Source of the DNA: a virus
Length of the DNA stretch: 64,000 bases
Virus record (IMG/VR): IMGVR_UViG_3300034031_000013
Span: 11,858-75,857 of that record
Direction: 5' to 3' (one strand)
A program made the translations under genes and the position numbers. The notes under the pieces were generated by a model. It saw nothing but the letters and a program-made list of their open reading frames with translations, was not told the DNA's origin and made no database searches. Positions 1-64,000 of this stretch are shown one piece after another (the stretch's first letter is position 1; every line of letters starts with the position of its first letter).

Positions 1-170
1 GTTACTTGTGTGAACTAAAGGGGTTGAAGGTAAACGATTTAATCATTCTTTATATGAATCCCAAGACCTTAAAGATGGAGTTCCATCGGTGCAGGTATAT
101 GAGGGATGAAGTAAAGTACATTTTAGAAACAAAAGACACATTATGGGACAATCAAAAAATTCTTTCCTAG
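1..170 (+). CDS. C-terminal fragment of probable PD-(D/E)XK exonuclease (5' truncated by window)
   Basis: Frame 3 reads YLCELKGLKVNDLIILYMNPK...RYMRDEVKYIL*, resembling the C-terminus of phage exonucleases. Confidence 0.4.
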   Translation, partial: YLCELKGLKVNDLIILYMNPKTLKMEFHRCRYMRDEVKYILETKDTLWDNQKILS

Positions 171-598
171 AGCTAAGGGCCGAGGATATGGTACTCATGT
201 ACGACCATGAGTTCAGTAAGAAAAAAGCAGAAGCTACAGGCGTAGCACTTGTGCAGGGCGTGTTTGACGATGGGCTTGTAGACCCAATGAAAGTTATGTC
301 TAATATCGTTCGCTTAAAAGCAGTTATTGACAGCGCAGATAAGGCATTTAGAGAGCGTTTAAGCCTACCTTCTGCCGCTAGTTGGAATGGAGTAACCTTT
401 ACCCCTAAGAATGGCTCAGAGAAGCTAGTTTACGAAGAAGATGCGGTTTGTAAAGACTTGTCGGAGAAGCTAAAGGCAAGACAGGAACTTGTTAAACTTG
501 CTACTAAGTCAAAGGATGCTATTTATGACAGCGAAGGATGTGAGGTAACAAGGGTATCAAGCAAGTTCGACAAGGCTAGTATCACAATTTCATTTTAA
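143..598 (+). CDS. Hypothetical phage protein (recombination module)
   Basis: 151 aa ORF followed by a terminator. Confidence 0.7.
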   Translation: MGQSKNSFLELRAEDMVLMYDHEFSKKKAEATGVALVQGVFDDGLVDPMKVMSNIVRLKAVIDSADKAFRERLSLPSAASWNGVTFTPKNGSEKLVYEEDAVCKDLSEKLKARQELVKLATKSKDAIYDSEGCEVTRVSSKFDKASITISF

Positions 599-603
599 AA
601 CCC

Positions 604-632
604 AAGCCACTAACTCCCATTAGTGGCTTTTT
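604..632 (+). terminator. Intrinsic terminator
   Basis: AAGCCACTAA-ctccca-TTAGTGGCTT then TTT. Confidence 0.75.
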
Positions 633-636
633 ACAT

Positions 637-707
637 TGGGGGATAGTTTAATTAATAGAACGTTGGCTTCATGCCATCAGATGCAGGTTTGAATCCTGCT
701 CCCTCAA
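637..707 (+). tRNA. Degenerate tRNA-like gene; anticodon loop CT-TCA-TG (UCA)
   Basis: Acceptor TGGGGGA/TCCCTCA, D stem GTTT/GAAC, anticodon stem GTTGG/CCATC (one mismatch), T arm GCAGG-TTTGAAT-CCTGC; lacks D-loop GG, TTC and an encoded CCA. Confidence 0.65.
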
Positions 708-725
708 CTAACCAAATCAAGCACC

Positions 726-908
726 ATGAATCAGCTAAAGAACTATCTAACGGGGGTTAAAGCCGTAGCCCGTACTGCAAGTCCTAACGGAAGGGATTAC
801 AAGCACAACGGAAACTTCACCCCTCTAACAGCATGGAATGGCGAACAGTTTAACTATAGCCCTATCCTTAATCAAAAAGAACATGAAGAAAACGAGACAG
901 AGAAATAA
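726..908 (+). CDS. Hypothetical protein
   Basis: 60 aa ORF in operon. Confidence 0.55.
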   Translation: MNQLKNYLTGVKAVARTASPNGRDYKHNGNFTPLTAWNGEQFNYSPILNQKEHEENETEK

Positions 909-1068
909 AGACGGAAGAAAGCTAGTGGCAGTAACGATTCAAATCTTCGAGGATCAGCACGAAGCCCTTTTGAAAATATCCAAAGGGAAGAAGCCTATTG
1001 CTAAGCAGGTGGTTATACAGAACCTCCTAGATGAAAAAGGATATAACGGATTAAAGCAAACAGCATGA
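883..1068 (+). CDS. Small basic DNA-binding protein, possibly ribbon-helix-helix
   Basis: Likely ATG at 883 (MKKTRQ); beta strand VAVTIQI followed by two helices. Confidence 0.45.
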   Translation: MKKTRQRNKDGRKLVAVTIQIFEDQHEALLKISKGKKPIAKQVVIQNLLDEKGYNGLKQTA

Positions 1069-1349
1069 ATACAAGCATTATAGCCATAGAAGCAACTACA
1101 AGCTTACTATACACTCCAATTGACAATAGTTATGCAGTTTGTTTATCTGATGGTAAAAATCATTATTTGGCGGGAACCCATGATAGTAATGCAAAGACTG
1201 TTAGGATAATTAGTCCGGTTTTTATTAATAAGGTTTATAGTGCCCTCGATGATCGTGTAACCTATGAATACCAATTTGTTTTGGTACAGGATAGGGGAGG
1301 GTTGATACATTCTGTCCTTTATAACGAAAGAGGCTTGAAACAGCATTGA
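1065..1349 (+). CDS. Hypothetical protein
   Basis: 94 aa, ATGA overlap with upstream gene. Confidence 0.6.
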   Translation: MNTSIIAIEATTSLLYTPIDNSYAVCLSDGKNHYLAGTHDSNAKTVRIISPVFINKVYSALDDRVTYEYQFVLVQDRGGLIHSVLYNERGLKQH

Positions 1350-1352
1350 CCA

Positions 1353-1562
1353 ATGGAACGAACAACTGAATCAACGGAAGCCTTGAGACTTAAATGCACC
1401 CTCCTTGAGATACGTATTGAATCTTTAACCCATGAGCTAAAGGAAGCAAGAGAAGGATTAGTAGCGCAAGGACAAGCACACGATCACTTTAAGAACTGGA
1501 TAGGGAATATTCATAACTATAAGAAGTGGGTAACAGGATTAACAACTAAAAGCGAAGAATAA
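1353..1562 (+). CDS. Hypothetical coiled-coil protein
   Basis: 69 aa, TAATG coupling to next gene. Confidence 0.6.
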   Translation: MERTTESTEALRLKCTLLEIRIESLTHELKEAREGLVAQGQAHDHFKNWIGNIHNYKKWVTGLTTKSEE

Positions 1563-2113
1563 TGAATCTATTTGACCCTGAAATTGGAAGTACATGGAAA
1601 GTTGTTGACAGGCAGCCCACACCCGATAAGCCAAAGGGGTTTATCGGCGTGGATAATGGCGTGTCGGGAACGATAGGAATCATTACAGAGAACGGAACAG
1701 CCTTAATGTACAAAACCCCCATAAAGAACGAACAGAGCTACACAAAGGCTAAAAAACGCATTAACAGGGTCGATGTAGTTAAGCTTAAAGATATGTTGAG
1801 TGAATTTTCAACCAACAGTAAAGTTGTAATTGAGCGTCCTATGGTAAACCCGAAGATGTTCAGTACAACCCTTAGTGCCATGAGAGCATTAGAAGCTACC
1901 ATTTGTACCCTAGAAGATATGGGGTTCCCTTACAGCTATATCGACAGTCGCGAATGGCAAAAAGAAATGTTGCCGAGCGGATACAAGGGAGTTGAACTTA
2001 AGGTTGCATCCCTCGACATAGGCAAACGCCTGTTCCCTCACATTGATTTAAAGCATCCCGACCGCGATAGCTTACTTATGGCAGAATACCTGCGCAGACA
2101 GTATAAAAGTTAG
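1562..2113 (+). CDS. RuvC-like Holliday junction resolvase
   Basis: FIGVDNGVSGTIG, VVIERP and DSLLMAEY motifs of the RNase H fold. Confidence 0.8.
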   Translation: MNLFDPEIGSTWKVVDRQPTPDKPKGFIGVDNGVSGTIGIITENGTALMYKTPIKNEQSYTKAKKRINRVDVVKLKDMLSEFSTNSKVVIERPMVNPKMFSTTLSAMRALEATICTLEDMGFPYSYIDSREWQKEMLPSGYKGVELKVASLDIGKRLFPHIDLKHPDRDSLLMAEYLRRQYKS

Positions 2114-2115
2114 CT

Positions 2116-2568
2116 ATGAATAAGCTACGACATTGTGGCTTAGGCGGTCACGATGTTCCTATGCTTTGGAAATCTAAAACCAGCACAAGCCCCTCCGCCT
2201 GCAAGTATTGTTGGTTTGCACAAAACCCCATCTCGATAAAGAAAGTCGCTCCTGTGGCAGATATGAAAGCGAGAGAGGCAAAGAAGCCTAAGCCCATCAA
2301 AAAGGTTAGCGACAAGCAGAAGAAAATCAATGCTGCCTATACTATCCTCCGAAAGCAATTCCTAAAGAACCATCCGAACTGTCAGGCACAGCTTGAGGGT
2401 TGTACTTATCAAGCAACGGATTGCCACCATTCGAAAGGTCGCACAGGGAGCAATATGCTAGACGAAACAACTTACATCGCCCTTTGCCATAACTGCCATG
2501 TAAAAGTGGAACTCTCGCCTACTATGGCAAAGCTATTGGGGTTATCACAAAACAGATTAGATAATTAG
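2116..2568 (+). CDS. HNH-type endonuclease / Zn-binding protein
   Basis: CQAQLEGC...DCHHSKGR...LCHNCH. Confidence 0.7.
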   Translation: MNKLRHCGLGGHDVPMLWKSKTSTSPSACKYCWFAQNPISIKKVAPVADMKAREAKKPKPIKKVSDKQKKINAAYTILRKQFLKNHPNCQAQLEGCTYQATDCHHSKGRTGSNMLDETTYIALCHNCHVKVELSPTMAKLLGLSQNRLDN

Positions 2569-2571
2569 ACT

Positions 2572-3105
2572 ATGAGAAACGTAATATTCCTTGATATTGA
2601 CGGGGTTTTGAACTCTGAATTGTTTTACAGGGAGAGGCACGAAAAATCTCAGAAGGAGGCAAAGAAAGCCGTAAAGCGGGATGAAATTGAAAGGTTGGAA
2701 TATTATAAGTCTAATATATGCCTAGAGCGTATCCAATGGCTTAATGAACTCTGCGAAGAAACAGATTCAGTTATTGTTGTTTCGTCTACTTGGCGGTCAG
2801 GGAAGTCAATACAAGACCTACAGGAAATGTTTAACTATTGCGGTGCTACATTTATCGTGGTTGGTAAAACAGGGCATTGTGAGTGCCGAATAAGAGGTGT
2901 AGAGATAAGGCAGTGGCTAGAAAAGCATTGCATGGAATATTTCGGGGTTAACTACTATGACTTTTATAGGTACGCTATAATTGATGATGACGGCGATATG
3001 CTATTGTGGCAACAAGATCATTTCTTTCAAACCGATAATTGGTCAGGATTAACGCCAACTACCTGCTATAAAATTAAACGGTTCTTTACTCATAAAACAT
3101 TTTAA
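2572..3105 (+). CDS. HAD-superfamily phosphatase (Swiss Army Knife RNA-repair-like HAD)
   Basis: IFLDIDGVLN, VVSSTWR, RGVEIRQWL, YAIIDDD motifs. Confidence 0.85.
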   Translation: MRNVIFLDIDGVLNSELFYRERHEKSQKEAKKAVKRDEIERLEYYKSNICLERIQWLNELCEETDSVIVVSSTWRSGKSIQDLQEMFNYCGATFIVVGKTGHCECRIRGVEIRQWLEKHCMEYFGVNYYDFYRYAIIDDDGDMLLWQQDHFFQTDNWSGLTPTTCYKIKRFFTHKTF

Positions 3106-3107
3106 CC

Positions 3108-3302
3108 ATGACACCACAACAAGAATCCCTATTAGAGCAGGTACTTGTAGAAATGAGTGCCTTGAGAAAGGAAGTAACAACCATTAACAAGGCACTCGCT
3201 TACAAAACCACAGCCGTTAAAAAGCAAGAATCCGTTCAGGATATTGCCAATTCAATCATCGCCGAAACAATCCTCAAGGCGAAACAGAATCGCCATAACT
3301 AA
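3108..3302 (+). CDS. Hypothetical protein converging on the integrase
   Basis: 64 aa, last gene of + strand operon. Confidence 0.55.
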   Translation: MTPQQESLLEQVLVEMSALRKEVTTINKALAYKTTAVKKQESVQDIANSIIAETILKAKQNRHN

Positions 3303-4648
3303 TACACAACCCTCGGAGGTCTTGGCCTCGATGCTATATCGCACTTCAACTTTCGTAAATATGTTTCCGTTTGAATCGTTGTGGTGTGCCTGTTTTGGAT
3401 TGAAATCTGAAACAAATCCCATCCCGCTTTAAACGCTTCTATATTCCCTGTAGCCTTAAGTGAATATAAAGAGTGCTTGCCATCGTTGTAGATATTTAAG
3501 TCCTCTAAGGCGGCTTTAAATCGCGTAGAAAGCCCACTCCTATCTGCTCTCTTAAGCGAAGGAATCATATCGGAAGTAAAGACGTAATAGTTGTCGTACT
3601 TCTTATCATCGAAGTATTGCTCCCAACCGAGTTTTTCAAATTCAGCTACAAGTGCGGGGTCAAGGTAAAGCTCGGTAAATATCTTCTTCTTTGTCTTGGT
3701 GCTACCAACGGAAAGGGAAAAGTAACCCTCCTTATATCGTTTAACATTCTTAATCTTAATACGCCTTAATTCAGATATTCTGATAAACGTATAGAAAATT
3801 GTACGGCAGATATAAGCCATGAGCTTATTAGATATATAAGCCTTTCCAGGAACAACCCTAGCTATTACCCTTGCTTGATCGAAGTACTCAAGTATCTTCT
3901 TAAGTTGAACGGTAGAGAAAGGTTCGAATCGTTCACTGTCCTCTACAGACTCTTTACGGTCGATTGTAATGGATATATCTTTATAGTCATACCTACGTGC
4001 ATAATAAGCAAACATAGCCCTTATAGAGCCTAATTGATTGTTCCATGTTGTATCTTTTATTGTGCCGCTTGTATATCGTTCTTCAAAGAATTGTAAGATC
4101 GTATTCTTAGTTATTTTGTCTAAACGGGCAGTTAAACAGTCCTGCTCTCTGCAAAACTCCTTGAACAAGTTAAACAATGAATTATACGTACCCTCGGTAT
4201 TTTCTTTATTCTCGGGAGCGGCCTTTGATGGGTTGTCCTTTCCTGCCTTGATTTTCAACCACTGCTCAATAGCTTTTTCAAGTGTAGGTATTGGCGATGG
4301 GTCGTTGGCTTGGGAAAGTAGTTCTTCAATGGGTTTATCAACAAGAGGCGAAATAGCTACGCCTGTCTTTGGATCAACGCCAATAGATAATTGAGTCGCT
4401 ACCGCAATGCGAATACCCTCACCGTTCTTCTTACGAAGCCTAGTGTTAGATATGTGTTCTTTCTTGTTAAGAATTTTGGAATAGTACTTTTGAGGGAGCC
4501 ACTTGCCGTTATCGAAATCCCATATATGGTAGTAGATATACCAATCTCCTTTCTCGGGAGTTTTAAGAACGGGAGCGGCACGAAAGAGTTCTTTACCTTG
4601 GGGCAAGTAATAGTAGTTACCATCTACTTCAATTCGATTTAATTGCAT
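3299..4648 (-). CDS. int: Tyrosine recombinase / phage integrase
   Basis: N-terminal arm-binding-like region, SAM-like core; catalytic R (FIRISEL), K (TKTKK), YSLK in place of HxxR, and RH...TETY. Confidence 0.9.
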   Translation of the reverse strand: MQLNRIEVDGNYYYLPQGKELFRAAPVLKTPEKGDWYIYYHIWDFDNGKWLPQKYYSKILNKKEHISNTRLRKKNGEGIRIAVATQLSIGVDPKTGVAISPLVDKPIEELLSQANDPSPIPTLEKAIEQWLKIKAGKDNPSKAAPENKENTEGTYNSLFNLFKEFCREQDCLTARLDKITKNTILQFFEERYTSGTIKDTTWNNQLGSIRAMFAYYARRYDYKDISITIDRKESVEDSERFEPFSTVQLKKILEYFDQARVIARVVPGKAYISNKLMAYICRTIFYTFIRISELRRIKIKNVKRYKEGYFSLSVGSTKTKKKIFTELYLDPALVAEFEKLGWEQYFDDKKYDNYYVFTSDMIPSLKRADRSGLSTRFKAALEDLNIYNDGKHSLYSLKATGNIEAFKAGWDLFQISIQNRHTTTIQTETYLRKLKCDIASRPRPPRVVY

Positions 4649-4649
4649 A

Positions 4650-4912
4650 TTATTGTGTGGTTAAGAAGAGAGAAATATTGCAGTAGTTTTCTACGTTTTT
4701 CTACACTGATTTTGGATAGCCATTTAGATAGCTAAAAACGCACTTTTTTATGGGAAATAAAAATTTAAATAAATAAATTAGTTTTGTTAGGGCGCTTTCG
4801 CCTACCAAAATCAATACCATTAGTTAATTACTGAATACTTGTGGTTAAAAAAGAGAGGATAATCTAGCTAATATCTATAGCAATTTCTACAGATTTTCTA
4901 CAGATTGTGTAG
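4650..4912. other. Candidate attP region
   Basis: Non-coding, next to int; paired TTTCTAC direct repeats at 4688/4698 and 4884/4895; AT-rich centre. Confidence 0.5.
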
Positions 4913-5353
4913 TTATTCAGGGAGCCAGTACTGAATTTTATTGCCACCATGTTTTGCGCTTTCAATAAGTCCTTTTTCAGTAAGCTTTAAGGCTTGGTAT
5001 CCTAGTCTTACTTTAGCTAGATTGATTTGTTCCTTAGTAGATTCAGGATACATTTCTTTAATCTTATCTGTCATATCAGATATATACATCTTCCCGTATT
5101 TGCGAAGAAAGTAAAAAATCTTATCAGGGTAAGACCAGTCAGGGTTATAATCTTGGGACACTAGCTTATTTAGCTTTTCCTCTGAAATCTTAGTCACCTT
5201 TTTTGATGGACGCGAGGTACGACTAAAATACTCCGTGTCACTTGGGGCTTCGGAGCCAAATGCGGCTAGTGTTTGATCTATAGAGTTGATCTTTATTATA
5301 TAAGATTCTCTGACTTTTCTAAGTCCTTCAATGATTTCATTTTCTGTTGTCAT
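4913..5353 (-). CDS. Putative regulator with C-terminal winged-helix-like domain
   Basis: N-terminal coiled coil; C-terminal KLTEKGLIESAKHGGNKIQYWL wing; TACCTTTG promoter box at 5481-5488 (-). Confidence 0.5.
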   Translation of the reverse strand: MTTENEIIEGLRKVRESYIIKINSIDQTLAAFGSEAPSDTEYFSRTSRPSKKVTKISEEKLNKLVSQDYNPDWSYPDKIFYFLRKYGKMYISDMTDKIKEMYPESTKEQINLAKVRLGYQALKLTEKGLIESAKHGGNKIQYWLPE

Positions 5354-5645
5354 ATTTAATTTATTGTTAAGTTTTTAATTATGTTTGTACACTTTGTAAA
5401 GCATTGTATGTTTTCAAACGAAAAAATAAACACGTTGTTTAGGTTGTTTTGAAATTATATATGTCCTTACTTCCATAGTGCAAAGGTATACAACAATTTT
5501 ACAAATTGTCAATTTAATTTGAATTAATATACAATTAACCTCGAACAACAGCCAATACATTACAATAAAGGCTATTTTAAAGCTCTCTAACGAACGATAA
5601 TAATTAATTAATAACAATCATCGAACACCCTACCCTCCTCACCCC

Positions 5646-5822
5646 ATGACCGAAATCCAACTCGCCAAAGCGGCAATCGACAACGCATTTGAAGCCTTTC
5701 TAAGAGAAGATTGGCCTTGGACTACCCAAGTATCAGAAGATGATTTTAAACCTTACCAGCCTACGGAAGAACAGATGAAGGCTGAAAAGGAAGAGTTTAT
5801 TATGGCTTATTTGATTGATTAA
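5646..5822 (+). CDS. Hypothetical acidic protein (58 aa, below ORF-track cutoff)
   Basis: MTEIQLAKAAIDNAFEAFLREDWPW...LID*; first gene of operon. Confidence 0.6.
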   Translation: MTEIQLAKAAIDNAFEAFLREDWPWTTQVSEDDFKPYQPTEEQMKAEKEEFIMAYLID

Positions 5823-5824
5823 TT

Positions 5825-6028
5825 ATGATAACAGGAAACGAACCGATAACAGGCACAGATAATCAAATTGGTTTAACTATCAGACAGCAATTCGCGGCAA
5901 TGGCTATGCAAGGGTTTTGCGCCACGTTTAGGGGTGATTATAAAGTTAGCCCCGAGTTGGCTCACGAAATGAGTAAAGAAGCGGTATTGATTGCTGATAG
6001 TCTAATAGCTGAATTAAACAGAGTATGA
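5825..6028 (+). CDS. Conserved small phage protein
   Basis: GLTIRQQFAAMAMQG...ADSLIAEL motif common in phages. Confidence 0.7.
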   Translation: MITGNEPITGTDNQIGLTIRQQFAAMAMQGFCATFRGDYKVSPELAHEMSKEAVLIADSLIAELNRV

Positions 6029-6378
6029 AAACACTGAACCTTACCCTGAATAAAAAATGGTTCGATATGATAGCATCGGGCGAAAAGAAAGAGGAATATC
6101 GAGAAATTAAATCGTATTGGCTTTTACGCCTTGGAGAAGGGATTCATAAAGAAAGTGGCTTTTACTTATCGGTAATGAATTTTGGCCCAAGTATAATAAA
6201 GGAAATGGATTTTAAGCATTTCGACATTATATCAGCAAACAACGGATATTCTAAAGGTTGCCCGAATATCAAGTGGAAACATGAAGGTATAACCATTGGC
6301 GAAGGGCGTGAAGATTGGGGAGCAGAACCAGGCAAAAAGTATTTCATCTTAAAAATTGGCGATTTAATTCAATCCTAA
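6025..6378 (+). CDS. ASCH/PUA-like domain protein
   Basis: LNLTLNKKWFDMIASGEKKEEYRE (GxKxxExR). Confidence 0.8.
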   Translation: MKTLNLTLNKKWFDMIASGEKKEEYREIKSYWLLRLGEGIHKESGFYLSVMNFGPSIIKEMDFKHFDIISANNGYSKGCPNIKWKHEGITIGEGREDWGAEPGKKYFILKIGDLIQS

Positions 6379-6551
6379 TGGAAGAAACAAAACCAACTGA
6401 GGCAATGGAAGGAAGGCTGTGCCAATGTTGCCATACAAATTTAGCAACTGAATTACACGTCTGTCCTTTTATGGCAGATATACACGGCAACTACGAACAT
6501 AAATGCAATTGCTGTTCTTCATGTGAGCACGAATGCGCAATGGATGTTTAA
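6378..6551 (+). CDS. Cys-rich Zn-binding small protein
   Basis: ATG at 6378 by TAATG coupling; CQCC, HVCPF, CNCCSSCEHEC. Confidence 0.6.
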   Translation: MEETKPTEAMEGRLCQCCHTNLATELHVCPFMADIHGNYEHKCNCCSSCEHECAMDV

Positions 6552-6587
6552 CCCCCTCTCCCCTTTGGGGGATAATTATAATTAGAT

Positions 6588-6851
6588 ATGGTAGACAAAG
6601 AAATAACGAAAGCGGTTGACCGCAATTTTAAAGGATTCGACTTAGCTTTTGTTAGGTGTGGATTATGCTGCTCAAAGGAAAATCCATGCCTCAAGTGCGC
6701 TAATGAAACTATAGCGGCAAACGGCTTTGAGGATGGTGTTCCAGAAAGGTTTAAGTGGCGATTTAAGAGAGTTGAAGCTGTATTGCCATTAAAGTATATA
6801 TCGGATGAATTTATTTACCATACATATCTAGTTTCAACCCCCATACAATAA
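6588..6851 (+). CDS. Hypothetical protein
   Basis: 87 aa with CxxC motifs. Confidence 0.5.
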   Translation: MVDKEITKAVDRNFKGFDLAFVRCGLCCSKENPCLKCANETIAANGFEDGVPERFKWRFKRVEAVLPLKYISDEFIYHTYLVSTPIQ

Positions 6852-7248
6852 CACCAAGAAGATGGAAAAGAACCGCGACCCTTTAAACGCTCCTGAAATC
6901 CGATACAGGTTTAAGTCAATTCAAAAGCGTGGAAAGCGTACTGGCATAGATTATCTATTCCATAAACGAACCGAAATCGAAATGCTTAAACATTGGGAAA
7001 CGATTAAACATGATTTTGTATGAAAGATAACGAAAAGGCGAAGAAGCCTAAGAAAACCAAAAAGCGCAAAACAAAGGACTGTGACATATACGAACACGGC
7101 GAATGTGATTGTACTGGTAAATTTTGTGGCTACGGCACTTGACCCTCAACCTGACAAATTAAATCAATCCTACGCAGTCTTTGAGCCTGTAGAGGCAAAT
7201 GGAAAGGTAGAGTGTGAGTTTTATATGGAGTATAAAGGATTTTAAAAT

Positions 7249-7632
7249 ATGGAAAAGGAATATCAACACCGAGAACAAATGGAAAGTCAAAGACAAATTG
7301 AAAAAAAGTATCAAAAATTGATATATGAAGTATCAAATAATGACTTCTATAAAATTGATTTAAGCAACCGTGTAAACTGCTATTCGTGCAAGTGTGAACA
7401 CATAACAAAAACTATTGACATAGATGCAGGAGTAACCCCGTTTATGTTCACCTGTGAAAAATGCGGAGGCGATGCGCATAGTTCTTTCTTTAAAGATATT
7501 GCACCTAATCAAAAACCAACATTTGAATGGTATAGACCAGACTTAAAGCAAGTTCTTAAACTGAGAAGTAAGCCGGGATTATTAGATCACATCTTATCCG
7601 GTGGACTTGATTACAGGAGAATCAAATCATGA
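7249..7632 (+). CDS. Zn-ribbon phage protein
   Basis: YSCKC...DAGVTPFMFTCEKCG...EWYRP...GGL. Confidence 0.65.
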   Translation: MEKEYQHREQMESQRQIEKKYQKLIYEVSNNDFYKIDLSNRVNCYSCKCEHITKTIDIDAGVTPFMFTCEKCGGDAHSSFFKDIAPNQKPTFEWYRPDLKQVLKLRSKPGLLDHILSGGLDYRRIKS

Positions 7633-8315
7633 ACCACTACCTCTACACCCCCGAAACAAATACGCTAGAGCTGGTTAACCCGCACGAGCAGTATGTATTG
7701 ATATCTAATTATCCTAACGAGACACAACAGTGGTTTGACTTCGATAAAGCTAACCCCGAACTTCCTTACATCGGCTCCCTGACCCTTAAAGAAGGTGTAG
7801 AGTATCCTGAGAGTATGTTTAGGAAGCAATGGCAACATTACAATCCGCTGTACAATGAATGGTTCCCTATAAACGTAGACCATTTCGCTCCAATCAATAA
7901 TACTATTGAAACGGTGCTGTCCTATTACAAGGATATGAATTGGGAAACCCGCCAAGCCCTAACCGATTCCGAACAGCCGAAAGAGTTGGATGCCTCCAAG
8001 CCTCTCCGTAACCCATTAATGCAAGAGATACTAGCAAATACCCCTCAATGGATTAAAGATGAAATAGATGCCGCTTATCCTGATTTGAAAGAGTTGGAAG
8101 CCGAGGTTCAGGAAGGGGAACCGACCGACACCCATCAGTGCAAAAAGTGCGGTGGCAGAACAGCTTTGATTACAGGCTTTTTTCATTACGAACCAGACGA
8201 GGAACCTTACATGAGTGGAGTTCAAGAAGAGGCTAAAGTAGAAAGAGGCGAGTGCTGGATGGCTGGCTACAAATGCGACGATTGCGGAAATGAACAAGAT
8301 TTCTGGACAGAATAA
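7629..8315 (+). CDS. Mosaic hypothetical protein with C-terminal Zn ribbon
   Basis: 228 aa; CKKC...CDDC. Confidence 0.65.
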   Translation: MNHYLYTPETNTLELVNPHEQYVLISNYPNETQQWFDFDKANPELPYIGSLTLKEGVEYPESMFRKQWQHYNPLYNEWFPINVDHFAPINNTIETVLSYYKDMNWETRQALTDSEQPKELDASKPLRNPLMQEILANTPQWIKDEIDAAYPDLKELEAEVQEGEPTDTHQCKKCGGRTALITGFFHYEPDEEPYMSGVQEEAKVERGECWMAGYKCDDCGNEQDFWTE

Positions 8316-8347
8316 ACAAAAAGGATTCACAATTAACAAACGATAGC

Positions 8348-8719
8348 ATGAAAACAGCAGAAGAAATTATTGAAGACATACATGAATGCTTATGCGCTGG
8401 TAAGTACGAAGAAATGGCGGGAATGATTAAGGCTTATGGCGCATCCGATTTCTTTAACGACTACGGGAACTATTTAAGTTATAGCTACTCATTACAAGAA
8501 GCGTTCTCTTATTATACACAGCTAACTAAGAGCTATCAACGGTTCGACTCTCAGCCTCTCCCTGTCTCTCAACCCTCAGTGGAAGCAGATAACACATGGA
8601 TTCTAATTATGCAAAAGTTCATCAACTCTGCTTATGTAGGCTGCACTAAGGAGGAATTGTGGCAGATCGTGGAAGAGGCTGAGGTATTAATTAAAGGCCA
8701 CAGTATTAATAAAGACTGA
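8348..8719 (+). CDS. Hypothetical protein
   Basis: 123 aa ORF in operon. Confidence 0.6.
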   Translation: MKTAEEIIEDIHECLCAGKYEEMAGMIKAYGASDFFNDYGNYLSYSYSLQEAFSYYTQLTKSYQRFDSQPLPVSQPSVEADNTWILIMQKFINSAYVGCTKEELWQIVEEAEVLIKGHSINKD

Positions 8720-8721
8720 TT

Positions 8722-9315
8722 ATGAAAAACGGATTCGATTTAATTCTCGAAGAGAGACAACGGCAAATCAACAGTGAAAAATACAGCATACAGGATGATG
8801 CTCGATATGTAAACCAAGAATTGTATTGGGCAGCTTTGGCATATCACTTAAATGATGTTTCATTTTGGCCGTGGGATAAGGAGTATTTTAAACCGACTGG
8901 AGATAAGGTCAAAGATTTCATTAAAGCAGGTGCTTTGTATCACGCTGAATTAGATCGCATAAACTTTACCACAGATCAAGAGGATGGAATTACTCGCCAT
9001 AAAGAAATAGTTGCTTGGTCAATGGCGGTAATATCTCGAAAGATTACTTATCTAAATCACGCTAAGGATTTTAATGGGCAGACAATGAAAGAACTACTTC
9101 CAGATAGCGAATATTATGTTGAGCCCGAAAAGGGTGTAATCCCAAAGTATATTCCTCAACCCTCAGTAAATCAACAGATGTTGGAAGCGTTGAAGAAAAT
9201 CGCTGCAATGAAGTTGAACCCCGATGAAACGGATTACAAATATGCTTTCAACCGATGCTGGCATATTGCTGTAGAAGCCATCACCAATTTTGAACACGAA
9301 ATAAACGAATCATGA
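8722..9315 (+). CDS. Conserved phage protein (ERQRQ...WPW...KP...KAGAL...ELDR domain)
   Basis: Recognisable widespread phage domain at the N-terminus. Confidence 0.7.
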   Translation: MKNGFDLILEERQRQINSEKYSIQDDARYVNQELYWAALAYHLNDVSFWPWDKEYFKPTGDKVKDFIKAGALYHAELDRINFTTDQEDGITRHKEIVAWSMAVISRKITYLNHAKDFNGQTMKELLPDSEYYVEPEKGVIPKYIPQPSVNQQMLEALKKIAAMKLNPDETDYKYAFNRCWHIAVEAITNFEHEINES

Positions 9316-9629
9316 TATACGCAAATATGAAAATCGGAAAGATTAAAGCTAAGGCATTGTTAGAGTTTGGGAAAGGTGATATTCAGGTGGTTAATGCCAA
9401 AGGTGAAGACTATGCAGCAGTGTTGTTTAGGAATAGCACAATCCGTCCGATAGGATCGGAAGACCCGACAACCAACGGAACGACAACGGATGATTTTAAG
9501 CCTAATGTTGTTATGGCGTTTGACAGCACCAATAGTATTGATTTGTTGATTGAGGTACTTGAAAATGCTAAACAAGATTTGCAATCCATCGCCACCGCTG
9601 AAGAAATGAAAGGAGGGGTGGAAGGATGA
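9312..9629 (+). CDS. Hypothetical protein
   Basis: 105 aa, ATGA overlap. Confidence 0.6.
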   Translation: MIYANMKIGKIKAKALLEFGKGDIQVVNAKGEDYAAVLFRNSTIRPIGSEDPTTNGTTTDDFKPNVVMAFDSTNSIDLLIEVLENAKQDLQSIATAEEMKGGVEG

Positions 9630-9762
9630 AACTCAAACTGACAACCGATTACCTAATGATACACATTGAGATGGAATGGTTTATCCCTTTATACTTTATC
9701 GGAATGTTCCTACTCATCTACAGTCTAATTAAATACAGAAACTCATTAAAGCAGAATACATT

Positions 9763-10029
9763 ATGAAATTATACGAACTATCAACTTGCGGTGAGAAAGA
9801 ATGGATTGCTGCAAACACAATCATTGAAGCTTTACAAGTCTATCACCACATAACGGGTAACACTCCTTTGGATTTAGATTCAGTCGATGACATTAATGAG
9901 GTTCCAGAAGAAAAATGGAAGGACATCGCATTGTGTTTTCCTGACGATAAGGATGAACCAGATATAACCTTTGCTGAAAGAATGAAAGAGGTTACTAAAC
10001 CAGAATATTTAGCTTCAACTTGCTATTAA
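9763..10029 (+). CDS. Hypothetical acidic protein
   Basis: 88 aa ORF. Confidence 0.6.
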   Translation: MKLYELSTCGEKEWIAANTIIEALQVYHHITGNTPLDLDSVDDINEVPEEKWKDIALCFPDDKDEPDITFAERMKEVTKPEYLASTCY

Positions 10030-10032
10030 GCC

Positions 10033-10416
10033 ATGAACAACCCACAACTAGAGGAAGCAGCAAAGCAACGGTACGGCAACGACTTGCATTTATTCGGACA
10101 GCAGAGAGACGGATTTATTGAGGGTGCTAAATGGGCTCTCTCCCAATCAGAAGCAGAACCACCAACAGAAGACAAGCTTAAGGAAGCAGCAAAGGAGCTT
10201 GCGGAAAAAGCCGAATTTAATCCTTCAATTCCAATGGAAACCAGACTGAAAGCAGCCAAAGCTGTGTCGGCCAAGAAATCAGATATGCTAAGGGAAGCGT
10301 TTGAAGCCCTTTTGGATTCGCACCTATTTCATTACTTCGAGACATTAAAAGCCAGAGACATAGCAAAAGCGTTTTGGTACAAGAAAGCCGGATTACCCTT
10401 ACCAGAGAAAAGCTGA
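10033..10416 (+). CDS. Mosaic hypothetical protein
   Basis: LEEAAK...GFIEGAKWA motif typical of Bacteroidota phage early proteins. Confidence 0.65.
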   Translation: MNNPQLEEAAKQRYGNDLHLFGQQRDGFIEGAKWALSQSEAEPPTEDKLKEAAKELAEKAEFNPSIPMETRLKAAKAVSAKKSDMLREAFEALLDSHLFHYFETLKARDIAKAFWYKKAGLPLPEKS

Positions 10417-10424
10417 CAAAATCT

Positions 10425-10832
10425 TGTAATAAATTTATCAGATAATTATTACAGAATCTTATTTGACGGGTATTTGATAAATTATGATTAATCCGTGTTG
10501 AGAGCGATTTTAAAGCTTTTTCTTATTTGACTCGAAAACGGATTAACCAATTCCGCAGTCACTGACTGCAAAATCTTACAAGGATAATCGGCAACAATCC
10601 GATAACGTATTATAAAATTAACAAGTGCTGTAAGTTCGTTTGATTAATAAAACCCGCAAATATATCCTGAACGCTGAAAATACACAGCATACACCGCCAA
10701 ATCTTACTTTTTAAACGCCTTTTGGCGAACTATGAGCCGAATAGACATAACTATCGGCTCATTTACCGATAATCTCTTATATCGCCTAATTGACCGATAA
10801 TAACAAAGCCCCGACTATTTCTAGCGGGGCTT
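10425..10832. repeat. Array of about nine dissimilar inverted repeats (non-coding)
   Basis: Stems at 10425-10453, 10488-10546, 10555-10569, 10587-10603, 10673-10688, 10695-10727, 10732-10762, 10767-10784, 10806-10832. Confidence 0.75.
10801..10832 (-). terminator. Terminator of the late/lysis operon
   Basis: On - strand AAGCCCCG-ctagaaatagt-CGGGGCTT then TGTT. Confidence 0.7.
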
Positions 10833-10876
10833 CTAAATGACCTGTAGGCCGTTCTAATGGTAAACGTATAGGTACA

Positions 10877-11455
10877 TTACATTCTTCTCTTTATAAAATG
10901 CAAGGCCAGTAAAGCCAAGGCGATTCCCGTTGCCCAATTCCTTTGCATCTCCGCTCTATTCTTTCCTTTTAGAGCCTTATCCCTTTCCTGTTCTAATAAA
11001 TATTCCCTTGCCTTATCTACAATCTTCTTGGTAACTGTTGTTCTTATATAGGCTGTATCGCAAGGCTTGTTCTTTAAGGCTTGTATAGCACTTGCTAGGC
11101 TTTTAATAGTCTTATCCTGACTTCTTATTAGTTCATTGCAGTCCTTCTCGCTGTAGATGGTGTCTGCGACGATAATAGGGGCCTTCTGAGCGAGTTTAAG
11201 CAATGAATCAACTAATCTATCATGTTCGGTGTTGTCGGCCTTTACAGTGTCTTGTTTGATCTCGGTTGTTTCCTTTGGTGCAAAGTGTTTAGTGCATTCG
11301 CTTGCAAGCCATTGAGGATGCTTGACACATAGAACCTGGAATCTCTTCTGAGTTGTACAACCGCTACAGGTTATGGCAAGAAAATAAAAGAACACTAGCC
11401 CTATGATGTAGATGCCAAGTAAGGTGGTGGTTGGGTATCTGTTTAACTGTTTCAT
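10877..11455 (-). CDS. Putative spanin with unimolecular architecture
   Basis: N-terminal hydrophobic signal ending AITCSGC, coiled coil, C-terminal TM WATGIALALLALHFI then KRR; last gene of lysis operon. Confidence 0.6.
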   Translation of the reverse strand: MKQLNRYPTTTLLGIYIIGLVFFYFLAITCSGCTTQKRFQVLCVKHPQWLASECTKHFAPKETTEIKQDTVKADNTEHDRLVDSLLKLAQKAPIIVADTIYSEKDCNELIRSQDKTIKSLASAIQALKNKPCDTAYIRTTVTKKIVDKAREYLLEQERDKALKGKNRAEMQRNWATGIALALLALHFIKRRM

Positions 11456-12075
11456 GCGTTTACTTCTATTTCTAATATTTCTGCGTCCTCTATGCCTATA
11501 TCCCCACCATGCTCTTCTCCATCTTCGTTAAATACCACCATATAGGCATGTCTTTGCTCGTCCACGCCGCGAACTGGGAACTTCCGGCCTATCTTGTCGG
11601 CATACCAATTCTGCTTATCGAAGCAAGAAATTACCCTAGCCATCTTGATTTTCTTCTTACCGCCACTTATAGCAGTCTCCAATAGATTGTTATATTCGGG
11701 TATCGTGAACTCTTTCGGCTCTAATTGTGTAGATGTGAAATATCTATCTACAGGCACGTCATTCAAGCATTCGTTGTGCATTAGCATATTAAGCCCAAAA
11801 AGAATTGCCGATAAATGATCCTCTTTGTCAATTCCCATCTTACTTGCCTGCTCAGGGAACTTGTGGCACATCTTCGCTTGAGTGTAGTGCCTGTCCATGC
11901 TTCTCCAAACTTCCTTGTCGGGCTGTCCTAGCTCCCAATTCCCATCCCCGTACTTCTGCCCTTTTTTCATATGATACCCGTATCGCATCAGCATATAGGG
12001 GTTTAACTCCATAGGTAGAGGCTTCATGCTGTCGTCATCCCTCCTGCTTCCTGATTCAAATTGTCTTTGTTCCAT
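11452..12075 (-). CDS. dATP/dGTP diphosphohydrolase-like protein (DUF5664)
   Basis: RQFESGSRRD...KGQKYGDGNWELG...SMDRH...EDHLSAILF. Confidence 0.8.
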   Translation of the reverse strand: MEQRQFESGSRRDDDSMKPLPMELNPYMLMRYGYHMKKGQKYGDGNWELGQPDKEVWRSMDRHYTQAKMCHKFPEQASKMGIDKEDHLSAILFGLNMLMHNECLNDVPVDRYFTSTQLEPKEFTIPEYNNLLETAISGGKKKIKMARVISCFDKQNWYADKIGRKFPVRGVDEQRHAYMVVFNEDGEEHGGDIGIEDAEILEIEVNA

Positions 12076-12190
12076 AATTGCCTCTATTTTACTCTTACTG
12101 ATTCCCTTGATAGTTTCTTTAGCTCCTCAAGGACGTATTGGGTGAGCTTTATTAATTCCTGTAGTTTATTTCTCTCTTGATCTGTCATGG

Positions 12191-13234
12191 CTAAAAAATG
12201 TGGGTGAAACGAGCTATTTGTCCTTGAGTTGGAGAGTGTACATACCCCTCAACGGCTTTAGGGCTATGTTGAAAGCCATTTTTTGCGTGCCAACTATCTG
12301 TACCACTTGGGCTTCTTAGTGTCTCCACGCAGACGCTACCGTAGTCCTTACTGATTTTATGGTGTAAGTGATGTATGTAGAAATAGCGATGCTTGCAGTT
12401 GTGCCAATGTTCGCTTGCTTCTTGCGCCATAAGCAAAGGCAGGTCTGCTGTTTTAGCCCCGTCACCGTGAGTTGTACCGATCAGGTTCTGTCCGTAGGGG
12501 TAATACTTACGATGGCTTATAGAGGCGTTAAACGTCACGTCGGGGCAATTCCTAAACCAAGCTGTTAACGCTTGAGCTAGAAAGAACCCATTGGTGTAAT
12601 CGTGGTTTGATGGGTCGTACTGAACGTGAACGGGGGCAACCAATCTTAATGCTTCGATAATATCTACGTCAAGCTGAAAGCCTATCATATAGTTATCGTA
12701 CCACATACCTGTTGTGTCTTGGTGGGTAGAGCCTGTTGTTGTATTCTTAGGTGTATCTATATGTAGTTTATCGTTCCCTACGATATAAAGAATCTTCTCG
12801 ATATTAAACCCTGCCGATTTATCTAATATCCCCTGTACGCCTTCTTTAACCCTTTGTACGGCAATCTGATTGTTATACTCCTCGCCTGTTTCAAAGGCAC
12901 TACATAGTTTACCTATATGAACATCTGCGGGGTCAATTACAAGCAAGTGGGGGTCAAGGACAGGCTCTCTTTTTACGGGTTCGAATTGAGGACTGTGACT
13001 TTGCATCTTTTCGATAATGCCATTTAGCACATCCTCGATATTCAGCTTCTTCTTTCCTACATTCATAGAAAAGTGCTCCGACTTAAACCAATAGTAGTTC
13101 ACATCGTCAATAGGGATATTCTTAGCCTCGCACTCATCCGCTAATGCTTTGTGCTGATTGCGCTTTGCATCTATAATCGCCCACTCACTAGCACTAAGCC
13201 TCTTTCGGATTGTCAGCCTTTCCATTTCTGACAT
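12191..13234 (-). CDS. Calcineurin-like metallophosphoesterase / nuclease
   Basis: ADVHIGK, GNDKLH, SNHD, THGD, HHLHH motifs. Confidence 0.85.
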   Translation of the reverse strand: MSEMERLTIRKRLSASEWAIIDAKRNQHKALADECEAKNIPIDDVNYYWFKSEHFSMNVGKKKLNIEDVLNGIIEKMQSHSPQFEPVKREPVLDPHLLVIDPADVHIGKLCSAFETGEEYNNQIAVQRVKEGVQGILDKSAGFNIEKILYIVGNDKLHIDTPKNTTTGSTHQDTTGMWYDNYMIGFQLDVDIIEALRLVAPVHVQYDPSNHDYTNGFFLAQALTAWFRNCPDVTFNASISHRKYYPYGQNLIGTTHGDGAKTADLPLLMAQEASEHWHNCKHRYFYIHHLHHKISKDYGSVCVETLRSPSGTDSWHAKNGFQHSPKAVEGYVHSPTQGQIARFTHIF

Positions 13235-13237
13235 ATC

Positions 13238-13465
13238 TTAGGCTTGAGGTGAATCAACTTTTGCAAATGTTGCAACGGTTGACATAACGAACCCTGCTGT
13301 AGCTACATATCCTGCGATCTTAGACACTATCTCGGGGAGATGGATGTAATCGGGGGTTACTAATAAAGCTGCGCTTACGGTCGTTAAATAAAGCCCTATC
13401 GCCCTAATCTTTTTAAAGAATAGCGGGGTCTTCGATTTAAAGCGTTCAATTAATTCTTTCATCAT
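13238..13465 (-). CDS. Putative holin
   Basis: 75 aa, two TM segments, SKTPLFFKKIR N-terminus, directly after endolysin. Confidence 0.7.
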   Translation of the reverse strand: MMKELIERFKSKTPLFFKKIRAIGLYLTTVSAALLVTPDYIHLPEIVSKIAGYVATAGFVMSTVATFAKVDSPQA

Positions 13466-13498
13466 GCGTTTTATTGTTATTCCGATGCCAGTCGGGTG

Positions 13499-14062
13499 TT
13501 ATTTATATTCGATTAGGATATAAGGGAACTTGGTTTGCTTGTTCCGTTTTAGTTGATCTTTTAGAGACTCCCTGAATGAAGCCCATTGTGGCTTAGGGAT
13601 TGTTTGGCAACCCTCCGAGCTAGTTGTATTCATTCCCCCATCGTGAATATTAATCCAAAAAGGGGAGGCGGGACTATCCTTTACTATACCGTCTTTCCCA
13701 TCTCTAACCACCTGTATTCCGAAACTTGCCTGCCTAAAAGCCTCCCTTGGGTTCTTGCCTGAAATCCCATGTATCCCAACCTTGTAAAACACTACTTGAG
13801 GTGCAACCAATGTCGCTATCCCTTGCCTTGTTACCGATGGGTCTGTATTTGCGTTAAACGATGCGTACATATCGGGCGAAATGATAAACATTGCATCGTC
13901 GTAAATTCCAACATCATTCTTTAAAGGGTTGCCCATAGTAGACTTGTAGTACCCTCTAATGCCCAATACCTTAACAGGGTATTCATCTAAGCCGAAAGCC
14001 GATAACTCCTTTAAAGCGTCTTGCAATGTCATCTTGGGTTTACTGTTTGGTATTGCGCTCAT
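13499..14062 (-). CDS. Endolysin with YkuD/L,D-peptidase-like His-Cys motif
   Basis: VLGIRG, YDD, NTDPS, INIHDGG...SSEGCQTIP; first gene of lysis operon. Confidence 0.7.
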   Translation of the reverse strand: MSAIPNSKPKMTLQDALKELSAFGLDEYPVKVLGIRGYYKSTMGNPLKNDVGIYDDAMFIISPDMYASFNANTDPSVTRQGIATLVAPQVVFYKVGIHGISGKNPREAFRQASFGIQVVRDGKDGIVKDSPASPFWINIHDGGMNTTSSEGCQTIPKPQWASFRESLKDQLKRNKQTKFPYILIEYK

Positions 14063-14084
14063 TGTCTGATTTTTGGGTAAAAAG

Positions 14085-14143
14085 AAAGTGCCTTACTGTT
14101 TGATGTAATAAAGTTACACCATTAGGTAAGGCACTTTTGAGGC
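14085..14143 (-). promoter_or_regulatory. Late promoter embedded in a terminator hairpin (upstream of endolysin)
   Basis: GCCTC-AAAA-GTGCC-N13-TAACTTTA overlapping the 12-bp stem AAAGTGCCTTAC/GTAAGGCACTTT. Confidence 0.65.
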
Positions 14144-14240
14144 TCTAGGCGGCCTACGAGTTTATTTCAAATCCCGATAATTGTATATTTTAATGTTTAT
14201 TACCTACATTTGCTTCTAATTTGATAAAAAAACTACCAAT

Positions 14241-14660
14241 ATGATAAAAAAACTACCAATACTACTATTGGCTTTAATGTCAGTAAGCTGCGGTGAAATT
14301 AAGCCGTACTCAACATTCCTACTAGACGCAGAAGCTTATGTTAACAACAAGAAGGTGCTTAGTAATATCGCTTTTCTAAGTCCAGCGCAAGAGTATATTG
14401 TTAAAGATTCACAAGCACTGACAGATTACTTTAAAAGCAATCCCGAGAACTCCAAAAAATCCACCTACAGGTATATGGCTGACTTGCCAGCGGGTAATTA
14501 CATTATCGCAATCCAAATAATCGACAGTAGTGTAACTAATATGATTGGTTCTTATGCCTACAAGCAAATAAGGCTTGATGAACAACATCTAGGAGCAGAG
14601 AATGTAATGCGATTCGCCCTCTCAAATAGGAGAACCCGCCAAAACTGGAAAGAAGATTAG
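14241..14660 (+). CDS. Lipoprotein (moron)
   Basis: Signal MIKKLPILLLALMSVS-C; TACATTTG promoter at 14204-14211. Confidence 0.7.
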   Translation: MIKKLPILLLALMSVSCGEIKPYSTFLLDAEAYVNNKKVLSNIAFLSPAQEYIVKDSQALTDYFKSNPENSKKSTYRYMADLPAGNYIIAIQIIDSSVTNMIGSYAYKQIRLDEQHLGAENVMRFALSNRRTRQNWKED

Positions 14661-14676
14661 ACCCCCTGTATATACC

Positions 14677-15744
14677 TTGATGAAAAATACTATCCGTCCT
14701 TTTAATTGGGAATTATTATCAATAACCAGATTTGTACTCGCGTTCATAGTGCTGGCGAATCACTTAAAAGATTTTACAAGTATTGGGATTTTCAATATAT
14801 TCCCGATGTTTGGAGCGTTTGAAGCTATTTTTGGATTTCTGCTGATTAGTGGATTGTCAATTGGAAAGTCAATAGCTAAAAATAAAGAATCATATTTCAA
14901 AAGACGGGCAAACCGTATCTACCCTGTATACATAGCTAGTATACTGTTTCAATGGGCTGTGATTCAACCTACAAGCGTTGATTTGTTGTTTATTGGGGTG
15001 TTGCTTTTGAATGTCCTTTTCCTGAATCAGATACTCACAAACATATCATTTGTAGAACCTGCGTGGACATTAGCCGTTGAGGTATGGCTATACTGCCTAG
15101 CCCCTTGGTTTCTTAAGTTGTCATTTAAGCAGGTTTTTGTAATTATCTACACTTCGGTTATATGTTACGTAGCGTTCACTTGTGGCCGTACATTATTCAA
15201 CTGGAATTACTACTCAGGAATAGGATATGGGCTAAATATCTTATTTTTAGCTTTTGTTTGGGTAATAGGATTCGCCCTTGCTGTTTTCCCTGAAAAAAGA
15301 AGATTTATAATATTAAATATCGCATTAATATTTATTCTACATATTGGGTTGTCTGCTTCGATACAGGCAGCGTACCGTTATAAGCATAATGAGGTTAGTA
15401 TGTTTATCGGTAGCGATCTTATAGGCTTCGCATTTAAGTCTTTATGTTTATTAATGGTATACCTAGTAGTTGTCTATAATCATAGGTTCCCTACATTCAC
15501 AACTTTTACCAAAAAAACATTCACATTGCTTGGTAATATATCCTACCCATTATATTTAACGCATATCACTTCATTCGTTTTATTGAAAAAGTGGAACATT
15601 AGCAACTCAACGGGCATGATTGTCTTTTCGTTAGGGGTTTCGTATATTATATATATTCTATTTGACTCTTATAGTAAAAAACGAGAAGTAAAAGGAATAT
15701 CTAAGCCTTTTTCAGATAAGATTTTAGAATATACTGGAAATTGA
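14677..15744 (+). CDS. Acyltransferase-3 (OafA-like) membrane O-acetyltransferase
   Basis: RFVLAFIVLANH, FLLISG, YFKRRANRIYP, WTLAVEVWLY, LGNISYPLYLTH; about 10 TMs. Confidence 0.9.
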   Translation: MMKNTIRPFNWELLSITRFVLAFIVLANHLKDFTSIGIFNIFPMFGAFEAIFGFLLISGLSIGKSIAKNKESYFKRRANRIYPVYIASILFQWAVIQPTSVDLLFIGVLLLNVLFLNQILTNISFVEPAWTLAVEVWLYCLAPWFLKLSFKQVFVIIYTSVICYVAFTCGRTLFNWNYYSGIGYGLNILFLAFVWVIGFALAVFPEKRRFIILNIALIFILHIGLSASIQAAYRYKHNEVSMFIGSDLIGFAFKSLCLLMVYLVVVYNHRFPTFTTFTKKTFTLLGNISYPLYLTHITSFVLLKKWNISNSTGMIVFSLGVSYIIYILFDSYSKKREVKGISKPFSDKILEYTGN

Positions 15745-15754
15745 TTCGAGGTAA

Positions 15755-18736
15755 TTACTTCTTAAACCAAACTTCTTTCAGATTAATCCACTTGCGATAC
15801 GCTGGTGCCCCATCATTTATAAAGCAGGTTACTCTAAGCTTTGTAGGATTATTAATGTTCGCACCTGCTTCTGATAGTGTGCTCGTTGTTTGGACTGCAT
15901 GATTCGCGTATTTGAATGAAAGAATCCCATTATTCGCACTTATAGACAATGGTTGATGCTTTCTTACCTGCAATAGCAAACGTACCCTGCCTGCTTCATC
16001 TGCCAACACAGTTTGCTTGATGGTTTTGTCGTTTCCGGTAATCCTCAATCCTTGATATTGTTCAGTACCTAGATTATTGTCGGTGATGAAAAACCTTGCT
16101 ATAACCTTATTTGCGCTGTCAATAACATCATAATAAATACCAGCAAGATTGCCGGTAGCGCCACCATGAAACTCATTGTTTTCAAAGCTGATTAAGGATG
16201 TAAGTTGCCAAACAGGAGTATTGGTATTAACACCCAATGAGAAAGTTTCTACCGCATCAACCGAAGGGTCAAGTGTTTTTATCCAAATGTCTTTGCTCTT
16301 TGCTACATCGTAAGAATGTTCTCCTACCGTAATTAATGCAGATGGATTCGTATAGCCATCACCGTAATCGTTTAAAGGGAACCTAGTTATACCTAGCAAC
16401 CCATTGACAACAGTTTGACCGCTCACAAGACCGCTTAAAACATCTAATCCTTTGCTGGTTACAGAAAGAGCTGTACTGGTAGCAGTTTGGATTTGAATGG
16501 TATTTAAACCTGTGATTCTCCATAAGTGAATACCACCGTGAACACTTTCATCGCCGTGAATAAGGTACATCACTCCGTTTATTTCGAATAGCTGAGGTGT
16601 AACTGCGTTACCCGCAACTCCCTCCAATGGATAGTCTGATAGCCTGTCAGCACCAAACGTATTTATATACAATCCGCTTTCGTGGAGATGGGTGTAATAG
16701 TTGCACTGTCCACCTTTTCTAAACTCCCCATAATCTCCCCACATAACATTACTGCCTAAAGCCATTGCCACATTCCCGGCATTTCCCGAGTAGGGTTTGT
16801 TTTCTGGCGGATCGCTAGCAGGCCGCCTGTTATAGTTTCCAATATCAAACCTTCCATCGGTGGGATAGTCGCCTTTATATCCTATACGAGTGGTTCTTGC
16901 ATCTCTCCAAAGAAACTGACCTGTACTCACATCAATTGCCCCAAGCCTGAAACTATCTTTATCAAATTCGCTTACACCTCCCTGGAAAGAAAGCAGATAG
17001 CCCGATTGAGTAACCTCCCCTGCTAGTGGTTGTCTTGGACCGCCTGCTTTGGGGTCTTTATCACCAACAGTTACAGAAGCAACGTTTTGAACCGTACCAT
17101 AAACAGGATTATGTTGAGCCGTAAAGCTTAGTAAGGGCTTGGAAATCCATGTTTGTACTTTGGTAGTATCATTGAACAGGTAGTTAGATTTTATAGAGCC
17201 ATCGGGATACATTTTCCCGAAAGGAATATCCATTACAACCCCTGTATTTCTTAACCCTGAAACTGTATTTAGTTCAACGATATGGTACGCATCCTCTCTT
17301 ACTCCGTAGGTTCTTCCGTTGGATAATGTGGCAAACTCTTTTAATGTAGCATAAACACCATCGCTTGATTCTTGCCAGTTGTATTTAAGAACAGCCTTTT
17401 GCCTGATGTCGGCGGCTGAATAATCAACTTCGTATTCAAGAAAGCCGGCAATTAACCTTGATGGATTGTTCTTGTCAACTAAAGTGTTGTACGTTCTCCC
17501 CAAGTAGGAAACCTTCTCTATTAGAACATTAGATGCTGAAAAATGCAGCATTCTGAAATTACCAGGATCAACAACCCAATAGCTGCCATCATTAAGAATC
17601 GCTAACGAACCAGCATCCCGTATCCCTTCCACGTATTTCCTAAAGCAGAACTTGTTATCAGCTACTACCGGGCTGTTAATGTTTCCTCCTGCAATGCCTA
17701 TGCTATTGGTTTGAACGCCCGTAGTAGTGTTATAACATTTTACTTGCTGTCCTGCACTCCCTCCATTCACAACCCCAACTGTTGAGCCGTTTATATAAAT
17801 GTCAAGTACGTTGTTAAAAGCCGGAAGGGTTAGCGAAATACTGCCTAAGCTACCATCGCTATTAAGAACCCGTTTAGTAATTGTATCATTCGAACTTACC
17901 CAAATAGTAGAACCTTCTGCCCATAATTGCTTAGGTGCTGTGATGGCGATATTCCTTACAAATGCGCCTGTTAGCTTATTGTAAACACCGATAATATTAG
18001 CATCCTTTCTTGGGATGAACAGATAAGTAGTTCCAACAGATACGCCCGAAATCTTTACTCCGTCCGTTCTAAGGCCAATGGAACTGAATGTCGTTCCCTC
18101 CTGCATCTTTATGTTTGTGCCGGAAGAAAACGTTACCACTTCATTATTATCTACCCTTGTAGCGAAAACAAAGGTGCTGTTTGGGTTATATGGATCAAAC
18201 CCTGCCCAATAAACGTAAGTGCCGTCTGTTGTGAGGTACTCTGTTTTCTGATTGTTGCCTTCCTGTATGTTTATAGCGTCTTTCCTTATCTGAGGGGTAT
18301 TTAGTTCAAAGTAGTACTGTGCCGCCCTTCCTTCACCATATCCGCTACATAGATAAGCTCTGTTGCCTGTAATTCTTATTCCTTCATAAGCATCCCAAGG
18401 ACGGTGCATATCATCGCCAACCTGATTTGTGGATGAATTGCCCATTACACCAAGCCACTCATACTTCACATCATGCGATAAAACTCTTATCTCATAAGAA
18501 CTTCTTGGAAGCGGGGCAACTTCCCCAAAGTCGAGCAACCCATCCCATTTTCTTACGTGCGTTCCAGCCTCGAAAAATTCACCAGACCAAAGGTTTCTGA
18601 CTTTATTAGGGCTATTTTTAACGTAGACGGCTGCACTTTTCTTTCCTGCTGTTGCCAAGGTAAAGGAGAAGTTATCACCAACCGGCTGAACCGGAACTGT
18701 TATTATTCTGATGCCCAGTACTTTTGTCTTTGCCAT
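15755..18736 (-). CDS. FlgD-Ig-like + beta-propeller protein, probable tail/receptor-binding protein
   Basis: KVRNLWSGEFFEAGTHVRKWDGLLDFGEVAP FlgD-Ig motif; NHL-like blades; coupled to upstream fibre gene. Confidence 0.6.
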   Translation of the reverse strand: MAKTKVLGIRIITVPVQPVGDNFSFTLATAGKKSAAVYVKNSPNKVRNLWSGEFFEAGTHVRKWDGLLDFGEVAPLPRSSYEIRVLSHDVKYEWLGVMGNSSTNQVGDDMHRPWDAYEGIRITGNRAYLCSGYGEGRAAQYYFELNTPQIRKDAINIQEGNNQKTEYLTTDGTYVYWAGFDPYNPNSTFVFATRVDNNEVVTFSSGTNIKMQEGTTFSSIGLRTDGVKISGVSVGTTYLFIPRKDANIIGVYNKLTGAFVRNIAITAPKQLWAEGSTIWVSSNDTITKRVLNSDGSLGSISLTLPAFNNVLDIYINGSTVGVVNGGSAGQQVKCYNTTTGVQTNSIGIAGGNINSPVVADNKFCFRKYVEGIRDAGSLAILNDGSYWVVDPGNFRMLHFSASNVLIEKVSYLGRTYNTLVDKNNPSRLIAGFLEYEVDYSAADIRQKAVLKYNWQESSDGVYATLKEFATLSNGRTYGVREDAYHIVELNTVSGLRNTGVVMDIPFGKMYPDGSIKSNYLFNDTTKVQTWISKPLLSFTAQHNPVYGTVQNVASVTVGDKDPKAGGPRQPLAGEVTQSGYLLSFQGGVSEFDKDSFRLGAIDVSTGQFLWRDARTTRIGYKGDYPTDGRFDIGNYNRRPASDPPENKPYSGNAGNVAMALGSNVMWGDYGEFRKGGQCNYYTHLHESGLYINTFGADRLSDYPLEGVAGNAVTPQLFEINGVMYLIHGDESVHGGIHLWRITGLNTIQIQTATSTALSVTSKGLDVLSGLVSGQTVVNGLLGITRFPLNDYGDGYTNPSALITVGEHSYDVAKSKDIWIKTLDPSVDAVETFSLGVNTNTPVWQLTSLISFENNEFHGGATGNLAGIYYDVIDSANKVIARFFITDNNLGTEQYQGLRITGNDKTIKQTVLADEAGRVRLLLQVRKHQPLSISANNGILSFKYANHAVQTTSTLSEAGANINNPTKLRVTCFINDGAPAYRKWINLKEVWFKK

Positions 18737-20088
18737 TATATTTCCGTTAGGCTAATCTTATCAATAGCGACATTTTTTACCCCATCTCCGGCGGTGTTTA
18801 CCTCTTCGGCATTTTCATGCAGAACTGCATAGATGTCTACGTTAGGGCTGTTTTCTGCAAGCGTGAAGTCCATGATGCCGTTATAGTACCCGTTGGTTAA
18901 CGATGTTATTGAAGCTGTACAATTAGAATCATCAATTATGACACCTGTAGAGCCGTTGAACTTTGCTTTTACAAGTAGGTTATTACAGAACAACAAGAAA
19001 GTCACAAAATCAAACCCATCAGTGTTAAATCCAAATGCAACTCTGTAATTTTTACCCGTGACGAGATTGACGGGTACGCCGGATTTGTATACATTATGAT
19101 CTACAGCGAAAGCTTGAGGGGTGATTTTAGCGGCTGTTAATGTCCCATCTACCGCTATAGCTGCGTTTAAGTCAAGCGAAGTTCCACCGCTAACTGAATA
19201 AGTGCTATTATTGAATTGATAGTCTGCTAAAATATTTACTGCCGATACGGCGGCTTGGGTTGTTGCACTTTGTGTGGCACTCCAAGCACTATCTACATAC
19301 CCCGATGCCTGCGACTTAACCCTAAAGTAATAAAGCGTTGAAGCGGTTAAAGCAGTTTTTGTGTAAGTGTTTAAAGCTCCTGTATAAATTTGCGTTGTCC
19401 CTGTAAAATCCGAATTAGAGGCTATTTCAACTATTGAATTGGTCGCATTCACATCATCCGTCCAATCAGTTTTTATAGAGGTATCGCTTAATACCGTGGG
19501 CGTTAAGGCAGGTGTTGTTAGTTGGGTTTGTACACCACCGCCACCAGTTAAGGCGGAAAATGCAAAACCGCTGTTAGTCACTGCCAAAACGCTCCCTACT
19601 GTAGATGCCCCTGTAAATGTTTGAAGGACAGCCTTGATTAGTTCTGCAAATGCAGGGATATTTGGGTCTACTCGCTTAAAGGCAGGTTCCTCGCCCTGCG
19701 CTGGAACATCAACTAGATCAAACTGCGGAAATTCGTAGCCTGTTAGAAACTCATCGTCTATCTTCCCATTGTCGTCTAAAAGGTCCTCGCCGCCTCCGCC
19801 ACCACCGCCTGATGCCAACACAGGGGTTAGTAAGTCAACAAGAGCTGACTTAGTGCCCGAAAACGTTACACCATTTACCTGAACCGTATCGACCGTTAGA
19901 TTAATCGAATAATAATCGCCAGGGTCTTTCTCACCACGCCCTACCTCGACATAAACACCATTAGCCGTTTCCTCTACCGTAGAGGCTTTATTTACGTAGC
20001 TCCGAACGATAGGCGCATTAGTGTAACTGTTGACGGAGAGGCTTATGGTAAAGCCCGATGAATCTGATGTGAAAGCGTATGTTGCCAT
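18736..20088 (-). CDS. Tail fibre-like protein with fibronectin type III domain
   Basis: SDTSIKTDW...LTASTLYYFRVKS FN3 motif; poly-Gly linkers; C-terminal beta sandwich. Confidence 0.7.
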   Translation of the reverse strand: MATYAFTSDSSGFTISLSVNSYTNAPIVRSYVNKASTVEETANGVYVEVGRGEKDPGDYYSINLTVDTVQVNGVTFSGTKSALVDLLTPVLASGGGGGGGEDLLDDNGKIDDEFLTGYEFPQFDLVDVPAQGEEPAFKRVDPNIPAFAELIKAVLQTFTGASTVGSVLAVTNSGFAFSALTGGGGVQTQLTTPALTPTVLSDTSIKTDWTDDVNATNSIVEIASNSDFTGTTQIYTGALNTYTKTALTASTLYYFRVKSQASGYVDSAWSATQSATTQAAVSAVNILADYQFNNSTYSVSGGTSLDLNAAIAVDGTLTAAKITPQAFAVDHNVYKSGVPVNLVTGKNYRVAFGFNTDGFDFVTFLLFCNNLLVKAKFNGSTGVIIDDSNCTASITSLTNGYYNGIMDFTLAENSPNVDIYAVLHENAEEVNTAGDGVKNVAIDKISLTEI

Positions 20089-20101
20089 TTAGTATCCTTT
20101 T

Positions 20102-20167
20102 AAAAGCGAAAAGCCCTACTGTTTTATGTACTTAAAAATACACTAAACAATAGGGCGCTTTTGGCGG
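20102..20167 (-). promoter_or_regulatory. Late promoter embedded in a terminator hairpin
   Basis: CCGCC-AAAA-GCGCC-N13-TATTTTTA overlapping stem GCCCTATTGTTT/AAACAGTAGGGC followed by a T-tract. Confidence 0.65.
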
Positions 20168-20188
20168 AATAGGTGGGGTTCTCTAGTG

Positions 20189-20608
20189 CTAAGTGTCGTA
20201 CTTTTTTGGCAACCGTTCCTCTAACAGCGTAAACAGTTTAGTAAAGTGAATACTTGTTTCTTCGTTTCGTTGATTTTGAGTGCGTATAAAGCTCTCTAAT
20301 TTTGAGTCTATCTTAACTACCTCTTTTTGGTTTTTCATCATCACCTCGTCTAGCTTTCTGCCGTACTCGCCAAACTTCTTTTCATTAGATTCTTTCTCCC
20401 AATGCACTTGACTCGCAAGCAGTGAAGCCTTCCCTTCCATTTCGCGCTGGGCGAGAATCGTAGCCTTATTGGCTAGCTCCTTCTCTGCTAGTAATTGCCC
20501 TGACTCTAGCTTCTCTTGAGGTTTACGGAAGAAGTGGTAAACGGAAAAGATAAATCCTAGAATACCTCCTACGCTTAGTATGTTCGGTAGTGTTATTTCA
20601 AATCCCAT
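20189..20608 (-). CDS. Membrane-anchored coiled-coil protein (holin/antiholin-like)
   Basis: Single N-terminal TM followed by coiled coil. Confidence 0.5.
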   Translation of the reverse strand: MGFEITLPNILSVGGILGFIFSVYHFFRKPQEKLESGQLLAEKELANKATILAQREMEGKASLLASQVHWEKESNEKKFGEYGRKLDEVMMKNQKEVVKIDSKLESFIRTQNQRNEETSIHFTKLFTLLEERLPKKYDT

Positions 20609-20650
20609 TGCTATGCGCTGAGTTGTTGTTTAAATCGTGATTGTAAATTG

Positions 20651-22429
20651 TTAATCATTGCCTCCGACAATCGCACCCATAGCATCGCGCCAGTTAGTAC
20701 CGTCATAATGAATTATTTTATTAAGAGTTAAATCTATTATTGTTCTGCCCGTATCTGGATTAGATGGACGGTTTGCAGTACTTAAACGTTGAATGCCAAG
20801 TTTCATAGTTCCATCCTGAAAGAAACTGAAAAGCTCTTTCCCTGAATTAATTAAGGAAAATCTTGGAATACTAAAAAACGCGATATCTGAAACGATCCCG
20901 TAGAACCAATTCTTTGCAGATTCTCCCGCTGTGTCAGTGAAGGCATTACCAGTATTTCCGTCTGTGGCGAAAAATGCGTTTAATAATGATTGTCGTCCGG
21001 CTGTACCTGTCCTGTACTTACCGCGAGATCTAAACTTAACAACATCATTCCCGCCATCGCCCCCCTGAATAGACCCAGCTTCAAAACCGTCCTGCAAAGC
21101 AAGTTTCCCTGACAGGTTTTTAATAATATCCTGCCCTCCAATCTTAAGCTTATTCCCATACTCGGATGAACCTGCCCCTGTTATTGAAAGCAGTGTTACA
21201 CACTCTTGTATGTCATTCCCTGTAATGATATTATCATTTGAACCGTTTATCTCTCTTACACCGTATTCAGGAGCTGCACCAGGAAAAGGTTCCCCTACTA
21301 TTGAACCAATACTATTGCTGAGAACTCTGACCCCGTGAGAATTATCAATCAAGATGGCAGATTCCTCACAATATTGCAGGTCGTTATTGGTTATTGACAC
21401 TTGACCGCTCTCGATTACTCTGACTGAACATCCTCCAGTATTTAATACCTCATTACCTGAAATAAATACATTAAAAGACTTCTTGATAACAATCCCATTT
21501 CCTGTTCCTTCGCGCCCTGTACTTATAAAGTTGTTGGTTATTTTAACATCAAATAATTTATTACTCCCTAAATCACCCTCTACTATTATCCCATCTCCCT
21601 TAATTGAGTCAATATCGCAATGGGAAACCACCAGAAAAGTACCAGGGAATGCGCCAGTTGAAACATAACGTATACCTGTAGCTAACTCTTGGGCGGAGTC
21701 TGCCGCTCCTAAATGACACCTATCAATCAATACAGAAGGCATATCAAGTAAGTCGATATAGAAATCAACTATGTTCAAGAAACTACATTCGGCTATATTT
21801 AAGAATGTTCCACCACCCGAACTGCGTATACCGAATCTGTTTCCCGCAAAATGACAGTTTTTTATTGTTGAATATAGTGGCGTGATTAATTCTGCTCCGT
21901 ATTCAAAGTACCCAACAATCCTAAGATTAGATAGTAAAAATCTTGAAGCCCCGTTTACTTTTATAGCTGAACAACCAGCTTTTGAGTTCCAAAAAAAAGA
22001 CAGTCCTGAAATTACGTTATAGGTATTGCTTAAAATAAAGCAAGCATCGCCAGCAGTTACAGGTCTAATTTCCGCCAACGTAGAATCGCTGAAAACTTTC
22101 TGCCTATCCTGTAGTGCTATATTTGATATATTATAAATGCCTTTTGGCACTCTTATATCAAAACCACTAGCAACAGCCTTTTGGAAAGCAGCGGTATCGT
22201 TTGCGAAACCATCTCCAACTGCCCCAAACCAACTAACATCAACCGCCCCTGTGAAGTTTCTTTTAAAATATTCGCTACCTAATTTACGATAGATCACGCC
22301 ATCGCATTTAGCATTCGACATAGCCGAGCCATCGGAATATGCGGTAACCTTGCTATAAGTAAAGCTTTCGCCTGTATTGCTGTCTAGTATGCCGTAAAGC
22401 GTATCCTGAATCCTTTGAACTTGCGCCAT
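20651..22429 (-). CDS. Tailspike / depolymerase with pectate-lyase-3 beta-helix
   Basis: VDVSWFGAVGDGFANDTAAFQKA...VPKGIY; parallel beta-helix repeats. Confidence 0.85.
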   Translation of the reverse strand: MAQVQRIQDTLYGILDSNTGESFTYSKVTAYSDGSAMSNAKCDGVIYRKLGSEYFKRNFTGAVDVSWFGAVGDGFANDTAAFQKAVASGFDIRVPKGIYNISNIALQDRQKVFSDSTLAEIRPVTAGDACFILSNTYNVISGLSFFWNSKAGCSAIKVNGASRFLLSNLRIVGYFEYGAELITPLYSTIKNCHFAGNRFGIRSSGGGTFLNIAECSFLNIVDFYIDLLDMPSVLIDRCHLGAADSAQELATGIRYVSTGAFPGTFLVVSHCDIDSIKGDGIIVEGDLGSNKLFDVKITNNFISTGREGTGNGIVIKKSFNVFISGNEVLNTGGCSVRVIESGQVSITNNDLQYCEESAILIDNSHGVRVLSNSIGSIVGEPFPGAAPEYGVREINGSNDNIITGNDIQECVTLLSITGAGSSEYGNKLKIGGQDIIKNLSGKLALQDGFEAGSIQGGDGGNDVVKFRSRGKYRTGTAGRQSLLNAFFATDGNTGNAFTDTAGESAKNWFYGIVSDIAFFSIPRFSLINSGKELFSFFQDGTMKLGIQRLSTANRPSNPDTGRTIIDLTLNKIIHYDGTNWRDAMGAIVGGND

Positions 22430-22431
22430 AA

Positions 22432-22806
22432 TTATATATCAAATAAATCGTCAGAAAAAACGACTGCCAAATCGTCAAAGGCATCGTCAAAAGTTGCTTT
22501 TGATACACCCTCGGATACTATGGTGATGTTGGGTATAACTATTCGTGTATTTATCATAGGTTGTTCTATACTGGCTGCATCAATGGCTTTTAAAAGGAGT
22601 GAATGAATTTTTTGCGTTTGGTCGTTATTTACACTATCCTCCAAATCTATATCAAGGCTGTTTATTAAAATGCCTAAATAGATTAGATGATGAACATTGT
22701 TGTTTTTGGAGCCGTTTTTAAGAGATGTGGAATGTTCTTTTAGCTCATCGCTAAAGAATGCCTTGGCTCGTATAAGCGTAGTAGTTATTTCAGATAGCTC
22801 TACCAT
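22432..22806 (-). CDS. Hypothetical virion-associated protein
   Basis: 124 aa in late operon. Confidence 0.55.
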   Translation of the reverse strand: MVELSEITTTLIRAKAFFSDELKEHSTSLKNGSKNNNVHHLIYLGILINSLDIDLEDSVNNDQTQKIHSLLLKAIDAASIEQPMINTRIVIPNITIVSEGVSKATFDDAFDDLAVVFSDDLFDI

Positions 22807-23291
22807 TACACAAGGAGGTCTAAGTAGGTGTTTGCGTTGTCGATGTTCTGTTGGTAGGATACCTGTTTCCCTGCTAAAAATCTGTCGCTCATGTAGCCGT
22901 TTATAAACAAGGATATGTTAGACAGATGGCTATTGCTCTTTGTATTACAGCAATGACCGTTTAAGATAGCTTCGTTAAGCTTAGTTGCAGTAATGCGGTG
23001 CGTTGGGTACTCCCACGTTAAGGAATAAGAAGCGATTCCTGCCAGTGTTAGAGACGCTATTAGCAGATAATCTTTGGTCTTGGTAAACGTCCTTACATTG
23101 TCGGAGTCATTGACAAAATCAAGCGTAGCAAGAGTGTTTCCGTAAACATCCTTTACGACAATTTTATTCGTAGTGAAATTCGACTTTACATAACCCTGAT
23201 CGTTCGATATATCGAAGCTTTGCTGCGTTACGGTAACCAGAGTGCCGTCAGCACTTTCAGTAAGGGAGAATTTAGGTACAAAACTTGCCAT
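22806..23291 (-). CDS. Hypothetical structural protein
   Basis: Likely ATG at 23291 (MASFVPKF), downstream of a late promoter. Confidence 0.6.
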   Translation of the reverse strand: MASFVPKFSLTESADGTLVTVTQQSFDISNDQGYVKSNFTTNKIVVKDVYGNTLATLDFVNDSDNVRTFTKTKDYLLIASLTLAGIASYSLTWEYPTHRITATKLNEAILNGHCCNTKSNSHLSNISLFINGYMSDRFLAGKQVSYQQNIDNANTYLDLLV

Positions 23292-23309
23292 CTTTAATTT
23301 GTTCTTTAT

Positions 23310-23344
23310 CAAAGATAACCTCTACATAAAGGCGGTTTTGGCGG
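23310..23344 (-). promoter_or_regulatory. Late promoter
   Basis: CCGCC-AAAA-CCGCC-N13-TATCTTTG. Confidence 0.75.
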
Positions 23345-23358
23345 TTTTAAGGGGTACG

Positions 23359-23382
23359 AAAAAGGGAGAAATTAATCTCCCT
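23359..23382 (-). terminator. Intrinsic terminator
   Basis: AGGGAGA-ttaatt-TCTCCCT then TTTT on - strand. Confidence 0.7.
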
Positions 23383-23387
23383 GTATA

Positions 23388-26300
23388 TTATTCTTCTTCG
23401 GCTTTCAGCGTTAGGTCATATTCGCCTTTCCCTTTTTGGTAGTCTTTCAATATCTTATCCTTAGAATACGCATTGACTTCGCTCTTAAGTTTGTTTTTAG
23501 CAGTAATTGCCGCCGCCTCTTTCGACTCTCCTTTATCTATTGCTTTCTTAGTTACAGTAGCTAGGATTGTTTCGCCATGCTTGGCTATGAACTCTTTCTT
23601 ATAAGCCTGACGCTCTCTGATTTGCTTTGGTGAAAGCTGATAGGTTTTAGACTCTCCGTCTTTTTCTACCTTGATGTAGATTAGTTTAGGGGATACGCCC
23701 GATACGGCTTCCTTAGCGGCTTCGGTGGCTTCTTTCTTTACCGCCCCTATTTCTTTCTCAAATTCCTGTACGGTCATTTGAGCATACTCGCTAAACCTAG
23801 ATTTAAGGTTGCCTTTGATGTATTCTCCGTAAGCCTGTTTGTATGTCTTAAATTCGTCTTTCGTTGGCGTTCTTTTTTCAAAAGTTTCAGGGTCGAATAC
23901 CTCTACGTCGTTTCTGTGTTTCTCAAAAAACGATACGTTCTTTTTGGCAAGTAGCATACGTAACTTCTCATCTTTATCCTTATCTAAAAACTCAGGCGTT
24001 CCGTAAGTGTTCATATTTACCCCAAAGAAACTTAGCGCAATCAAAAAAGATGACATTGTTTCGGGATGCTCTTTACGTAGCTCATCAATCCCTTGCGTCC
24101 ATATTGGGGCTGTGGCTGCCCACATTTCACTTTCGGCGTCGAACATCTGTCCTTTTCTTTCGTCAAGTATTCGGTATCCTACCCCTGATAATGGCGAGAA
24201 TTTATTTGTGCTGAATCGCATAAGCAAATCCCATCTATTCGGGCTGAATGCGTTCTCGCCTAGATTTATTGTCTTACTGGACGAGGCTGATTTGTAATTA
24301 CCTGTGAACTCCCTTGCAAATAGTATCACATTCTGATTAAGCCCTCCGAATAGGTCGATTCTTGTATTTCCAATTCTAAGTTTCATGAAATCATTGCTCA
24401 CTGGATTGAATACATCAGGGTTCTCATCTTCGTCGTTATCATCTCTGAAAGACTTTATCGCAAGCGTCAAGGTTGTTGCTACGGTAATAAATGTAGCCAT
24501 CTTTAATGTTGCTCGTTTTGCTACAACAGGGCTCGTGTACCACATATGCCCCCAATATCCAGGATTCGTAAGCGATAGCGTTGCTGTTATCTTTCTCGGA
24601 GCAAAGAATACTACAGCTAATTCCTTAGCAACAGGCTCGGCGAATCTTAATCTGCCCCTGAATGTAATATTATTAGCCGCATTAGCCGCTATTTCATACT
24701 GTCTTGGGTCACTCTCGAACGTAATACCCTTAGCCTTAAGGTCGGCGGCAAACTGCTTAAACAACTGAACCCTGAGCGTATCGACAACGCCTGTATAAGC
24801 TCGCTCTGTGGCTCTGTAAGGATTGAATAATATAGCTCGTTCGTATAGTTTCCTATTTGTGTATTGAAGTGGGTAAAGCATCCCTTCCCATATTTTATTT
24901 ATCACCGAACCGCTTAATTGGTAATCTTTTGAGCCTAGCTTTGTATTGGGGAACTGTAAAGCTAACCCCGATTGCTCCATGACAGAAAATAGCGGGTCTG
25001 CTTTTAATTTAGCTAAGAATGTCCTTTCGTAATTTTCCGAAGCCATGAATTTAAACCCTTCTTTTATCGCTTCGTAGGTTTTAACAGGATTAGTAGATAA
25101 TGCGGCTACTATTCCCTGTACTCCTAGCGCACTAAAGTCTAAGCCAGCCTGCAAGGCGCGTTGAAGCCCTGATGTCCATTCTATACTACCGTCTTTAAAC
25201 TTTTGCCATCCAGTTCTATTAGCCTGTTCATTCTCAAAATGAGCTTCATCATACTTGCCTCTTACTTCATGTGCTTTCGCCTCAAGTTCCGCTAGTTCTC
25301 CATCGGCGAGAACTGGGCTTGGTTTAGATTTAGGCGCGAAGTTCTTGGCATCTAATCTTTCATTCTTCTCTCTGATAAATTCTTTCAGATATTCTTTCCG
25401 TTTTTCACGTCTCTGATTTTCGTCTAATTCTGCTTCTGCCTGCGTTTTCGGTATTGTTTTTTCAAGGATATTTATTTGACGCTTTAATTCGCGCTCCTTC
25501 TCGCTTAATGCGCTATACTCTTTGCCGTCCTTGGTTTTCTTTTTCCCTATTTCTAAATCTTCAAGTTGGGAATATAGCCTGCCTAACCGTTTTGCTTCGT
25601 TGATTTTCTGTTGAAGTGCGTCGGCGGTGCGGTTTACTGTCTTACCGTATTTTGTTATAGCATCACGAACCTGCCTTGGTGTAATATCAGGCAAATCCTT
25701 TTGAACTTCTGCTTGTACAGCTTCGGTTAAACCGTTAATATCAGTTACTCCTTGCTCTACAAGGTCACGGATGAAGTTAGAGGGTATAACTAGCTCGCCT
25801 TCTTCCACGAACGGTTTCTCAACCACTCCATCTAAATCAACTTTGCCTTTCCCGCCGATTCGCTCATAAAGCTCAGGTAGCTTCATTTTGGATTCGACGC
25901 CAACGGTTTTAAGCATTTCCTTCGCCCACACCTTAAAGTCACCTTTCGATTCCTTAAGGTTTAATCGAGCATACTCTATAAAGTCTGCTTCAAACCAAAT
26001 GGTAGCTACACGGGAAATGTCGTTAAACACCCTGTATTTCTTCGCTAACTCTCTTTTACGGGCTTGCTCCTGTGGGGTAAGCACCGATTTCTTGGTCTTG
26101 GCACTTCTTGCAATATCTTCCGCAATATCCTTTACTGCCTGCTCTTCCTCGGCTTTAATAAAGCGTTGTTCGGCTTCTGCGATTTCTTCTTTTAGTCGGG
26201 TGAGTTCTTTGTCGTACTCTTTGAATTTAGCCTCTATTTCGGGAGAAATATAGCCCTTGTTAACTTTCTTGTACTGCTCGATCTGTGAAACGAGGTTGTA

Positions 26301-29300
26301 GTCTTTGTCAAGTAAGCCACGACGCAATCTAAAGGCTAGAGACTGTTGCTGTGCAGTAATAACAGCCATCACATCGTAAGCGGTTATATCGTCCTCTAGC
26401 TTGGATATTTCTACGTCTGCGCTTGCCGTTGGTTCGCCTTTCGCAAATTGAGAATTTCTTTCTTTTAATAAATCCCTACGCTTATTATCAAGGGTTGCTT
26501 TGTAATAGATAAGCGCAACGACCTCTTTAGGCTGTAACGCCCTTCTGTTGCCTTTTACTTTCTTGCCTATGCCGACAATCTCGTCAACTATTCCTTTGGG
26601 ATTTATCTCGCCTGTCTCGACAATCTTCTGCCCTAACTCGTGCATCTCCTTGTCTTTGATTTTGTCAAGGTTTACACTGGCAATAATATCGTCGGAAACT
26701 AAACCTTTCTTGATACCTGATACATTTTCATTTGCTTCTTTCTTAGCTTCGGATTCTTGCTCTGATTTTGCTAGTTCCTCGTATTCTTTTTCAATATGGG
26801 AAGTGAATTGCTTATCAAACTCTCCCTTATCCTCTAATCCTTTATACCAATCAGTTTTACGAACATAAGCTAACCCTGCTTCTATTGCATCAGCTAATTT
26901 AGCCCCCGTACGAAGAGTTTCCGCGATAACGGTTAATGATCCGTCCCATGCAAGATCGAAGCCTGACGAGGCTTTAAATCCCTTTAGTTTGGATATTTTA
27001 CCTTGTTCTATTTTATCGGCAAGGGAACGTAGGGGATCTCCTGCTTTTGGATTCGATTGTGCAAATTTTGCACTTACTGCGACCTTAGTTTCTACTTCGG
27101 CAATAACGCCCGATTGTTGCCGATCGGCAGAAGAAGCACCTTCGCTTTCTAAAAGCGCACTGGATACTTCCTTGTTGGCTGTTTTTAATTCATTTATTTT
27201 ATCTAATAGTGTCGATAGTTTAGCACCGGGGCCACCATTAGCTTTATAAAATTCTACTTCTTTATCTTCATCATCAAAAAGCCGTGAAAGTTCCTTTTCA
27301 GCTTCAATATAGGAGTCAGACTCTGAATGATCTGATTCATCATCCAATTGTTGTACAGATTCTTTACGGGCTATAGTGTCTTTATCTTTCCCTTTAACTT
27401 CATTATAAAAATCAGCAAAAGCCTCTGACTTTAACTTGTCATTATTAGGATCATATTTTTTACGGAAAGCGTCGGCTACTTCTTTAGGAACGTCAGCTAT
27501 GTTCTCAACTTTTTTTAGTGCATCCTTAAAGTTCTTGGAATCATTTACGGCGTCAATAAAAGGTTGGAATGTTTCTATCGAGATTTTAGGTGCATCTAAT
27601 TGTGATTGCTCAGAGGCGGGTGCAATCTGTTCTGTTTGCACTTCTTCTGAATTTATATTTTGCTGGTAATCAAAAACATCCTTGGGTATCTCGCGCTTAT
27701 TTTTACCATCAACGGTCATGTAATATTTTACCGTTTCGCCGTCAGGCATAAGACTATTCTTGTCTTTATATACAGGCTTCTTCTCTTCAAAAAACTTGTA
27801 ATCCTTGCTCCATTTATTATCATCAATAAATTGCTTCCAAGATAAAGTTTCGCTGTTCTCCCAATTCGACGGCTCTTTATACATTCCTCGGATATTGAGG
27901 GAGCTTTGTTTTATTGGCTCAGTAAGGGCTTTAGGTAAGGCATCCTCATTATCCCCTTCGGGTATAGCATTAACCAATTCATCTTTTATACCCGATTTGG
28001 TAGAATTTGGCTCAATAGCTTCTACTTGCTTGTTTAACTCTGCTATCTTATTCTCTGCATCGGCAACCGTTTCTTTTGATACACTAGGGTCTTTAGCAAC
28101 TACTTCCAACTTATCAATCGAGGCTGTGATTTTATCAACCTCTTGCTTTTGTTGGGGAGAAAGGTTTTCATCCTTGTGGGTATCTTCCTCTATAGCTGTG
28201 GCGATATTAGATACGCTCTGCTGTAAGTTCTCTGCAATAACAGCTTTAGCTTCGGGACTAACATTTGTGTTGTTTAAATCGGCTTGCAATCGCTCTACGG
28301 TGGCGGCGTTTTCAGTTACGGCTTGTTTGGCTTTAGGGCTTACTGCTAATCTTGATAACTTACCAACGCCTCCTGCGGCTCCTGAACCTACCACGCCCAT
28401 TACATAAGCCTCTAGTCCTTTCTTAGAGAACATAACCTCAAGGGCTTTCTCAGTCACCTTTAGTTCGTCCGTTCCTTTCCCTAGTTCTGTATTGGCCGTT
28501 TCAAGTCCTGCCTGCACCCACTCTGTAACACCCTCCTTGTTTACCTCGAACATAAAACTAGCAACTTTTTTCATGGCAGTGCCTTTCAGCTTACCCATCA
28601 TTAAGTTACTAGCTCCTTTTAATCCAATCCCCTCAAGCACACCACCTAATGTTCCTATTGCGGCAGGTATCCCTAATTCAGCATCACCTTTCTTGTATAA
28701 CTCTTCTACAGATATTCCTTTGGATTTAGCTTTTTCAGAGTTAAACTTTACTATGGCATCTCCAACCGTTTCAGTATAAAGACCTGCTCCTCCTGTGAGT
28801 ACAGATGGGATAGCTGTACTAACAAGCGAACCCATTGCATCAACAACGCCTGCGGCAAGTCCTGGAATATTAAAATTCCTTGCGTTGTCTACAATTCCTT
28901 GTGTTGGTTTGATTTGCTTCTCTAACTCAGCTAATTTATGATAAGCCTCGTTGCGAACATCTTCTATTTCTCTGTCGCTTTGTAAGGAAAATCCACCGTT
29001 TGCGTCATATTCTATTCGAGGGAGTCTAAATAAACCCGCCGTAGCTTCTTTACCTAGAATACTACCTAATATATCCGCTGAACCTGTGTTTAGGTGAGGT
29101 ATAAAACCTTTTAGCTTTGTACCAATGTTAGATAAGGTATTGCCTGTACTTTCAAGGAAGCCTTGTTCTTCTTGAGGTTTTGCTACCTGTTTAGTTACAG
29201 GGGCTTTATACCCCTTATTTTTCTCTATAAATTCTTTTTGCTTTTCTGGGGAAAGAACAGTCGGAGCCAGTGGCTTAGTCTGCGTACTTTGAGGGAAACC

Positions 29301-29519
29301 TTGGTCGCCAATTCCACCAAAAACGGAGTTCCCTGATCCACTCTTTCCAGCGTCGGACTGGACTTTTTTTTTCACCCCTAAGTCAACCCTATCTGAATAT
29401 ATAGGGTGTTTAGCTAGAAACTTTTCTACAAGTAAGCTATTGTCTCTATCCTCGTACGCAGGGTACTTTGCTTTTATCTTTTCAGCAAATTGGTCTACCG
29501 TTAGTTTATCTTTTGGCAT
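23388..29519 (-). CDS. Giant internal virion / DNA-ejection protein (large polyvalent-type)
   Basis: About 2043 aa, helical; N-terminal FAEKIKAKYPAY motif; C-terminal NPVSNDFMKLRIGNTRIDLFGG motif; likely start ATG at 29519. Confidence 0.7.
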   Translation of the reverse strand: MPKDKLTVDQFAEKIKAKYPAYEDRDNSLLVEKFLAKHPIYSDRVDLGVKKKVQSDAGKSGSGNSVFGGIGDQGFPQSTQTKPLAPTVLSPEKQKEFIEKNKGYKAPVTKQVAKPQEEQGFLESTGNTLSNIGTKLKGFIPHLNTGSADILGSILGKEATAGLFRLPRIEYDANGGFSLQSDREIEDVRNEAYHKLAELEKQIKPTQGIVDNARNFNIPGLAAGVVDAMGSLVSTAIPSVLTGGAGLYTETVGDAIVKFNSEKAKSKGISVEELYKKGDAELGIPAAIGTLGGVLEGIGLKGASNLMMGKLKGTAMKKVASFMFEVNKEGVTEWVQAGLETANTELGKGTDELKVTEKALEVMFSKKGLEAYVMGVVGSGAAGGVGKLSRLAVSPKAKQAVTENAATVERLQADLNNTNVSPEAKAVIAENLQQSVSNIATAIEEDTHKDENLSPQQKQEVDKITASIDKLEVVAKDPSVSKETVADAENKIAELNKQVEAIEPNSTKSGIKDELVNAIPEGDNEDALPKALTEPIKQSSLNIRGMYKEPSNWENSETLSWKQFIDDNKWSKDYKFFEEKKPVYKDKNSLMPDGETVKYYMTVDGKNKREIPKDVFDYQQNINSEEVQTEQIAPASEQSQLDAPKISIETFQPFIDAVNDSKNFKDALKKVENIADVPKEVADAFRKKYDPNNDKLKSEAFADFYNEVKGKDKDTIARKESVQQLDDESDHSESDSYIEAEKELSRLFDDEDKEVEFYKANGGPGAKLSTLLDKINELKTANKEVSSALLESEGASSADRQQSGVIAEVETKVAVSAKFAQSNPKAGDPLRSLADKIEQGKISKLKGFKASSGFDLAWDGSLTVIAETLRTGAKLADAIEAGLAYVRKTDWYKGLEDKGEFDKQFTSHIEKEYEELAKSEQESEAKKEANENVSGIKKGLVSDDIIASVNLDKIKDKEMHELGQKIVETGEINPKGIVDEIVGIGKKVKGNRRALQPKEVVALIYYKATLDNKRRDLLKERNSQFAKGEPTASADVEISKLEDDITAYDVMAVITAQQQSLAFRLRRGLLDKDYNLVSQIEQYKKVNKGYISPEIEAKFKEYDKELTRLKEEIAEAEQRFIKAEEEQAVKDIAEDIARSAKTKKSVLTPQEQARKRELAKKYRVFNDISRVATIWFEADFIEYARLNLKESKGDFKVWAKEMLKTVGVESKMKLPELYERIGGKGKVDLDGVVEKPFVEEGELVIPSNFIRDLVEQGVTDINGLTEAVQAEVQKDLPDITPRQVRDAITKYGKTVNRTADALQQKINEAKRLGRLYSQLEDLEIGKKKTKDGKEYSALSEKERELKRQINILEKTIPKTQAEAELDENQRREKRKEYLKEFIREKNERLDAKNFAPKSKPSPVLADGELAELEAKAHEVRGKYDEAHFENEQANRTGWQKFKDGSIEWTSGLQRALQAGLDFSALGVQGIVAALSTNPVKTYEAIKEGFKFMASENYERTFLAKLKADPLFSVMEQSGLALQFPNTKLGSKDYQLSGSVINKIWEGMLYPLQYTNRKLYERAILFNPYRATERAYTGVVDTLRVQLFKQFAADLKAKGITFESDPRQYEIAANAANNITFRGRLRFAEPVAKELAVVFFAPRKITATLSLTNPGYWGHMWYTSPVVAKRATLKMATFITVATTLTLAIKSFRDDNDEDENPDVFNPVSNDFMKLRIGNTRIDLFGGLNQNVILFAREFTGNYKSASSSKTINLGENAFSPNRWDLLMRFSTNKFSPLSGVGYRILDERKGQMFDAESEMWAATAPIWTQGIDELRKEHPETMSSFLIALSFFGVNMNTYGTPEFLDKDKDEKLRMLLAKKNVSFFEKHRNDVEVFDPETFEKRTPTKDEFKTYKQAYGEYIKGNLKSRFSEYAQMTVQEFEKEIGAVKKEATEAAKEAVSGVSPKLIYIKVEKDGESKTYQLSPKQIRERQAYKKEFIAKHGETILATVTKKAIDKGESKEAAAITAKNKLKSEVNAYSKDKILKDYQKGKGEYDLTLKAEEE

Positions 29520-29522
29520 ACC

Positions 29523-29557
29523 CAAATATACCTAAGATACAAAGGCGATATTAGGGG
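29523..29557 (-). promoter_or_regulatory. Late promoter (leaderless or near-leaderless)
   Basis: CCCCT-AATA-TCGCC-N13-TATATTTG-ggt-ATG. Confidence 0.65.
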
Positions 29558-29572
29558 TTTACGGCTTTAGCA

Positions 29573-29932
29573 TTACAGATTGTAATTGAACCCTAATGGA
29601 AAAGGAGCTTCATCTAACCTTAGTAGAACTTTTGTTGTCTGCCAATCTATATCATAACCCGGATGTTCAACTACCTTATAATAGGTTGTTGTGATTTTTA
29701 AAACTTCCCCTTTTATTGGCAATCTGTTGAAATTTGAAACGAACCGCTCTATTATGTCACTCACATCGTTCATATTGAACCCATGCTCGGCTTCTTCATA
29801 TCTAACTTTATCTTCGATAGCCGTTATCCTTTCGCCAAGGCTAATAGGGTATGCTACGCACATCGTTATTCGTTTGTTATTTAGATATAATGGGAATGTT
29901 GAATTGGTTGTTTCTTCTGTGATTGCGCTCAT
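29573..29932 (-). CDS. Hypothetical protein (moron)
   Basis: 119 aa; preceded by terminator hairpin near 29975-30004. Confidence 0.6.
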   Translation of the reverse strand: MSAITEETTNSTFPLYLNNKRITMCVAYPISLGERITAIEDKVRYEEAEHGFNMNDVSDIIERFVSNFNRLPIKGEVLKITTTYYKVVEHPGYDIDWQTTKVLLRLDEAPFPLGFNYNL

Positions 29933-30065
29933 CTCTTAAGTTATTATTATACTACGAAAATATACAATTTAACTAAAAAACCCTACATCGCTGATAGGGT
30001 TTTACTGGCTGTATCGAAAAAGAACGGTGTGTGCGACTTGAAAATTATTCTATGTAATTATTGTT

Positions 30066-30395
30066 TTACGCTATGCATTTTGTCTCCGAGAAAATATCTA
30101 GGAATTTTGTTTTGCCAAAAGTATACCACTTGGCAGCACCTTCGAATTTACATTTAAACAAACCTCTATCTCGCTTTAATGAGAGGTATGCTTTTTTCCT
30201 GCCGTTAATAACAAATACAATGTTTTCTGTTGCCGTTAGCGCAAATTCGATATTGTTATCAATTAAAACATCTATTGTGCCATCAACGTTCCTATCTCGC
30301 GCTTCCTTTACCGAAGCCTTATAGCAGTCGCAAAAATCCTTATACCAATACTCGCAGCAATGTTTCTCAGGGTTGTATTTTTCTATTTCTCCCAT
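30066..30395 (-). CDS. Hypothetical protein (moron)
   Basis: Likely ATG at 30395 (MGEIEKY); TATCTTTG promoter at 30417-30424. Confidence 0.6.
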   Translation of the reverse strand: MGEIEKYNPEKHCCEYWYKDFCDCYKASVKEARDRNVDGTIDVLIDNNIEFALTATENIVFVINGRKKAYLSLKRDRGLFKCKFEGAAKWYTFGKTKFLDIFSETKCIA

Positions 30396-30552
30396 GACTT
30401 CGTGGTTATTATACAACAAAGATAAAAACATTGTATATAAGTTGTACAATATATTTACAAATTGTTATAAAATAAAAAAAGGATTCAAATTAATGAACCC
30501 CTTTTGCCGGCTGTGCTGTCTCGACAATAGCACAGCTCTAATATATAAAAAA

Positions 30553-30711
30553 CTACTTCTTTAAACGACTTTCTACGACCTTGCTCGCTCGATTTACCAC
30601 TGGGCTTTCTTGGATTTTCCGATACATCTCTTCTTTCCTTCGATTGAGATCTTCAAAGAAAGCCAATGCTTTAGTGTTGTTAGGTGAAATAACAATCTTC
30701 TTAATTGACAT
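30553..30711 (-). CDS. Small basic protein, 52 aa (moron, leaderless)
   Basis: MSIKKIVISPNNTKALAFFEDLNRRKEEMY...LKK*; TATATTTG-acct-ATG. Confidence 0.6.
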   Translation of the reverse strand: MSIKKIVISPNNTKALAFFEDLNRRKEEMYRKIQESPVVNRASKVVESRLKK

Positions 30712-30751
30712 AGGTCAAATATAACACTTTTTTAAATTTTTCCATACTAGC

Positions 30752-32155
30752 CTACAATCCTAATTCCTCGGGGTCTCTAGGGTTAATAGCTTTTTTTTGT
30801 GATACTTTCGCTTTAGGTTGCTGCGCTTTAGGCTTAATCGAAGCAGGCTTAAATTTTCCCAATGCCTCTCTTACCTGCTTACTGTTCTTTACATTCTCGG
30901 GCAATCTATTGTAAGGAACAAAATAATCTTCCGCCTCGCCGAACTCACCTTTTGCGGGAATCTGAACGTGAATTATTGGCGTTTTTTGAACCGCATCGGG
31001 ATTCTGCTTGGCGAAGTTAGGCTGTGATATAGTCCCCCAAAGTTCTTTCTTGGCTTTTGAATCACCTCTTATAATTGGGGCGTTACCAACACCTACTACT
31101 TCATAGTCATTTGACGAAGGCAACGTTTTCCCCGGCTTGCCTGTTTTCAAATCTATTGATACAGAACCTGCAAAGTTTTTCTTCGATAGCGAGATAGGCA
31201 CGTATTCATCGAATCCTACCGTAGCCTTTCCGTTTGCGTAAGGGATATTCATCGGGGTTGAACTGCCGTTGCCACCTCCGCCTCCTGAGTCAAAGCCATT
31301 CGCTCTGTCCCAATTCTGTTTATTAATGTGATTCGTTAGCGTCTTGTCGTCCTTTTGGGTATACAAGTGCTTATCGGTTGTTTTAATCATTGACGATAAC
31401 TGCCCGCTTGCTTCCTCGGTAAATGCATCAATGGCCTTGTCGATAGGGAGATCAGGGTATTTAGATTGAATGTATCGTCTAGTATCCTTTTCACTAGTCG
31501 CCTTGCCGATGATTATTTTCTTTAGCTTATCCGCATTAATTTTCTCGGTATCCTGCCTGTCAAAGCTTACACCATCCCCATATCTGCTTTGTTTCACCTG
31601 TCCTGTAACGCTTTCAGTTACCATAGGAGCTATGCCTTTGATAAAAGCTATCTCGTCTAGTTTTGGCCTCCACATCGTTTGAGACATCCTTTCCTCTAGC
31701 TCTTTTCTCCTTGGGTCGGTACTTGGCAGGGAGCGATATGTATTAAAATCATTGTGGAACTCTTCTGATAGGTCGTCGTGCTTAGTGAGGCGTATCTTGT
31801 AAAGCTCTGCGTCCTTTTGAAGCTCCTGTTTGCTATTATAAACTGAATTAAGCAGGTTCATTTTCTTTGCGCTATAATCAGCCTTTAAGCGAATACGCTC
31901 GTTCCTGTCTTTGGTGGAGTCGATTACAGCTAATGACTTTCTTATATCATCGTACTGCTTGGTAAGGTCGGGAATATCCTCTTGCTTTGCTCCATCTAAA
32001 TTGACTTTAGAGAAGTCGTTACTTAACTCCTCTAACTGCTTTTGCTTTTGCTTCCTTTCAGCGAAGTCCTGCTGTCTTAATTGTTCTAAGCCTGCGTTAC
32101 CTTGCCATACGTATGCGCCGCCCGAACCTGTTTTGTACAAATTATTCCAATTCAT
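30752..32155 (-). CDS. Internal virion / ejection protein
   Basis: 467 aa, helical N-terminal half; position among ejection genes. Confidence 0.55.
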   Translation of the reverse strand: MNWNNLYKTGSGGAYVWQGNAGLEQLRQQDFAERKQKQKQLEELSNDFSKVNLDGAKQEDIPDLTKQYDDIRKSLAVIDSTKDRNERIRLKADYSAKKMNLLNSVYNSKQELQKDAELYKIRLTKHDDLSEEFHNDFNTYRSLPSTDPRRKELEERMSQTMWRPKLDEIAFIKGIAPMVTESVTGQVKQSRYGDGVSFDRQDTEKINADKLKKIIIGKATSEKDTRRYIQSKYPDLPIDKAIDAFTEEASGQLSSMIKTTDKHLYTQKDDKTLTNHINKQNWDRANGFDSGGGGGNGSSTPMNIPYANGKATVGFDEYVPISLSKKNFAGSVSIDLKTGKPGKTLPSSNDYEVVGVGNAPIIRGDSKAKKELWGTISQPNFAKQNPDAVQKTPIIHVQIPAKGEFGEAEDYFVPYNRLPENVKNSKQVREALGKFKPASIKPKAQQPKAKVSQKKAINPRDPEELGL

Positions 32156-32156
32156 A

Positions 32157-32804
32157 TTAAGCGTTCATTTCGTTAGGATTGCCTCTATTCCAAAGCAAGC
32201 CCGATTGTTTACCGTACTGATATCCTCCCTGCAATCCTTTAGGTATACCGCTCCCGCCCATCCCTCCTGTTGCTACCATTGCGCCTAGTTGTGAAGCGTC
32301 GTTGAATGCGCTCATCATGTTCTGATTGGCGGCTCCTCTTGATGCCTCCGATTTTGCGGTCAGCATCAAGAATTTTTCGCGTTTATTCCAGTTCCAAACC
32401 CTATTCTGCTCTTGGGCTAATGCTTGATTTTGCCCGATAGAAAAGCGTTGGTTGTTAGCCCTTGTAGCGGCATCCTGTGCATCTAAATTCAATGTAGCGT
32501 CATTGCTTCCACGTAAGATAGATGCTAATCCGCCCCGCCTTGCACCCGCCCTGCCAAACATTGTTAGTACCCCTGCCTGATTCCGATTGATGTTATTCAG
32601 CGCATTGTTATACTGTTGCTGTGGCATTCCTGTTCTTGCCATATTCTCGGCAATAGCTGCGTTCTTGGCAAATAATGGATTTGCGTTTTCCTCTACAAAG
32701 GGATTGGCCTTTTCAAGACGCTTTGCTTTACCGCTTTGAACAATACTTGATATTCCTTTAGAGACAATTCCTGCTCCTGCTACGCCAATTGCGACATAAG
32801 ACAT
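32157..32804 (-). CDS. Internal virion (pilot-like) protein
   Basis: Gly/Ala-rich hydrophobic N-terminus, Gln/Asn-rich coil. Confidence 0.65.
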   Translation of the reverse strand: MSYVAIGVAGAGIVSKGISSIVQSGKAKRLEKANPFVEENANPLFAKNAAIAENMARTGMPQQQYNNALNNINRNQAGVLTMFGRAGARRGGLASILRGSNDATLNLDAQDAATRANNQRFSIGQNQALAQEQNRVWNWNKREKFLMLTAKSEASRGAANQNMMSAFNDASQLGAMVATGGMGGSGIPKGLQGGYQYGKQSGLLWNRGNPNEMNA

Positions 32805-32805
32805 A

Positions 32806-33285
32806 TTAATCCTCCTTTTCTTGATTAAGTAACTTTAAAGCCCCTTCCAAAAGCTCATTGCTTATTTCTCTCGGTTCTATAATATCCGATTCTATTCTAT
32901 CTACCATTTTTTGTTCATCTTCTATATCGGAGGTAAGGTAATCTAAGGGGTGAAACGTAGTCCATATCGTTTCCTCGCATACGTAAAGCATTCTTCGTGT
33001 TCCTGCTTCGGTAATTCCTGAATACGGGGCCTCAATTCTGATACAGCTTCCATCTTGAATATTATAGACATCAACTACGCCTTTTGAAACAATAAACTGA
33101 TGCTGTGTTTTATGAACCTTGCTGATTATTAAGGTGTCGGCAGGCATAGTGATTTCACGCGAATACAAGCCCTGTGTGAACCTGTGATTTAACGGGCAGT
33201 CTATTTGAGGCTCATTAGCCATCGCTCCCTGTAGAACGTCTAAAATAGCGTTATCCTCGTCTTTGATTCGCTGAACCTCATCCAT
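32806..33285 (-). CDS. Cupin-like phage protein
   Basis: HRFTQGLYSREITMP...KVHKTQH...AGTRR; likely ATG at 33285. Confidence 0.65.
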   Translation of the reverse strand: MDEVQRIKDEDNAILDVLQGAMANEPQIDCPLNHRFTQGLYSREITMPADTLIISKVHKTQHQFIVSKGVVDVYNIQDGSCIRIEAPYSGITEAGTRRMLYVCEETIWTTFHPLDYLTSDIEDEQKMVDRIESDIIEPREISNELLEGALKLLNQEKED

Positions 33286-33293
33286 ACCCAAAT

Positions 33294-34205
33294 TTAACTA
33301 TAAGAACGGTTCGATTTTACCTCAACCATGAACAGTTTGAGAACTGAATTTTCGGTAGTGATGAGTTCAATTACAGCGTAGTGCCCTTTCAAAAGGCTTC
33401 CGTTGTTAATATCCTCATTCTTGTCTCTTAAGAACCCTGCCTGATAATTCCCCTCTCTGTCATATACCTGAACAGCCGTTATACCATCGTTTAAGGTATG
33501 TTGCAGGAAATCCGCTTCTACTAAGTCCGACACTTGTCCGAGGCTTGTAGTGATACCATCGGTAGTAGTTATCAGCAGGGTATTTGCCTTATATTCTATT
33601 GCATCAAAGGTCTTTGTTTCCGCAGGAAGGATATTGGCTACAAATTTAATGATTGTCTTGTACTGCGCCCCAAAGAAGTTATTCCTGCTTTCGCTTTCGG
33701 GGTCGTTTACGTAACTATTCCCCTGCTTAAACATATATGTTTTTGTGAACATACTAAAAGCAACATCAGGGTTAAACGTTCTAAAATCCGTCCACTTGTT
33801 TGTCTTTTCAGATAAGGCTATTGCCCCTTTTTTCTTTAGGCTTGTATCTACGGAAACCTCTCTTATCGTAAAGGATTCCATTTCAAGGTTAGCGGTAGAA
33901 TAAAATTTAAATTTCGGGTTCGTTCCCGTTGCGGTTAACGTTTCTTTTTTATTCCCTGTAGTAGTTATGGTTGCACCCGTCGTATTCCCTGCGTATGCTC
34001 TTAACAGCCCTCCCGAGATCGAATTAAGGTTATAACTGAACTCATATACCTTTCCTGATTCCAAGGGGTAGTCATTCAGATAAGCATCACCAAAATTACA
34101 CACTTCATGGGTTAGCTTAGTTCCGATAAACGCCCATCCTGTACTCTTTCCTTGTTGAAGCAGGTTTATTTGTATCGGGGTACTTTGCAGGGTCGTAAAT
34201 GCCAT
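33294..34205 (-). CDS. Tail stabilisation protein, C-terminal part
   Basis: SEKTNKWTDF, RNNFFGAQY, KTFDAIEY, REGNYQAGFLRD motifs resembling crAss-like stabilisation protein C-termini. Confidence 0.55.
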   Translation of the reverse strand: MAFTTLQSTPIQINLLQQGKSTGWAFIGTKLTHEVCNFGDAYLNDYPLESGKVYEFSYNLNSISGGLLRAYAGNTTGATITTTGNKKETLTATGTNPKFKFYSTANLEMESFTIREVSVDTSLKKKGAIALSEKTNKWTDFRTFNPDVAFSMFTKTYMFKQGNSYVNDPESESRNNFFGAQYKTIIKFVANILPAETKTFDAIEYKANTLLITTTDGITTSLGQVSDLVEADFLQHTLNDGITAVQVYDREGNYQAGFLRDKNEDINNGSLLKGHYAVIELITTENSVLKLFMVEVKSNRSYS

Positions 34206-37200
34206 TATGATAATTCTATGTTTAATGCAGTTGTTTTGGGAACTAAATTATAATAGTAAAAACCACCAAACACATTGTCAACAGTTTCATCAACTCCATT
34301 TATTGTCAAAATAACAGATGAAATCAACGGGTTATTTGTGTTTGAGGATAGTATTATTGTAAAAGTTCCTCCCGGTAATGTAGGATATATTTCCTCTGTA
34401 TCAGTACCCGATGCTTCAATCTGTGTATCATATAATATTTGAGATGTAGAGGAGTCTAGTACTTGTAACCTTATAGCAATAGAACTTACATTATCAACCG
34501 TTGCATTGAAAAGATCGCCAGGAGGCGTAACCTCCATTCTAGTTGTCACGCTAAATGTATCGCTCTTATTCCCTATTGTGAGTGTGGTATTTACCGTTGT
34601 TTCATAGGAAGCAGAACTTGTCTGCCTTACTTTCACAAAGTCGCCATTATTAGCATACCCTGATACATTTGTCCAAGACTGCGCTACGCCATTACGTGTG
34701 ATTTGGTATTCCCCGCCTCCGCTAATACTTATAGGAGTTGGAATATTATTTCCGTCTACAAGAACAGAAGAAGAGTAATAAACGGTTGATATTTCTCTGT
34801 TGTATAAATCTGCTATTATGAAATCGAATACGTTTGTAACGCCTGCTTGGATAACAATACAAGCCTTTTTCGTAACCTGTGTCCCGCCATTCAAAAAAGA
34901 GAACGTAAAGCTATCATTCCCTGTTTCTCCGATATTAGGGGTATAGGTGGCAATGCCTGTAGTTGTGTTAATACTTAACCCGCCTTTTGTTGGGCCAACC
35001 GCTACTGATAGATTTGCGGGAATAACCGTATAGGTGTCTTGAATAGACCAATTATCCGAACTGAAAGCAAAGCTTGTTAAAATATCTCCCCGAGTTTCGA
35101 TAGCGATAACGTACTCATTGTTAAAGTCGTCAAACCACCCGATAACCTTTTTGCCAGACTTCTTTGCTTCTTGAAGTGTTCTCTTGAAGTATTTACTCAT
35201 CTTACCAGATATGGGCCTTACGCCGTCATATCCGTCCCGTACAGGCTCTGAATTATTAAAGTCGATAAAGTATATGGTTCCGTTTCTTGATTCGGCATAC
35301 GACTCCTTAGCCCCGCCCATGCCGTATGAGCCTGATTGCAGGTATCGGGTTTGCCCTAGTATCTTATCTGAAATAGCGATTTGCTGTTGCCCTGCCTGAT
35401 CTTCGATAATCGAACCGAAAATCTGTGCGTGACCTATTTTTAGCGATTGCAGAATAACCAGATAATTATCCCTTTGGCGCATCTTTTCAATAGCCCCGTA
35501 GTTTGATGCTGTTTCTCCGTCGCCATCTCCATAACTTCTTTCGGCGAAAAACCGAGTGATGCCGTTAATTTCGCTTCCTAGCCTAAAGGTGTCTGAATAT
35601 AAAATAGTTGCTTTCCTATTCTCTCTCTCGTTTACATCGTAATAAGATCGGGGTCTGCCGAACGAACAAAAGTTGCTGATATAAAAATCACTAAAGTTAA
35701 AATCCTCTACAGTATAGGTAGTCAAGGTATTTGTTATCGGATGTTCGTACTGCCTTGTTTTAAAGTACACATCGCCGTCGGTTATAATTCCTGATGTTTT
35801 AGAGTACTGCCCGTTTGCAATGCTAATCTGCTCCCCTATCTCATAAAATACCGTTGGTGTAATTGATGCTTTCCCGTCGCTGTTTTCTACAGCCCTAAGC
35901 TTGGGAGAAAATATCTCAAGCATTATTGACTTTCCTGTAGCTTCCGTTACGTTAAGGTCTGATGGTTTTCTGATTTTAAGAAGATAGTTTGTTGTTGGTG
36001 AAGGGGTTGTAATTGCTTCAATCTCAAAACCTAGCACCTCGACTTCTATTGACGGGTTAATTAACCATTGCGTGGTTGAACCTTCGTAATAATGCAGTGT
36101 AGCCCTGTCGCCTTTTGAATAATCATATTCCAAAATAGAGGCTTCGTTACCCTTATTATATTCTTTTAACGAGTTGATGTTAATCGTTAAATAATTTGTG
36201 GTACTGGTTGCAATCTTACCAACGACAAAAAGGTTTTTCTGATGGGTATTATTTGGCGATAACAGCCATTGTGCAGATACCGCACCATCGGGAGCTTTAG
36301 TATTATTAAACGTCCAGTTTATAGCGGAGGATTGCCCTCTTAGCTGTGCGAAGGATTGAGTTTTAACAATATAGCTGTCGTCACTCACAATCGGGAATGG
36401 TCTGCCCCACGCATCGTAATGGGCTAAGGCTAATTGATAGGACGAATTGGATTTAAGGGCTGAAACTGACTTAAACGCTCCTGTAGAGGCGTTAGCTAAA
36501 TCAATATTTAAATTATAGATATGCTCTATCCCGTTGTTTGGCGTTTCTGACCTTCGCCTCCCTGACAAGTACAGTCTCACACCCCCGTTTTCACTTGTAA
36601 CGGTGGTGGGCCATGCTAAAGTCGATGCAAGGGTTTGTATGGTCGATAGCAGATTATCTTCCGTACCCGCCTGTACAGTATAACTAACTATTCTGTCGGT
36701 ATAAATCTCGTTTTCAAGATTAGACGTTATGATATTAATTATGTCGTTTGTCTTAGGCAGTCCCTTAAAATCAATATAAACTCTAAAAAATCCAGTAACT
36801 GCCGACCCTGATACAAACTCTTCATAAGTAGCCGACAAAACATTTGCTGTACTTGGTATCTCTGAGGTTACATTTGGGGAATAAGAAGAAACTCCTAGCG
36901 TTACGTCGGGGGTTGGTCGGTCGTACCCTGTTGTCACATCAGCTAGTGCAAGGACGTTGCCGTTTAAAACTTCTATTGCCCCTGCCGTTAGTGGAACATT
37001 ATCTGCAAGTAAATCCGATTCTAAAACGTCGCCATTGACATATAAACCATCATTGTAAAAAGTAAACGAGTATAGCCCCGTAGCAGGGTCGTAGGCTTCA
37101 TAAATCTGATTACTCAAATTTACAGAAGTATTTGCAAGGGCGAGAATATCTGCTCTTTTCTTGTCTTTGATTATAAACCAATCATAAGTTCCATACCTTG

Positions 37201-37975
37201 CCTCTACAATAACCCGTTCAACCCTACTTGATCCTATGCCTGTTTTTACCGTTTGGTTATTGTTGCTTGATACGTCCGTCCCTACCGATGGCGTTCCCTC
37301 ACTTTGCGGTATTACTCTCTTTGATATGGTCGATAAAGCAGATTGCTCGTTACCTATGTAAACTAGCTTTGTTCTGTATTGAAACAACTTCCCTGCCATT
37401 AGGTTAACCGCCCTGCTTGCATCGTTTGCATAAACAGCCGTTGGCGGAACCAATAACTGAGCCTTTATCAAAAGAAAGTCCTCTTGTGTAAGCACACCGT
37501 ATTCGCCCTTTCTAAGCTTCTCTAAGTCAACATAACATGGCGGAATACAAGTATTGCCGAAGACTAGATACTGTCCTCCTATGAGCTTAATATCGTTTAT
37601 ATAACACTCGGGGTCTAATGGTAGAATATCTATTCCCCCGCTGTTGGTTTTATTGGTAAATAGCACCGTTTCAACATCGGTGTCAAAATCGATTTCCGTT
37701 ATTTGATGAAAGCCATGTGAATTGTAAATAAAACCAATCCCTTTACGGATAGTCTCGAATTTTTCACCTCCTATGGCTTTGTTTAATCCAGGTTCGCGGG
37801 TAACGCTTATTGGCGTGGTTGATTCAATATTAGTCACCACCCCCACTTCCCCTTCGGTAGTGCCTGTAATACGGGCGTTATATGCCTCTAGGTAATCGTT
37901 TTTAGCAACTAGTTCAGGTGAACTATCGCTATCCATGCCACCGCCTGCAAAGGTTTTCTTATCGCTAATTTGCAT
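34205..37975 (-). CDS. Tail stabilisation/nozzle protein (crAss-like), with C-terminal Ig-like domains
   Basis: GGMDSDSSPELV...DYLEAYNARI N-terminus, GNVLALADVTTGYD, SALKSNSSYQLA..YDAWGRP, YGAIEKM motifs. Confidence 0.75.
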   Translation of the reverse strand: MQISDKKTFAGGGMDSDSSPELVAKNDYLEAYNARITGTTEGEVGVVTNIESTTPISVTREPGLNKAIGGEKFETIRKGIGFIYNSHGFHQITEIDFDTDVETVLFTNKTNSGGIDILPLDPECYINDIKLIGGQYLVFGNTCIPPCYVDLEKLRKGEYGVLTQEDFLLIKAQLLVPPTAVYANDASRAVNLMAGKLFQYRTKLVYIGNEQSALSTISKRVIPQSEGTPSVGTDVSSNNNQTVKTGIGSSRVERVIVEARYGTYDWFIIKDKKRADILALANTSVNLSNQIYEAYDPATGLYSFTFYNDGLYVNGDVLESDLLADNVPLTAGAIEVLNGNVLALADVTTGYDRPTPDVTLGVSSYSPNVTSEIPSTANVLSATYEEFVSGSAVTGFFRVYIDFKGLPKTNDIINIITSNLENEIYTDRIVSYTVQAGTEDNLLSTIQTLASTLAWPTTVTSENGGVRLYLSGRRRSETPNNGIEHIYNLNIDLANASTGAFKSVSALKSNSSYQLALAHYDAWGRPFPIVSDDSYIVKTQSFAQLRGQSSAINWTFNNTKAPDGAVSAQWLLSPNNTHQKNLFVVGKIATSTTNYLTININSLKEYNKGNEASILEYDYSKGDRATLHYYEGSTTQWLINPSIEVEVLGFEIEAITTPSPTTNYLLKIRKPSDLNVTEATGKSIMLEIFSPKLRAVENSDGKASITPTVFYEIGEQISIANGQYSKTSGIITDGDVYFKTRQYEHPITNTLTTYTVEDFNFSDFYISNFCSFGRPRSYYDVNERENRKATILYSDTFRLGSEINGITRFFAERSYGDGDGETASNYGAIEKMRQRDNYLVILQSLKIGHAQIFGSIIEDQAGQQQIAISDKILGQTRYLQSGSYGMGGAKESYAESRNGTIYFIDFNNSEPVRDGYDGVRPISGKMSKYFKRTLQEAKKSGKKVIGWFDDFNNEYVIAIETRGDILTSFAFSSDNWSIQDTYTVIPANLSVAVGPTKGGLSINTTTGIATYTPNIGETGNDSFTFSFLNGGTQVTKKACIVIQAGVTNVFDFIIADLYNREISTVYYSSSVLVDGNNIPTPISISGGGEYQITRNGVAQSWTNVSGYANNGDFVKVRQTSSASYETTVNTTLTIGNKSDTFSVTTRMEVTPPGDLFNATVDNVSSIAIRLQVLDSSTSQILYDTQIEASGTDTEEIYPTLPGGTFTIILSSNTNNPLISSVILTINGVDETVDNVFGGFYYYNLVPKTTALNIELS

Positions 37976-38576
37976 TGAATACGCTTAAATTATTGGTTGT
38001 AGTTCGTTGCCAGCTTTTATACATTTGATCGAGGCTGAAAGGCTTAACCGCCCGTCTTGCGTTCCTTAAAGAATTGAAATAGATACGCTCATTCTCGCGC
38101 TTCGTGCCGTCGCCTGTCTTTCTATCGCCTCTTGAGTCCTGCCATATAATCCAGTTGATTAAAGCCTCTTCAAATAGCGGGTGAACGATATAATCTCCGT
38201 CCTGCGTTGCTTGAGGGAGGTACTCGCACATTACTTCGCTTTCGGCAAAGGCAGAAGAAAGCCTGATGCTTGTTTCCCTGTCCTTGCAATAAGAATATTG
38301 ACTGAGAAGGCTTTCGTTTTCTTCTAGTATAACCTTGTGCCCGCCAACCTCTACAAACAGGCTTAAGATATTCAGCGAGTCGCAAGGGATACATAGTGTA
38401 TTATCTGCCTGTACTTCAAGCGGAACAGTGACGGGCTTTCCGCAAGAATGTAAATGAAGTTCTTTCCTGCCACGTATGGCTAGTTGCGTTAATCTGTAAT
38501 GCGCAGAATCAGGCAACCGATATTGAAGTAGATATTGGTCAACAACATCGCCGAGATATATTAAATTGCTTTCCAT
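37965..38576 (-). CDS. Tail ring/adaptor protein
   Basis: LAIRGRKELH...IVHPLFEEALINWI; position before stabilisation gene. Confidence 0.6.
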   Translation of the reverse strand: MESNLIYLGDVVDQYLLQYRLPDSAHYRLTQLAIRGRKELHLHSCGKPVTVPLEVQADNTLCIPCDSLNILSLFVEVGGHKVILEENESLLSQYSYCKDRETSIRLSSAFAESEVMCEYLPQATQDGDYIVHPLFEEALINWIIWQDSRGDRKTGDGTKRENERIYFNSLRNARRAVKPFSLDQMYKSWQRTTTNNLSVFNAN

Positions 38577-39232
38577 TATGCTTGCGCCTCCTTAATTTCT
38601 TGCCCGTCGTTCTTTATATCCTGCGGCATCATTAAACTCTTCTTTAACTCGGCTACGATATTTGTCTTTGCCGTAGCAATCATTCCCTGTGGCATGTTTA
38701 AATCAGAAGTTAACCCACCATCTGCTGTTGCTATATCAAGATTTATGGCTGGCAATTCCAATAGAGGGAACATGTTTTTATTGATGTAGCCGTAAAGTTT
38801 ATTTCCAACTATCCACATATAAATGTTTTTTACAGGGTTTCGCCTAGACGACGATTTCATCCTAGCAACCTCGTGCCTCTCAATCATTTTTATTAGTGAA
38901 GGATCGGAATTTACATTGGCCGGAGTTATCGTAATCGAGCGTTGGCTTGGCAACCCTACAGGCATTGATGGAAGCGTTGCTACTTTGTCCCCCGAGGCGG
39001 AATCATCAGAAAGAGCAACGTTGTTAAAGCGAACATAGAAAGTATCATCGGCGTAAGTTATTCCCTCTAAATTGGTTTTTTCGTAAGCGTTGACTAAAGC
39101 GAAGTTGGCGATAGTGTCATTTAGCTTAGTCAGGACAAACCGCTCGGTTATTCGGGCATCCGAAGGGGGCATACCACCGTATACCTCGTATAAAACCTCC
39201 TGACAAAATTCTTTTTTTGTTTTTACAGACAT
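38576..39232 (-). CDS. Virion ring/adaptor structural protein
   Basis: 218 aa; synteny in crAss-like head-tail module. Confidence 0.55.
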   Translation of the reverse strand: MSVKTKKEFCQEVLYEVYGGMPPSDARITERFVLTKLNDTIANFALVNAYEKTNLEGITYADDTFYVRFNNVALSDDSASGDKVATLPSMPVGLPSQRSITITPANVNSDPSLIKMIERHEVARMKSSSRRNPVKNIYMWIVGNKLYGYINKNMFPLLELPAINLDIATADGGLTSDLNMPQGMIATAKTNIVAELKKSLMMPQDIKNDGQEIKEAQA

Positions 39233-39235
39233 ACC

Positions 39236-39907
39236 TTAGTGTGCTTTTTGTTCTTCCTGCAATGCGTATTGTTTCAATTCACCGTCACGTAAGCTAATGC
39301 CCATATACCCTAATATTTTGGCTACTAGAGTCATTTTAAAGCCCTCGGCCCACTCGAAGTTGACTGTACCTGTTGCATTATATACGGGAGTTCTACCCCC
39401 GCTTAGTGTATAATTCCACTTTACACTAACAGGTTTTTTCAGATACGTTAACTTCATTGCCGTTAAGCTTGTCGGGTATACCTGCAAGTACAATCCCGCG
39501 TCGGCATAAATCGGGTAATCGACTGTTGGGGCATCAATAGAACTATCCAAATAAGCAGGGATAAGATTCATTGGCTTCCAATCGGCTAGTTTTGTACCGA
39601 CAATTACGGTATCAATAAACTCTACGTCCGTCGGTAGCGTAAAAACTCCCGCTGAACCCGTGATTGAATAGTTTGGTACTAAGAAAGGGGCAAGGTCGCG
39701 GTCGATGATTTTATTCATTCCAGGTGTTACCCTTGGCGTTGCCTTTCCTTGCTGATAAAGGGTCTTAATAGGGGTTATCTTTTCCCGGTGCAGATCAACG
39801 TTGGCAAGTTGAGCAAGCCTTGTAAATTCCTCGGGAGATACCACCGTATGCTGTTGCTTTTGACACATCGCATACACTATTTTTTTAACCTCGTCTATCA
39901 GTATCAT
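39236..39907 (-). CDS. Virion ring/adaptor structural protein
   Basis: VSPEEFTRLAQLAN, PTVDYPIY, YLKKPVSVKWNY, ILGYMGISLRD motifs. Confidence 0.65.
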   Translation of the reverse strand: MILIDEVKKIVYAMCQKQQHTVVSPEEFTRLAQLANVDLHREKITPIKTLYQQGKATPRVTPGMNKIIDRDLAPFLVPNYSITGSAGVFTLPTDVEFIDTVIVGTKLADWKPMNLIPAYLDSSIDAPTVDYPIYADAGLYLQVYPTSLTAMKLTYLKKPVSVKWNYTLSGGRTPVYNATGTVNFEWAEGFKMTLVAKILGYMGISLRDGELKQYALQEEQKAH

Positions 39908-39911
39908 AACC

Positions 39912-39946
39912 TAAAAATACCCAATAAACTAAGGTGCTTTTAACGA
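39912..39946 (-). promoter_or_regulatory. Late promoter (leaderless)
   Basis: TCGTT-AAAA-GCACC-N13-TATTTTTA-ggtt-ATG. Confidence 0.55.
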
Positions 39947-40002
39947 AAAACCCCCACTATCTCTCGACGGCGGGGGCAAGGCACTGATTATGGAAAGGGT
40001 CT

Positions 40003-40950
40003 TTAAACCTTCTTAGAATACACCTCCCAAAATTTCTTTCCCTCTGCCGAGGTGAATGTCCATTCTGCTAGTTCTCCTGCGGTCTTGTCCTGATTTTTGG
40101 TGTTTCTAACTTCACATACGGGTACGCCTGTATCTGTCCATACTACACTGTTCTGATCTGCCTTTAACGTTAATATTCCCTTTTCAAAGCCCTTCATGAT
40201 TGCGTACTGCTTGTCGAATTTAGGGTTGCTAAGATTGTCGAGTACCAGTTTTGCGTTCTTTGCCGCTACTGATACATCTGAATCATTGAAGAAATCACGA
40301 AGCCTGTTGCGTAATGCCAAGTCATCGGTTTCAATAATATTGAAGATAATTCTTGCCAGTGGGCGAAGTTCATCCGCATCTCTCTCAGCAAGTTTTTGTC
40401 TTACTTTATCAATGGTGTCGTAATCTTCGTTTTTCTTTTTCTCTAGCAATGTTTTATCGCGAAGCTTAAATAGTGGTTCGCGCTGATTTAAACGTCTTGG
40501 GTTGTCCTCGTTGTCGTCGTGGCGTATCAGGTAGTGAAGTTTATTAACGTCCGTTCCTTCTACGGCTAATTCATTGTTGTGAAACCCGATAAACGGCGGG
40601 TCTAATGCTAATAGCGAGGCATCCATTTCGTCAACGAAAATTGTGTCTGCTACGGGGATGTATTTAATCTCGCGTATACGGTTAAGTTCTACGTCGAAGA
40701 TTTTGTTACTGCTCCCTACAACCACGTTGCGGCTTGCTTCTGATTTCTTTACCAGTTCAAAAACATAGCTTGCTGACGGGTCAATTTCTAATTCCATACT
40801 CGTTTTCTTTTTTACTTCTTTGATCGCTACAGTTGCTTCGGGTTGAACTTGTGGTTGATTTGCCAATGCCTCCCTTGCCTCGCGTTCTCTTTTCTCCCTA
40901 TTGTACTTTACAAGTGGGTTTTCTTTTTTTTCTATTGTTTCCGTTTCCAT
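40003..40950 (-). CDS. Conserved protein downstream of MCP (crAss gene-75-like position)
   Basis: 315 aa; REIKYIP..TIFVDE motif; synteny. Confidence 0.6.
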   Translation of the reverse strand: METETIEKKENPLVKYNREKREREAREALANQPQVQPEATVAIKEVKKKTSMELEIDPSASYVFELVKKSEASRNVVVGSSNKIFDVELNRIREIKYIPVADTIFVDEMDASLLALDPPFIGFHNNELAVEGTDVNKLHYLIRHDDNEDNPRRLNQREPLFKLRDKTLLEKKKNEDYDTIDKVRQKLAERDADELRPLARIIFNIIETDDLALRNRLRDFFNDSDVSVAAKNAKLVLDNLSNPKFDKQYAIMKGFEKGILTLKADQNSVVWTDTGVPVCEVRNTKNQDKTAGELAEWTFTSAEGKKFWEVYSKKV

Positions 40951-40965
40951 TGTCCTTTATTTAAT

Positions 40966-40993
40966 AAAAAAGGGAGAGACACGCCCTCCCTTT
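40966..40993 (-). terminator. Terminator after MCP
   Basis: AAAGGGAG...CTCCCTTT followed by TTT. Confidence 0.7.
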
Positions 40994-41006
40994 AAATTGG
41001 TTTCTA

Positions 41007-42347
41007 CTAAGAGAAGTTTGGTTGTAACCACATATAACCGTTCAATCCGAAAGGATCAATACCTTTTCTTGTTACGTGTGATATTACCAAATGCTCTATA
41101 TCGTCCGTTGATGGTTTTGCTAAACCTCCTGTTTGACGGATTTTGATTGGAGCGTCTGTCTCTTTTTCACCTTGCCATCTTACGCGGAAACGTGGTACGT
41201 TTGTGCCATCAGGCTGTACTCCAAATCCTCTAGGAATCATCAAGCAAGCGTTGTTGTAGTAGCCTGTATTAACGGCTGCTCCTGCGATTGCTGCTGAACT
41301 AAAGTGTTTGTAAGTGGTGAAGTTAAACTTAATGTCATTTACAGAATATGCGCTGTAGTTGTCATTAATCTTCATTGGCCCTTCTTCGTAAGCTTTACCC
41401 CAAACGATACCGCCACCTGCGCCATAAGTAGAGCGTAAGAACGCTTCAAACTTCAAGCGGAAGTTGATATTCATTAAGGCATCATACTCCCATGAGTAAC
41501 CTTCTGCGTCGATTAAACGGGCAAGGTTATCAAAGAACGCCTGATTGATAGCTGTAGAAGATGTATCTACCTGACCGAACTCTTTCACTAGAGGGATTAA
41601 CGCTCTGTGATTGTCTTCAACACCTGCTACGCCCGTGATTTTGTCGATAAACATCAACAGTTGCTCTTGGTCGTATAAGAACTTCTCGCGTTCTGCCGCT
41701 TGTTGGCGGAATTTGTAGCTGTTCTCGAATCCTGGCATATCCACCTTCTCGAATAAATTCCAGTCAGTAAACTCTTGCGAAGATTTGATTGTAGCGCACT
41801 CGTTGTAAATCTTCTCGTCAATACGATAGATTCCCTGTTGGGTGCCTGATGCTTGGCCTACGATTGTCGGCTTGTAAATCAAAGCATGAGCCGATGTAAT
41901 ATTTACTGAACCGCCTAATGTTGCGTTCTTTAAACCTACAGTGTGAGCATTGGCAGTAGATGTGCTTTTCGCTACTACCTGATACAACTCACCGTTGGTA
42001 TCATTCATGTAGTAGTGTCCGATTCCCGGAGGCGAAGTTGTACCGTTTGTTGCGTGGTAAGCACTTGTAATAGTTGCTGTACCTGTTGCGTTGGCTCCTG
42101 CTGTTACTGTAGCTGTAGCCTTGAACATCGGAATGCTCTTGCCTTTTTGAGTCCAGTGAAAGAACTTGTTGTTTGGAGTGTAAACTCCTGCACCCTGTGC
42201 CTCTCTTGTTACGATGTAATTCTCGCGTAGAAGATTCGGGTACTTTTCGATAAAATCAGGATAGGTCTTTTCATTCAAAAGACTCAAATCTGATAGTAAT
42301 GTTCTCGTAGCCTGTGCTACCGAGATGTTTGATGGTTGTCCTGCCAT
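41007..42347 (-). CDS. Major capsid protein (crAss-like HK97 fold)
   Basis: 446 aa after portal and scaffold; KFFHWTQ near N-terminus and C-terminal TGG..A.PSTDD...HVTRKG..FGLN pattern. Confidence 0.8.
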   Translation of the reverse strand: MAGQPSNISVAQATRTLLSDLSLLNEKTYPDFIEKYPNLLRENYIVTREAQGAGVYTPNNKFFHWTQKGKSIPMFKATATVTAGANATGTATITSAYHATNGTTSPPGIGHYYMNDTNGELYQVVAKSTSTANAHTVGLKNATLGGSVNITSAHALIYKPTIVGQASGTQQGIYRIDEKIYNECATIKSSQEFTDWNLFEKVDMPGFENSYKFRQQAAEREKFLYDQEQLLMFIDKITGVAGVEDNHRALIPLVKEFGQVDTSSTAINQAFFDNLARLIDAEGYSWEYDALMNINFRLKFEAFLRSTYGAGGGIVWGKAYEEGPMKINDNYSAYSVNDIKFNFTTYKHFSSAAIAGAAVNTGYYNNACLMIPRGFGVQPDGTNVPRFRVRWQGEKETDAPIKIRQTGGLAKPSTDDIEHLVISHVTRKGIDPFGLNGYMWLQPNFS

Positions 42348-42368
42348 TACTTAAAGGTTTTTAAGCGA

Positions 42369-43427
42369 CTAGTACCGCATCAGCGAAACTTCGGGGGCTA
42401 CCTCTCGATTGGTTTGTTGGGTTGACTGATTGTTCCTCAACGTGGAATTTTTCAAATCTTTTTCAATAAACTCTTCTCGGGCCTTAGCAATCCCTTCTTT
42501 CACTACTGCATCTCTAATCTGTTTACTAAATTTGATTTCAGCTAAGTGGCTTAAATACCCCGGTATGTTGAACTTACCATCTTCGGGAAAATACTCTTTT
42601 ACCTCTTCTTGCGTAGGCGTGTACACCTTCGCGAAGTCCGCTAATTGTTTACGCTTATTTTCGTCAAGCTTAAATTCTGACTTGAAAGTAAACTCACTGT
42701 CATCCAGAACTATTTTAGGCTCGATTTCTATTGTTTCGATTTTTAATGAGGCAGAATCTATTTGATTAAACATTTCCTGCTGCTCTTTTTTAAATTGTAC
42801 TTCCTGCTCGGCTAACTCTGCCTGTGTTGCCTGAAACTCTTTGTAAGATTTGTAGCCTTCGTCGGTATCAAGCGGGTTAGGCAGGCTTGGCAATTCAAAG
42901 GATTCCGCTTTTTCTTTAAAGAATCCATCCGCCTTGTAAAGAAGCTCTTTACGCTTGATTTCCTGCGATTTAAGCTCCTTTTTCTGATCTTCGGTAAGTA
43001 GTTCCGCAACGTACTCTTCCGCCCCTATACCGAACTCCGAAGCCGCTTTAAAGGCTATGTCATCTTCATCAAGCATTGGGTTTAACTCCTTTAGGTATGC
43101 CAGTACCTTTTGATCGGAGGAGTAAGATTCGTACTCAAACTTTTGGCGCAATGCCTCGTATGCTTCCTTTTCTTTTCCCTCGCGGATTGTTTCGTAAAGC
43201 CAACGGTCTTTTTCTGATTTAAATTCAGGAACGAAGGGCGCTACAACCTCTGCTTTTTCTTCTACCTGCGCCGCTACTTCCTGTATCTCCTCGGTTGGTG
43301 TTTGTTCAACCACCTCAGATGCTGTTTCTTGAATTTCTGTGTTTTCTTCCTCAATTACCGCCTCTTGTTCTACTACAGGATTCTCCCGTAAATAAGCGGC
43401 TAACATTGAATCAACTTCCTTTTCCAT
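42369..43427 (-). CDS. Acidic scaffold-like protein
   Basis: Glu-rich, between portal and MCP. Confidence 0.65.
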   Translation of the reverse strand: MEKEVDSMLAAYLRENPVVEQEAVIEEENTEIQETASEVVEQTPTEEIQEVAAQVEEKAEVVAPFVPEFKSEKDRWLYETIREGKEKEAYEALRQKFEYESYSSDQKVLAYLKELNPMLDEDDIAFKAASEFGIGAEEYVAELLTEDQKKELKSQEIKRKELLYKADGFFKEKAESFELPSLPNPLDTDEGYKSYKEFQATQAELAEQEVQFKKEQQEMFNQIDSASLKIETIEIEPKIVLDDSEFTFKSEFKLDENKRKQLADFAKVYTPTQEEVKEYFPEDGKFNIPGYLSHLAEIKFSKQIRDAVVKEGIAKAREEFIEKDLKNSTLRNNQSTQQTNREVAPEVSLMRY

Positions 43428-43431
43428 GTAT

Positions 43432-43466
43432 CAAATTTAGTTTGAATTATAAAGCGTTTTTGGCGT
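43432..43466 (-). promoter_or_regulatory. Late promoter (leaderless)
   Basis: ACGCC-AAAA-ACGCT-N13-TAAATTTG-atac-ATG. Confidence 0.75.
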
Positions 43467-43467
43467 T

Positions 43468-45861
43468 TTAGGCTACCATTTGCTCACCTTCCATTCCCTC
43501 TTGTTCTGCCATATCCTGCTGTTCAGCCATGTGTTCTTCCATTGCTTCCTGCTCAGCTTTAGCTAGTTCCTCTTCGTCTAGTTCTTCGGTTTGCCTGTCA
43601 ATGAGTTTCTGCACAAAAGCAGGTATCGCAAACCCCGTTTCCATGTTTTTAAGGAGGGCTTGACTTACCAAGTTTTGGTAAATAGTATCACGGCTTATCT
43701 TCCCCTTGGCGGCTTCTTTTGCGATTGCCATTTCATCGGACTTCTGCTGATTTTCTTGAGCCAGTTGCATTTGCTGTTGTGCCTGTTGCCCTTGAATTGC
43801 CTGTGCTTCCTGCGCCTGTTTTGCCTGCGCCTCCTGTGCTTGTTTGGCTCGTTGCTTAGTTACGAACGAAAGGTATTTAATCGCTTTCTTGACGTTGGTT
43901 TTGGCGTACTCCCGAATGATAAGGGAATCTTCCAACTGAATCAATCCTGCACCTAGCGACCGTTCGATATTCTGCTCTAATTGAGCCATTTCATTAGCAG
44001 GGCTACCTACCTTAATCATTACATCGTAATTACTATCGGTAATGTCCTTGCGCTTCTTAATAAAGTCAGCATTGGCTTTATTAAGAAGCTTCATGTACAT
44101 ACTATTGGCATCGGCTGATTTTAAGGTATCCCAAAGCCTTATCGCAATCCCTTTGACCGAATTGCCCATGATGGATATTAAACCTCCGTAGATGTGAGAT
44201 GTGGCGGTATTAGAGGCTTTGATTTGATTGTTCATTACATTCATTCCCTGCCTCTCGCCTACGCCTATCCCATCTACTGCTTCGTTTACACTGATATAGG
44301 TTCTGATGTTGTTGAACTCGAAGTTGTAGATGTTAATATACTCCCCAAGGCTACTTCCCATGCTATAGGTCGCATCCTGCATAGGCGGGTTCTTATTCTC
44401 CCCGTCGATACCTTTGCTTGAGTAATACCTATCACCTGTTTGAAGTCTTATTTCGCGAAGCTTCATTGGATTTGTTTTACCAATGCCTTCGCCTAAATCA
44501 AGGTCTAGTACCGAATCAATATCCATCTGCACCCCATTTGGCGGGGTTGTAGCCATTAACTGCATGATTTTCAGTATGGCGATATCCATATTAATAATCG
44601 AGGATTCTAAGTAACCCATTGGGGACTTTGGCAACATCGTTCCGTCATTACTCAACATATAAATCGAGTAGCTGAACCGCACATCTTCTTTGTCCTCGTT
44701 GCTTCTTAGCAGGTTTTCCATTTCACCCCACTTGGGAAGTAAATCGGTTCCTACAATCCAGGCTCCCGAATAAATGGTTGGTATCGGGTAAGAGAACGGT
44801 TGCTTGTTAGGGTTGCTTGCTTTACCTTCTTTAAGGTCGAATATCTTACGACCGTTATTATCTTTCCCCTTTACTCCTGTGATGTATTTAGTGGCACGAT
44901 ATTCAAAGAACATAATATCAACTAAGTACCCATCATAAGGGCGGGAATTAACATTTACGTCCTCCCATGCGCTATTCCAATCTCCTAGATTAGACGGGTT
45001 GCCATTGCTGTTAATGTTGTTCTTGGCGGCTTTATATAACTCCTTTTCAGGGATATTAGGCCACATACAGCGAACATCGACAATGCTCATCCGTTCCATG
45101 TGACCGCAGTAAGGGACTTTTGCCGAGATGTTCAATCCTTCGGTTGTGCCGTAGAAAAGAAACTCGGATTTGATGCGCTTAAGGCGGATACGATTAACAC
45201 CGTCGAAGTAATTTTGGGTTGCGGCAAGGGCGGTGTCTACCAAATCTCCTACCACTTCTTTTTTAATATCTTCCCAATCGTTATTGTACAGAACAAAGTT
45301 TATTCCCTCCTCCATGAGAAGTTCTTCACGCTCTTTGTCGTTCAATTCCAGCCACATATCAAGTTCTTCCTCGTTCTCTGGAACAAAGGCGTTTGGATCT
45401 TCAAACTCGACTCCCGTTTCCTGATTTATCGCCCCGATGAACTCCTTTTCCTTCATTCTAAAGGCGGCATCGTTCTTCTTATCTTCCTTGCGCTGTTTTA
45501 TTTCAAGGGATAGACCTGTACAATCTACACGTTCTACCCGCTCCATTATGGAGTTAATAAGTATATCTCGAAAGTGAGGTGCTATTGGGCGTGGATGGTA
45601 TTCTAATTTTATAAAGGCTTCGGCAGGGTTTATTCCCATTATCTCCCAATACCTTGCCATAGGCTGTTTCCCCGAGGCGAAAGCTCTGCTCGTCTTGAAC
45701 ATATCGTTTCGCTTCTGATAGTAGCCGTTGGTTCCATCAATAGTGGCAGCGAAGATTGATCGGGCTACAGAAATACCATAAGACCGTGAGTTCTTAATGT
45801 TGTTTGGTAAAATCGGGCTTGGGAACACCCCTTTTTCAAACTCTATTTTGTCTTCTGCCAT
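43468..45861 (-). CDS. Portal protein
   Basis: 797 aa after TerL; PIAPHFRDILIN, IYSGAWIVGT, ISVNEAVDG, ASNTATSHI motifs; Gln-rich tail. Confidence 0.85.
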   Translation of the reverse strand: MAEDKIEFEKGVFPSPILPNNIKNSRSYGISVARSIFAATIDGTNGYYQKRNDMFKTSRAFASGKQPMARYWEIMGINPAEAFIKLEYHPRPIAPHFRDILINSIMERVERVDCTGLSLEIKQRKEDKKNDAAFRMKEKEFIGAINQETGVEFEDPNAFVPENEEELDMWLELNDKEREELLMEEGINFVLYNNDWEDIKKEVVGDLVDTALAATQNYFDGVNRIRLKRIKSEFLFYGTTEGLNISAKVPYCGHMERMSIVDVRCMWPNIPEKELYKAAKNNINSNGNPSNLGDWNSAWEDVNVNSRPYDGYLVDIMFFEYRATKYITGVKGKDNNGRKIFDLKEGKASNPNKQPFSYPIPTIYSGAWIVGTDLLPKWGEMENLLRSNEDKEDVRFSYSIYMLSNDGTMLPKSPMGYLESSIINMDIAILKIMQLMATTPPNGVQMDIDSVLDLDLGEGIGKTNPMKLREIRLQTGDRYYSSKGIDGENKNPPMQDATYSMGSSLGEYINIYNFEFNNIRTYISVNEAVDGIGVGERQGMNVMNNQIKASNTATSHIYGGLISIMGNSVKGIAIRLWDTLKSADANSMYMKLLNKANADFIKKRKDITDSNYDVMIKVGSPANEMAQLEQNIERSLGAGLIQLEDSLIIREYAKTNVKKAIKYLSFVTKQRAKQAQEAQAKQAQEAQAIQGQQAQQQMQLAQENQQKSDEMAIAKEAAKGKISRDTIYQNLVSQALLKNMETGFAIPAFVQKLIDRQTEELDEEELAKAEQEAMEEHMAEQQDMAEQEGMEGEQMVA

Positions 45862-45880
45862 TGTTTTTATTTCGTGTAAT

Positions 45881-45915
45881 CAAATTTACCCACGAAAACA
45901 AGGCGGTTTTGGCGG
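45881..45915 (-). promoter_or_regulatory. Late promoter
   Basis: CCGCC-AAAA-CCGCC-N13-TAAATTTG. Confidence 0.75.
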
Positions 45916-45916
45916 A

Positions 45917-48900
45917 TTAAGCACCTCCTAGCCGATACGTCTTGATGTATCTGATACCTGACTGCTTTGATTGGATTGGCTTGGTTTTTTCTTTTAATGC
46001 CATAAGGGAATATCCAAATGCCATGCCCGCATCATAGTCGGTACGTTCTTTAATGTTGAACTTGAGCATATCCCTTAAAATTCTAATGAAGTAGATTTTC
46101 TCCATGTTATTTAAGGCGTACTCTACCATTTCGGTAAGGTGTTCTTCCCGCGATTGCGTGTCTTGCGGGGCTATGCCGTATACTTCTGAGTCATCGGCAC
46201 GTTTAGTAGTAACGAGGTAGCCGAATTTCTTTTTTTGGTCTATAGGGCTTGCTAAGCGCCTTGCTTCGTCCGTTGCGTAATCCTCCCAATCGGTAGGTGA
46301 ACGCTCGGCAAGCATCCGTATTCCGTAGTATTCTAAACCCCAAAAGATTTGATTGTGAAACTCCTGTTTAGTTTTTGGCCTGCCGATAAACATTGCTACT
46401 GGCATCCCTGAATTGTGCGGGTTAAGCGCATTTCGCCGTTTAAATATCACACAGCAAGCATCCGAACCTTTATCAACCGTTTGCTTGGCGTTGGCGAATG
46501 TATCAAGCCCTGCCGCCCCGTACGAGGTGTTATCGGGGCATTTAATACTCCCCTTAAAGGCGAACTTATTTGCTTCTTCAAACGGCAGTAATTCAAGGAT
46601 ATGCCACATCCCTTCTGAATTATCTACAAATTCTACCTTTCCGCCATCGGGTTTCTTAAACAAGCCTCTACGCCCGTTTTCATCGCCTTTATGGGTAGCG
46701 TCGTTCCAAGGAGTTTTCCCTTTTGATTTTATAATTTCCTCTACCCGCTCGATTTGATTATTGAGGTCGATTGTATTGAAGTGGCAAAGATTATTGGCGG
46801 ATTTAAATACCTCCTCGGGATTGTAAGGAACCATACGAACCTCCTCCATGTAATCTTCGGGGTCGTTCTCTTTATTTTTACGCTGTAAATCGCAGTATTC
46901 TTTTGAGCCGATAAAGGCGTTTAGGCATCGAGGGTCTTTCTTAAGCCATTCTGTTTGCTCGGGTGTTGGGGTTTCTACAACGGAGTTGCCGAATTTGTCC
47001 ACGAACCATTCATAGCCCATGAATCCTGGAATAAAGAGGCGGTATAACTTCTTCTCGGTTTGCCCCATCGCATCCCGTTTCAACTGGCTTGAGCCGTCCC
47101 ATACTGCTTTATAATTACTCCCGCCCTTATCTGCACTATTTACGGTGGTAATCAATAGAAGCCGCCCAACGTTCTTGCCTGCAACTATACTTTTTAAAGC
47201 TATTGGCAGGTAAGCATTTATGTCAACCTCTTCCCATTTACCGCAATTCATCGAGAGGGTAAAATCCTCTAAAATCAACCGCTTGTCATCGAGGTTTTCC
47301 GTTTTCAGTTGTATCCCCACGTACTTACCAACACCTTCGGGTATCACCTCTATTCTATTTCGCCTGTATTTAGCGGTTTGTTTATATGCCGGAAACTGCT
47401 TGCGGTTTAGTTTGGTTGGGATTATCGACAAATCACCACTTATTGATACGACATAGCTATCCGTATTATAGTTTGTGTTTTTAAATCTGGGAGTTGATGT
47501 CGAGAAGCCTAACGATCTGGCAAGAAAGCAGATTTGGCCTATTAAATCTTCTCTTGACATGCAGATATGTATAGAGTATTTTCTTTGATCGCAATGACCA
47601 TCTGTATCTATAATTCCTGCAAGTAACTGTAGCCGATTCTCCCTTGAATTAAACAGGTATTCATCCGGTATAAACTTATTTTTATAAACCCCCAATCGCT
47701 TCAACTCATTCAAAAGAGGATTTGATTTACTAGTTCTAACGTGCCTAACGAAATAAATACATTTGGCCTTTTTTGAATTTAGTGGCTGGTAAATTGATGT
47801 ATCGTAGCCTAGTTTAGTTGCGTATTCTTTCAGATAGTCTATTAATTCACGATCTTCCGGTTCGTTTACAACAAACCCGATATTGCTACCAATCCCATCC
47901 CCAATCCAAGCACCGAAAACATAAGGGTCAATTAGGTTATCTATTTCAGGAAAATCAATACCACTACTCCTTAGCCCAAATGTTGTCCGTTTCCTGTATT
48001 TGCCCAAGTTTATAAACTCCTCGGGGGTCATAGTCTTTATACCATCGTCAAAAATTGACTTTACATTACACCTTTGCTCTAAGTATAACTTATGCTTTGA
48101 AGAAACGATATAATCTTTCGAGTAAGGCTGTTTGATACGGTACATGTCGTCGATACCCGAAACGGTATTTTGAACTTCTATTAGCTTCCCACCTTCGACA
48201 ACAACCTTATCGCCAATCTTAATATCCTTAATCGCCTTGAAAGTATAGCCCTCAACCATGATTTTAGTTTCAGGATCGAAACACTCGTCAACTAAAAGCA
48301 TCCATAATCCATCGCCGTCAAAAACGTTACCCGAAGTGGCTCTCCATTCAATCTTATTATTTAGTCCATCTCTGGTGCTAGATGTTGCCCGATCTTTAGA
48401 AGCTCTCTCTGGCGGTTTAGTTATATGTAAAACTTTAGCAGGGGTATCGTTGCCGCTAATGCGAGGTTTTAAAAACGGCGGCAGGCTAGCGAAGGCATTA
48501 ACAAGCATCAACTTGAAAATCTTCTCCGCATCTCCTCCCGTCTTTGAAACTATTCCCTGTTCGATATTGGCCTTTATCAATGCGAATTGAAGCATTATGC
48601 TTATACTCATTGTAGAGACTCCAATACGCCTTCCCTTCATTACGTTTCCGCCTCGACATCTGGGGTCGGAGAATACTATTTCCATAAATCGGAAGAATAA
48701 AAGCGAAGTATCCTTATATGTAGGGTACACCCCTTCCTTAGTAATTGCCCATTGATGGAAGAAGTAACAGAACGCATTAAAGAACGTAGGGACTCCGTTA
48801 ATTAGAATCCATTCACCGTTCATAATACGGTCTATTTCAGCTTCATACCAATCCCACTGTTCAGGAATAGGGTCTACATACCAGACCTTTCCCTGCTTGG

Positions 48901-49054
48901 GATCATCGTTCCAATCCCAAGACAAATATTCTTCGTGGCGATACCATATTTGGTCTGTTTTTTTTAGATGAGAGCCGCGTATGTTTTTGATTTTCGGGAT
49001 AGCAGGCGTAGTATAAATCAAGCCCTCGTAAATATCGAATGTCTGTACAGCCAT
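45917..49054 (-). CDS. terL: Terminase large subunit containing an intein
   Basis: Walker A KGRRIGVS, SKTGGDA, Walker B LLVDE, nuclease GLD and DYDAGMAFG. Confidence 0.92.
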   Translation of the reverse strand: MAVQTFDIYEGLIYTTPAIPKIKNIRGSHLKKTDQIWYRHEEYLSWDWNDDPKQGKVWYVDPIPEQWDWYEAEIDRIMNGEWILINGVPTFFNAFCYFFHQWAITKEGVYPTYKDTSLLFFRFMEIVFSDPRCRGGNVMKGRRIGVSTMSISIMLQFALIKANIEQGIVSKTGGDAEKIFKLMLVNAFASLPPFLKPRISGNDTPAKVLHITKPPERASKDRATSSTRDGLNNKIEWRATSGNVFDGDGLWMLLVDECFDPETKIMVEGYTFKAIKDIKIGDKVVVEGGKLIEVQNTVSGIDDMYRIKQPYSKDYIVSSKHKLYLEQRCNVKSIFDDGIKTMTPEEFINLGKYRKRTTFGLRSSGIDFPEIDNLIDPYVFGAWIGDGIGSNIGFVVNEPEDRELIDYLKEYATKLGYDTSIYQPLNSKKAKCIYFVRHVRTSKSNPLLNELKRLGVYKNKFIPDEYLFNSRENRLQLLAGIIDTDGHCDQRKYSIHICMSREDLIGQICFLARSLGFSTSTPRFKNTNYNTDSYVVSISGDLSIIPTKLNRKQFPAYKQTAKYRRNRIEVIPEGVGKYVGIQLKTENLDDKRLILEDFTLSMNCGKWEEVDINAYLPIALKSIVAGKNVGRLLLITTVNSADKGGSNYKAVWDGSSQLKRDAMGQTEKKLYRLFIPGFMGYEWFVDKFGNSVVETPTPEQTEWLKKDPRCLNAFIGSKEYCDLQRKNKENDPEDYMEEVRMVPYNPEEVFKSANNLCHFNTIDLNNQIERVEEIIKSKGKTPWNDATHKGDENGRRGLFKKPDGGKVEFVDNSEGMWHILELLPFEEANKFAFKGSIKCPDNTSYGAAGLDTFANAKQTVDKGSDACCVIFKRRNALNPHNSGMPVAMFIGRPKTKQEFHNQIFWGLEYYGIRMLAERSPTDWEDYATDEARRLASPIDQKKKFGYLVTTKRADDSEVYGIAPQDTQSREEHLTEMVEYALNNMEKIYFIRILRDMLKFNIKERTDYDAGMAFGYSLMALKEKTKPIQSKQSGIRYIKTYRLGGA
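47246..48283 (-). mobile_element. Intein with LAGLIDADG homing endonuclease (346 aa)
   Basis: Starts CFDPETKI right after DE; blocks PYVFGAWIGDG and LLAGIIDTDGH; ends LEDFTLSMN|C. Confidence 0.92.
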
Positions 49055-49473
49055 TATTTGCCCCCGATTCTTTTCTTAATGATAGCCTCCATTGGGTTCT
49101 CGCCTATCTTTAATCCTGTTACGCTCTTGGTTGGCTCTTCTGACTGGCTTTCGGTTGTTTCCTCCTTTACCTCGGGTATCTTATCAAGCGCACTTACTAC
49201 CTGCTGAAAGTTGTTGATGTGCTGAACTTCCTTAACCATTTTCAGGAATGTATCGACAAGCTTAGAAGAGAGTTCTACTTCTGTTCCATTGGGGTTCTTT
49301 TCCTCGGATGCGATGAGGTCAAGGTCTTTTGAGATTTTCCCTGCCATGTTATCTATTGAGCGGATAAGGAGTTTAACCTTAGCCCCCTGAAAGGATTGCA
49401 GTTCTTTTTCCAACGCCTCGATATATGCGTCTACGGTCTTGTCCTTGCTTCTAATTTGAGAATCTATCAACAT
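49054..49473 (-). CDS. Probable terminase small subunit
   Basis: Helical 139 aa, TAATG-coupled to terL. Confidence 0.45.
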   Translation of the reverse strand: MLIDSQIRSKDKTVDAYIEALEKELQSFQGAKVKLLIRSIDNMAGKISKDLDLIASEEKNPNGTEVELSSKLVDTFLKMVKEVQHINNFQQVVSALDKIPEVKEETTESQSEEPTKSVTGLKIGENPMEAIIKKRIGGK

Positions 49474-49855
49474 AACTTTTCGCTTCGACGCTTAAACCTT
49501 TCTTGTTGTATATCTTGCTCATTTGATTGTCGCAAGCCTTTATAGCCCATTCAGGCAGATTAAAATCCCGCTGAATCTCTTCCCAATCACACCGAGGCAA
49601 TGTCATTTCCAATCGACCTTCCGCCCACATTTTGATATGAAGGTTAACCGACTTCTTGGTTATCATAAGCTTTCGTAAAAGCTCGGGCGTATCGCAGTTG
49701 GTGAGTTTTCCTTGGCTATCCCAATCGAAGAAAGCTCGTTTAACATCTTTATCTCCAACAGCTACTAAATCAACCTGAGAACCGCAGAAATCTAATTTGT
49801 CGATATTGGATAGGTAGAACTCGTAGTCCTGATTGAATCGGATTGAATACTTCAT
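49451..49855 (-). CDS. Hypothetical protein
   Basis: 134 aa in late operon. Confidence 0.6.
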   Translation of the reverse strand: MKYSIRFNQDYEFYLSNIDKLDFCGSQVDLVAVGDKDVKRAFFDWDSQGKLTNCDTPELLRKLMITKKSVNLHIKMWAEGRLEMTLPRCDWEEIQRDFNLPEWAIKACDNQMSKIYNKKGLSVEAKSYVDRFSN

Positions 49856-50715
49856 GCCGTTTCTTTTAATACCGTTCCGTAAACACTATCATCGTCTAGC
49901 AAGCCCTGTACAGTGATAATTACGTTATCTCCGAACTTCTTACCGCCTGACTTTCTTCGAAGCACTGTATCGCCTGATTTGTAGTCTCTTACCCTGCTCC
50001 CTACGGCTAATACTTCGGCTTCGGTATCCCTGCATGTAATGAACATATCAAGGCTTACCTCATTCCCTTTTTTGGGTTCTCCCGCTACTAAAATCCTATC
50101 ATTGGCGGGAATTATTTCACCGTCTACAATAGTTCCCATTACCTCTTTTTCTCTGATTCGGTAGTAGGCTTTTTTATCTATTTCGATCTCGTAAAGGGCG
50201 TGGGATTCCACAAAAACTACATCACCATCATTGAACTCCCCGTTGCCTCTTAAAAGCTTCGCTCTGTCTTTATGCTTGATTGTTCCCATGTAAATACCCG
50301 ACTGTATCAGTTCTTCTTCTATCGGTTCACAAATCAGGTATTCGCCTAGCATATCAAATCCTAACTCATTGAATTTCAGGTAGATATCTTTAGGGTAACA
50401 GCGAAACAGTAGTTCTTTTTCGTGCTTTACGTGAGGCTGTAGCTGATGATCTTTGGTATCCTTGGCAATCTCTCCAAAGAACACCATGTGATGCACGTAG
50501 ACCTTATCTCCGATGCTTAATTTAAGCGGGTTATCATCGGGTATTGCCATGATAAAACCGATCTGACAATTTCTCCTTAATAGGTTGTTTTCAAAGGTTT
50601 TAACGATATGGAGAGGTTCGGGTAGCCCTATATCATACTTCTCCTTGTGTTCAAAATCTCCTTTAATAAGGTAAGTCCCGTTTTGTGACTTTAAGCTCAT
50701 TGAATAATCCTCCAT
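49852..50715 (-). CDS. Tandem GroES-like co-chaperonin
   Basis: IGDKVYVHH; LGEYLICEPI...GDVVF...YEIEIDKKAYYRIREKEVMG; IIPANDRILV...AEVLAVG...KSGDTVL. Confidence 0.7.
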   Translation of the reverse strand: MEDYSMSLKSQNGTYLIKGDFEHKEKYDIGLPEPLHIVKTFENNLLRRNCQIGFIMAIPDDNPLKLSIGDKVYVHHMVFFGEIAKDTKDHQLQPHVKHEKELLFRCYPKDIYLKFNELGFDMLGEYLICEPIEEELIQSGIYMGTIKHKDRAKLLRGNGEFNDGDVVFVESHALYEIEIDKKAYYRIREKEVMGTIVDGEIIPANDRILVAGEPKKGNEVSLDMFITCRDTEAEVLAVGSRVRDYKSGDTVLRRKSGGKKFGDNVIITVQGLLDDDSVYGTVLKETA

Positions 50716-51343
50716 AATAGTTGTTCATTCTGCGCCCCATCGGAGCCTGAATAATTTCTGTGATAAATTCCCTTCCTGTGTCGGTGATGAAATAGAGATT
50801 TCTGCGCTCTATCTGATGCACGTAGCCGAGGGCTGTATATTTTTTGATTGTTCTTGTCCAGTTGCTTGCTACCTCTACTCCGAACCGTCTTTTGATATCG
50901 TCTTTCCTGAATGGGTTGATCTGAACCCCTGCAATCAGAATTAGAAAGGCGGCATAGTCTATTTTTCCTTCGTCCTCGTACTGCTTGAATGAAATGATTG
51001 CCCTTGCCATTATCTCACACTTTTCAGGTGCTTGCCAGTCCGCCCATCTGCTTAGTGGTTGAGAAAAGAATCTGTCGTACCTGCTTAGTACCATCAAGTC
51101 TTTTCTGGCAGCTTGATATTTTAGTGAAATCTTGCGCCTCCTGTTCCACTCCAATCTCCACCTGTTATGCACCTTATCCACCGATGCCTTGCGCTTATCT
51201 GAAAGGTTTCTTGCCAGTGTAGCAAGCCTTCTCAATTCGATATTTTCCTTGCGTAATTCGAAGATCATTTCCTTCATTTCCGCAACGGCTTTTAGCGTTG
51301 ATGGCGTGGCATAACTTGTGATCTGTGGTATTTTCTTTTGCAT
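50663..51343 (-). CDS. Coiled-coil plus C-terminal MarR-like winged-helix protein
   Basis: TIKKYTALGYVHQIERRNLYFITDTGREFI wing motif. Confidence 0.6.
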   Translation of the reverse strand: MQKKIPQITSYATPSTLKAVAEMKEMIFELRKENIELRRLATLARNLSDKRKASVDKVHNRWRLEWNRRRKISLKYQAARKDLMVLSRYDRFFSQPLSRWADWQAPEKCEIMARAIISFKQYEDEGKIDYAAFLILIAGVQINPFRKDDIKRRFGVEVASNWTRTIKKYTALGYVHQIERRNLYFITDTGREFITEIIQAPMGRRMNNYYGGLFNELKVTKRDLPY

Positions 51344-51467
51344 AATCAGCAATAAGCAGTTAATACACCCTCTCTCGCTTCCATATCTTCGATACAGCGA
51401 ACTTTATTTCCAAAGACAACCAAATTACTGTCCAAGAAAAATAATTCGTTAGAGGGCTTTAAAATGC

Positions 51468-51588
51468 GTTACTTCTTTTTGGTGATTGAGGGGAATTTCT
51501 TTTTCATGCCTGCCGAGGCGACGGGCTTTCCCTTTGCGGCGATGGTTGCCGCAATTTTAGGTTTTTTTGTTTCTCTTTCCTTTGCCAT
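51468..51588 (-). CDS. Small Lys-rich protein (39 aa)
   Basis: MAKERETKKPKIAATIAAKGKPVASAGMKKKFPSITKKK*, directly after the first late promoter. Confidence 0.5.
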
Positions 51589-51611
51589 GTTGTTTACAAT
51601 GTTTGTACAAA

Positions 51612-51646
51612 CAAATTTAATCGTTTGTACAAAGCACTTTTCGTAA
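51612..51646 (-). promoter_or_regulatory. First late promoter, flanked by TTGTACAA palindromes
   Basis: TTACG-AAAA-GTGCT-N13-TAAATTTG; TTGTACAA at 51603 and 51625. Confidence 0.6.
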
Positions 51647-51647
51647 A

Positions 51648-51983
51648 CTAGGCGGTTGCGGCAAACAGGTCGTATTGGTTTACGATCAGTTGGAGTTTCT
51701 TTTTTGGAAGGACAGGTTCGGCTTTATTGACAATCGGCATCCTGTAATCCATCGTTGATGGTATCTCCTGAATCTTCATCGCATATTGTATATCAGCGAT
51801 GTTTGACCGCTTCCATTGCCCGTAACAGCGTATCATCGCCTCTTTGGTTCTAGCGGCGGCTTCTTTCTGCATGGTGATTAGGATAAATCGAATGTCGTCC
51901 TGATAGCCTACGTTGTAATTCTCGATGGCTCTTTTGAAGGCGGGGTGCTTTAGCGCGTAGTCGGTTTGCTCTGTGATTGTCAT
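51648..51983 (-). CDS. Hypothetical protein
   Basis: Likely ATG at 51983 (MTITEQ). Confidence 0.6.
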   Translation of the reverse strand: MTITEQTDYALKHPAFKRAIENYNVGYQDDIRFILITMQKEAAARTKEAMIRCYGQWKRSNIADIQYAMKIQEIPSTMDYRMPIVNKAEPVLPKKKLQLIVNQYDLFAATA

Positions 51984-52053
51984 TGTAGAGATTTGTTTTA
52001 CAAAGATTACAATATTGTTGGACTTTTTCAAGTATTTGAAAATAAATACATTG

Positions 52054-52269
52054 TTAATTTTTCTGCCACAGGTTAAATGATAACTGATTTAGAATATCTT
52101 TCTCGTTTGTTGTGAAATCTGGCTTGTCTCCATTGATGTATTCCATCGTGTAAATCGCTGTTGTTAGCTTCGTCTTCTTCCCGTTTAAGCTACTATGAGT
52201 TGTGATTTCCTTGATTCTAATCGGTGAATGCGGGAATAATGTTCTTTGCAATACATCCGCTACGTTCAT
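52054..52269 (-). CDS. Hypothetical protein
   Basis: 71 aa, ATGA overlap. Confidence 0.55.
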   Translation of the reverse strand: MNVADVLQRTLFPHSPIRIKEITTHSSLNGKKTKLTTAIYTMEYINGDKPDFTTNEKDILNQLSFNLWQKN

Positions 52270-52487
52270 ATTTCTTCTTTGAACTTTGGTATTCTCTTGA
52301 AAATCTTATAGTCGTTACTAAACTGCCCTTCGTGGTGGCAGTCTATCCACATCTTGCAGCACTGGATGAATAAACTTGGATTTCTAGGTGCTAGTTTAGC
52401 GATGGTTAACTTACCGTTGGTTTGTAATTCTTCGATTAAATCCCAAACGTGTTTTAGTTGCGAATCCGTAGGCCATGCTGCTTCCAT
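52266..52487 (-). CDS. Hypothetical protein
   Basis: 73 aa, coupled. Confidence 0.55.
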   Translation of the reverse strand: MEAAWPTDSQLKHVWDLIEELQTNGKLTIAKLAPRNPSLFIQCCKMWIDCHHEGQFSNDYKIFKRIPKFKEEI

Positions 52488-52852
52488 TAAACCTGCTCGA
52501 AGTTTTCTAAAGCTTCTAACTTTCGTTTCAAATCTCCTAGCTCGTCAGCCATTTTCATCATTCTCGAATTATTGTCTGCCAGGATCAGTTTGATTTTCCT
52601 ATTCCTCTCGTTTATGTTTGACATATCATCGTAGATGGATTTAAGAATATCTATTCGCTCCTGCGTTAGCTTACTCTTTTCAGTCTTTCCCTTGTTCATC
52701 TCAAACTGAATCAACTCACTTTCCATAGCGCACAGCACACCCGACATTACTAGCAAGGCCCGTAATGGGTTTAGCTCATCGTCGTGGTGCGCCGCGTATG
52801 CTTCCGCTTCTAGGCGATACTTTTCTGATAATTCTTTGTAGTCTAATTTCAT
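52487..52852 (-). CDS. Coiled-coil protein downstream of helicase
   Basis: 121 aa, coupled. Confidence 0.6.
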   Translation of the reverse strand: MKLDYKELSEKYRLEAEAYAAHHDDELNPLRALLVMSGVLCAMESELIQFEMNKGKTEKSKLTQERIDILKSIYDDMSNINERNRKIKLILADNNSRMMKMADELGDLKRKLEALENFEQV

Positions 52853-53868
52853 CAGAATCCTAGGTCTATTTCGGTAGCTACGGTATTGATGAGACTCTGG
52901 TCTGTAGGGATTATTTCTTCTTCTACCTTCTGTGGAATAGACTCATACTCGTAGGCGTAATACTTTTTGTCATCAATCATCTCGTAATACCTATTTGTTT
53001 TCCAATCGAAAAATAAGTGAGCAAATCCAAGCTTGCCAACGCCTTTAGGTTTTGCCTTAAGGATTTTAACCATCGCCTCATTTTCCGCGTATGGTAGGCT
53101 TGTAACTGGATTTATAGCCCCATTTTCTGGCTTCCATAATCCAATTACATTAAATGCTCTCCTAGACCATACCTGCCCGCCTGCGAAAGCTTGCAGGGTG
53201 GGTACTGCTGTACAGATAACCTTCTTCCCAAAAGTGCTTTTAAGTTCAAATACAGGCATCTCCTTAGCGTGGGTTACAATGAAATTGTGCCAATTGTATT
53301 TTTTTGCTGTTGCCCGAACTTTCCTTAAAGACCATGCTAAATACTTATCTTCTCGGCCCCCATGAGCTGTTAAATCTTCGTCCAAATCATTCCAAGGATC
53401 AATAGAGGTAGTGTTTAGCTTGATTTTGTTGTCGGTCTCTATCTTCAAGCAATCCTCGTAGAAGTTCTCGATTGAATAATCTTTTTCGTCGTTATCCATC
53501 ACATAGAAATATTGTGACAAATCATTCATGGCTTGATGTAACTGTTTTTCGGTTGGCGATCCGTAGGAGGATTTAAAAAATTGGCTTCTAAGGTATTTTG
53601 AAACCAATTCGCCTATTACGTCCTCAACCCCACCAATTTCAGGGGACATTAAGGCATGCTTCCATTTGTGTTTTTCCGTCATGTTAAACAGAATCTCCAA
53701 GTGAAACTCTGTTTTTCCGGCGCGGGGAAAACCCAAAAGATATGTTGTGTATTTAGGTTTAAATGTTATTAATTCCTTAAGACATTTAAATCCTAATTCT
53801 TTTCCCCTTAGTTGCCCTGTAGCGTAGTGGTTAACAACTCTTTCTGAGTAGTCTAATAAATTGCTCAT
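52852..53868 (-). CDS. SF4 (DnaB/Twinkle-like) replicative helicase
   Basis: Walker A GFPRAGKTEF, IDPWN, IVTHAK, KAKPKGVG; likely ATG at 53868. Confidence 0.85.
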   Translation of the reverse strand: MSNLLDYSERVVNHYATGQLRGKELGFKCLKELITFKPKYTTYLLGFPRAGKTEFHLEILFNMTEKHKWKHALMSPEIGGVEDVIGELVSKYLRSQFFKSSYGSPTEKQLHQAMNDLSQYFYVMDNDEKDYSIENFYEDCLKIETDNKIKLNTTSIDPWNDLDEDLTAHGGREDKYLAWSLRKVRATAKKYNWHNFIVTHAKEMPVFELKSTFGKKVICTAVPTLQAFAGGQVWSRRAFNVIGLWKPENGAINPVTSLPYAENEAMVKILKAKPKGVGKLGFAHLFFDWKTNRYYEMIDDKKYYAYEYESIPQKVEEEIIPTDQSLINTVATEIDLGF

Positions 53869-53869
53869 G

Positions 53870-54583
53870 TTATCCGTAAATTGATTCTGCTGTACCTTCT
53901 TGAATTTTTTGGTCTTTACCGCTCTTTGGTGTAAATAAATCATCGCCAATTATTTCATCGTTCCATGATTTGTTATTTAGAAATGTTAATGGGTCTTTAC
54001 GGTATTTTTTGCTTGGCTGAGACTCAATGTATTTTGGTATATACCCCTGAATTAGTTCTCGCTCTTCGTTTGATAATTTATTCCATTTGGATTCTATCTT
54101 TTCCTTATCTCCTACCTTCTTATCGTATAAATCCCAGAATACACTAAAAGATATATTTATATATCTAATAGAAGATGAAGAAGAAGAGGTTTCGTTTGGG
54201 TTATGGTTTGGGTTTTGTTTGGGTTTTGTTTGGGTTATGGTTTGGGTTTCTATTTTCTTAGGTCTTCCGCCTTTAGACCCATTTAAACGCTGTTTTACCC
54301 TAAAAGCCTCTTGTTCTTCGCGAGTTTTCTCTAATCTGGGGTTCTGTATGAATTCACCATTATTTACAGAAAACTTGAAACCCAAAAAAACCCAAGCCTT
54401 TTTAAATGTTAAAATATCGCATCCTGCTATACGTGAGAGGCGATTTTCATCACTTGGCAAGTGTCCTTTATCCCATTGATAACATAGTAATCGCATGTAA
54501 ATACCAACCTCTTCTGCGCTCAAATCTTGAGTGCCTGCAATGAAGTCATTAGCGTAAAATTGAAATGCTGGTGCTGTTGCCAT
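53870..54583 (-). CDS. Replication initiator (DUF1376/YdaU family)
   Basis: PAFQFYANDF...LSAEEVGIYMRLLCYQW; C-terminal FWDLYDKKVG...DPLTFLNNKSWNDE. Confidence 0.85.
   Translation of the reverse strand: MATAPAFQFYANDFIAGTQDLSAEEVGIYMRLLCYQWDKGHLPSDENRLSRIAGCDILTFKKAWVFLGFKFSVNNGEFIQNPRLEKTREEQEAFRVKQRLNGSKGGRPKKIETQTITQTKPKQNPNHNPNETSSSSSSIRYINISFSVFWDLYDKKVGDKEKIESKWNKLSNEERELIQGYIPKYIESQPSKKYRKDPLTFLNNKSWNDEIIGDDLFTPKSGKDQKIQEGTAESIYG
54146..54250. repeat. Replication origin: five GTTTGGGTT iterons plus AT-rich segment
   Basis: Copies at 54194, 54206, 54217, 54228, 54240; AT-rich AGATATATTTATATATCT nearby. Confidence 0.75.
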
Positions 54584-54585
54584 GC

Positions 54586-54828
54586 TTAGAAATTAGCTAC
54601 GTCACCAAATGTATTTCTTTGAATTGTCGATACTCGCTCAAGGATAGCATCAGCTGCATCGCTGATTTTCGCTTTCAAATTATCATAGGATTTAGCGTCT
54701 TCATGGCTAGTGACACCCATGTATCCAACGTGTTGATATTTCCCTTCAAATTCTTTAACTAACCATGCCTCCATAGTTATTAATTCAGTAATTGATAGGT
54801 CTGCAAATGTTTTTTCTGTTTGTTCCAT
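54586..54828 (-). CDS. Hypothetical protein
   Basis: 80 aa ORF. Confidence 0.6.
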   Translation of the reverse strand: MEQTEKTFADLSITELITMEAWLVKEFEGKYQHVGYMGVTSHEDAKSYDNLKAKISDAADAILERVSTIQRNTFGDVANF

Positions 54829-55032
54829 GTTTTGTGGTTTAATCTGTTATAAAAATGTTATTCACTCTCTTGTAGAATTCCTCGTTTAGTACATCAAGGC
54901 AGTCTACATCATCCTTAGCGCAAAAGGTATTACACTGCCTCTGGTAGTACTCTTTTAGCGCAGACAGGTCGGCAATACTTAGAGCCGCCAAGCCCTCGTA
55001 ATTAATTTCGATACTCATAATGATTGCAGGTT

Positions 55033-55242
55033 TTAGGATTTCTTTCTACCCTTTGGTTTGTAAATAACAAGGGTGGTGATGTCTACGAAGGTTACACCGT
55101 CGATCTCAAGCTGTTTAAGGCGATTGCTTCTGATGTAGTTGTAGATGGTTGATCGGGTTCTTCCGATGCTTTTAGCGAAGTTCTGAACGGTCATCAAATT
55201 TTCAATGACAATTTCAATTTTAGGTTCGTGTTTGATTATCAT
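55033..55242 (-). CDS. Xis/MerR-like helix-turn-helix DNA-binding protein
   Basis: LMTVQNFAKSIGRTRSTIYNYIRSNRL; likely ATG at 55242 after TATATTTG. Confidence 0.8.
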   Translation of the reverse strand: MIIKHEPKIEIVIENLMTVQNFAKSIGRTRSTIYNYIRSNRLKQLEIDGVTFVDITTLVIYKPKGRKKS

Positions 55243-55453
55243 GTTCCAAATATACAAACTTGTAAACACATTGTACAACATTGTAACAATATATTTTTTA
55301 ATTATTTAACTTGTAAAATTTAGGGCATAAAACAAGGGTAGGTTAACCACTACCTACCCTTACAAGACTTGCAATCTTATGATAATCTTCAAACCGATTT
55401 GGGTATCTGATTTGATACTTCAAAGATAAGAAGATTTTGCTAGTATTTTTAGC

Positions 55454-56026
55454 TTATGCAGCTTCTTCTTGTTCTTCAAACATTGCCATCTGCTGTATTT
55501 TGCTTAAAGTTTTTCCTTTTAGCCACTCTTCAATCTCATGCTGTAGCGTATCAATTTGAGTGTCGATGATAGAAGCTAAGGCATATCGGTTGTTCTCGCT
55601 TCTATCGAGGTTAATAACAGGCGTTTCGATCTTTACCTTGAACTCTTTATCGGTTTTGGTAGTAGACTTGTATCCGTAGATTTTAACAGCATCTAAAGCC
55701 TCTGTGCCGATGAAATCAATCTGCGTAATAGTCAGGTTATCAAACCGCTCGTCGTCGTTGAAATGATGATCTGCAAACCATGTTTGATAATCCATATCCA
55801 CGTTTAACTTAATTGATTCGTCGATAAGCTCCGAGGCGAACATTAAATGCGGTTTAAGGGATTCAATGGCATAATCAAGCTCTTTAGAAAGGTATTGGTT
55901 ACTTTCCTTAGTCCACTTAACATCAAAGGAATTACCCTCTTTGTTGGCTTCTGCTTGGCTGTAGTTTAACTTTACGAGTGTTTTCTTGCCCTTTTTCTTT
56001 AGGGCGATTCTGTGGTAAGTTTGCAT
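55454..56026 (-). CDS. Conserved Bacteroidota prophage hypothetical protein
   Basis: 190 aa acidic ORF. Confidence 0.65.
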   Translation of the reverse strand: MQTYHRIALKKKGKKTLVKLNYSQAEANKEGNSFDVKWTKESNQYLSKELDYAIESLKPHLMFASELIDESIKLNVDMDYQTWFADHHFNDDERFDNLTITQIDFIGTEALDAVKIYGYKSTTKTDKEFKVKIETPVINLDRSENNRYALASIIDTQIDTLQHEIEEWLKGKTLSKIQQMAMFEEQEEAA

Positions 56027-56047
56027 GAATTTTTAATTTAGTTTATA

Positions 56048-56506
56048 TTAATTTTTGAATTTGATTTCGCGTTGCTCCTCGGGCATTTCTAGGTAAATGC
56101 CAAAATCCTGTGCGAACATTCTTATCTGCTCGCAAAAGGTCGCCATCTCAATAGTCGTAAGCTTAGAAGTATCTTTCACGTACTCCATAACCTCGCCTGT
56201 CACGGGGTTGCACATGATATCCCCGTTTCTATCGAGGTTGGGAACGGTTAAGAACTTCTTTTTCAGGATTTCTTTAATTCGCTCCATATCATCGCCAGTG
56301 TTATCGGCTATCTCTTGTAGGTAACAGTGCATTAAAGCGTTTTGAGAGAGGCTACGGGTCTTGTAATAGGTTTCTATTGATATCCAAACCCTCGCTCCAT
56401 GCTTAAAGTCTTTTATATCGTTCTGAAATGACTTCAACGAGCTAAAATCCAGCTTCGGAACCTCGGAGGAGGTTAGGTTTATATATGCCAAACACTTTCT
56501 TTTCAT
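56048..56506 (-). CDS. NinB-like recombination protein
   Basis: RSLSQNALMH...TSKLTTIEMATFCEQI. Confidence 0.75.
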   Translation of the reverse strand: MKRKCLAYINLTSSEVPKLDFSSLKSFQNDIKDFKHGARVWISIETYYKTRSLSQNALMHCYLQEIADNTGDDMERIKEILKKKFLTVPNLDRNGDIMCNPVTGEVMEYVKDTSKLTTIEMATFCEQIRMFAQDFGIYLEMPEEQREIKFKN

Positions 56507-56518
56507 AAACGAGCGATT

Positions 56519-56770
56519 TTAAAGCGATTTAAGCCACTGTTTAATTGAAATGAACCATTGACCTATCTTTTTAGGAAAACTCGCCTTATGGGGCTGAAAA
56601 TAAGCCGCAGGTATAGTGGAGATATATAAGTCAATCCCAAAACTCCCGTACCTGGAATAGAAGTAAACCAGGTTATCATAATGCGCCTGTCCTGTATAGG
56701 GTAATTCCCTTGCGATGCCTTTTAAATCCTGCTCAACGAGCTTGGATATTTTATGAAGATTTTCTGCCAT
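56519..56770 (-). CDS. Hypothetical protein
   Basis: First gene of leftward early operon. Confidence 0.6.
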   Translation of the reverse strand: MAENLHKISKLVEQDLKGIARELPYTGQAHYDNLVYFYSRYGSFGIDLYISTIPAAYFQPHKASFPKKIGQWFISIKQWLKSL

Positions 56771-56891
56771 TTGTGGTTATTCTTTATTGTGATTCAAATA
56801 TACGCAAACATTGTAAACAATTTGTAAATAGTTCTTGCAAGTTTGTATTACAATATTGTATCTTTGATTTGTAATCACAACCCAACAAACA
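56771..56891. promoter_or_regulatory. Divergent early promoter region
   Basis: TATATTTG (-) at 56795-56802 and TATCTTTG (+) at 56859-56866, with TTGTA repeats between them. Confidence 0.7.
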
Positions 56892-57218
56892 ATGGTTAAA
56901 GTTTTTGTCTCAAGCCCGTACACAATCGGGGACGTAGCAGTAAATGTCAAGGCACAGATAGATTGTGCCGACAAGCTAATGAACCTCGGCTTCGCCCCGT
57001 TCGCCCCTTTGTATTCCCATTTTCAGCACATGGTACACCCACGACCTTACATGGATTGGATAAAGATTGATTTAGAGTGGGTAAAGGTGTGTGACTGTGT
57101 ATTGAGGCTTCAAGGAGAGAGTAAAGGGGCGGATATGGAAACGGAATACGCCTTGTCTATCGGCAAAAAGGTATTCACAAGCATTTCAGAACTAATCAAA
57201 CATTATAAATCAGCATAA
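56892..57218 (+). CDS. Nucleoside 2-deoxyribosyltransferase-like (DUF1937/DUF4406-type) protein
   Basis: KVFVSSPYT...PFAP...CDCVLRLQGESKGADME. Confidence 0.75.
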   Translation: MVKVFVSSPYTIGDVAVNVKAQIDCADKLMNLGFAPFAPLYSHFQHMVHPRPYMDWIKIDLEWVKVCDCVLRLQGESKGADMETEYALSIGKKVFTSISELIKHYKSA

Positions 57219-57234
57219 ACTAAAACCCTAAATC

Positions 57235-60200
57235 ATGACACCATCAGAGCAAGCTATCGCAGACAAACGCAAAGCAATTATCAATTGGGAGATTAATAAT
57301 CATCCTGTAACAATTGACCGACGGGTATTTTCAAAAACGACCGACGAGAAAAAGGTTTTAAAGGTCAAAAAGAAGGAGTGGAAGAAGTCGCTTCCTATTG
57401 GATATAAGCCATATTAATTGTGAGGGCGTAAGCACTAGACTAGAAAATTAATCAACATGAAGCAAACCGTAACCCCACAAAAGGCACAGGATATATTCAG
57501 CAACGCACAGGCAATAAGCGTGTATGCCGAGCTTATTGACATCGAATACAATAAGAACCTAGTAGACTACAAGTTCAACGACCCTGCCCTTAACAATCAT
57601 AAAAGGCGTTTAAAGGAAGCCACAGAAGCATATCAGAAATATGCAGGACAATTTATACAGAGCAAGGATGTAGAATACTTCAAGTACGAACACTGTACCG
57701 CCCTTTCTGAGATAATTCAATACTTCCTATTCATGCCAATAGAAGGCATTAACGAGGCACTAGAACGAATAAATGAACTTAAAGCCTCGGTATCCGATGG
57801 AGCGGTATAACCTTAGCGACGGGCGCAAGTTCCCGATGGTTCACTTCTATGTATCGAGCAGAAATATCAACTGCTATACCAATGAGAGGCTTTTCAAAGG
57901 CGATACGTTGATCTACGACAAGCATGAATTAGAGATAACAAAGGTGTTTTGGGAGAAGATTTGCCCTGAATTTAGGGAGGAGTACCCCAATTTCAAGCTG
58001 TATTACGAATTAAAGTATAAGGTAAAATATCCAACGAATTAAGATTATGGAAGAAAATAAAGCAGCGCTCAATAATATTGAAGAACATTTATGGGAAATT
58101 ATTTTACGTGATATGGATTCCACGTTAGACATTTTAGGTGAGATCAAGCGTATCCAAGATAAATCCAAAAACTTCTTTTCGGAACTTATCGTCGTTAGGA
58201 TGAAAAAGAAATTCCATCAAGATAACCCGCGTCCCGACTTCTTACCAACCAACAACTTATAGCCATGAGAGAATTTTTTCAAACACTAGCAGAATACCCT
58301 TGGACTAGCTTTTGGGTAGCTTTGTTTATCCTAATCGCCTTGGAATATATCTGTAAAACAATAATCGCAATAATTAGAGGATGGAAATGAAAGAGCCACA
58401 ACTAACACACCTAGAGCAGTTCCACAAGCTATTTGGGATAGAGGGAAAGAAAACTAAGGGAAAGATAGAATACCGAGTACCGAACCTGGATGATGCGAGG
58501 GAGCTTGCTAATGTGATTATCGAGCGCAAGAAGTTCAATCTGAAAGTATCGGTGGAAGGCAACATGGCAAATCAACGGAGCTTCTACGTTAAACAAATAT
58601 AATTATGAAAATTATACTACCAGTATACTTCCAAACGGAAGAAACAGAATCATTGAAAGATTTAGGATTACCTGAACCTGACGTATCGGATTATGATGTC
58701 AGGGACGGAGTTTTCTACAACATAGACGCAATAGTTCCTTATGTGGACGCTCAAGACGTTGTACGGACAGAGGTATTTGCAGGGAGTCACAACTTTATCT
58801 GCCCTATGTCCCCTAAGGAAGTAGAGGCATTAATTGACGAGGCTATGTCGCCTTATAGAAAAGTATAACGATGGAAGAATCAGAACAAGAGCCACTATAC
58901 ATGGTAATCCCGGAATGGGAGGAAATAAAAAGGATATCAAACCTGCCGATATCTAAATGGAAAAGTTCAGAATCTGCGACTAGCCCTCGCCTAAAAGCCC
59001 TAGAACTAGCCTCTAAGCTACGATCTAACAATGGTGAGGCAATGACCTTAAAGGAGCTAACAGGCAAGGCAGAGGAGATATTAGAGTGGATAAATAAGTA
59101 AGATTATCCCGATATTGCATTTAATTAAATAATAACCACGAAACAATGAGCAGATATTTGATAATTGACACCGAAAGGATAAAAAACGGGGAATGCAAGG
59201 CGACTAATCCCGATGGGAATGAAATGTTAAATCTTGACAAAGCTATTCTCTCCCCCGAAGAAACAGAAGCAGTGTTTGAGAGGGTATATAACAAGGGGCA
59301 TGAGGTAGGATTTGGAGATATAGGAGATGCCAGTGAAGCTAGAGAAGCAGAGTTTATTGAACTTAAAAAGACTTTATAACCACGCCTGTAATCAAAAGAC
59401 CTAATAAATGAGTCTTATAGCTACACTAGAAGTAAGGTTTACGGCGATGATTGCCGTATAAAGGTTAGTTAAGTAAAGAACCGCCCAAGAGGGCTTAAAA
59501 GACAAATAGAAATGAACAAGAAGCGAGTAGATATTAAAGTCAACCACTTAATGAGTCCTTGGCGGCTACCTGAGAAGGATTTAAATCATCTAAAGACTCA
59601 ATTTACGACCTTAGTTGAGGCAATCGAGGGAAAAGACCAAGAGCTAGTTGAACTAACAGAGAAGTATGAGAGGCTGAAAGGGGCGTTTGAATCTCTAATC
59701 GTAGAGGCCGGTGATAGGAAACCCCACAAAAACGCTGATTTTGAAAACGTATTTATCAGCTATTGGCGAAACTTAGCAGGACTTTGAACAATAATCACAT
59801 GGAAGAAAACAAAATACCAGAAGCAAAAGAAGGGTCTATAGCACATAGCAATGGCTGTACCTATTACGTAGACAAGACCACAGGGAAAGCAGTTAAAATC
59901 AACCCTGACGGCACTAGAACAGAGTCGCCAATTAAGGAATATCCTAGTGTTAAACTGAGTGATGTAAGGAAGCCATGACCAAGAAATCAAGAGACAGAAG
60001 AGTAGCTAGGAGAGAAGAGCACCAAAGAGAGGCTAATGAGTTTATAGCCCACATGGAAAGAACTTGGGAGAAACACAAGTTGAAAATCCGCACCGCAGAA
60101 GAAATAAAAGCAACTAGAGTTTCCGCTTACGAATATCTAATACCATAGAACAATGACAGAAGAAATCAAACCTAACGATATTGTAGAACTGCTTAATTTC

Positions 60201-60320
60201 AATATGGATAATCGGGAAGGTTACTTTATGCAACAAATCGGGATGTTGCCAACCGTAGGGCACAAGTATTATGTGGAGACTATATACGTGTTAGACCACG
60301 GAGGGAAATTTACTGTTTAA
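57235..60320 (+). other. Operon of small hypothetical early genes (57235-57417, 57457-57810, 57797-58042, 58047-58262, 58381-58602, 58605-58868, 58871-59101, 59146-59379, 59512-59787, 59799-59978, 60153-60320)
   Basis: Tightly packed co-oriented ORFs with A-rich leaders; no function recognised. Confidence 0.6.
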
Positions 60321-60720
60321 TTTTTAGGCATTCAGATTTTATAAACTCAATGGTTTTTTTGGCCTCAATTGCCTTACTTGGAGACGTATTATAGCAATAA
60401 TACCTTGCGGTATGGCAGTCATCAAAAAGGTCTCTATAATGAGTTCTTATTTTCGGTACCTGGTCTGATACTAAGCGTTTTCTGATAGCGTGTTTGTTGG
60501 GGAATCCATTGTTAGAATAATCCTCGTAGTATTCATCGAAATCGGAGTATTCAATTTGTTTTAAAACGAGCGGAAAGACAGCGTATTCTACAAATTGAAC
60601 TGCGGAGTAGAATGCGGTAGTAATTACCCAGTCATTATATTTGCCTTCGGAAAGGAGTTTATTGCAAAGGTCAAAATTCCTAAGGGCGTGTTCCCTCTTC
60701 TTCTTTTGCTGCTCTGTCAT
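60310..60720 (-). CDS. HEPN-domain protein
   Basis: YNDWVITTAFYSAVQ...NKH...YRDLFDDCHTARY. Confidence 0.7.
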   Translation of the reverse strand: MTEQQKKKREHALRNFDLCNKLLSEGKYNDWVITTAFYSAVQFVEYAVFPLVLKQIEYSDFDEYYEDYSNNGFPNKHAIRKRLVSDQVPKIRTHYRDLFDDCHTARYYCYNTSPSKAIEAKKTIEFIKSECLKIKQ

Positions 60721-61177
60721 TATTCAAGAGTTGATGAGTGAAAATATAACCGTCTTTTTCTACTAATCTACCTTGAAAGTTTTCGTCAGATTTGATGATA
60801 GTAAAGTCAATATTATAATCTTCTGTATTGTTCTTGGCTTCCAAGTCATACAAAAAATCATACACTAATGAGATATTGTCTTTTAAATTACTGTCTTCTT
60901 TAACAACAACAGCTACTCTCAAATCTGAAATATGCGCTAATTTTAAACGAGCATCTAAAACATCGACGTGTTTTTCAGAAAGGAAATTTAAAAATTCTGT
61001 AGTATGTACGTATGAAAGGTCAAAGTTTCTCACCAACCGCTCTTGAAAATCGTTCTCCGCTTCCTCTTTCCCTTTTTGTTTTCCTAAATCAAAAATGGCT
61101 TTATCTCTTTTAGATACAAGACTTGCAGGAGTTACCCACTCGGTAGTGACTTGTTGAGATTGTATTGCAGTTTGCAT
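60680..61177 (-). CDS. Hypothetical partner of HEPN gene (possible degenerate nucleotidyltransferase fold)
   Basis: Overlaps the HEPN gene; SDLRVAVVV and NIDFTII strands. Confidence 0.45.
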   Translation of the reverse strand: MQTAIQSQQVTTEWVTPASLVSKRDKAIFDLGKQKGKEEAENDFQERLVRNFDLSYVHTTEFLNFLSEKHVDVLDARLKLAHISDLRVAVVVKEDSNLKDNISLVYDFLYDLEAKNNTEDYNIDFTIIKSDENFQGRLVEKDGYIFTHQLLNNDRAAKEEEGTRP

Positions 61178-61334
61178 AATAGGTTTTGTTTTTTACAACA
61201 GTATAGTAATGTAATATACTTTCATTCACCACCCCCTAAATCCCCCGCAAAGATAACTAATAATAGTTAATAAAAGTTTGCAAATATAAGGCGGTATTTA
61301 ATAGATAAAAATTGGTTTATAATTCTCCATAATA

Positions 61335-61544
61335 CTACAAAAAATCTTTCACATTCATACCTAGAACATCCGCAATACTCTTTAAGCTAAGAATGTGACA
61401 ATTGCGCATACCTCGTTCTAAGAACGATAGATTAGACATATCAATCTTAGTGAGTACAGCCATTTCGTTGATTGGTATCTTCTTCGCTTTACGGGCAGAC
61501 CTTATTTTCTGCCCCATTTGCAAAAGGAATTTATCGTTCTCCAT
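61335..61544 (-). CDS. XRE-family HTH regulator
   Basis: MGQKIRSARKAK...SNLSFLERGMRN...SIADVLGMNVKDFL. Confidence 0.9.
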   Translation of the reverse strand: MENDKFLLQMGQKIRSARKAKKIPINEMAVLTKIDMSNLSFLERGMRNCHILSLKSIADVLGMNVKDFL

Positions 61545-62470
61545 TATTTAGCTGTTAACCTTTTCCATTTCAAAGTTCCCTCACAATTAGCCAAAGCGTC
61601 TGCAAATCTTTCGTCTTGAAAGACTTTACGATGGTTGTATCTAAAAGCTGATTCATCGCAATAGCGTTGTAGGTGTTTTGCACTTACTGAATGATGTATA
61701 CCATTGATCTGCTTCTTAAGGATGTTCCAAAAACCCTCGATGCTGTTTGTATGCACCTTGATGTTTCCTTCACTTCTAACATATTCTTTCTCCCTGTGAT
61801 TTACCCTCTTATGAGTATAATCCAAGTGAAGTTTATTGTATGCGTTATGTTCGTCTGTTACCATAATACTATCAGTAGCAACAAACTCTTTTATGGTAGG
61901 GATAACGTTATGAGCATCGGTTTTAGATATAACTCTCGCTTTAACGTTTCCGCCTCTTTCAACCGCACCTAATACCATAGCTTTACCTCCTGCACCACCT
62001 CTTACAGTTCTTTTACTTGCATGTTTGTTTGATTCGGAGCCACCTACATAGGTTTCGTCAATCTCTACAATGCCGTCCAATAATTCGGGTGCAGTAACAG
62101 TCAACATTTCTCTAATCCTGTGATTTAAGTGCCATGCTGTTTTTTGAGTTACGCCCAACCATGTAGCTAACTGTAAACTGCTGATACCTTTACTGTGAAC
62201 AGCCAGTATATATGTAGCTAGGAACCACTTAGTCAAAGGGATTTTAGTGTTTTCGTAAATAGTACCCACCGTAACGCTGAACTTCTTTCTGCATTCTTTT
62301 TCACGGCATTTAAAAATCCTATTATTGGTTGAGAACCTCAAAACATTCGTAGAACCACAGCAAGGACATGCAGGAGTATTACCCCACCTTTGAGCTTCTA
62401 AATATTCTCTGCACTTTTCTTCTGTATTGAAGTGTGCTTGAAAGTCGAATATGTTTTTAAATGTTTTCAT
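61544..62470 (-). CDS. IS1595-family (ISXO2-like) transposase
   Basis: Zn ribbon CPCC...CREKEC; VEIDETYVGG; TDEHNAY; HTNSIEGFW; YCDESAFRYN. Confidence 0.95.
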   Translation of the reverse strand: MKTFKNIFDFQAHFNTEEKCREYLEAQRWGNTPACPCCGSTNVLRFSTNNRIFKCREKECRKKFSVTVGTIYENTKIPLTKWFLATYILAVHSKGISSLQLATWLGVTQKTAWHLNHRIREMLTVTAPELLDGIVEIDETYVGGSESNKHASKRTVRGGAGGKAMVLGAVERGGNVKARVISKTDAHNVIPTIKEFVATDSIMVTDEHNAYNKLHLDYTHKRVNHREKEYVRSEGNIKVHTNSIEGFWNILKKQINGIHHSVSAKHLQRYCDESAFRYNHRKVFQDERFADALANCEGTLKWKRLTAK

Positions 62471-62560
62471 TGCCGTATTTTCTTGTCATAGGTAAAGGTA
62501 GAAAATAAATTAGTACTTCCAAGTTTATTTTTCATAAATTTGCTACCATTAAGTAAGACA

Positions 62561-62947
62561 ATGGATTTGAGCGGTTATTATAAACTATACCCAACACAAA
62601 AATCTTGTATCGAATATCTGGAAAGGATTATATGGGATGACACACCAGTTTGCCCATATTGTAATACTGGCTATAATACACCTGTGCCTAATGAAAGAAG
62701 AAAACATTGTAACACTTGCAATACTTCATTCAGCGTAACAGTAAAAACCATGTTTCATAAGACCAAAGTTGATTTACAAAAATGGTTTTATGCCATAAAC
62801 TTAATAACCAACGAAAAACGTATTACCAGTCGAGGATTAGCGGAAGTATTAAATATAACCAAAGACACCGCTAACAAAATGATTAATGCTATAAAGAAAG
62901 AAGCTGTTTTAAATTCACATCTAATACAAAGACTGAATCATGGATAA
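62561..62947 (+). CDS. IS1595 transposase N-terminal-only protein (Zn ribbon + HTH, no DDE)
   Basis: CIEYLERIIW..PVCPYC..CNTC..FSVTVKTMFHKTK..LQKWF; coupled to P63C gene. Confidence 0.8.
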   Translation: MDLSGYYKLYPTQKSCIEYLERIIWDDTPVCPYCNTGYNTPVPNERRKHCNTCNTSFSVTVKTMFHKTKVDLQKWFYAINLITNEKRITSRGLAEVLNITKDTANKMINAIKKEAVLNSHLIQRLNHG

Positions 62948-63833
62948 ACTACTAAAAGCGACCCATGAAGGGAAATTAACTTTGGGTGCTGTAACATTGG
63001 AAGTTGCCGTCTTGGACGATGGAACGAGAATAATCTCCAGAAACGCTATTTTTAAGGCATTTGGCAGAACAAAAAGGGGGCGGGCTCTTAGCGAAACACG
63101 TGAGCCCAATATGCCATCATTTATAGATGCTAAGAACCTTCAACCATTTGTAGATGAGGAAGTTAGGGGCGGGCTCAAACGATTAGAATATATCGACATT
63201 CTTGGGAAGGCAACAACTGGCTACAATGCTTTAATATTACCCCTTCTTTGTAAGGTTTATCATGATGCGAGAGATGCAAAAGCCCTGAAGATTTCTCAGA
63301 TGCCGTTGGCTAGAGTAAGCGAAATATTGCTCTTTTCGTTATCGAAGATTGGCATCATTGCATTGATTGATGAGGTAACAGGCTATCAAGATGTACGGGT
63401 ACAGGATGCGCTTCAAAAGATACTTGAAAAAATATTACTTGATGAGGCTAAGAAATATGAAGTCACCTTTCCGTTAGATTTATACAAACAATGGTTTAGA
63501 TTAAATAGTTGGGATTGGAAGCCAGAAAACGCCCAAAAAAGGCCCGGGGTTATAGGCAATTGGACAAAAGACCTTATTTATAAACGAATGGCTCCCGGCT
63601 TACTACGTGAGCTCGAAATAAAAAACCCCAAAAATGCAAGGGGGCATAGAGAGCACAAGCATTTTCAATTTCTAACAGATGAGGTCGGTGAACCAAAGCT
63701 AAGAGAGTTCTTTGGTGGACACATTGCATTGGCTAAGGCTAGTTCAAATTGGAGGAAATATCAGGAAATGGTTAATAGAGTATATCCAAGATTTGGAGAT
63801 ACATTATCCTTAGACTTTCCTGATATGGAATAA
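62940..63833 (+). CDS. P63C domain protein
   Basis: VLDDGTRIIS, GIIALIDEVTGYQ, RPGVIGNWTKDLIYKRMAPG, KHFQFLT. Confidence 0.85.
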   Translation: MDKLLKATHEGKLTLGAVTLEVAVLDDGTRIISRNAIFKAFGRTKRGRALSETREPNMPSFIDAKNLQPFVDEEVRGGLKRLEYIDILGKATTGYNALILPLLCKVYHDARDAKALKISQMPLARVSEILLFSLSKIGIIALIDEVTGYQDVRVQDALQKILEKILLDEAKKYEVTFPLDLYKQWFRLNSWDWKPENAQKRPGVIGNWTKDLIYKRMAPGLLRELEIKNPKNARGHREHKHFQFLTDEVGEPKLREFFGGHIALAKASSNWRKYQEMVNRVYPRFGDTLSLDFPDME

Positions 63834-63835
63834 AC

Positions 63836-63980
63836 AATAAAAGGGGCTATAAACCCCTTAAAAATCGTCGTGACGGACGCAAGATTGCGGACTGCAAATA
63901 TATACAGTCCTAACCTCGGTAAACAGCCATCCCATGAGTGGTCTCTCATTAGGCGTAAGTGTTTATCGGGGCTTTCTTGT
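63836..63980. ncRNA. Candidate structured non-coding RNA
   Basis: Several stems bracketed by a - strand TATATTTG promoter (63985-63992) and a - strand terminator (63839-63859). Confidence 0.45.
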
Positions 63981-64000
63981 TAAACAAATATACGAAATTT

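What the first reader, a model, noticed from the sequence alone, without database searches (positions are those of the whole stretch)
10425..10832. Non-coding array of about nine unrelated palindromes: structured RNA or decoy-operator array
Seen: the 460 bp gap between the convergent early and late operons has no ORF but is tiled with different inverted repeats: TGTAATAA/TTATTACA (10425-10453), TTAATCCGT/ACGGATTAA (10488-10546), GCAGTCA-C-TGACTGC (10555-10569), ATCGG/CCGAT (10587-10603), GCTG/CAGC (10673-10688), CGCCAAA/TTTGGCG (10695-10727), ATGAGCCGA/TCGGCTCAT (10732-10762), CGAT/ATCG (10767-10784), then a terminator. An AATCTT motif recurs at about 10420, 10455, 10572 and 10700. Only the last stem has a U-tract, so termination does not explain the rest. 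The units do not repeat, so it is not CRISPR. Inference: either a long multi-hairpin RNA at the 3' end of the + strand operon (a few G-U pairs favour + strand), acting for example as a decoy for defence nucleases or sensors, or a cassette of dyad DNA sites resembling TetR/LysR/GntR-type operators that would titrate host regulators as the genome amplifies. I do not recognise either as a named system.
Basis: partly seen in the sequence, partly recalled or inferred. Interest (0 to 1): 0.8.

Follow-up and report, generated by a model that had tools for sequence, protein, structure and literature searches.

The report
Phage spacer packed with borrowed palindromes
A 460-base gene-free spacer in a soil-crust phage holds the phage's densest cluster of DNA palindromes, and at least three of them are lone copies of palindromes that elsewhere accompany bacterial defence genes or recur in many other phages, which hints at protein-binding sites on DNA; what they do is still open.

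Summary
Window 10417-10876 has no ORF in any code tried. It folds far better than shuffles on both strands (z -6.3 and -6.5). It is the top window of the 75.9-kb phage genome for perfect inverted repeats.

The units are neither private nor unrelated.

- 10732-10762 is a lone copy of a 31-nt palindrome (ATGAGCCGAWTA-N7-TAWTCGGCTCAT). In more than 120 bacterial loci across phyla it occurs as a pair at the promoter of DUF4172-Fic-wHTH genes, the SoFic defence family. CccR and SoFic are known to bind their own promoters. The phage has no fic gene, and 72 of 75 IMG/VR copies are also lone.
- 10752-10799 is a tandem pair of TATCGG-N8-CCGATA dyads. The same pair occurs in 36 other phage contigs, against 1-2 expected. 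Three of those contigs also carry the first motif.
- 10550-10574 matches palindromes that otherwise sit inside DUF1016/YhcG nuclease genes. It matches a co-resident biocrust contig over 27 nt exactly.
- 10806-10832 is a terminator, mainly for the minus strand.

There is no Rfam hit, no strand bias and no syntenic relatives, so covariation could not be tested. My best reading is a DNA-level cluster of dyad protein-binding sites (confidence 0.4). An inert scrap heap of recombination-prone palindromes is a close rival.

The parts
10417..10876 (.). Whole non-coding spacer between the end of the + strand early operon (stop at 10416) and the end of the - strand operon (stop at 10877). GC is 35%.
10425..10453 (.). 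Palindrome TGTAATAA-N13-TTATTACA. It is AT-only and lies 9 nt after the stop of the last + strand gene. It may be a weak terminator. No counterpart was found elsewhere.
10432..10483 (.). Inverted repeat AATTTATCA / TGATAAATT (9 bp, 34-nt loop). It overlaps the previous unit.
10457..10531 (+). Two exact copies of TCTTATTTGAC (10457-10467 and 10521-10531). These are the only copies in the genome.
10488..10546 (.). Inverted repeat TTAATCCGT-N41-ACGGATTAA. The same arms occur in IMG/VR only with other spacers (36, 45 or 46 nt), so no family could be assigned.
10550..10574 (.). 25-nt near-palindrome ATTCCGCAGTCA-C-TGACTGCAAAAT. It belongs to the palindrome class that otherwise lies inside DUF1016_N (YhcG nuclease) coding sequences. 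Here it is a lone, non-coding copy.
   Evidence: 27 nt identical, present twice in another biocrust contig
10586..10605 (.). Single dyad AATCGG-N7-CCGATAA, a third copy of the CCGATAA half-site pair.
   Evidence: ATCG[GC]-N6-10-[GC]CGAT occurs 4 times in 75.9 kb, 3 of them in this gap
10695..10727 (.). Inverted repeat CGCCAAA-N19-TTTGGCG. It contains one of the two AAATCTTAC copies (10571 and 10699). No counterpart was found.
10732..10762 (.). A-type palindrome ATGAGCCGAATAG-ACATAA-CTA-TCGGCTCAT. It is a lone copy of the operator-type palindrome of SoFic/CccR-like DUF4172-Fic-wHTH genes.
10752..10799 (.). B-type tandem dyads TATCGG-N8-CCGATAA (10752-10772) and TATCGC-N8-CCGATAA (10780-10800), with a 28-nt period. 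The first dyad shares its left arm with the right arm of the A-type palindrome.
10806..10832 (-). GC-rich hairpin AAGCCCCG-N11-CGGGGCTT. On the - strand it is followed by TGTTATTAT, which makes it the intrinsic terminator of the - strand operon, 44 nt after that operon's stop. The tail on the + strand is weaker.

Best explanation
The spacer is not one structured RNA. It is a junction between two converging operons, built mostly from DNA palindromes of the kind that dimeric DNA-binding proteins recognise, and closed by a terminator.

**Shown**
- At least three units belong to palindrome families that recur in other genomes.
- 10732-10762 has the exact arms, spacing and W-rich inner stem of the palindrome that, as a pair, overlaps the promoter of SoFic-type Fic-wHTH genes in many bacterial phyla.
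- 10752-10799 is the tandem TATCGG-N8-CCGATA pair that 36 other phage contigs carry.
- 10550-10574 is of the DUF1016-gene palindrome class.

**Inferred**
- On double-stranded phage DNA these sites are bound by proteins. A SoFic-like Fic dimer from the host would bind the A site: its half-sites lie 20 bp apart, about the 70 Angstrom spacing of the wHTH domains reported for CccR. An unidentified binder would occupy the CCGATAA dyads.
- As the genome replicates, the sites would then titrate or recruit these proteins. This would change the expression or activity of the host genes that carry the same palindromes, or block transcription running through the convergent junction.

The phage encodes no Fic and no detectable homologue of its wHTH domain. 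Any binder of the A site must therefore come from the host or from another element.
For: - The gap has the highest inverted-repeat density in the genome and no ORF.
- Both strands fold equally well, as expected of DNA-level symmetry.

**A-type palindrome**
- The pattern gives 88 IMG/VR stretches in 30 sequence clusters. About 19 clusters have exactly the 13-nt spacer, against about 1 per other spacer length.
- It gives more than 120 bacterial loci. 75 of 120 have a DUF4172+Fic+DIP2311-like_C gene within 150 nt, and 88 of 120 have a second palindrome.
- In three bacterial genomes the motif occurs only at that one locus.
- These Fic proteins hit PADLOC model SoFic at E 7e-45.
- CccR represses its own promoter through a palindrome (PMC9755527). 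The SoFic dimer binds the 100 bp upstream of its own start codon (10.64898/2026.07.09.737422).
- Only 3 of 88 phage loci have a fic gene, and 72 of 75 phage copies are lone.

**B-type dyads**
- 36 IMG/VR stretches match, against 1-2 expected, in at least 12 unrelated contexts.
- The contigs behind L099, L137 and L139/L310 carry both A and B motifs.
- In the window the two motifs share an arm.

**10550-10574 (DUF1016-type palindrome)**
- It is identical over 27 nt to two tandem copies in a different biocrust contig.
- It is identical over 20 nt to palindromes inside DUF1016 genes of two Bacteroidota genomes.
Against: - No binding was measured, and the operator role of the A-type palindrome is itself inferred from position and from two related proteins.
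- CccR's published operator has a different sequence.
- The window copy is single, whereas real operators come in pairs, and its inner right arm lacks one base.
- The perfect-core operator is rare among hosts: 2 of 60 further Bacteroidota genomes.
- Four units (10425, 10432, 10488, 10695) have no counterpart elsewhere.
- Lone palindromes could be scars left by lost cargo cassettes.
- In the lambdoid group the palindrome is present in only 9 of 79 Q-homologue loci, so it is lineage-specific there rather than anciently conserved.
- If DNA binding activates Fic, as it does for CbFic2 (PMC10628234), such a site would harm the phage rather than help it.
Confidence: 0.4

Rival explanations
1. Inert scrap. 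The convergent junction is a dispensable place where remnants of lost cargo genes and recombination-prone palindromes pile up. On this reading the Fic operator is what remains of a fic cassette, the 10550-10574 palindrome is what remains of a DUF1016 gene, and only the terminator still works.
For: - Phages do carry intact fic cassettes with paired operators (L108, L117, L152).
- In the lambdoid contigs the sequences on either side of the palindrome are shuffled right at the palindrome, as at a recombination joint.
- The palindrome there is confined to one sub-lineage.
- There are weak coding echoes. LERPTGHLEAP resembles the Fic segment LDRPTVHFEAP (window 10857-10825 on the - strand, E about 3.6; 31 nt at 84%, E 0.03). 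KILQSVTAEL resembles DUF1016 (E 0.13-0.5).
- The window copy is single and slightly imperfect.
Against: - No fic or DUF1016 remnant reaches significance by blastx or by profile search. The DUF1016 profile against the gap gives E >= 0.7 among 42 peptides; Fic profiles against the phage's predicted proteins give E >= 0.25.
- Perfect lone palindromes outnumber intact cassettes 72 to 3 in phage contigs. That is odd for neutrally decaying 31-nt scars.
- The A and B motifs co-occur in four phages and interlock in the window.
- The half-sites sit at a regular spacing of about 14 nt from 10737 to 10800.
Confidence: 0.3
2. RNA-level element. The hairpins form in the 3' untranslated tail of the early transcript, or in a small antisense RNA started at the -7-like box TATATTTG on the - strand (10664-10657). 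They would stabilise, terminate or process the RNA.
For: - Folding z is about -6.
- The early operon has no strong terminator before 10806, so its transcript probably runs through the hairpins.
- Many lone A-type copies in other phages lie 3-20 nt after a stop codon, and about half are followed by T-rich sequence.
- In nine phage contigs the B-type dyads lie between converging genes, with a T-run after the second dyad.
Against: - No Rfam match.
- There is no strand preference, and the G-U pairs are on the strand opposite to the early transcript.
- The stem sequences, rather than just the pairing, are conserved across phyla, which points to sequence-specific recognition.
- Only the last hairpin has a usable T-tract in the window.
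- Local 120-nt windows in the gap are mostly unexceptional; one (from 10744) ranks among the genome's 40 best-folding (z -2.7).
Confidence: 0.15
3. A cis site of the phage's own DNA metabolism: a replication origin, or a partition or packaging site, built from repeated CCGATAA half-sites next to an AT-rich stretch.
For: - Seven CCGAWA-type half-sites lie in 220 bp, five of them in alternating orientation about 14 nt apart.
- The left part of the gap is 70-82% AT.
- The site lies at the end of the early operon, whose genes are mostly unannotated.
Against: - There are no DnaA boxes.
- No replication initiator was recognised next to the gap.
- The B-type pair sits directly in front of start codons in other phages, as an operator would.
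- The gap is far from the start of the long minus-strand (presumed structural) operon, where packaging genes would be expected; no terminase gene was identified.
Confidence: 0.1

Closest known systems
Auto-operators of Fic-wHTH proteins: CccR of Yersinia pseudotuberculosis (PMC9755527) and SoFic of Shewanella oneidensis (bioRxiv 10.64898/2026.07.09.737422). SoFic is listed as a defence system in PADLOC.
   Same: - It is a palindrome with half-sites about two helical turns apart.
- In bacteria it overlaps the promoter of a DUF4172-Fic-wHTH gene.
- The window's 10732-10762 has the same 9-nt arms and the same 13-nt spacer.
   Different: - The copy is lone rather than paired, and there is no fic gene anywhere in the phage.
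- The sequence differs from the published CccR operator AGATAATCAT-N26-ATGATAATCT.
- Binding of this palindrome by any Fic protein has not been measured.
Orphan palindromes of DUF1016/YhcG nuclease genes
   Same: - The near-palindrome has 7-bp perfect core arms, an ATT...AAT frame and a one-base centre.
- It is identical over 20-27 nt to copies inside DUF1016_N coding sequence.
   Different: - Here it is non-coding, single and in a phage.
- What the palindrome does inside DUF1016 genes is unknown.
Paired operators of phage and toxin-antitoxin repressors, for example the inverted repeats bound by AbiEi (PMC7319586)
   Same: - The B-type unit is two similar 20-bp dyads at a fixed 28-nt period.
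- In some phages it lies directly in front of a start codon.
   Different: - No cognate repressor was identified.
- In the window and in ten other contigs the pair lies between converging genes, with no gene downstream.
Intrinsic (Rho-independent) terminators at convergent operon junctions
   Same: 10806-10832 is a GC-rich hairpin with a T-rich tail on the - strand, 44 nt after a stop codon.
   Different: This accounts for only 27 of the 460 bases. The other stems lack T-tracts.

Membership tests
Operator palindrome of SoFic/CccR-like DUF4172-Fic-wHTH genes (A-type) | 31-nt palindrome (A)TGAGCCGA-WTA-N7-TAW-TCGGCTCA(T) with exactly 13 nt between the 9-nt arms | tested here: met
   Window 10732-10762 has both 9-nt arms and the 13-nt spacer. 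The inner right arm reads CTA instead of TAW+1, leaving a one-base bulge.
Operator palindrome of SoFic/CccR-like DUF4172-Fic-wHTH genes (A-type) | Occurs as two palindromes 34 or 44-45 nt apart, start to start | tested here: not met
   The best second palindrome within 60 nt has 6 of 14 core mismatches, which is background. 88 of 120 bacterial loci have one with <=4 mismatches.
Operator palindrome of SoFic/CccR-like DUF4172-Fic-wHTH genes (A-type) | Lies within 150 nt of a DUF4172-Fic-wHTH gene | tested here: not met
   There is no Fic-like sequence in the 75.9-kb genome by blastx at E<1 or among the predicted proteins by profile search. 75 of 120 bacterial loci have the gene.
Operator palindrome of SoFic/CccR-like DUF4172-Fic-wHTH genes (A-type) | Bound by the wHTH dimer of the cognate Fic protein | not testable with these tools
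   This needs EMSA, footprinting or ChIP. Only CccR and SoFic binding to their own promoters is published (PMC9755527; 10.64898/2026.07.09.737422).
B-type tandem dyads of phages (defined here) | Two dyads TATCGG-N8-CCGATA(A) at a 28-nt period | tested here: met
   10752-10772 fits perfectly. 10780-10800 reads TATCGC in place of TATCGG. The whole matches the pattern that finds 36 IMG/VR stretches.
Palindromes of DUF1016/YhcG genes | Near-perfect palindrome with a short loop, ATT..AAT frame, sequence shared with known members | tested here: met
   ATTCCGCAGTCACTGACTGC is identical to L296. GCAGTCACTGACTGCAAAAT is identical to the reverse strand of L297. 27 nt are identical to a biocrust contig.
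Palindromes of DUF1016/YhcG genes | Located inside or just before a DUF1016_N coding sequence | tested here: not met
   A profile built from 18 DUF1016 proteins finds nothing in the six frames of the gap (E >= 0.7).
Structured non-coding RNA (Rfam families) | Match to a covariance model, or covariation in homologues | tested here: not met
   No Rfam match has an E-value below 3 inside the gap. Covariation could not be tested for lack of homologous intervals.
Intrinsic terminator | GC-rich stem followed by a T-tract, downstream of a stop codon | tested here: met
   This holds only for 10806-10832, and mainly on the - strand. The consensus scan did not call it because the loop is 11 nt.
Replication origin | DnaA boxes or iterons beside an AT-rich unwinding region and an initiator gene | tested here: inconclusive
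   There are no DnaA boxes. Repeated half-sites and AT-rich DNA are present. No initiator was recognised.
CRISPR array | Identical direct repeats separated by unique spacers | tested here: not met
   Only two-copy direct repeats of 9-22 nt are present.

The most novel reading that the evidence does not exclude
The phage carries a bank of mimic sites for DNA-binding defence proteins of its hosts. These would be a full binding site for a SoFic-type Fic dimer, a copy of the palindrome tied to DUF1016 nucleases, and dyads for a third binder. The sites would soak up or misdirect those proteins as the genome multiplies. The many lone Fic-operator palindromes in other phages (72 of 75 copies) would be the same trick. 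The reverse is also open: SoFic-type systems may sense phages because phage DNA titrates their auto-repressor.
Probability: 0.2. Interest if true: 0.85.

Novelty: new variant of a known kind. Interest (0 to 1): 0.6.

Why it matters
**If the sites are bound as proposed**, this would be a counter-defence (or a trigger of defence) made of DNA sites alone, with no protein or RNA product. It would link three things that have not been connected:
- the conserved promoter palindrome of the SoFic defence family, whose exact operator has not been published;
- the puzzling palindromes of DUF1016 nuclease genes;
- a dyad pair shared by dozens of uncultured phages.

**Even if the spacer is scrap**, three by-products can be tested at once:
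- a cross-phylum consensus operator for SoFic-type Fic proteins;
- the finding that phages mostly carry it as lone copies;
- a hypervariable perfect palindrome inside the N-domain coding region of many DUF1016 genes.

Tried and rejected
- **Rfam.** On the gap (E up to 10) and on nine loci carrying the palindrome, nothing relevant was found.
- **Other genetic codes.** Reading the gap with TGA=W or TAG=Q gives only junk frames.
- **Isolated phages (INPHARED).** No DNA match to the gap or its flanks. No match to the lambdoid palindrome region either.
- **Syntenic relatives.**
  - The 192-aa neighbour is an orphan.
  - The 127-aa neighbour gives only N-terminal hits.
  - 80 loci found through the exonuclease keep neither the synteny nor the gap sequence, and none has an A or B motif.
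- **Sequencing runs.** The same phage, with identical sequence, is present in several biocrust and soil runs. No variants were seen and no RNA holder is listed.
- **Metagenome scan** with the 19-mer of the 10550-10574 palindrome: one chance hit inside a dehydrogenase gene.
- **Tandem pairs of the 10550-10574 palindrome** in IMG/VR: none.
- **TTAATCCGT...ACGGATTAA** in IMG/VR: 11 hits, none with the window's 41-nt spacer.
- **GCAGTCACTGACTGC** in 401 Bacteroidota genomes: 2 hits. I first took these for chance; their flanks later showed they are real relatives.
- **B pattern** in 151 Bacteroidota genomes: none.
- **Decayed-gene tests.** blastx and profile searches for Fic and DUF1016 remnants found nothing significant.
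- **Literature search** for the arm sequences returned only primers.
- **Bacteroidota-type promoter** (TTTG-N-TAnnTTTG): no full match in the gap, only a lone -7-like box on the - strand.
- **Selection test in the lambdoid group.** It was uninformative because only 9 of 79 Q-homologue loci have the palindrome.
Full report
**Setting**

The window is bases 11858-75857 of a 75,857-bp IMG/VR phage record with a 127-bp terminal repeat. The phage has a tyrosine integrase at 3299-4648. Identical sequence turns up in several biocrust and soil metagenome runs.

A + strand block of small, mostly unannotated genes ends at 10416. A - strand block ends at 10877; it holds a 192-aa orphan, a 207-aa protein with a weak dGTP-diphosphohydrolase N-domain match, and an exonuclease of phrog_704. 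The finding is the 460-bp spacer between these two blocks.

Yes.
- The spacer has no ORF in table 11, and none worth the name with TGA=W or TAG=Q.
- As RNA it folds at -113.5 kcal/mol on the + strand and -127.0 on the - strand. Shuffles give -81.9 and -97.4, so z is -6.3 and -6.5.
- Native sequence of this genome folds better than shuffles in general. Against the genome's own 460-nt windows, with GC regressed out, the spacer is only at z = -2.1, and 7 of 328 windows are lower.
- The sharper statistic is the count of perfect inverted repeats with stem >=8 and loop <=45. The spacer has five, the genome mean is 0.31, and this is the top window of the genome.

- The units are not all different. 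There are three ATCGG...CCGAT dyads, two copies of TCTTATTTGAC and two of AAATCTTAC.
- G-U pairs favour the - strand, 25 against 9.

**No relatives to compare**

The flanking 192-aa protein is unique in a 5.8-billion-protein search. Isolated phages have no similar DNA. Eighty viral loci found through the exonuclease share neither the spacer sequence nor the gene order. The other runs that hold the phage hold it unchanged.

**The palindrome at 10732-10762 (A-type)**

I scanned IMG/VR for ATGAGCCGA-N8-20-TCGGCTCAT.
- The scan gave 88 stretches in 30 sequence clusters. About 19 clusters have exactly the 13-nt spacer, against roughly one cluster per other spacer length.
- The spacer sequence varies but extends the palindrome with A-T pairs.
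They come from Bacteroidota, Gammaproteobacteria, Nitrospirota and Verrucomicrobiota.
- In bacteria it is nearly always one of two similar palindromes, 34 or 44-45 nt apart start to start.
- In Bacteroidota the second palindrome begins inside a TAnnTTTG box and often ends in the start codon of the next gene.
- In 75 of 120 loci that gene lies within 150 nt. It encodes a protein of 365-385 aa with DUF4172, Fic and a DIP2311-like C-terminal winged-helix domain.
- These proteins match the PADLOC model of the SoFic defence system at E 7e-45 and 1e-42.
- In three bacterial genomes the core motif occurs only at that locus.
- In a further sample, 2 of 60 Bacteroidota genomes have it.

Published work fits an operator role.
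- CccR, a protein of the same architecture, represses its own promoter through a palindrome with widely spaced half-sites (PMC9755527).
- Dimeric SoFic binds specifically within 100 bp upstream of its own start codon (bioRxiv 10.64898/2026.07.09.737422).
- CbFic2 binds DNA, and DNA stimulates its activity (PMC10628234).
- I did not find the consensus (A)TGAGCCGAWTA-N7-TAWTCGGCTCA(T) in the literature.

The phage copy is an orphan.
- The genome has no Fic-like sequence.
- There is no second palindrome beside the window copy.
- This is typical of phages. Only 3 of 88 viral loci have a fic gene, and 72 of 75 viral copies with the 13-nt spacer are lone.
- The largest viral group is 51 lambdoid contigs, where the palindrome lies about 112 nt after the stop of a Q-antiterminator homologue.
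- That is lineage-specific: only 9 of 79 Q-homologue loci have it.

**The dyads at 10752-10799 (B-type)**

A BLAST of the spacer against the loci already collected found a 57-nt match in L099 and another in L137. Alignment showed a shared unit: two dyads TATCGG-N8-CCGATAA, 28 nt apart.
- The pattern TATCGG-N8-CCGATAA-N7-TATCG finds 36 viral stretches where one or two are expected.
- They fall in at least a dozen unrelated contexts.
- Some lie directly in front of a start codon. Others, as in the window, lie between converging genes. One of these is L322, a contig that shares the exonuclease at 61% identity.
- Three contigs carry both A and B motifs (L099, L137, and the contig of L139/L310).
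- In the window the two interlock. The right arm of A is the left arm of the first B dyad, which explains the missing base in the A copy. CCGAWA-type half-sites alternate in orientation about every 14 nt from 10737 to 10800.
- A third dyad lies at 10586-10605. The pattern ATCG[GC]-N6-10-[GC]CGAT occurs four times in the genome, three of them here.
- The A and B half-sites share only a CCGA..TA core, so I do not claim that one protein binds both.
- I found no candidate binder.

**The palindrome at 10550-10574**

Laying other runs on the spacer showed a 5-kb contig of a different genome that holds window 10548-10574 twice, 58 nt apart; one copy is exact over 27 nt.
- The two Bacteroidota genomes that contain GCAGTCACTGACTGC, out of 401, looked like chance at first. 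Their flanks showed otherwise.
- L296 shares 20 nt with the window. L297 has two perfect 25-nt palindromes of the same type, 54 nt apart.
- In L296 the copies lie inside the DUF1016_N coding sequence of an intact YhcG-type PDDEXK nuclease gene (Pfam). In L297 they lie in a stop-broken frame that reads like DUF1016_N by eye and was not scanned with Pfam.
- I then sampled the family. 22 of 41 Bacteroidota genomes have DUF1016_N genes. 14 of 30 loci carry a perfect short-loop palindrome of 17-43 nt, a different sequence in almost every gene, 110-340 nt into the N-domain.
- The spacer itself is not a recognisable DUF1016 remnant. A profile of 18 family members finds nothing in its six frames (E >= 0.7).

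**The remaining units**

- TGTAATAA/TTATTACA, AATTTATCA/TGATAAATT and CGCCAAA/TTTGGCG have no counterparts in the 2.7 Mb of loci fetched.
- TTAATCCGT/ACGGATTAA occurs in IMG/VR only with other spacers.
- The hairpin at 10806-10832 has a T-rich tail on the - strand and is best read as the terminator of the - strand operon.

**What it most likely is**

The evidence points away from a single long structured RNA.
- The symmetry is perfect and independent of strand.
- Arm sequences, not just pairing, are conserved across phyla.
- One unit is an operator-type site by position and by analogy with two studied proteins.
- Another has the paired-dyad layout of repressor operators.

I therefore read the spacer as a DNA-level cluster of binding sites for dimeric proteins, plus a terminator. 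What the binding achieves is inference. It could be titration or recruitment of a host SoFic-type repressor and of unknown partners, or a roadblock at the convergent junction. Confidence is 0.4.

**The main rival**

The junction may simply collect scars of lost cargo cassettes and palindromes that recombine easily (0.3).
- In favour: the single, slightly imperfect A copy; the flanks shuffled at the palindrome in the lambdoid contigs; and two weak coding echoes.
- Against: the 72-to-3 excess of perfect lone copies over intact cassettes in phages; the co-occurrence and interlocking of the A and B motifs; and the regular half-site spacing.

An RNA-level role (0.15) and a replication or partition site (0.1) remain possible.

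**Novelty**

The parts are of known kinds: operators, dyads and a terminator. Neither the cross-phylum operator consensus of SoFic-type genes nor its lone copies in phages turned up in the literature searches I ran. I did not search the literature for the B-type dyad family or for the combination of all three in one phage spacer, and I know of no description of either. I file the finding as a new variant of a known kind.

The most novel reading still open is a bank of mimic sites aimed at DNA-binding defence proteins. Its mirror image is that such defence systems sense phage DNA through titration of their own repressor.

Noticed in passing
L296:1440-1520; L297:1440-1520; L427, L430-L437, L440, L443, L445-L447, L450 (about 110-340 nt after the start of the DUF1016_N match): Many DUF1016/YhcG nuclease genes of Bacteroidota carry a perfect palindrome of 17-43 nt with a 0-1 nt centre inside the N-domain coding sequence. 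The sequence differs in almost every gene, for example ATTTTGCAGACACTGTCTGCAAAAT, ATTCGTCACGCATTGCGTGACGAAT and AATTGTGTCGACACTGTCGACACAATT. 14 of 30 loci have one. Its function is unknown.
   Followed up: partly
L176-L295 (bacterial loci), e.g. L208:4789-4862, L243:3256-3343: SoFic-type DUF4172-Fic-wHTH genes in several phyla share a promoter with two 31-nt palindromes, (A)TGAGCCGAWTA-N7-TAWTCGGCTCA(T). The palindromes are 34 nt apart in Pseudomonas-like genomes and 44-45 nt apart in others. In Bacteroidota the second palindrome starts inside the TAnnTTTG box and ends at the start codon.
   Followed up: yes
L098:1606-1636 and 50 related IMG/VR contigs; L333-L412: A lone Fic-type palindrome lies about 112 nt after the stop of a Q-antiterminator homologue, before the lysis genes, in one lambdoid sub-lineage (9 of 79 Q-homologue loci). 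The sequences on either side are reshuffled right at the palindrome.
   Followed up: partly
L322:3502-4610: This phage contig shares the exonuclease at 61% identity. It has an ORF with a TnpB-like C-terminal zinc-ribbon motif (read by eye, not family-scanned) ending 28 nt before the B-type dyad pair. The pair lies between that ORF and the converging exonuclease block.
   Followed up: no
L413-L422: TTAATCCGT-N36-ACGGATTAA occurs in four unrelated viral contexts at exactly 36 nt spacing, where about one or fewer is expected. This may be another palindrome family. The window's copy has a 41-nt spacer.
   Followed up: no
window 10664-10657 (- strand): A lone Bacteroidota-type -7 box, TATATTTG, points leftwards. 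A transcript started there would be antisense to the 3' end of the early operon. No -33 TTTG lies at the right distance.
   Followed up: no
window 637-708: ARAGORN calls a tRNA-like gene with anticodon UCA (labelled tRNA-SeC). The genes in the window were all read with TGA as a stop.
   Followed up: no
L298, L302, L313, L319 (one shared context): In this context the B pattern lies directly after sequence resembling the 3' part of tRNA genes (read by eye; ARAGORN not run), and only one full TATCGG-N8-CCGATA dyad is present. It may be a false member of the B family.
   Followed up: no
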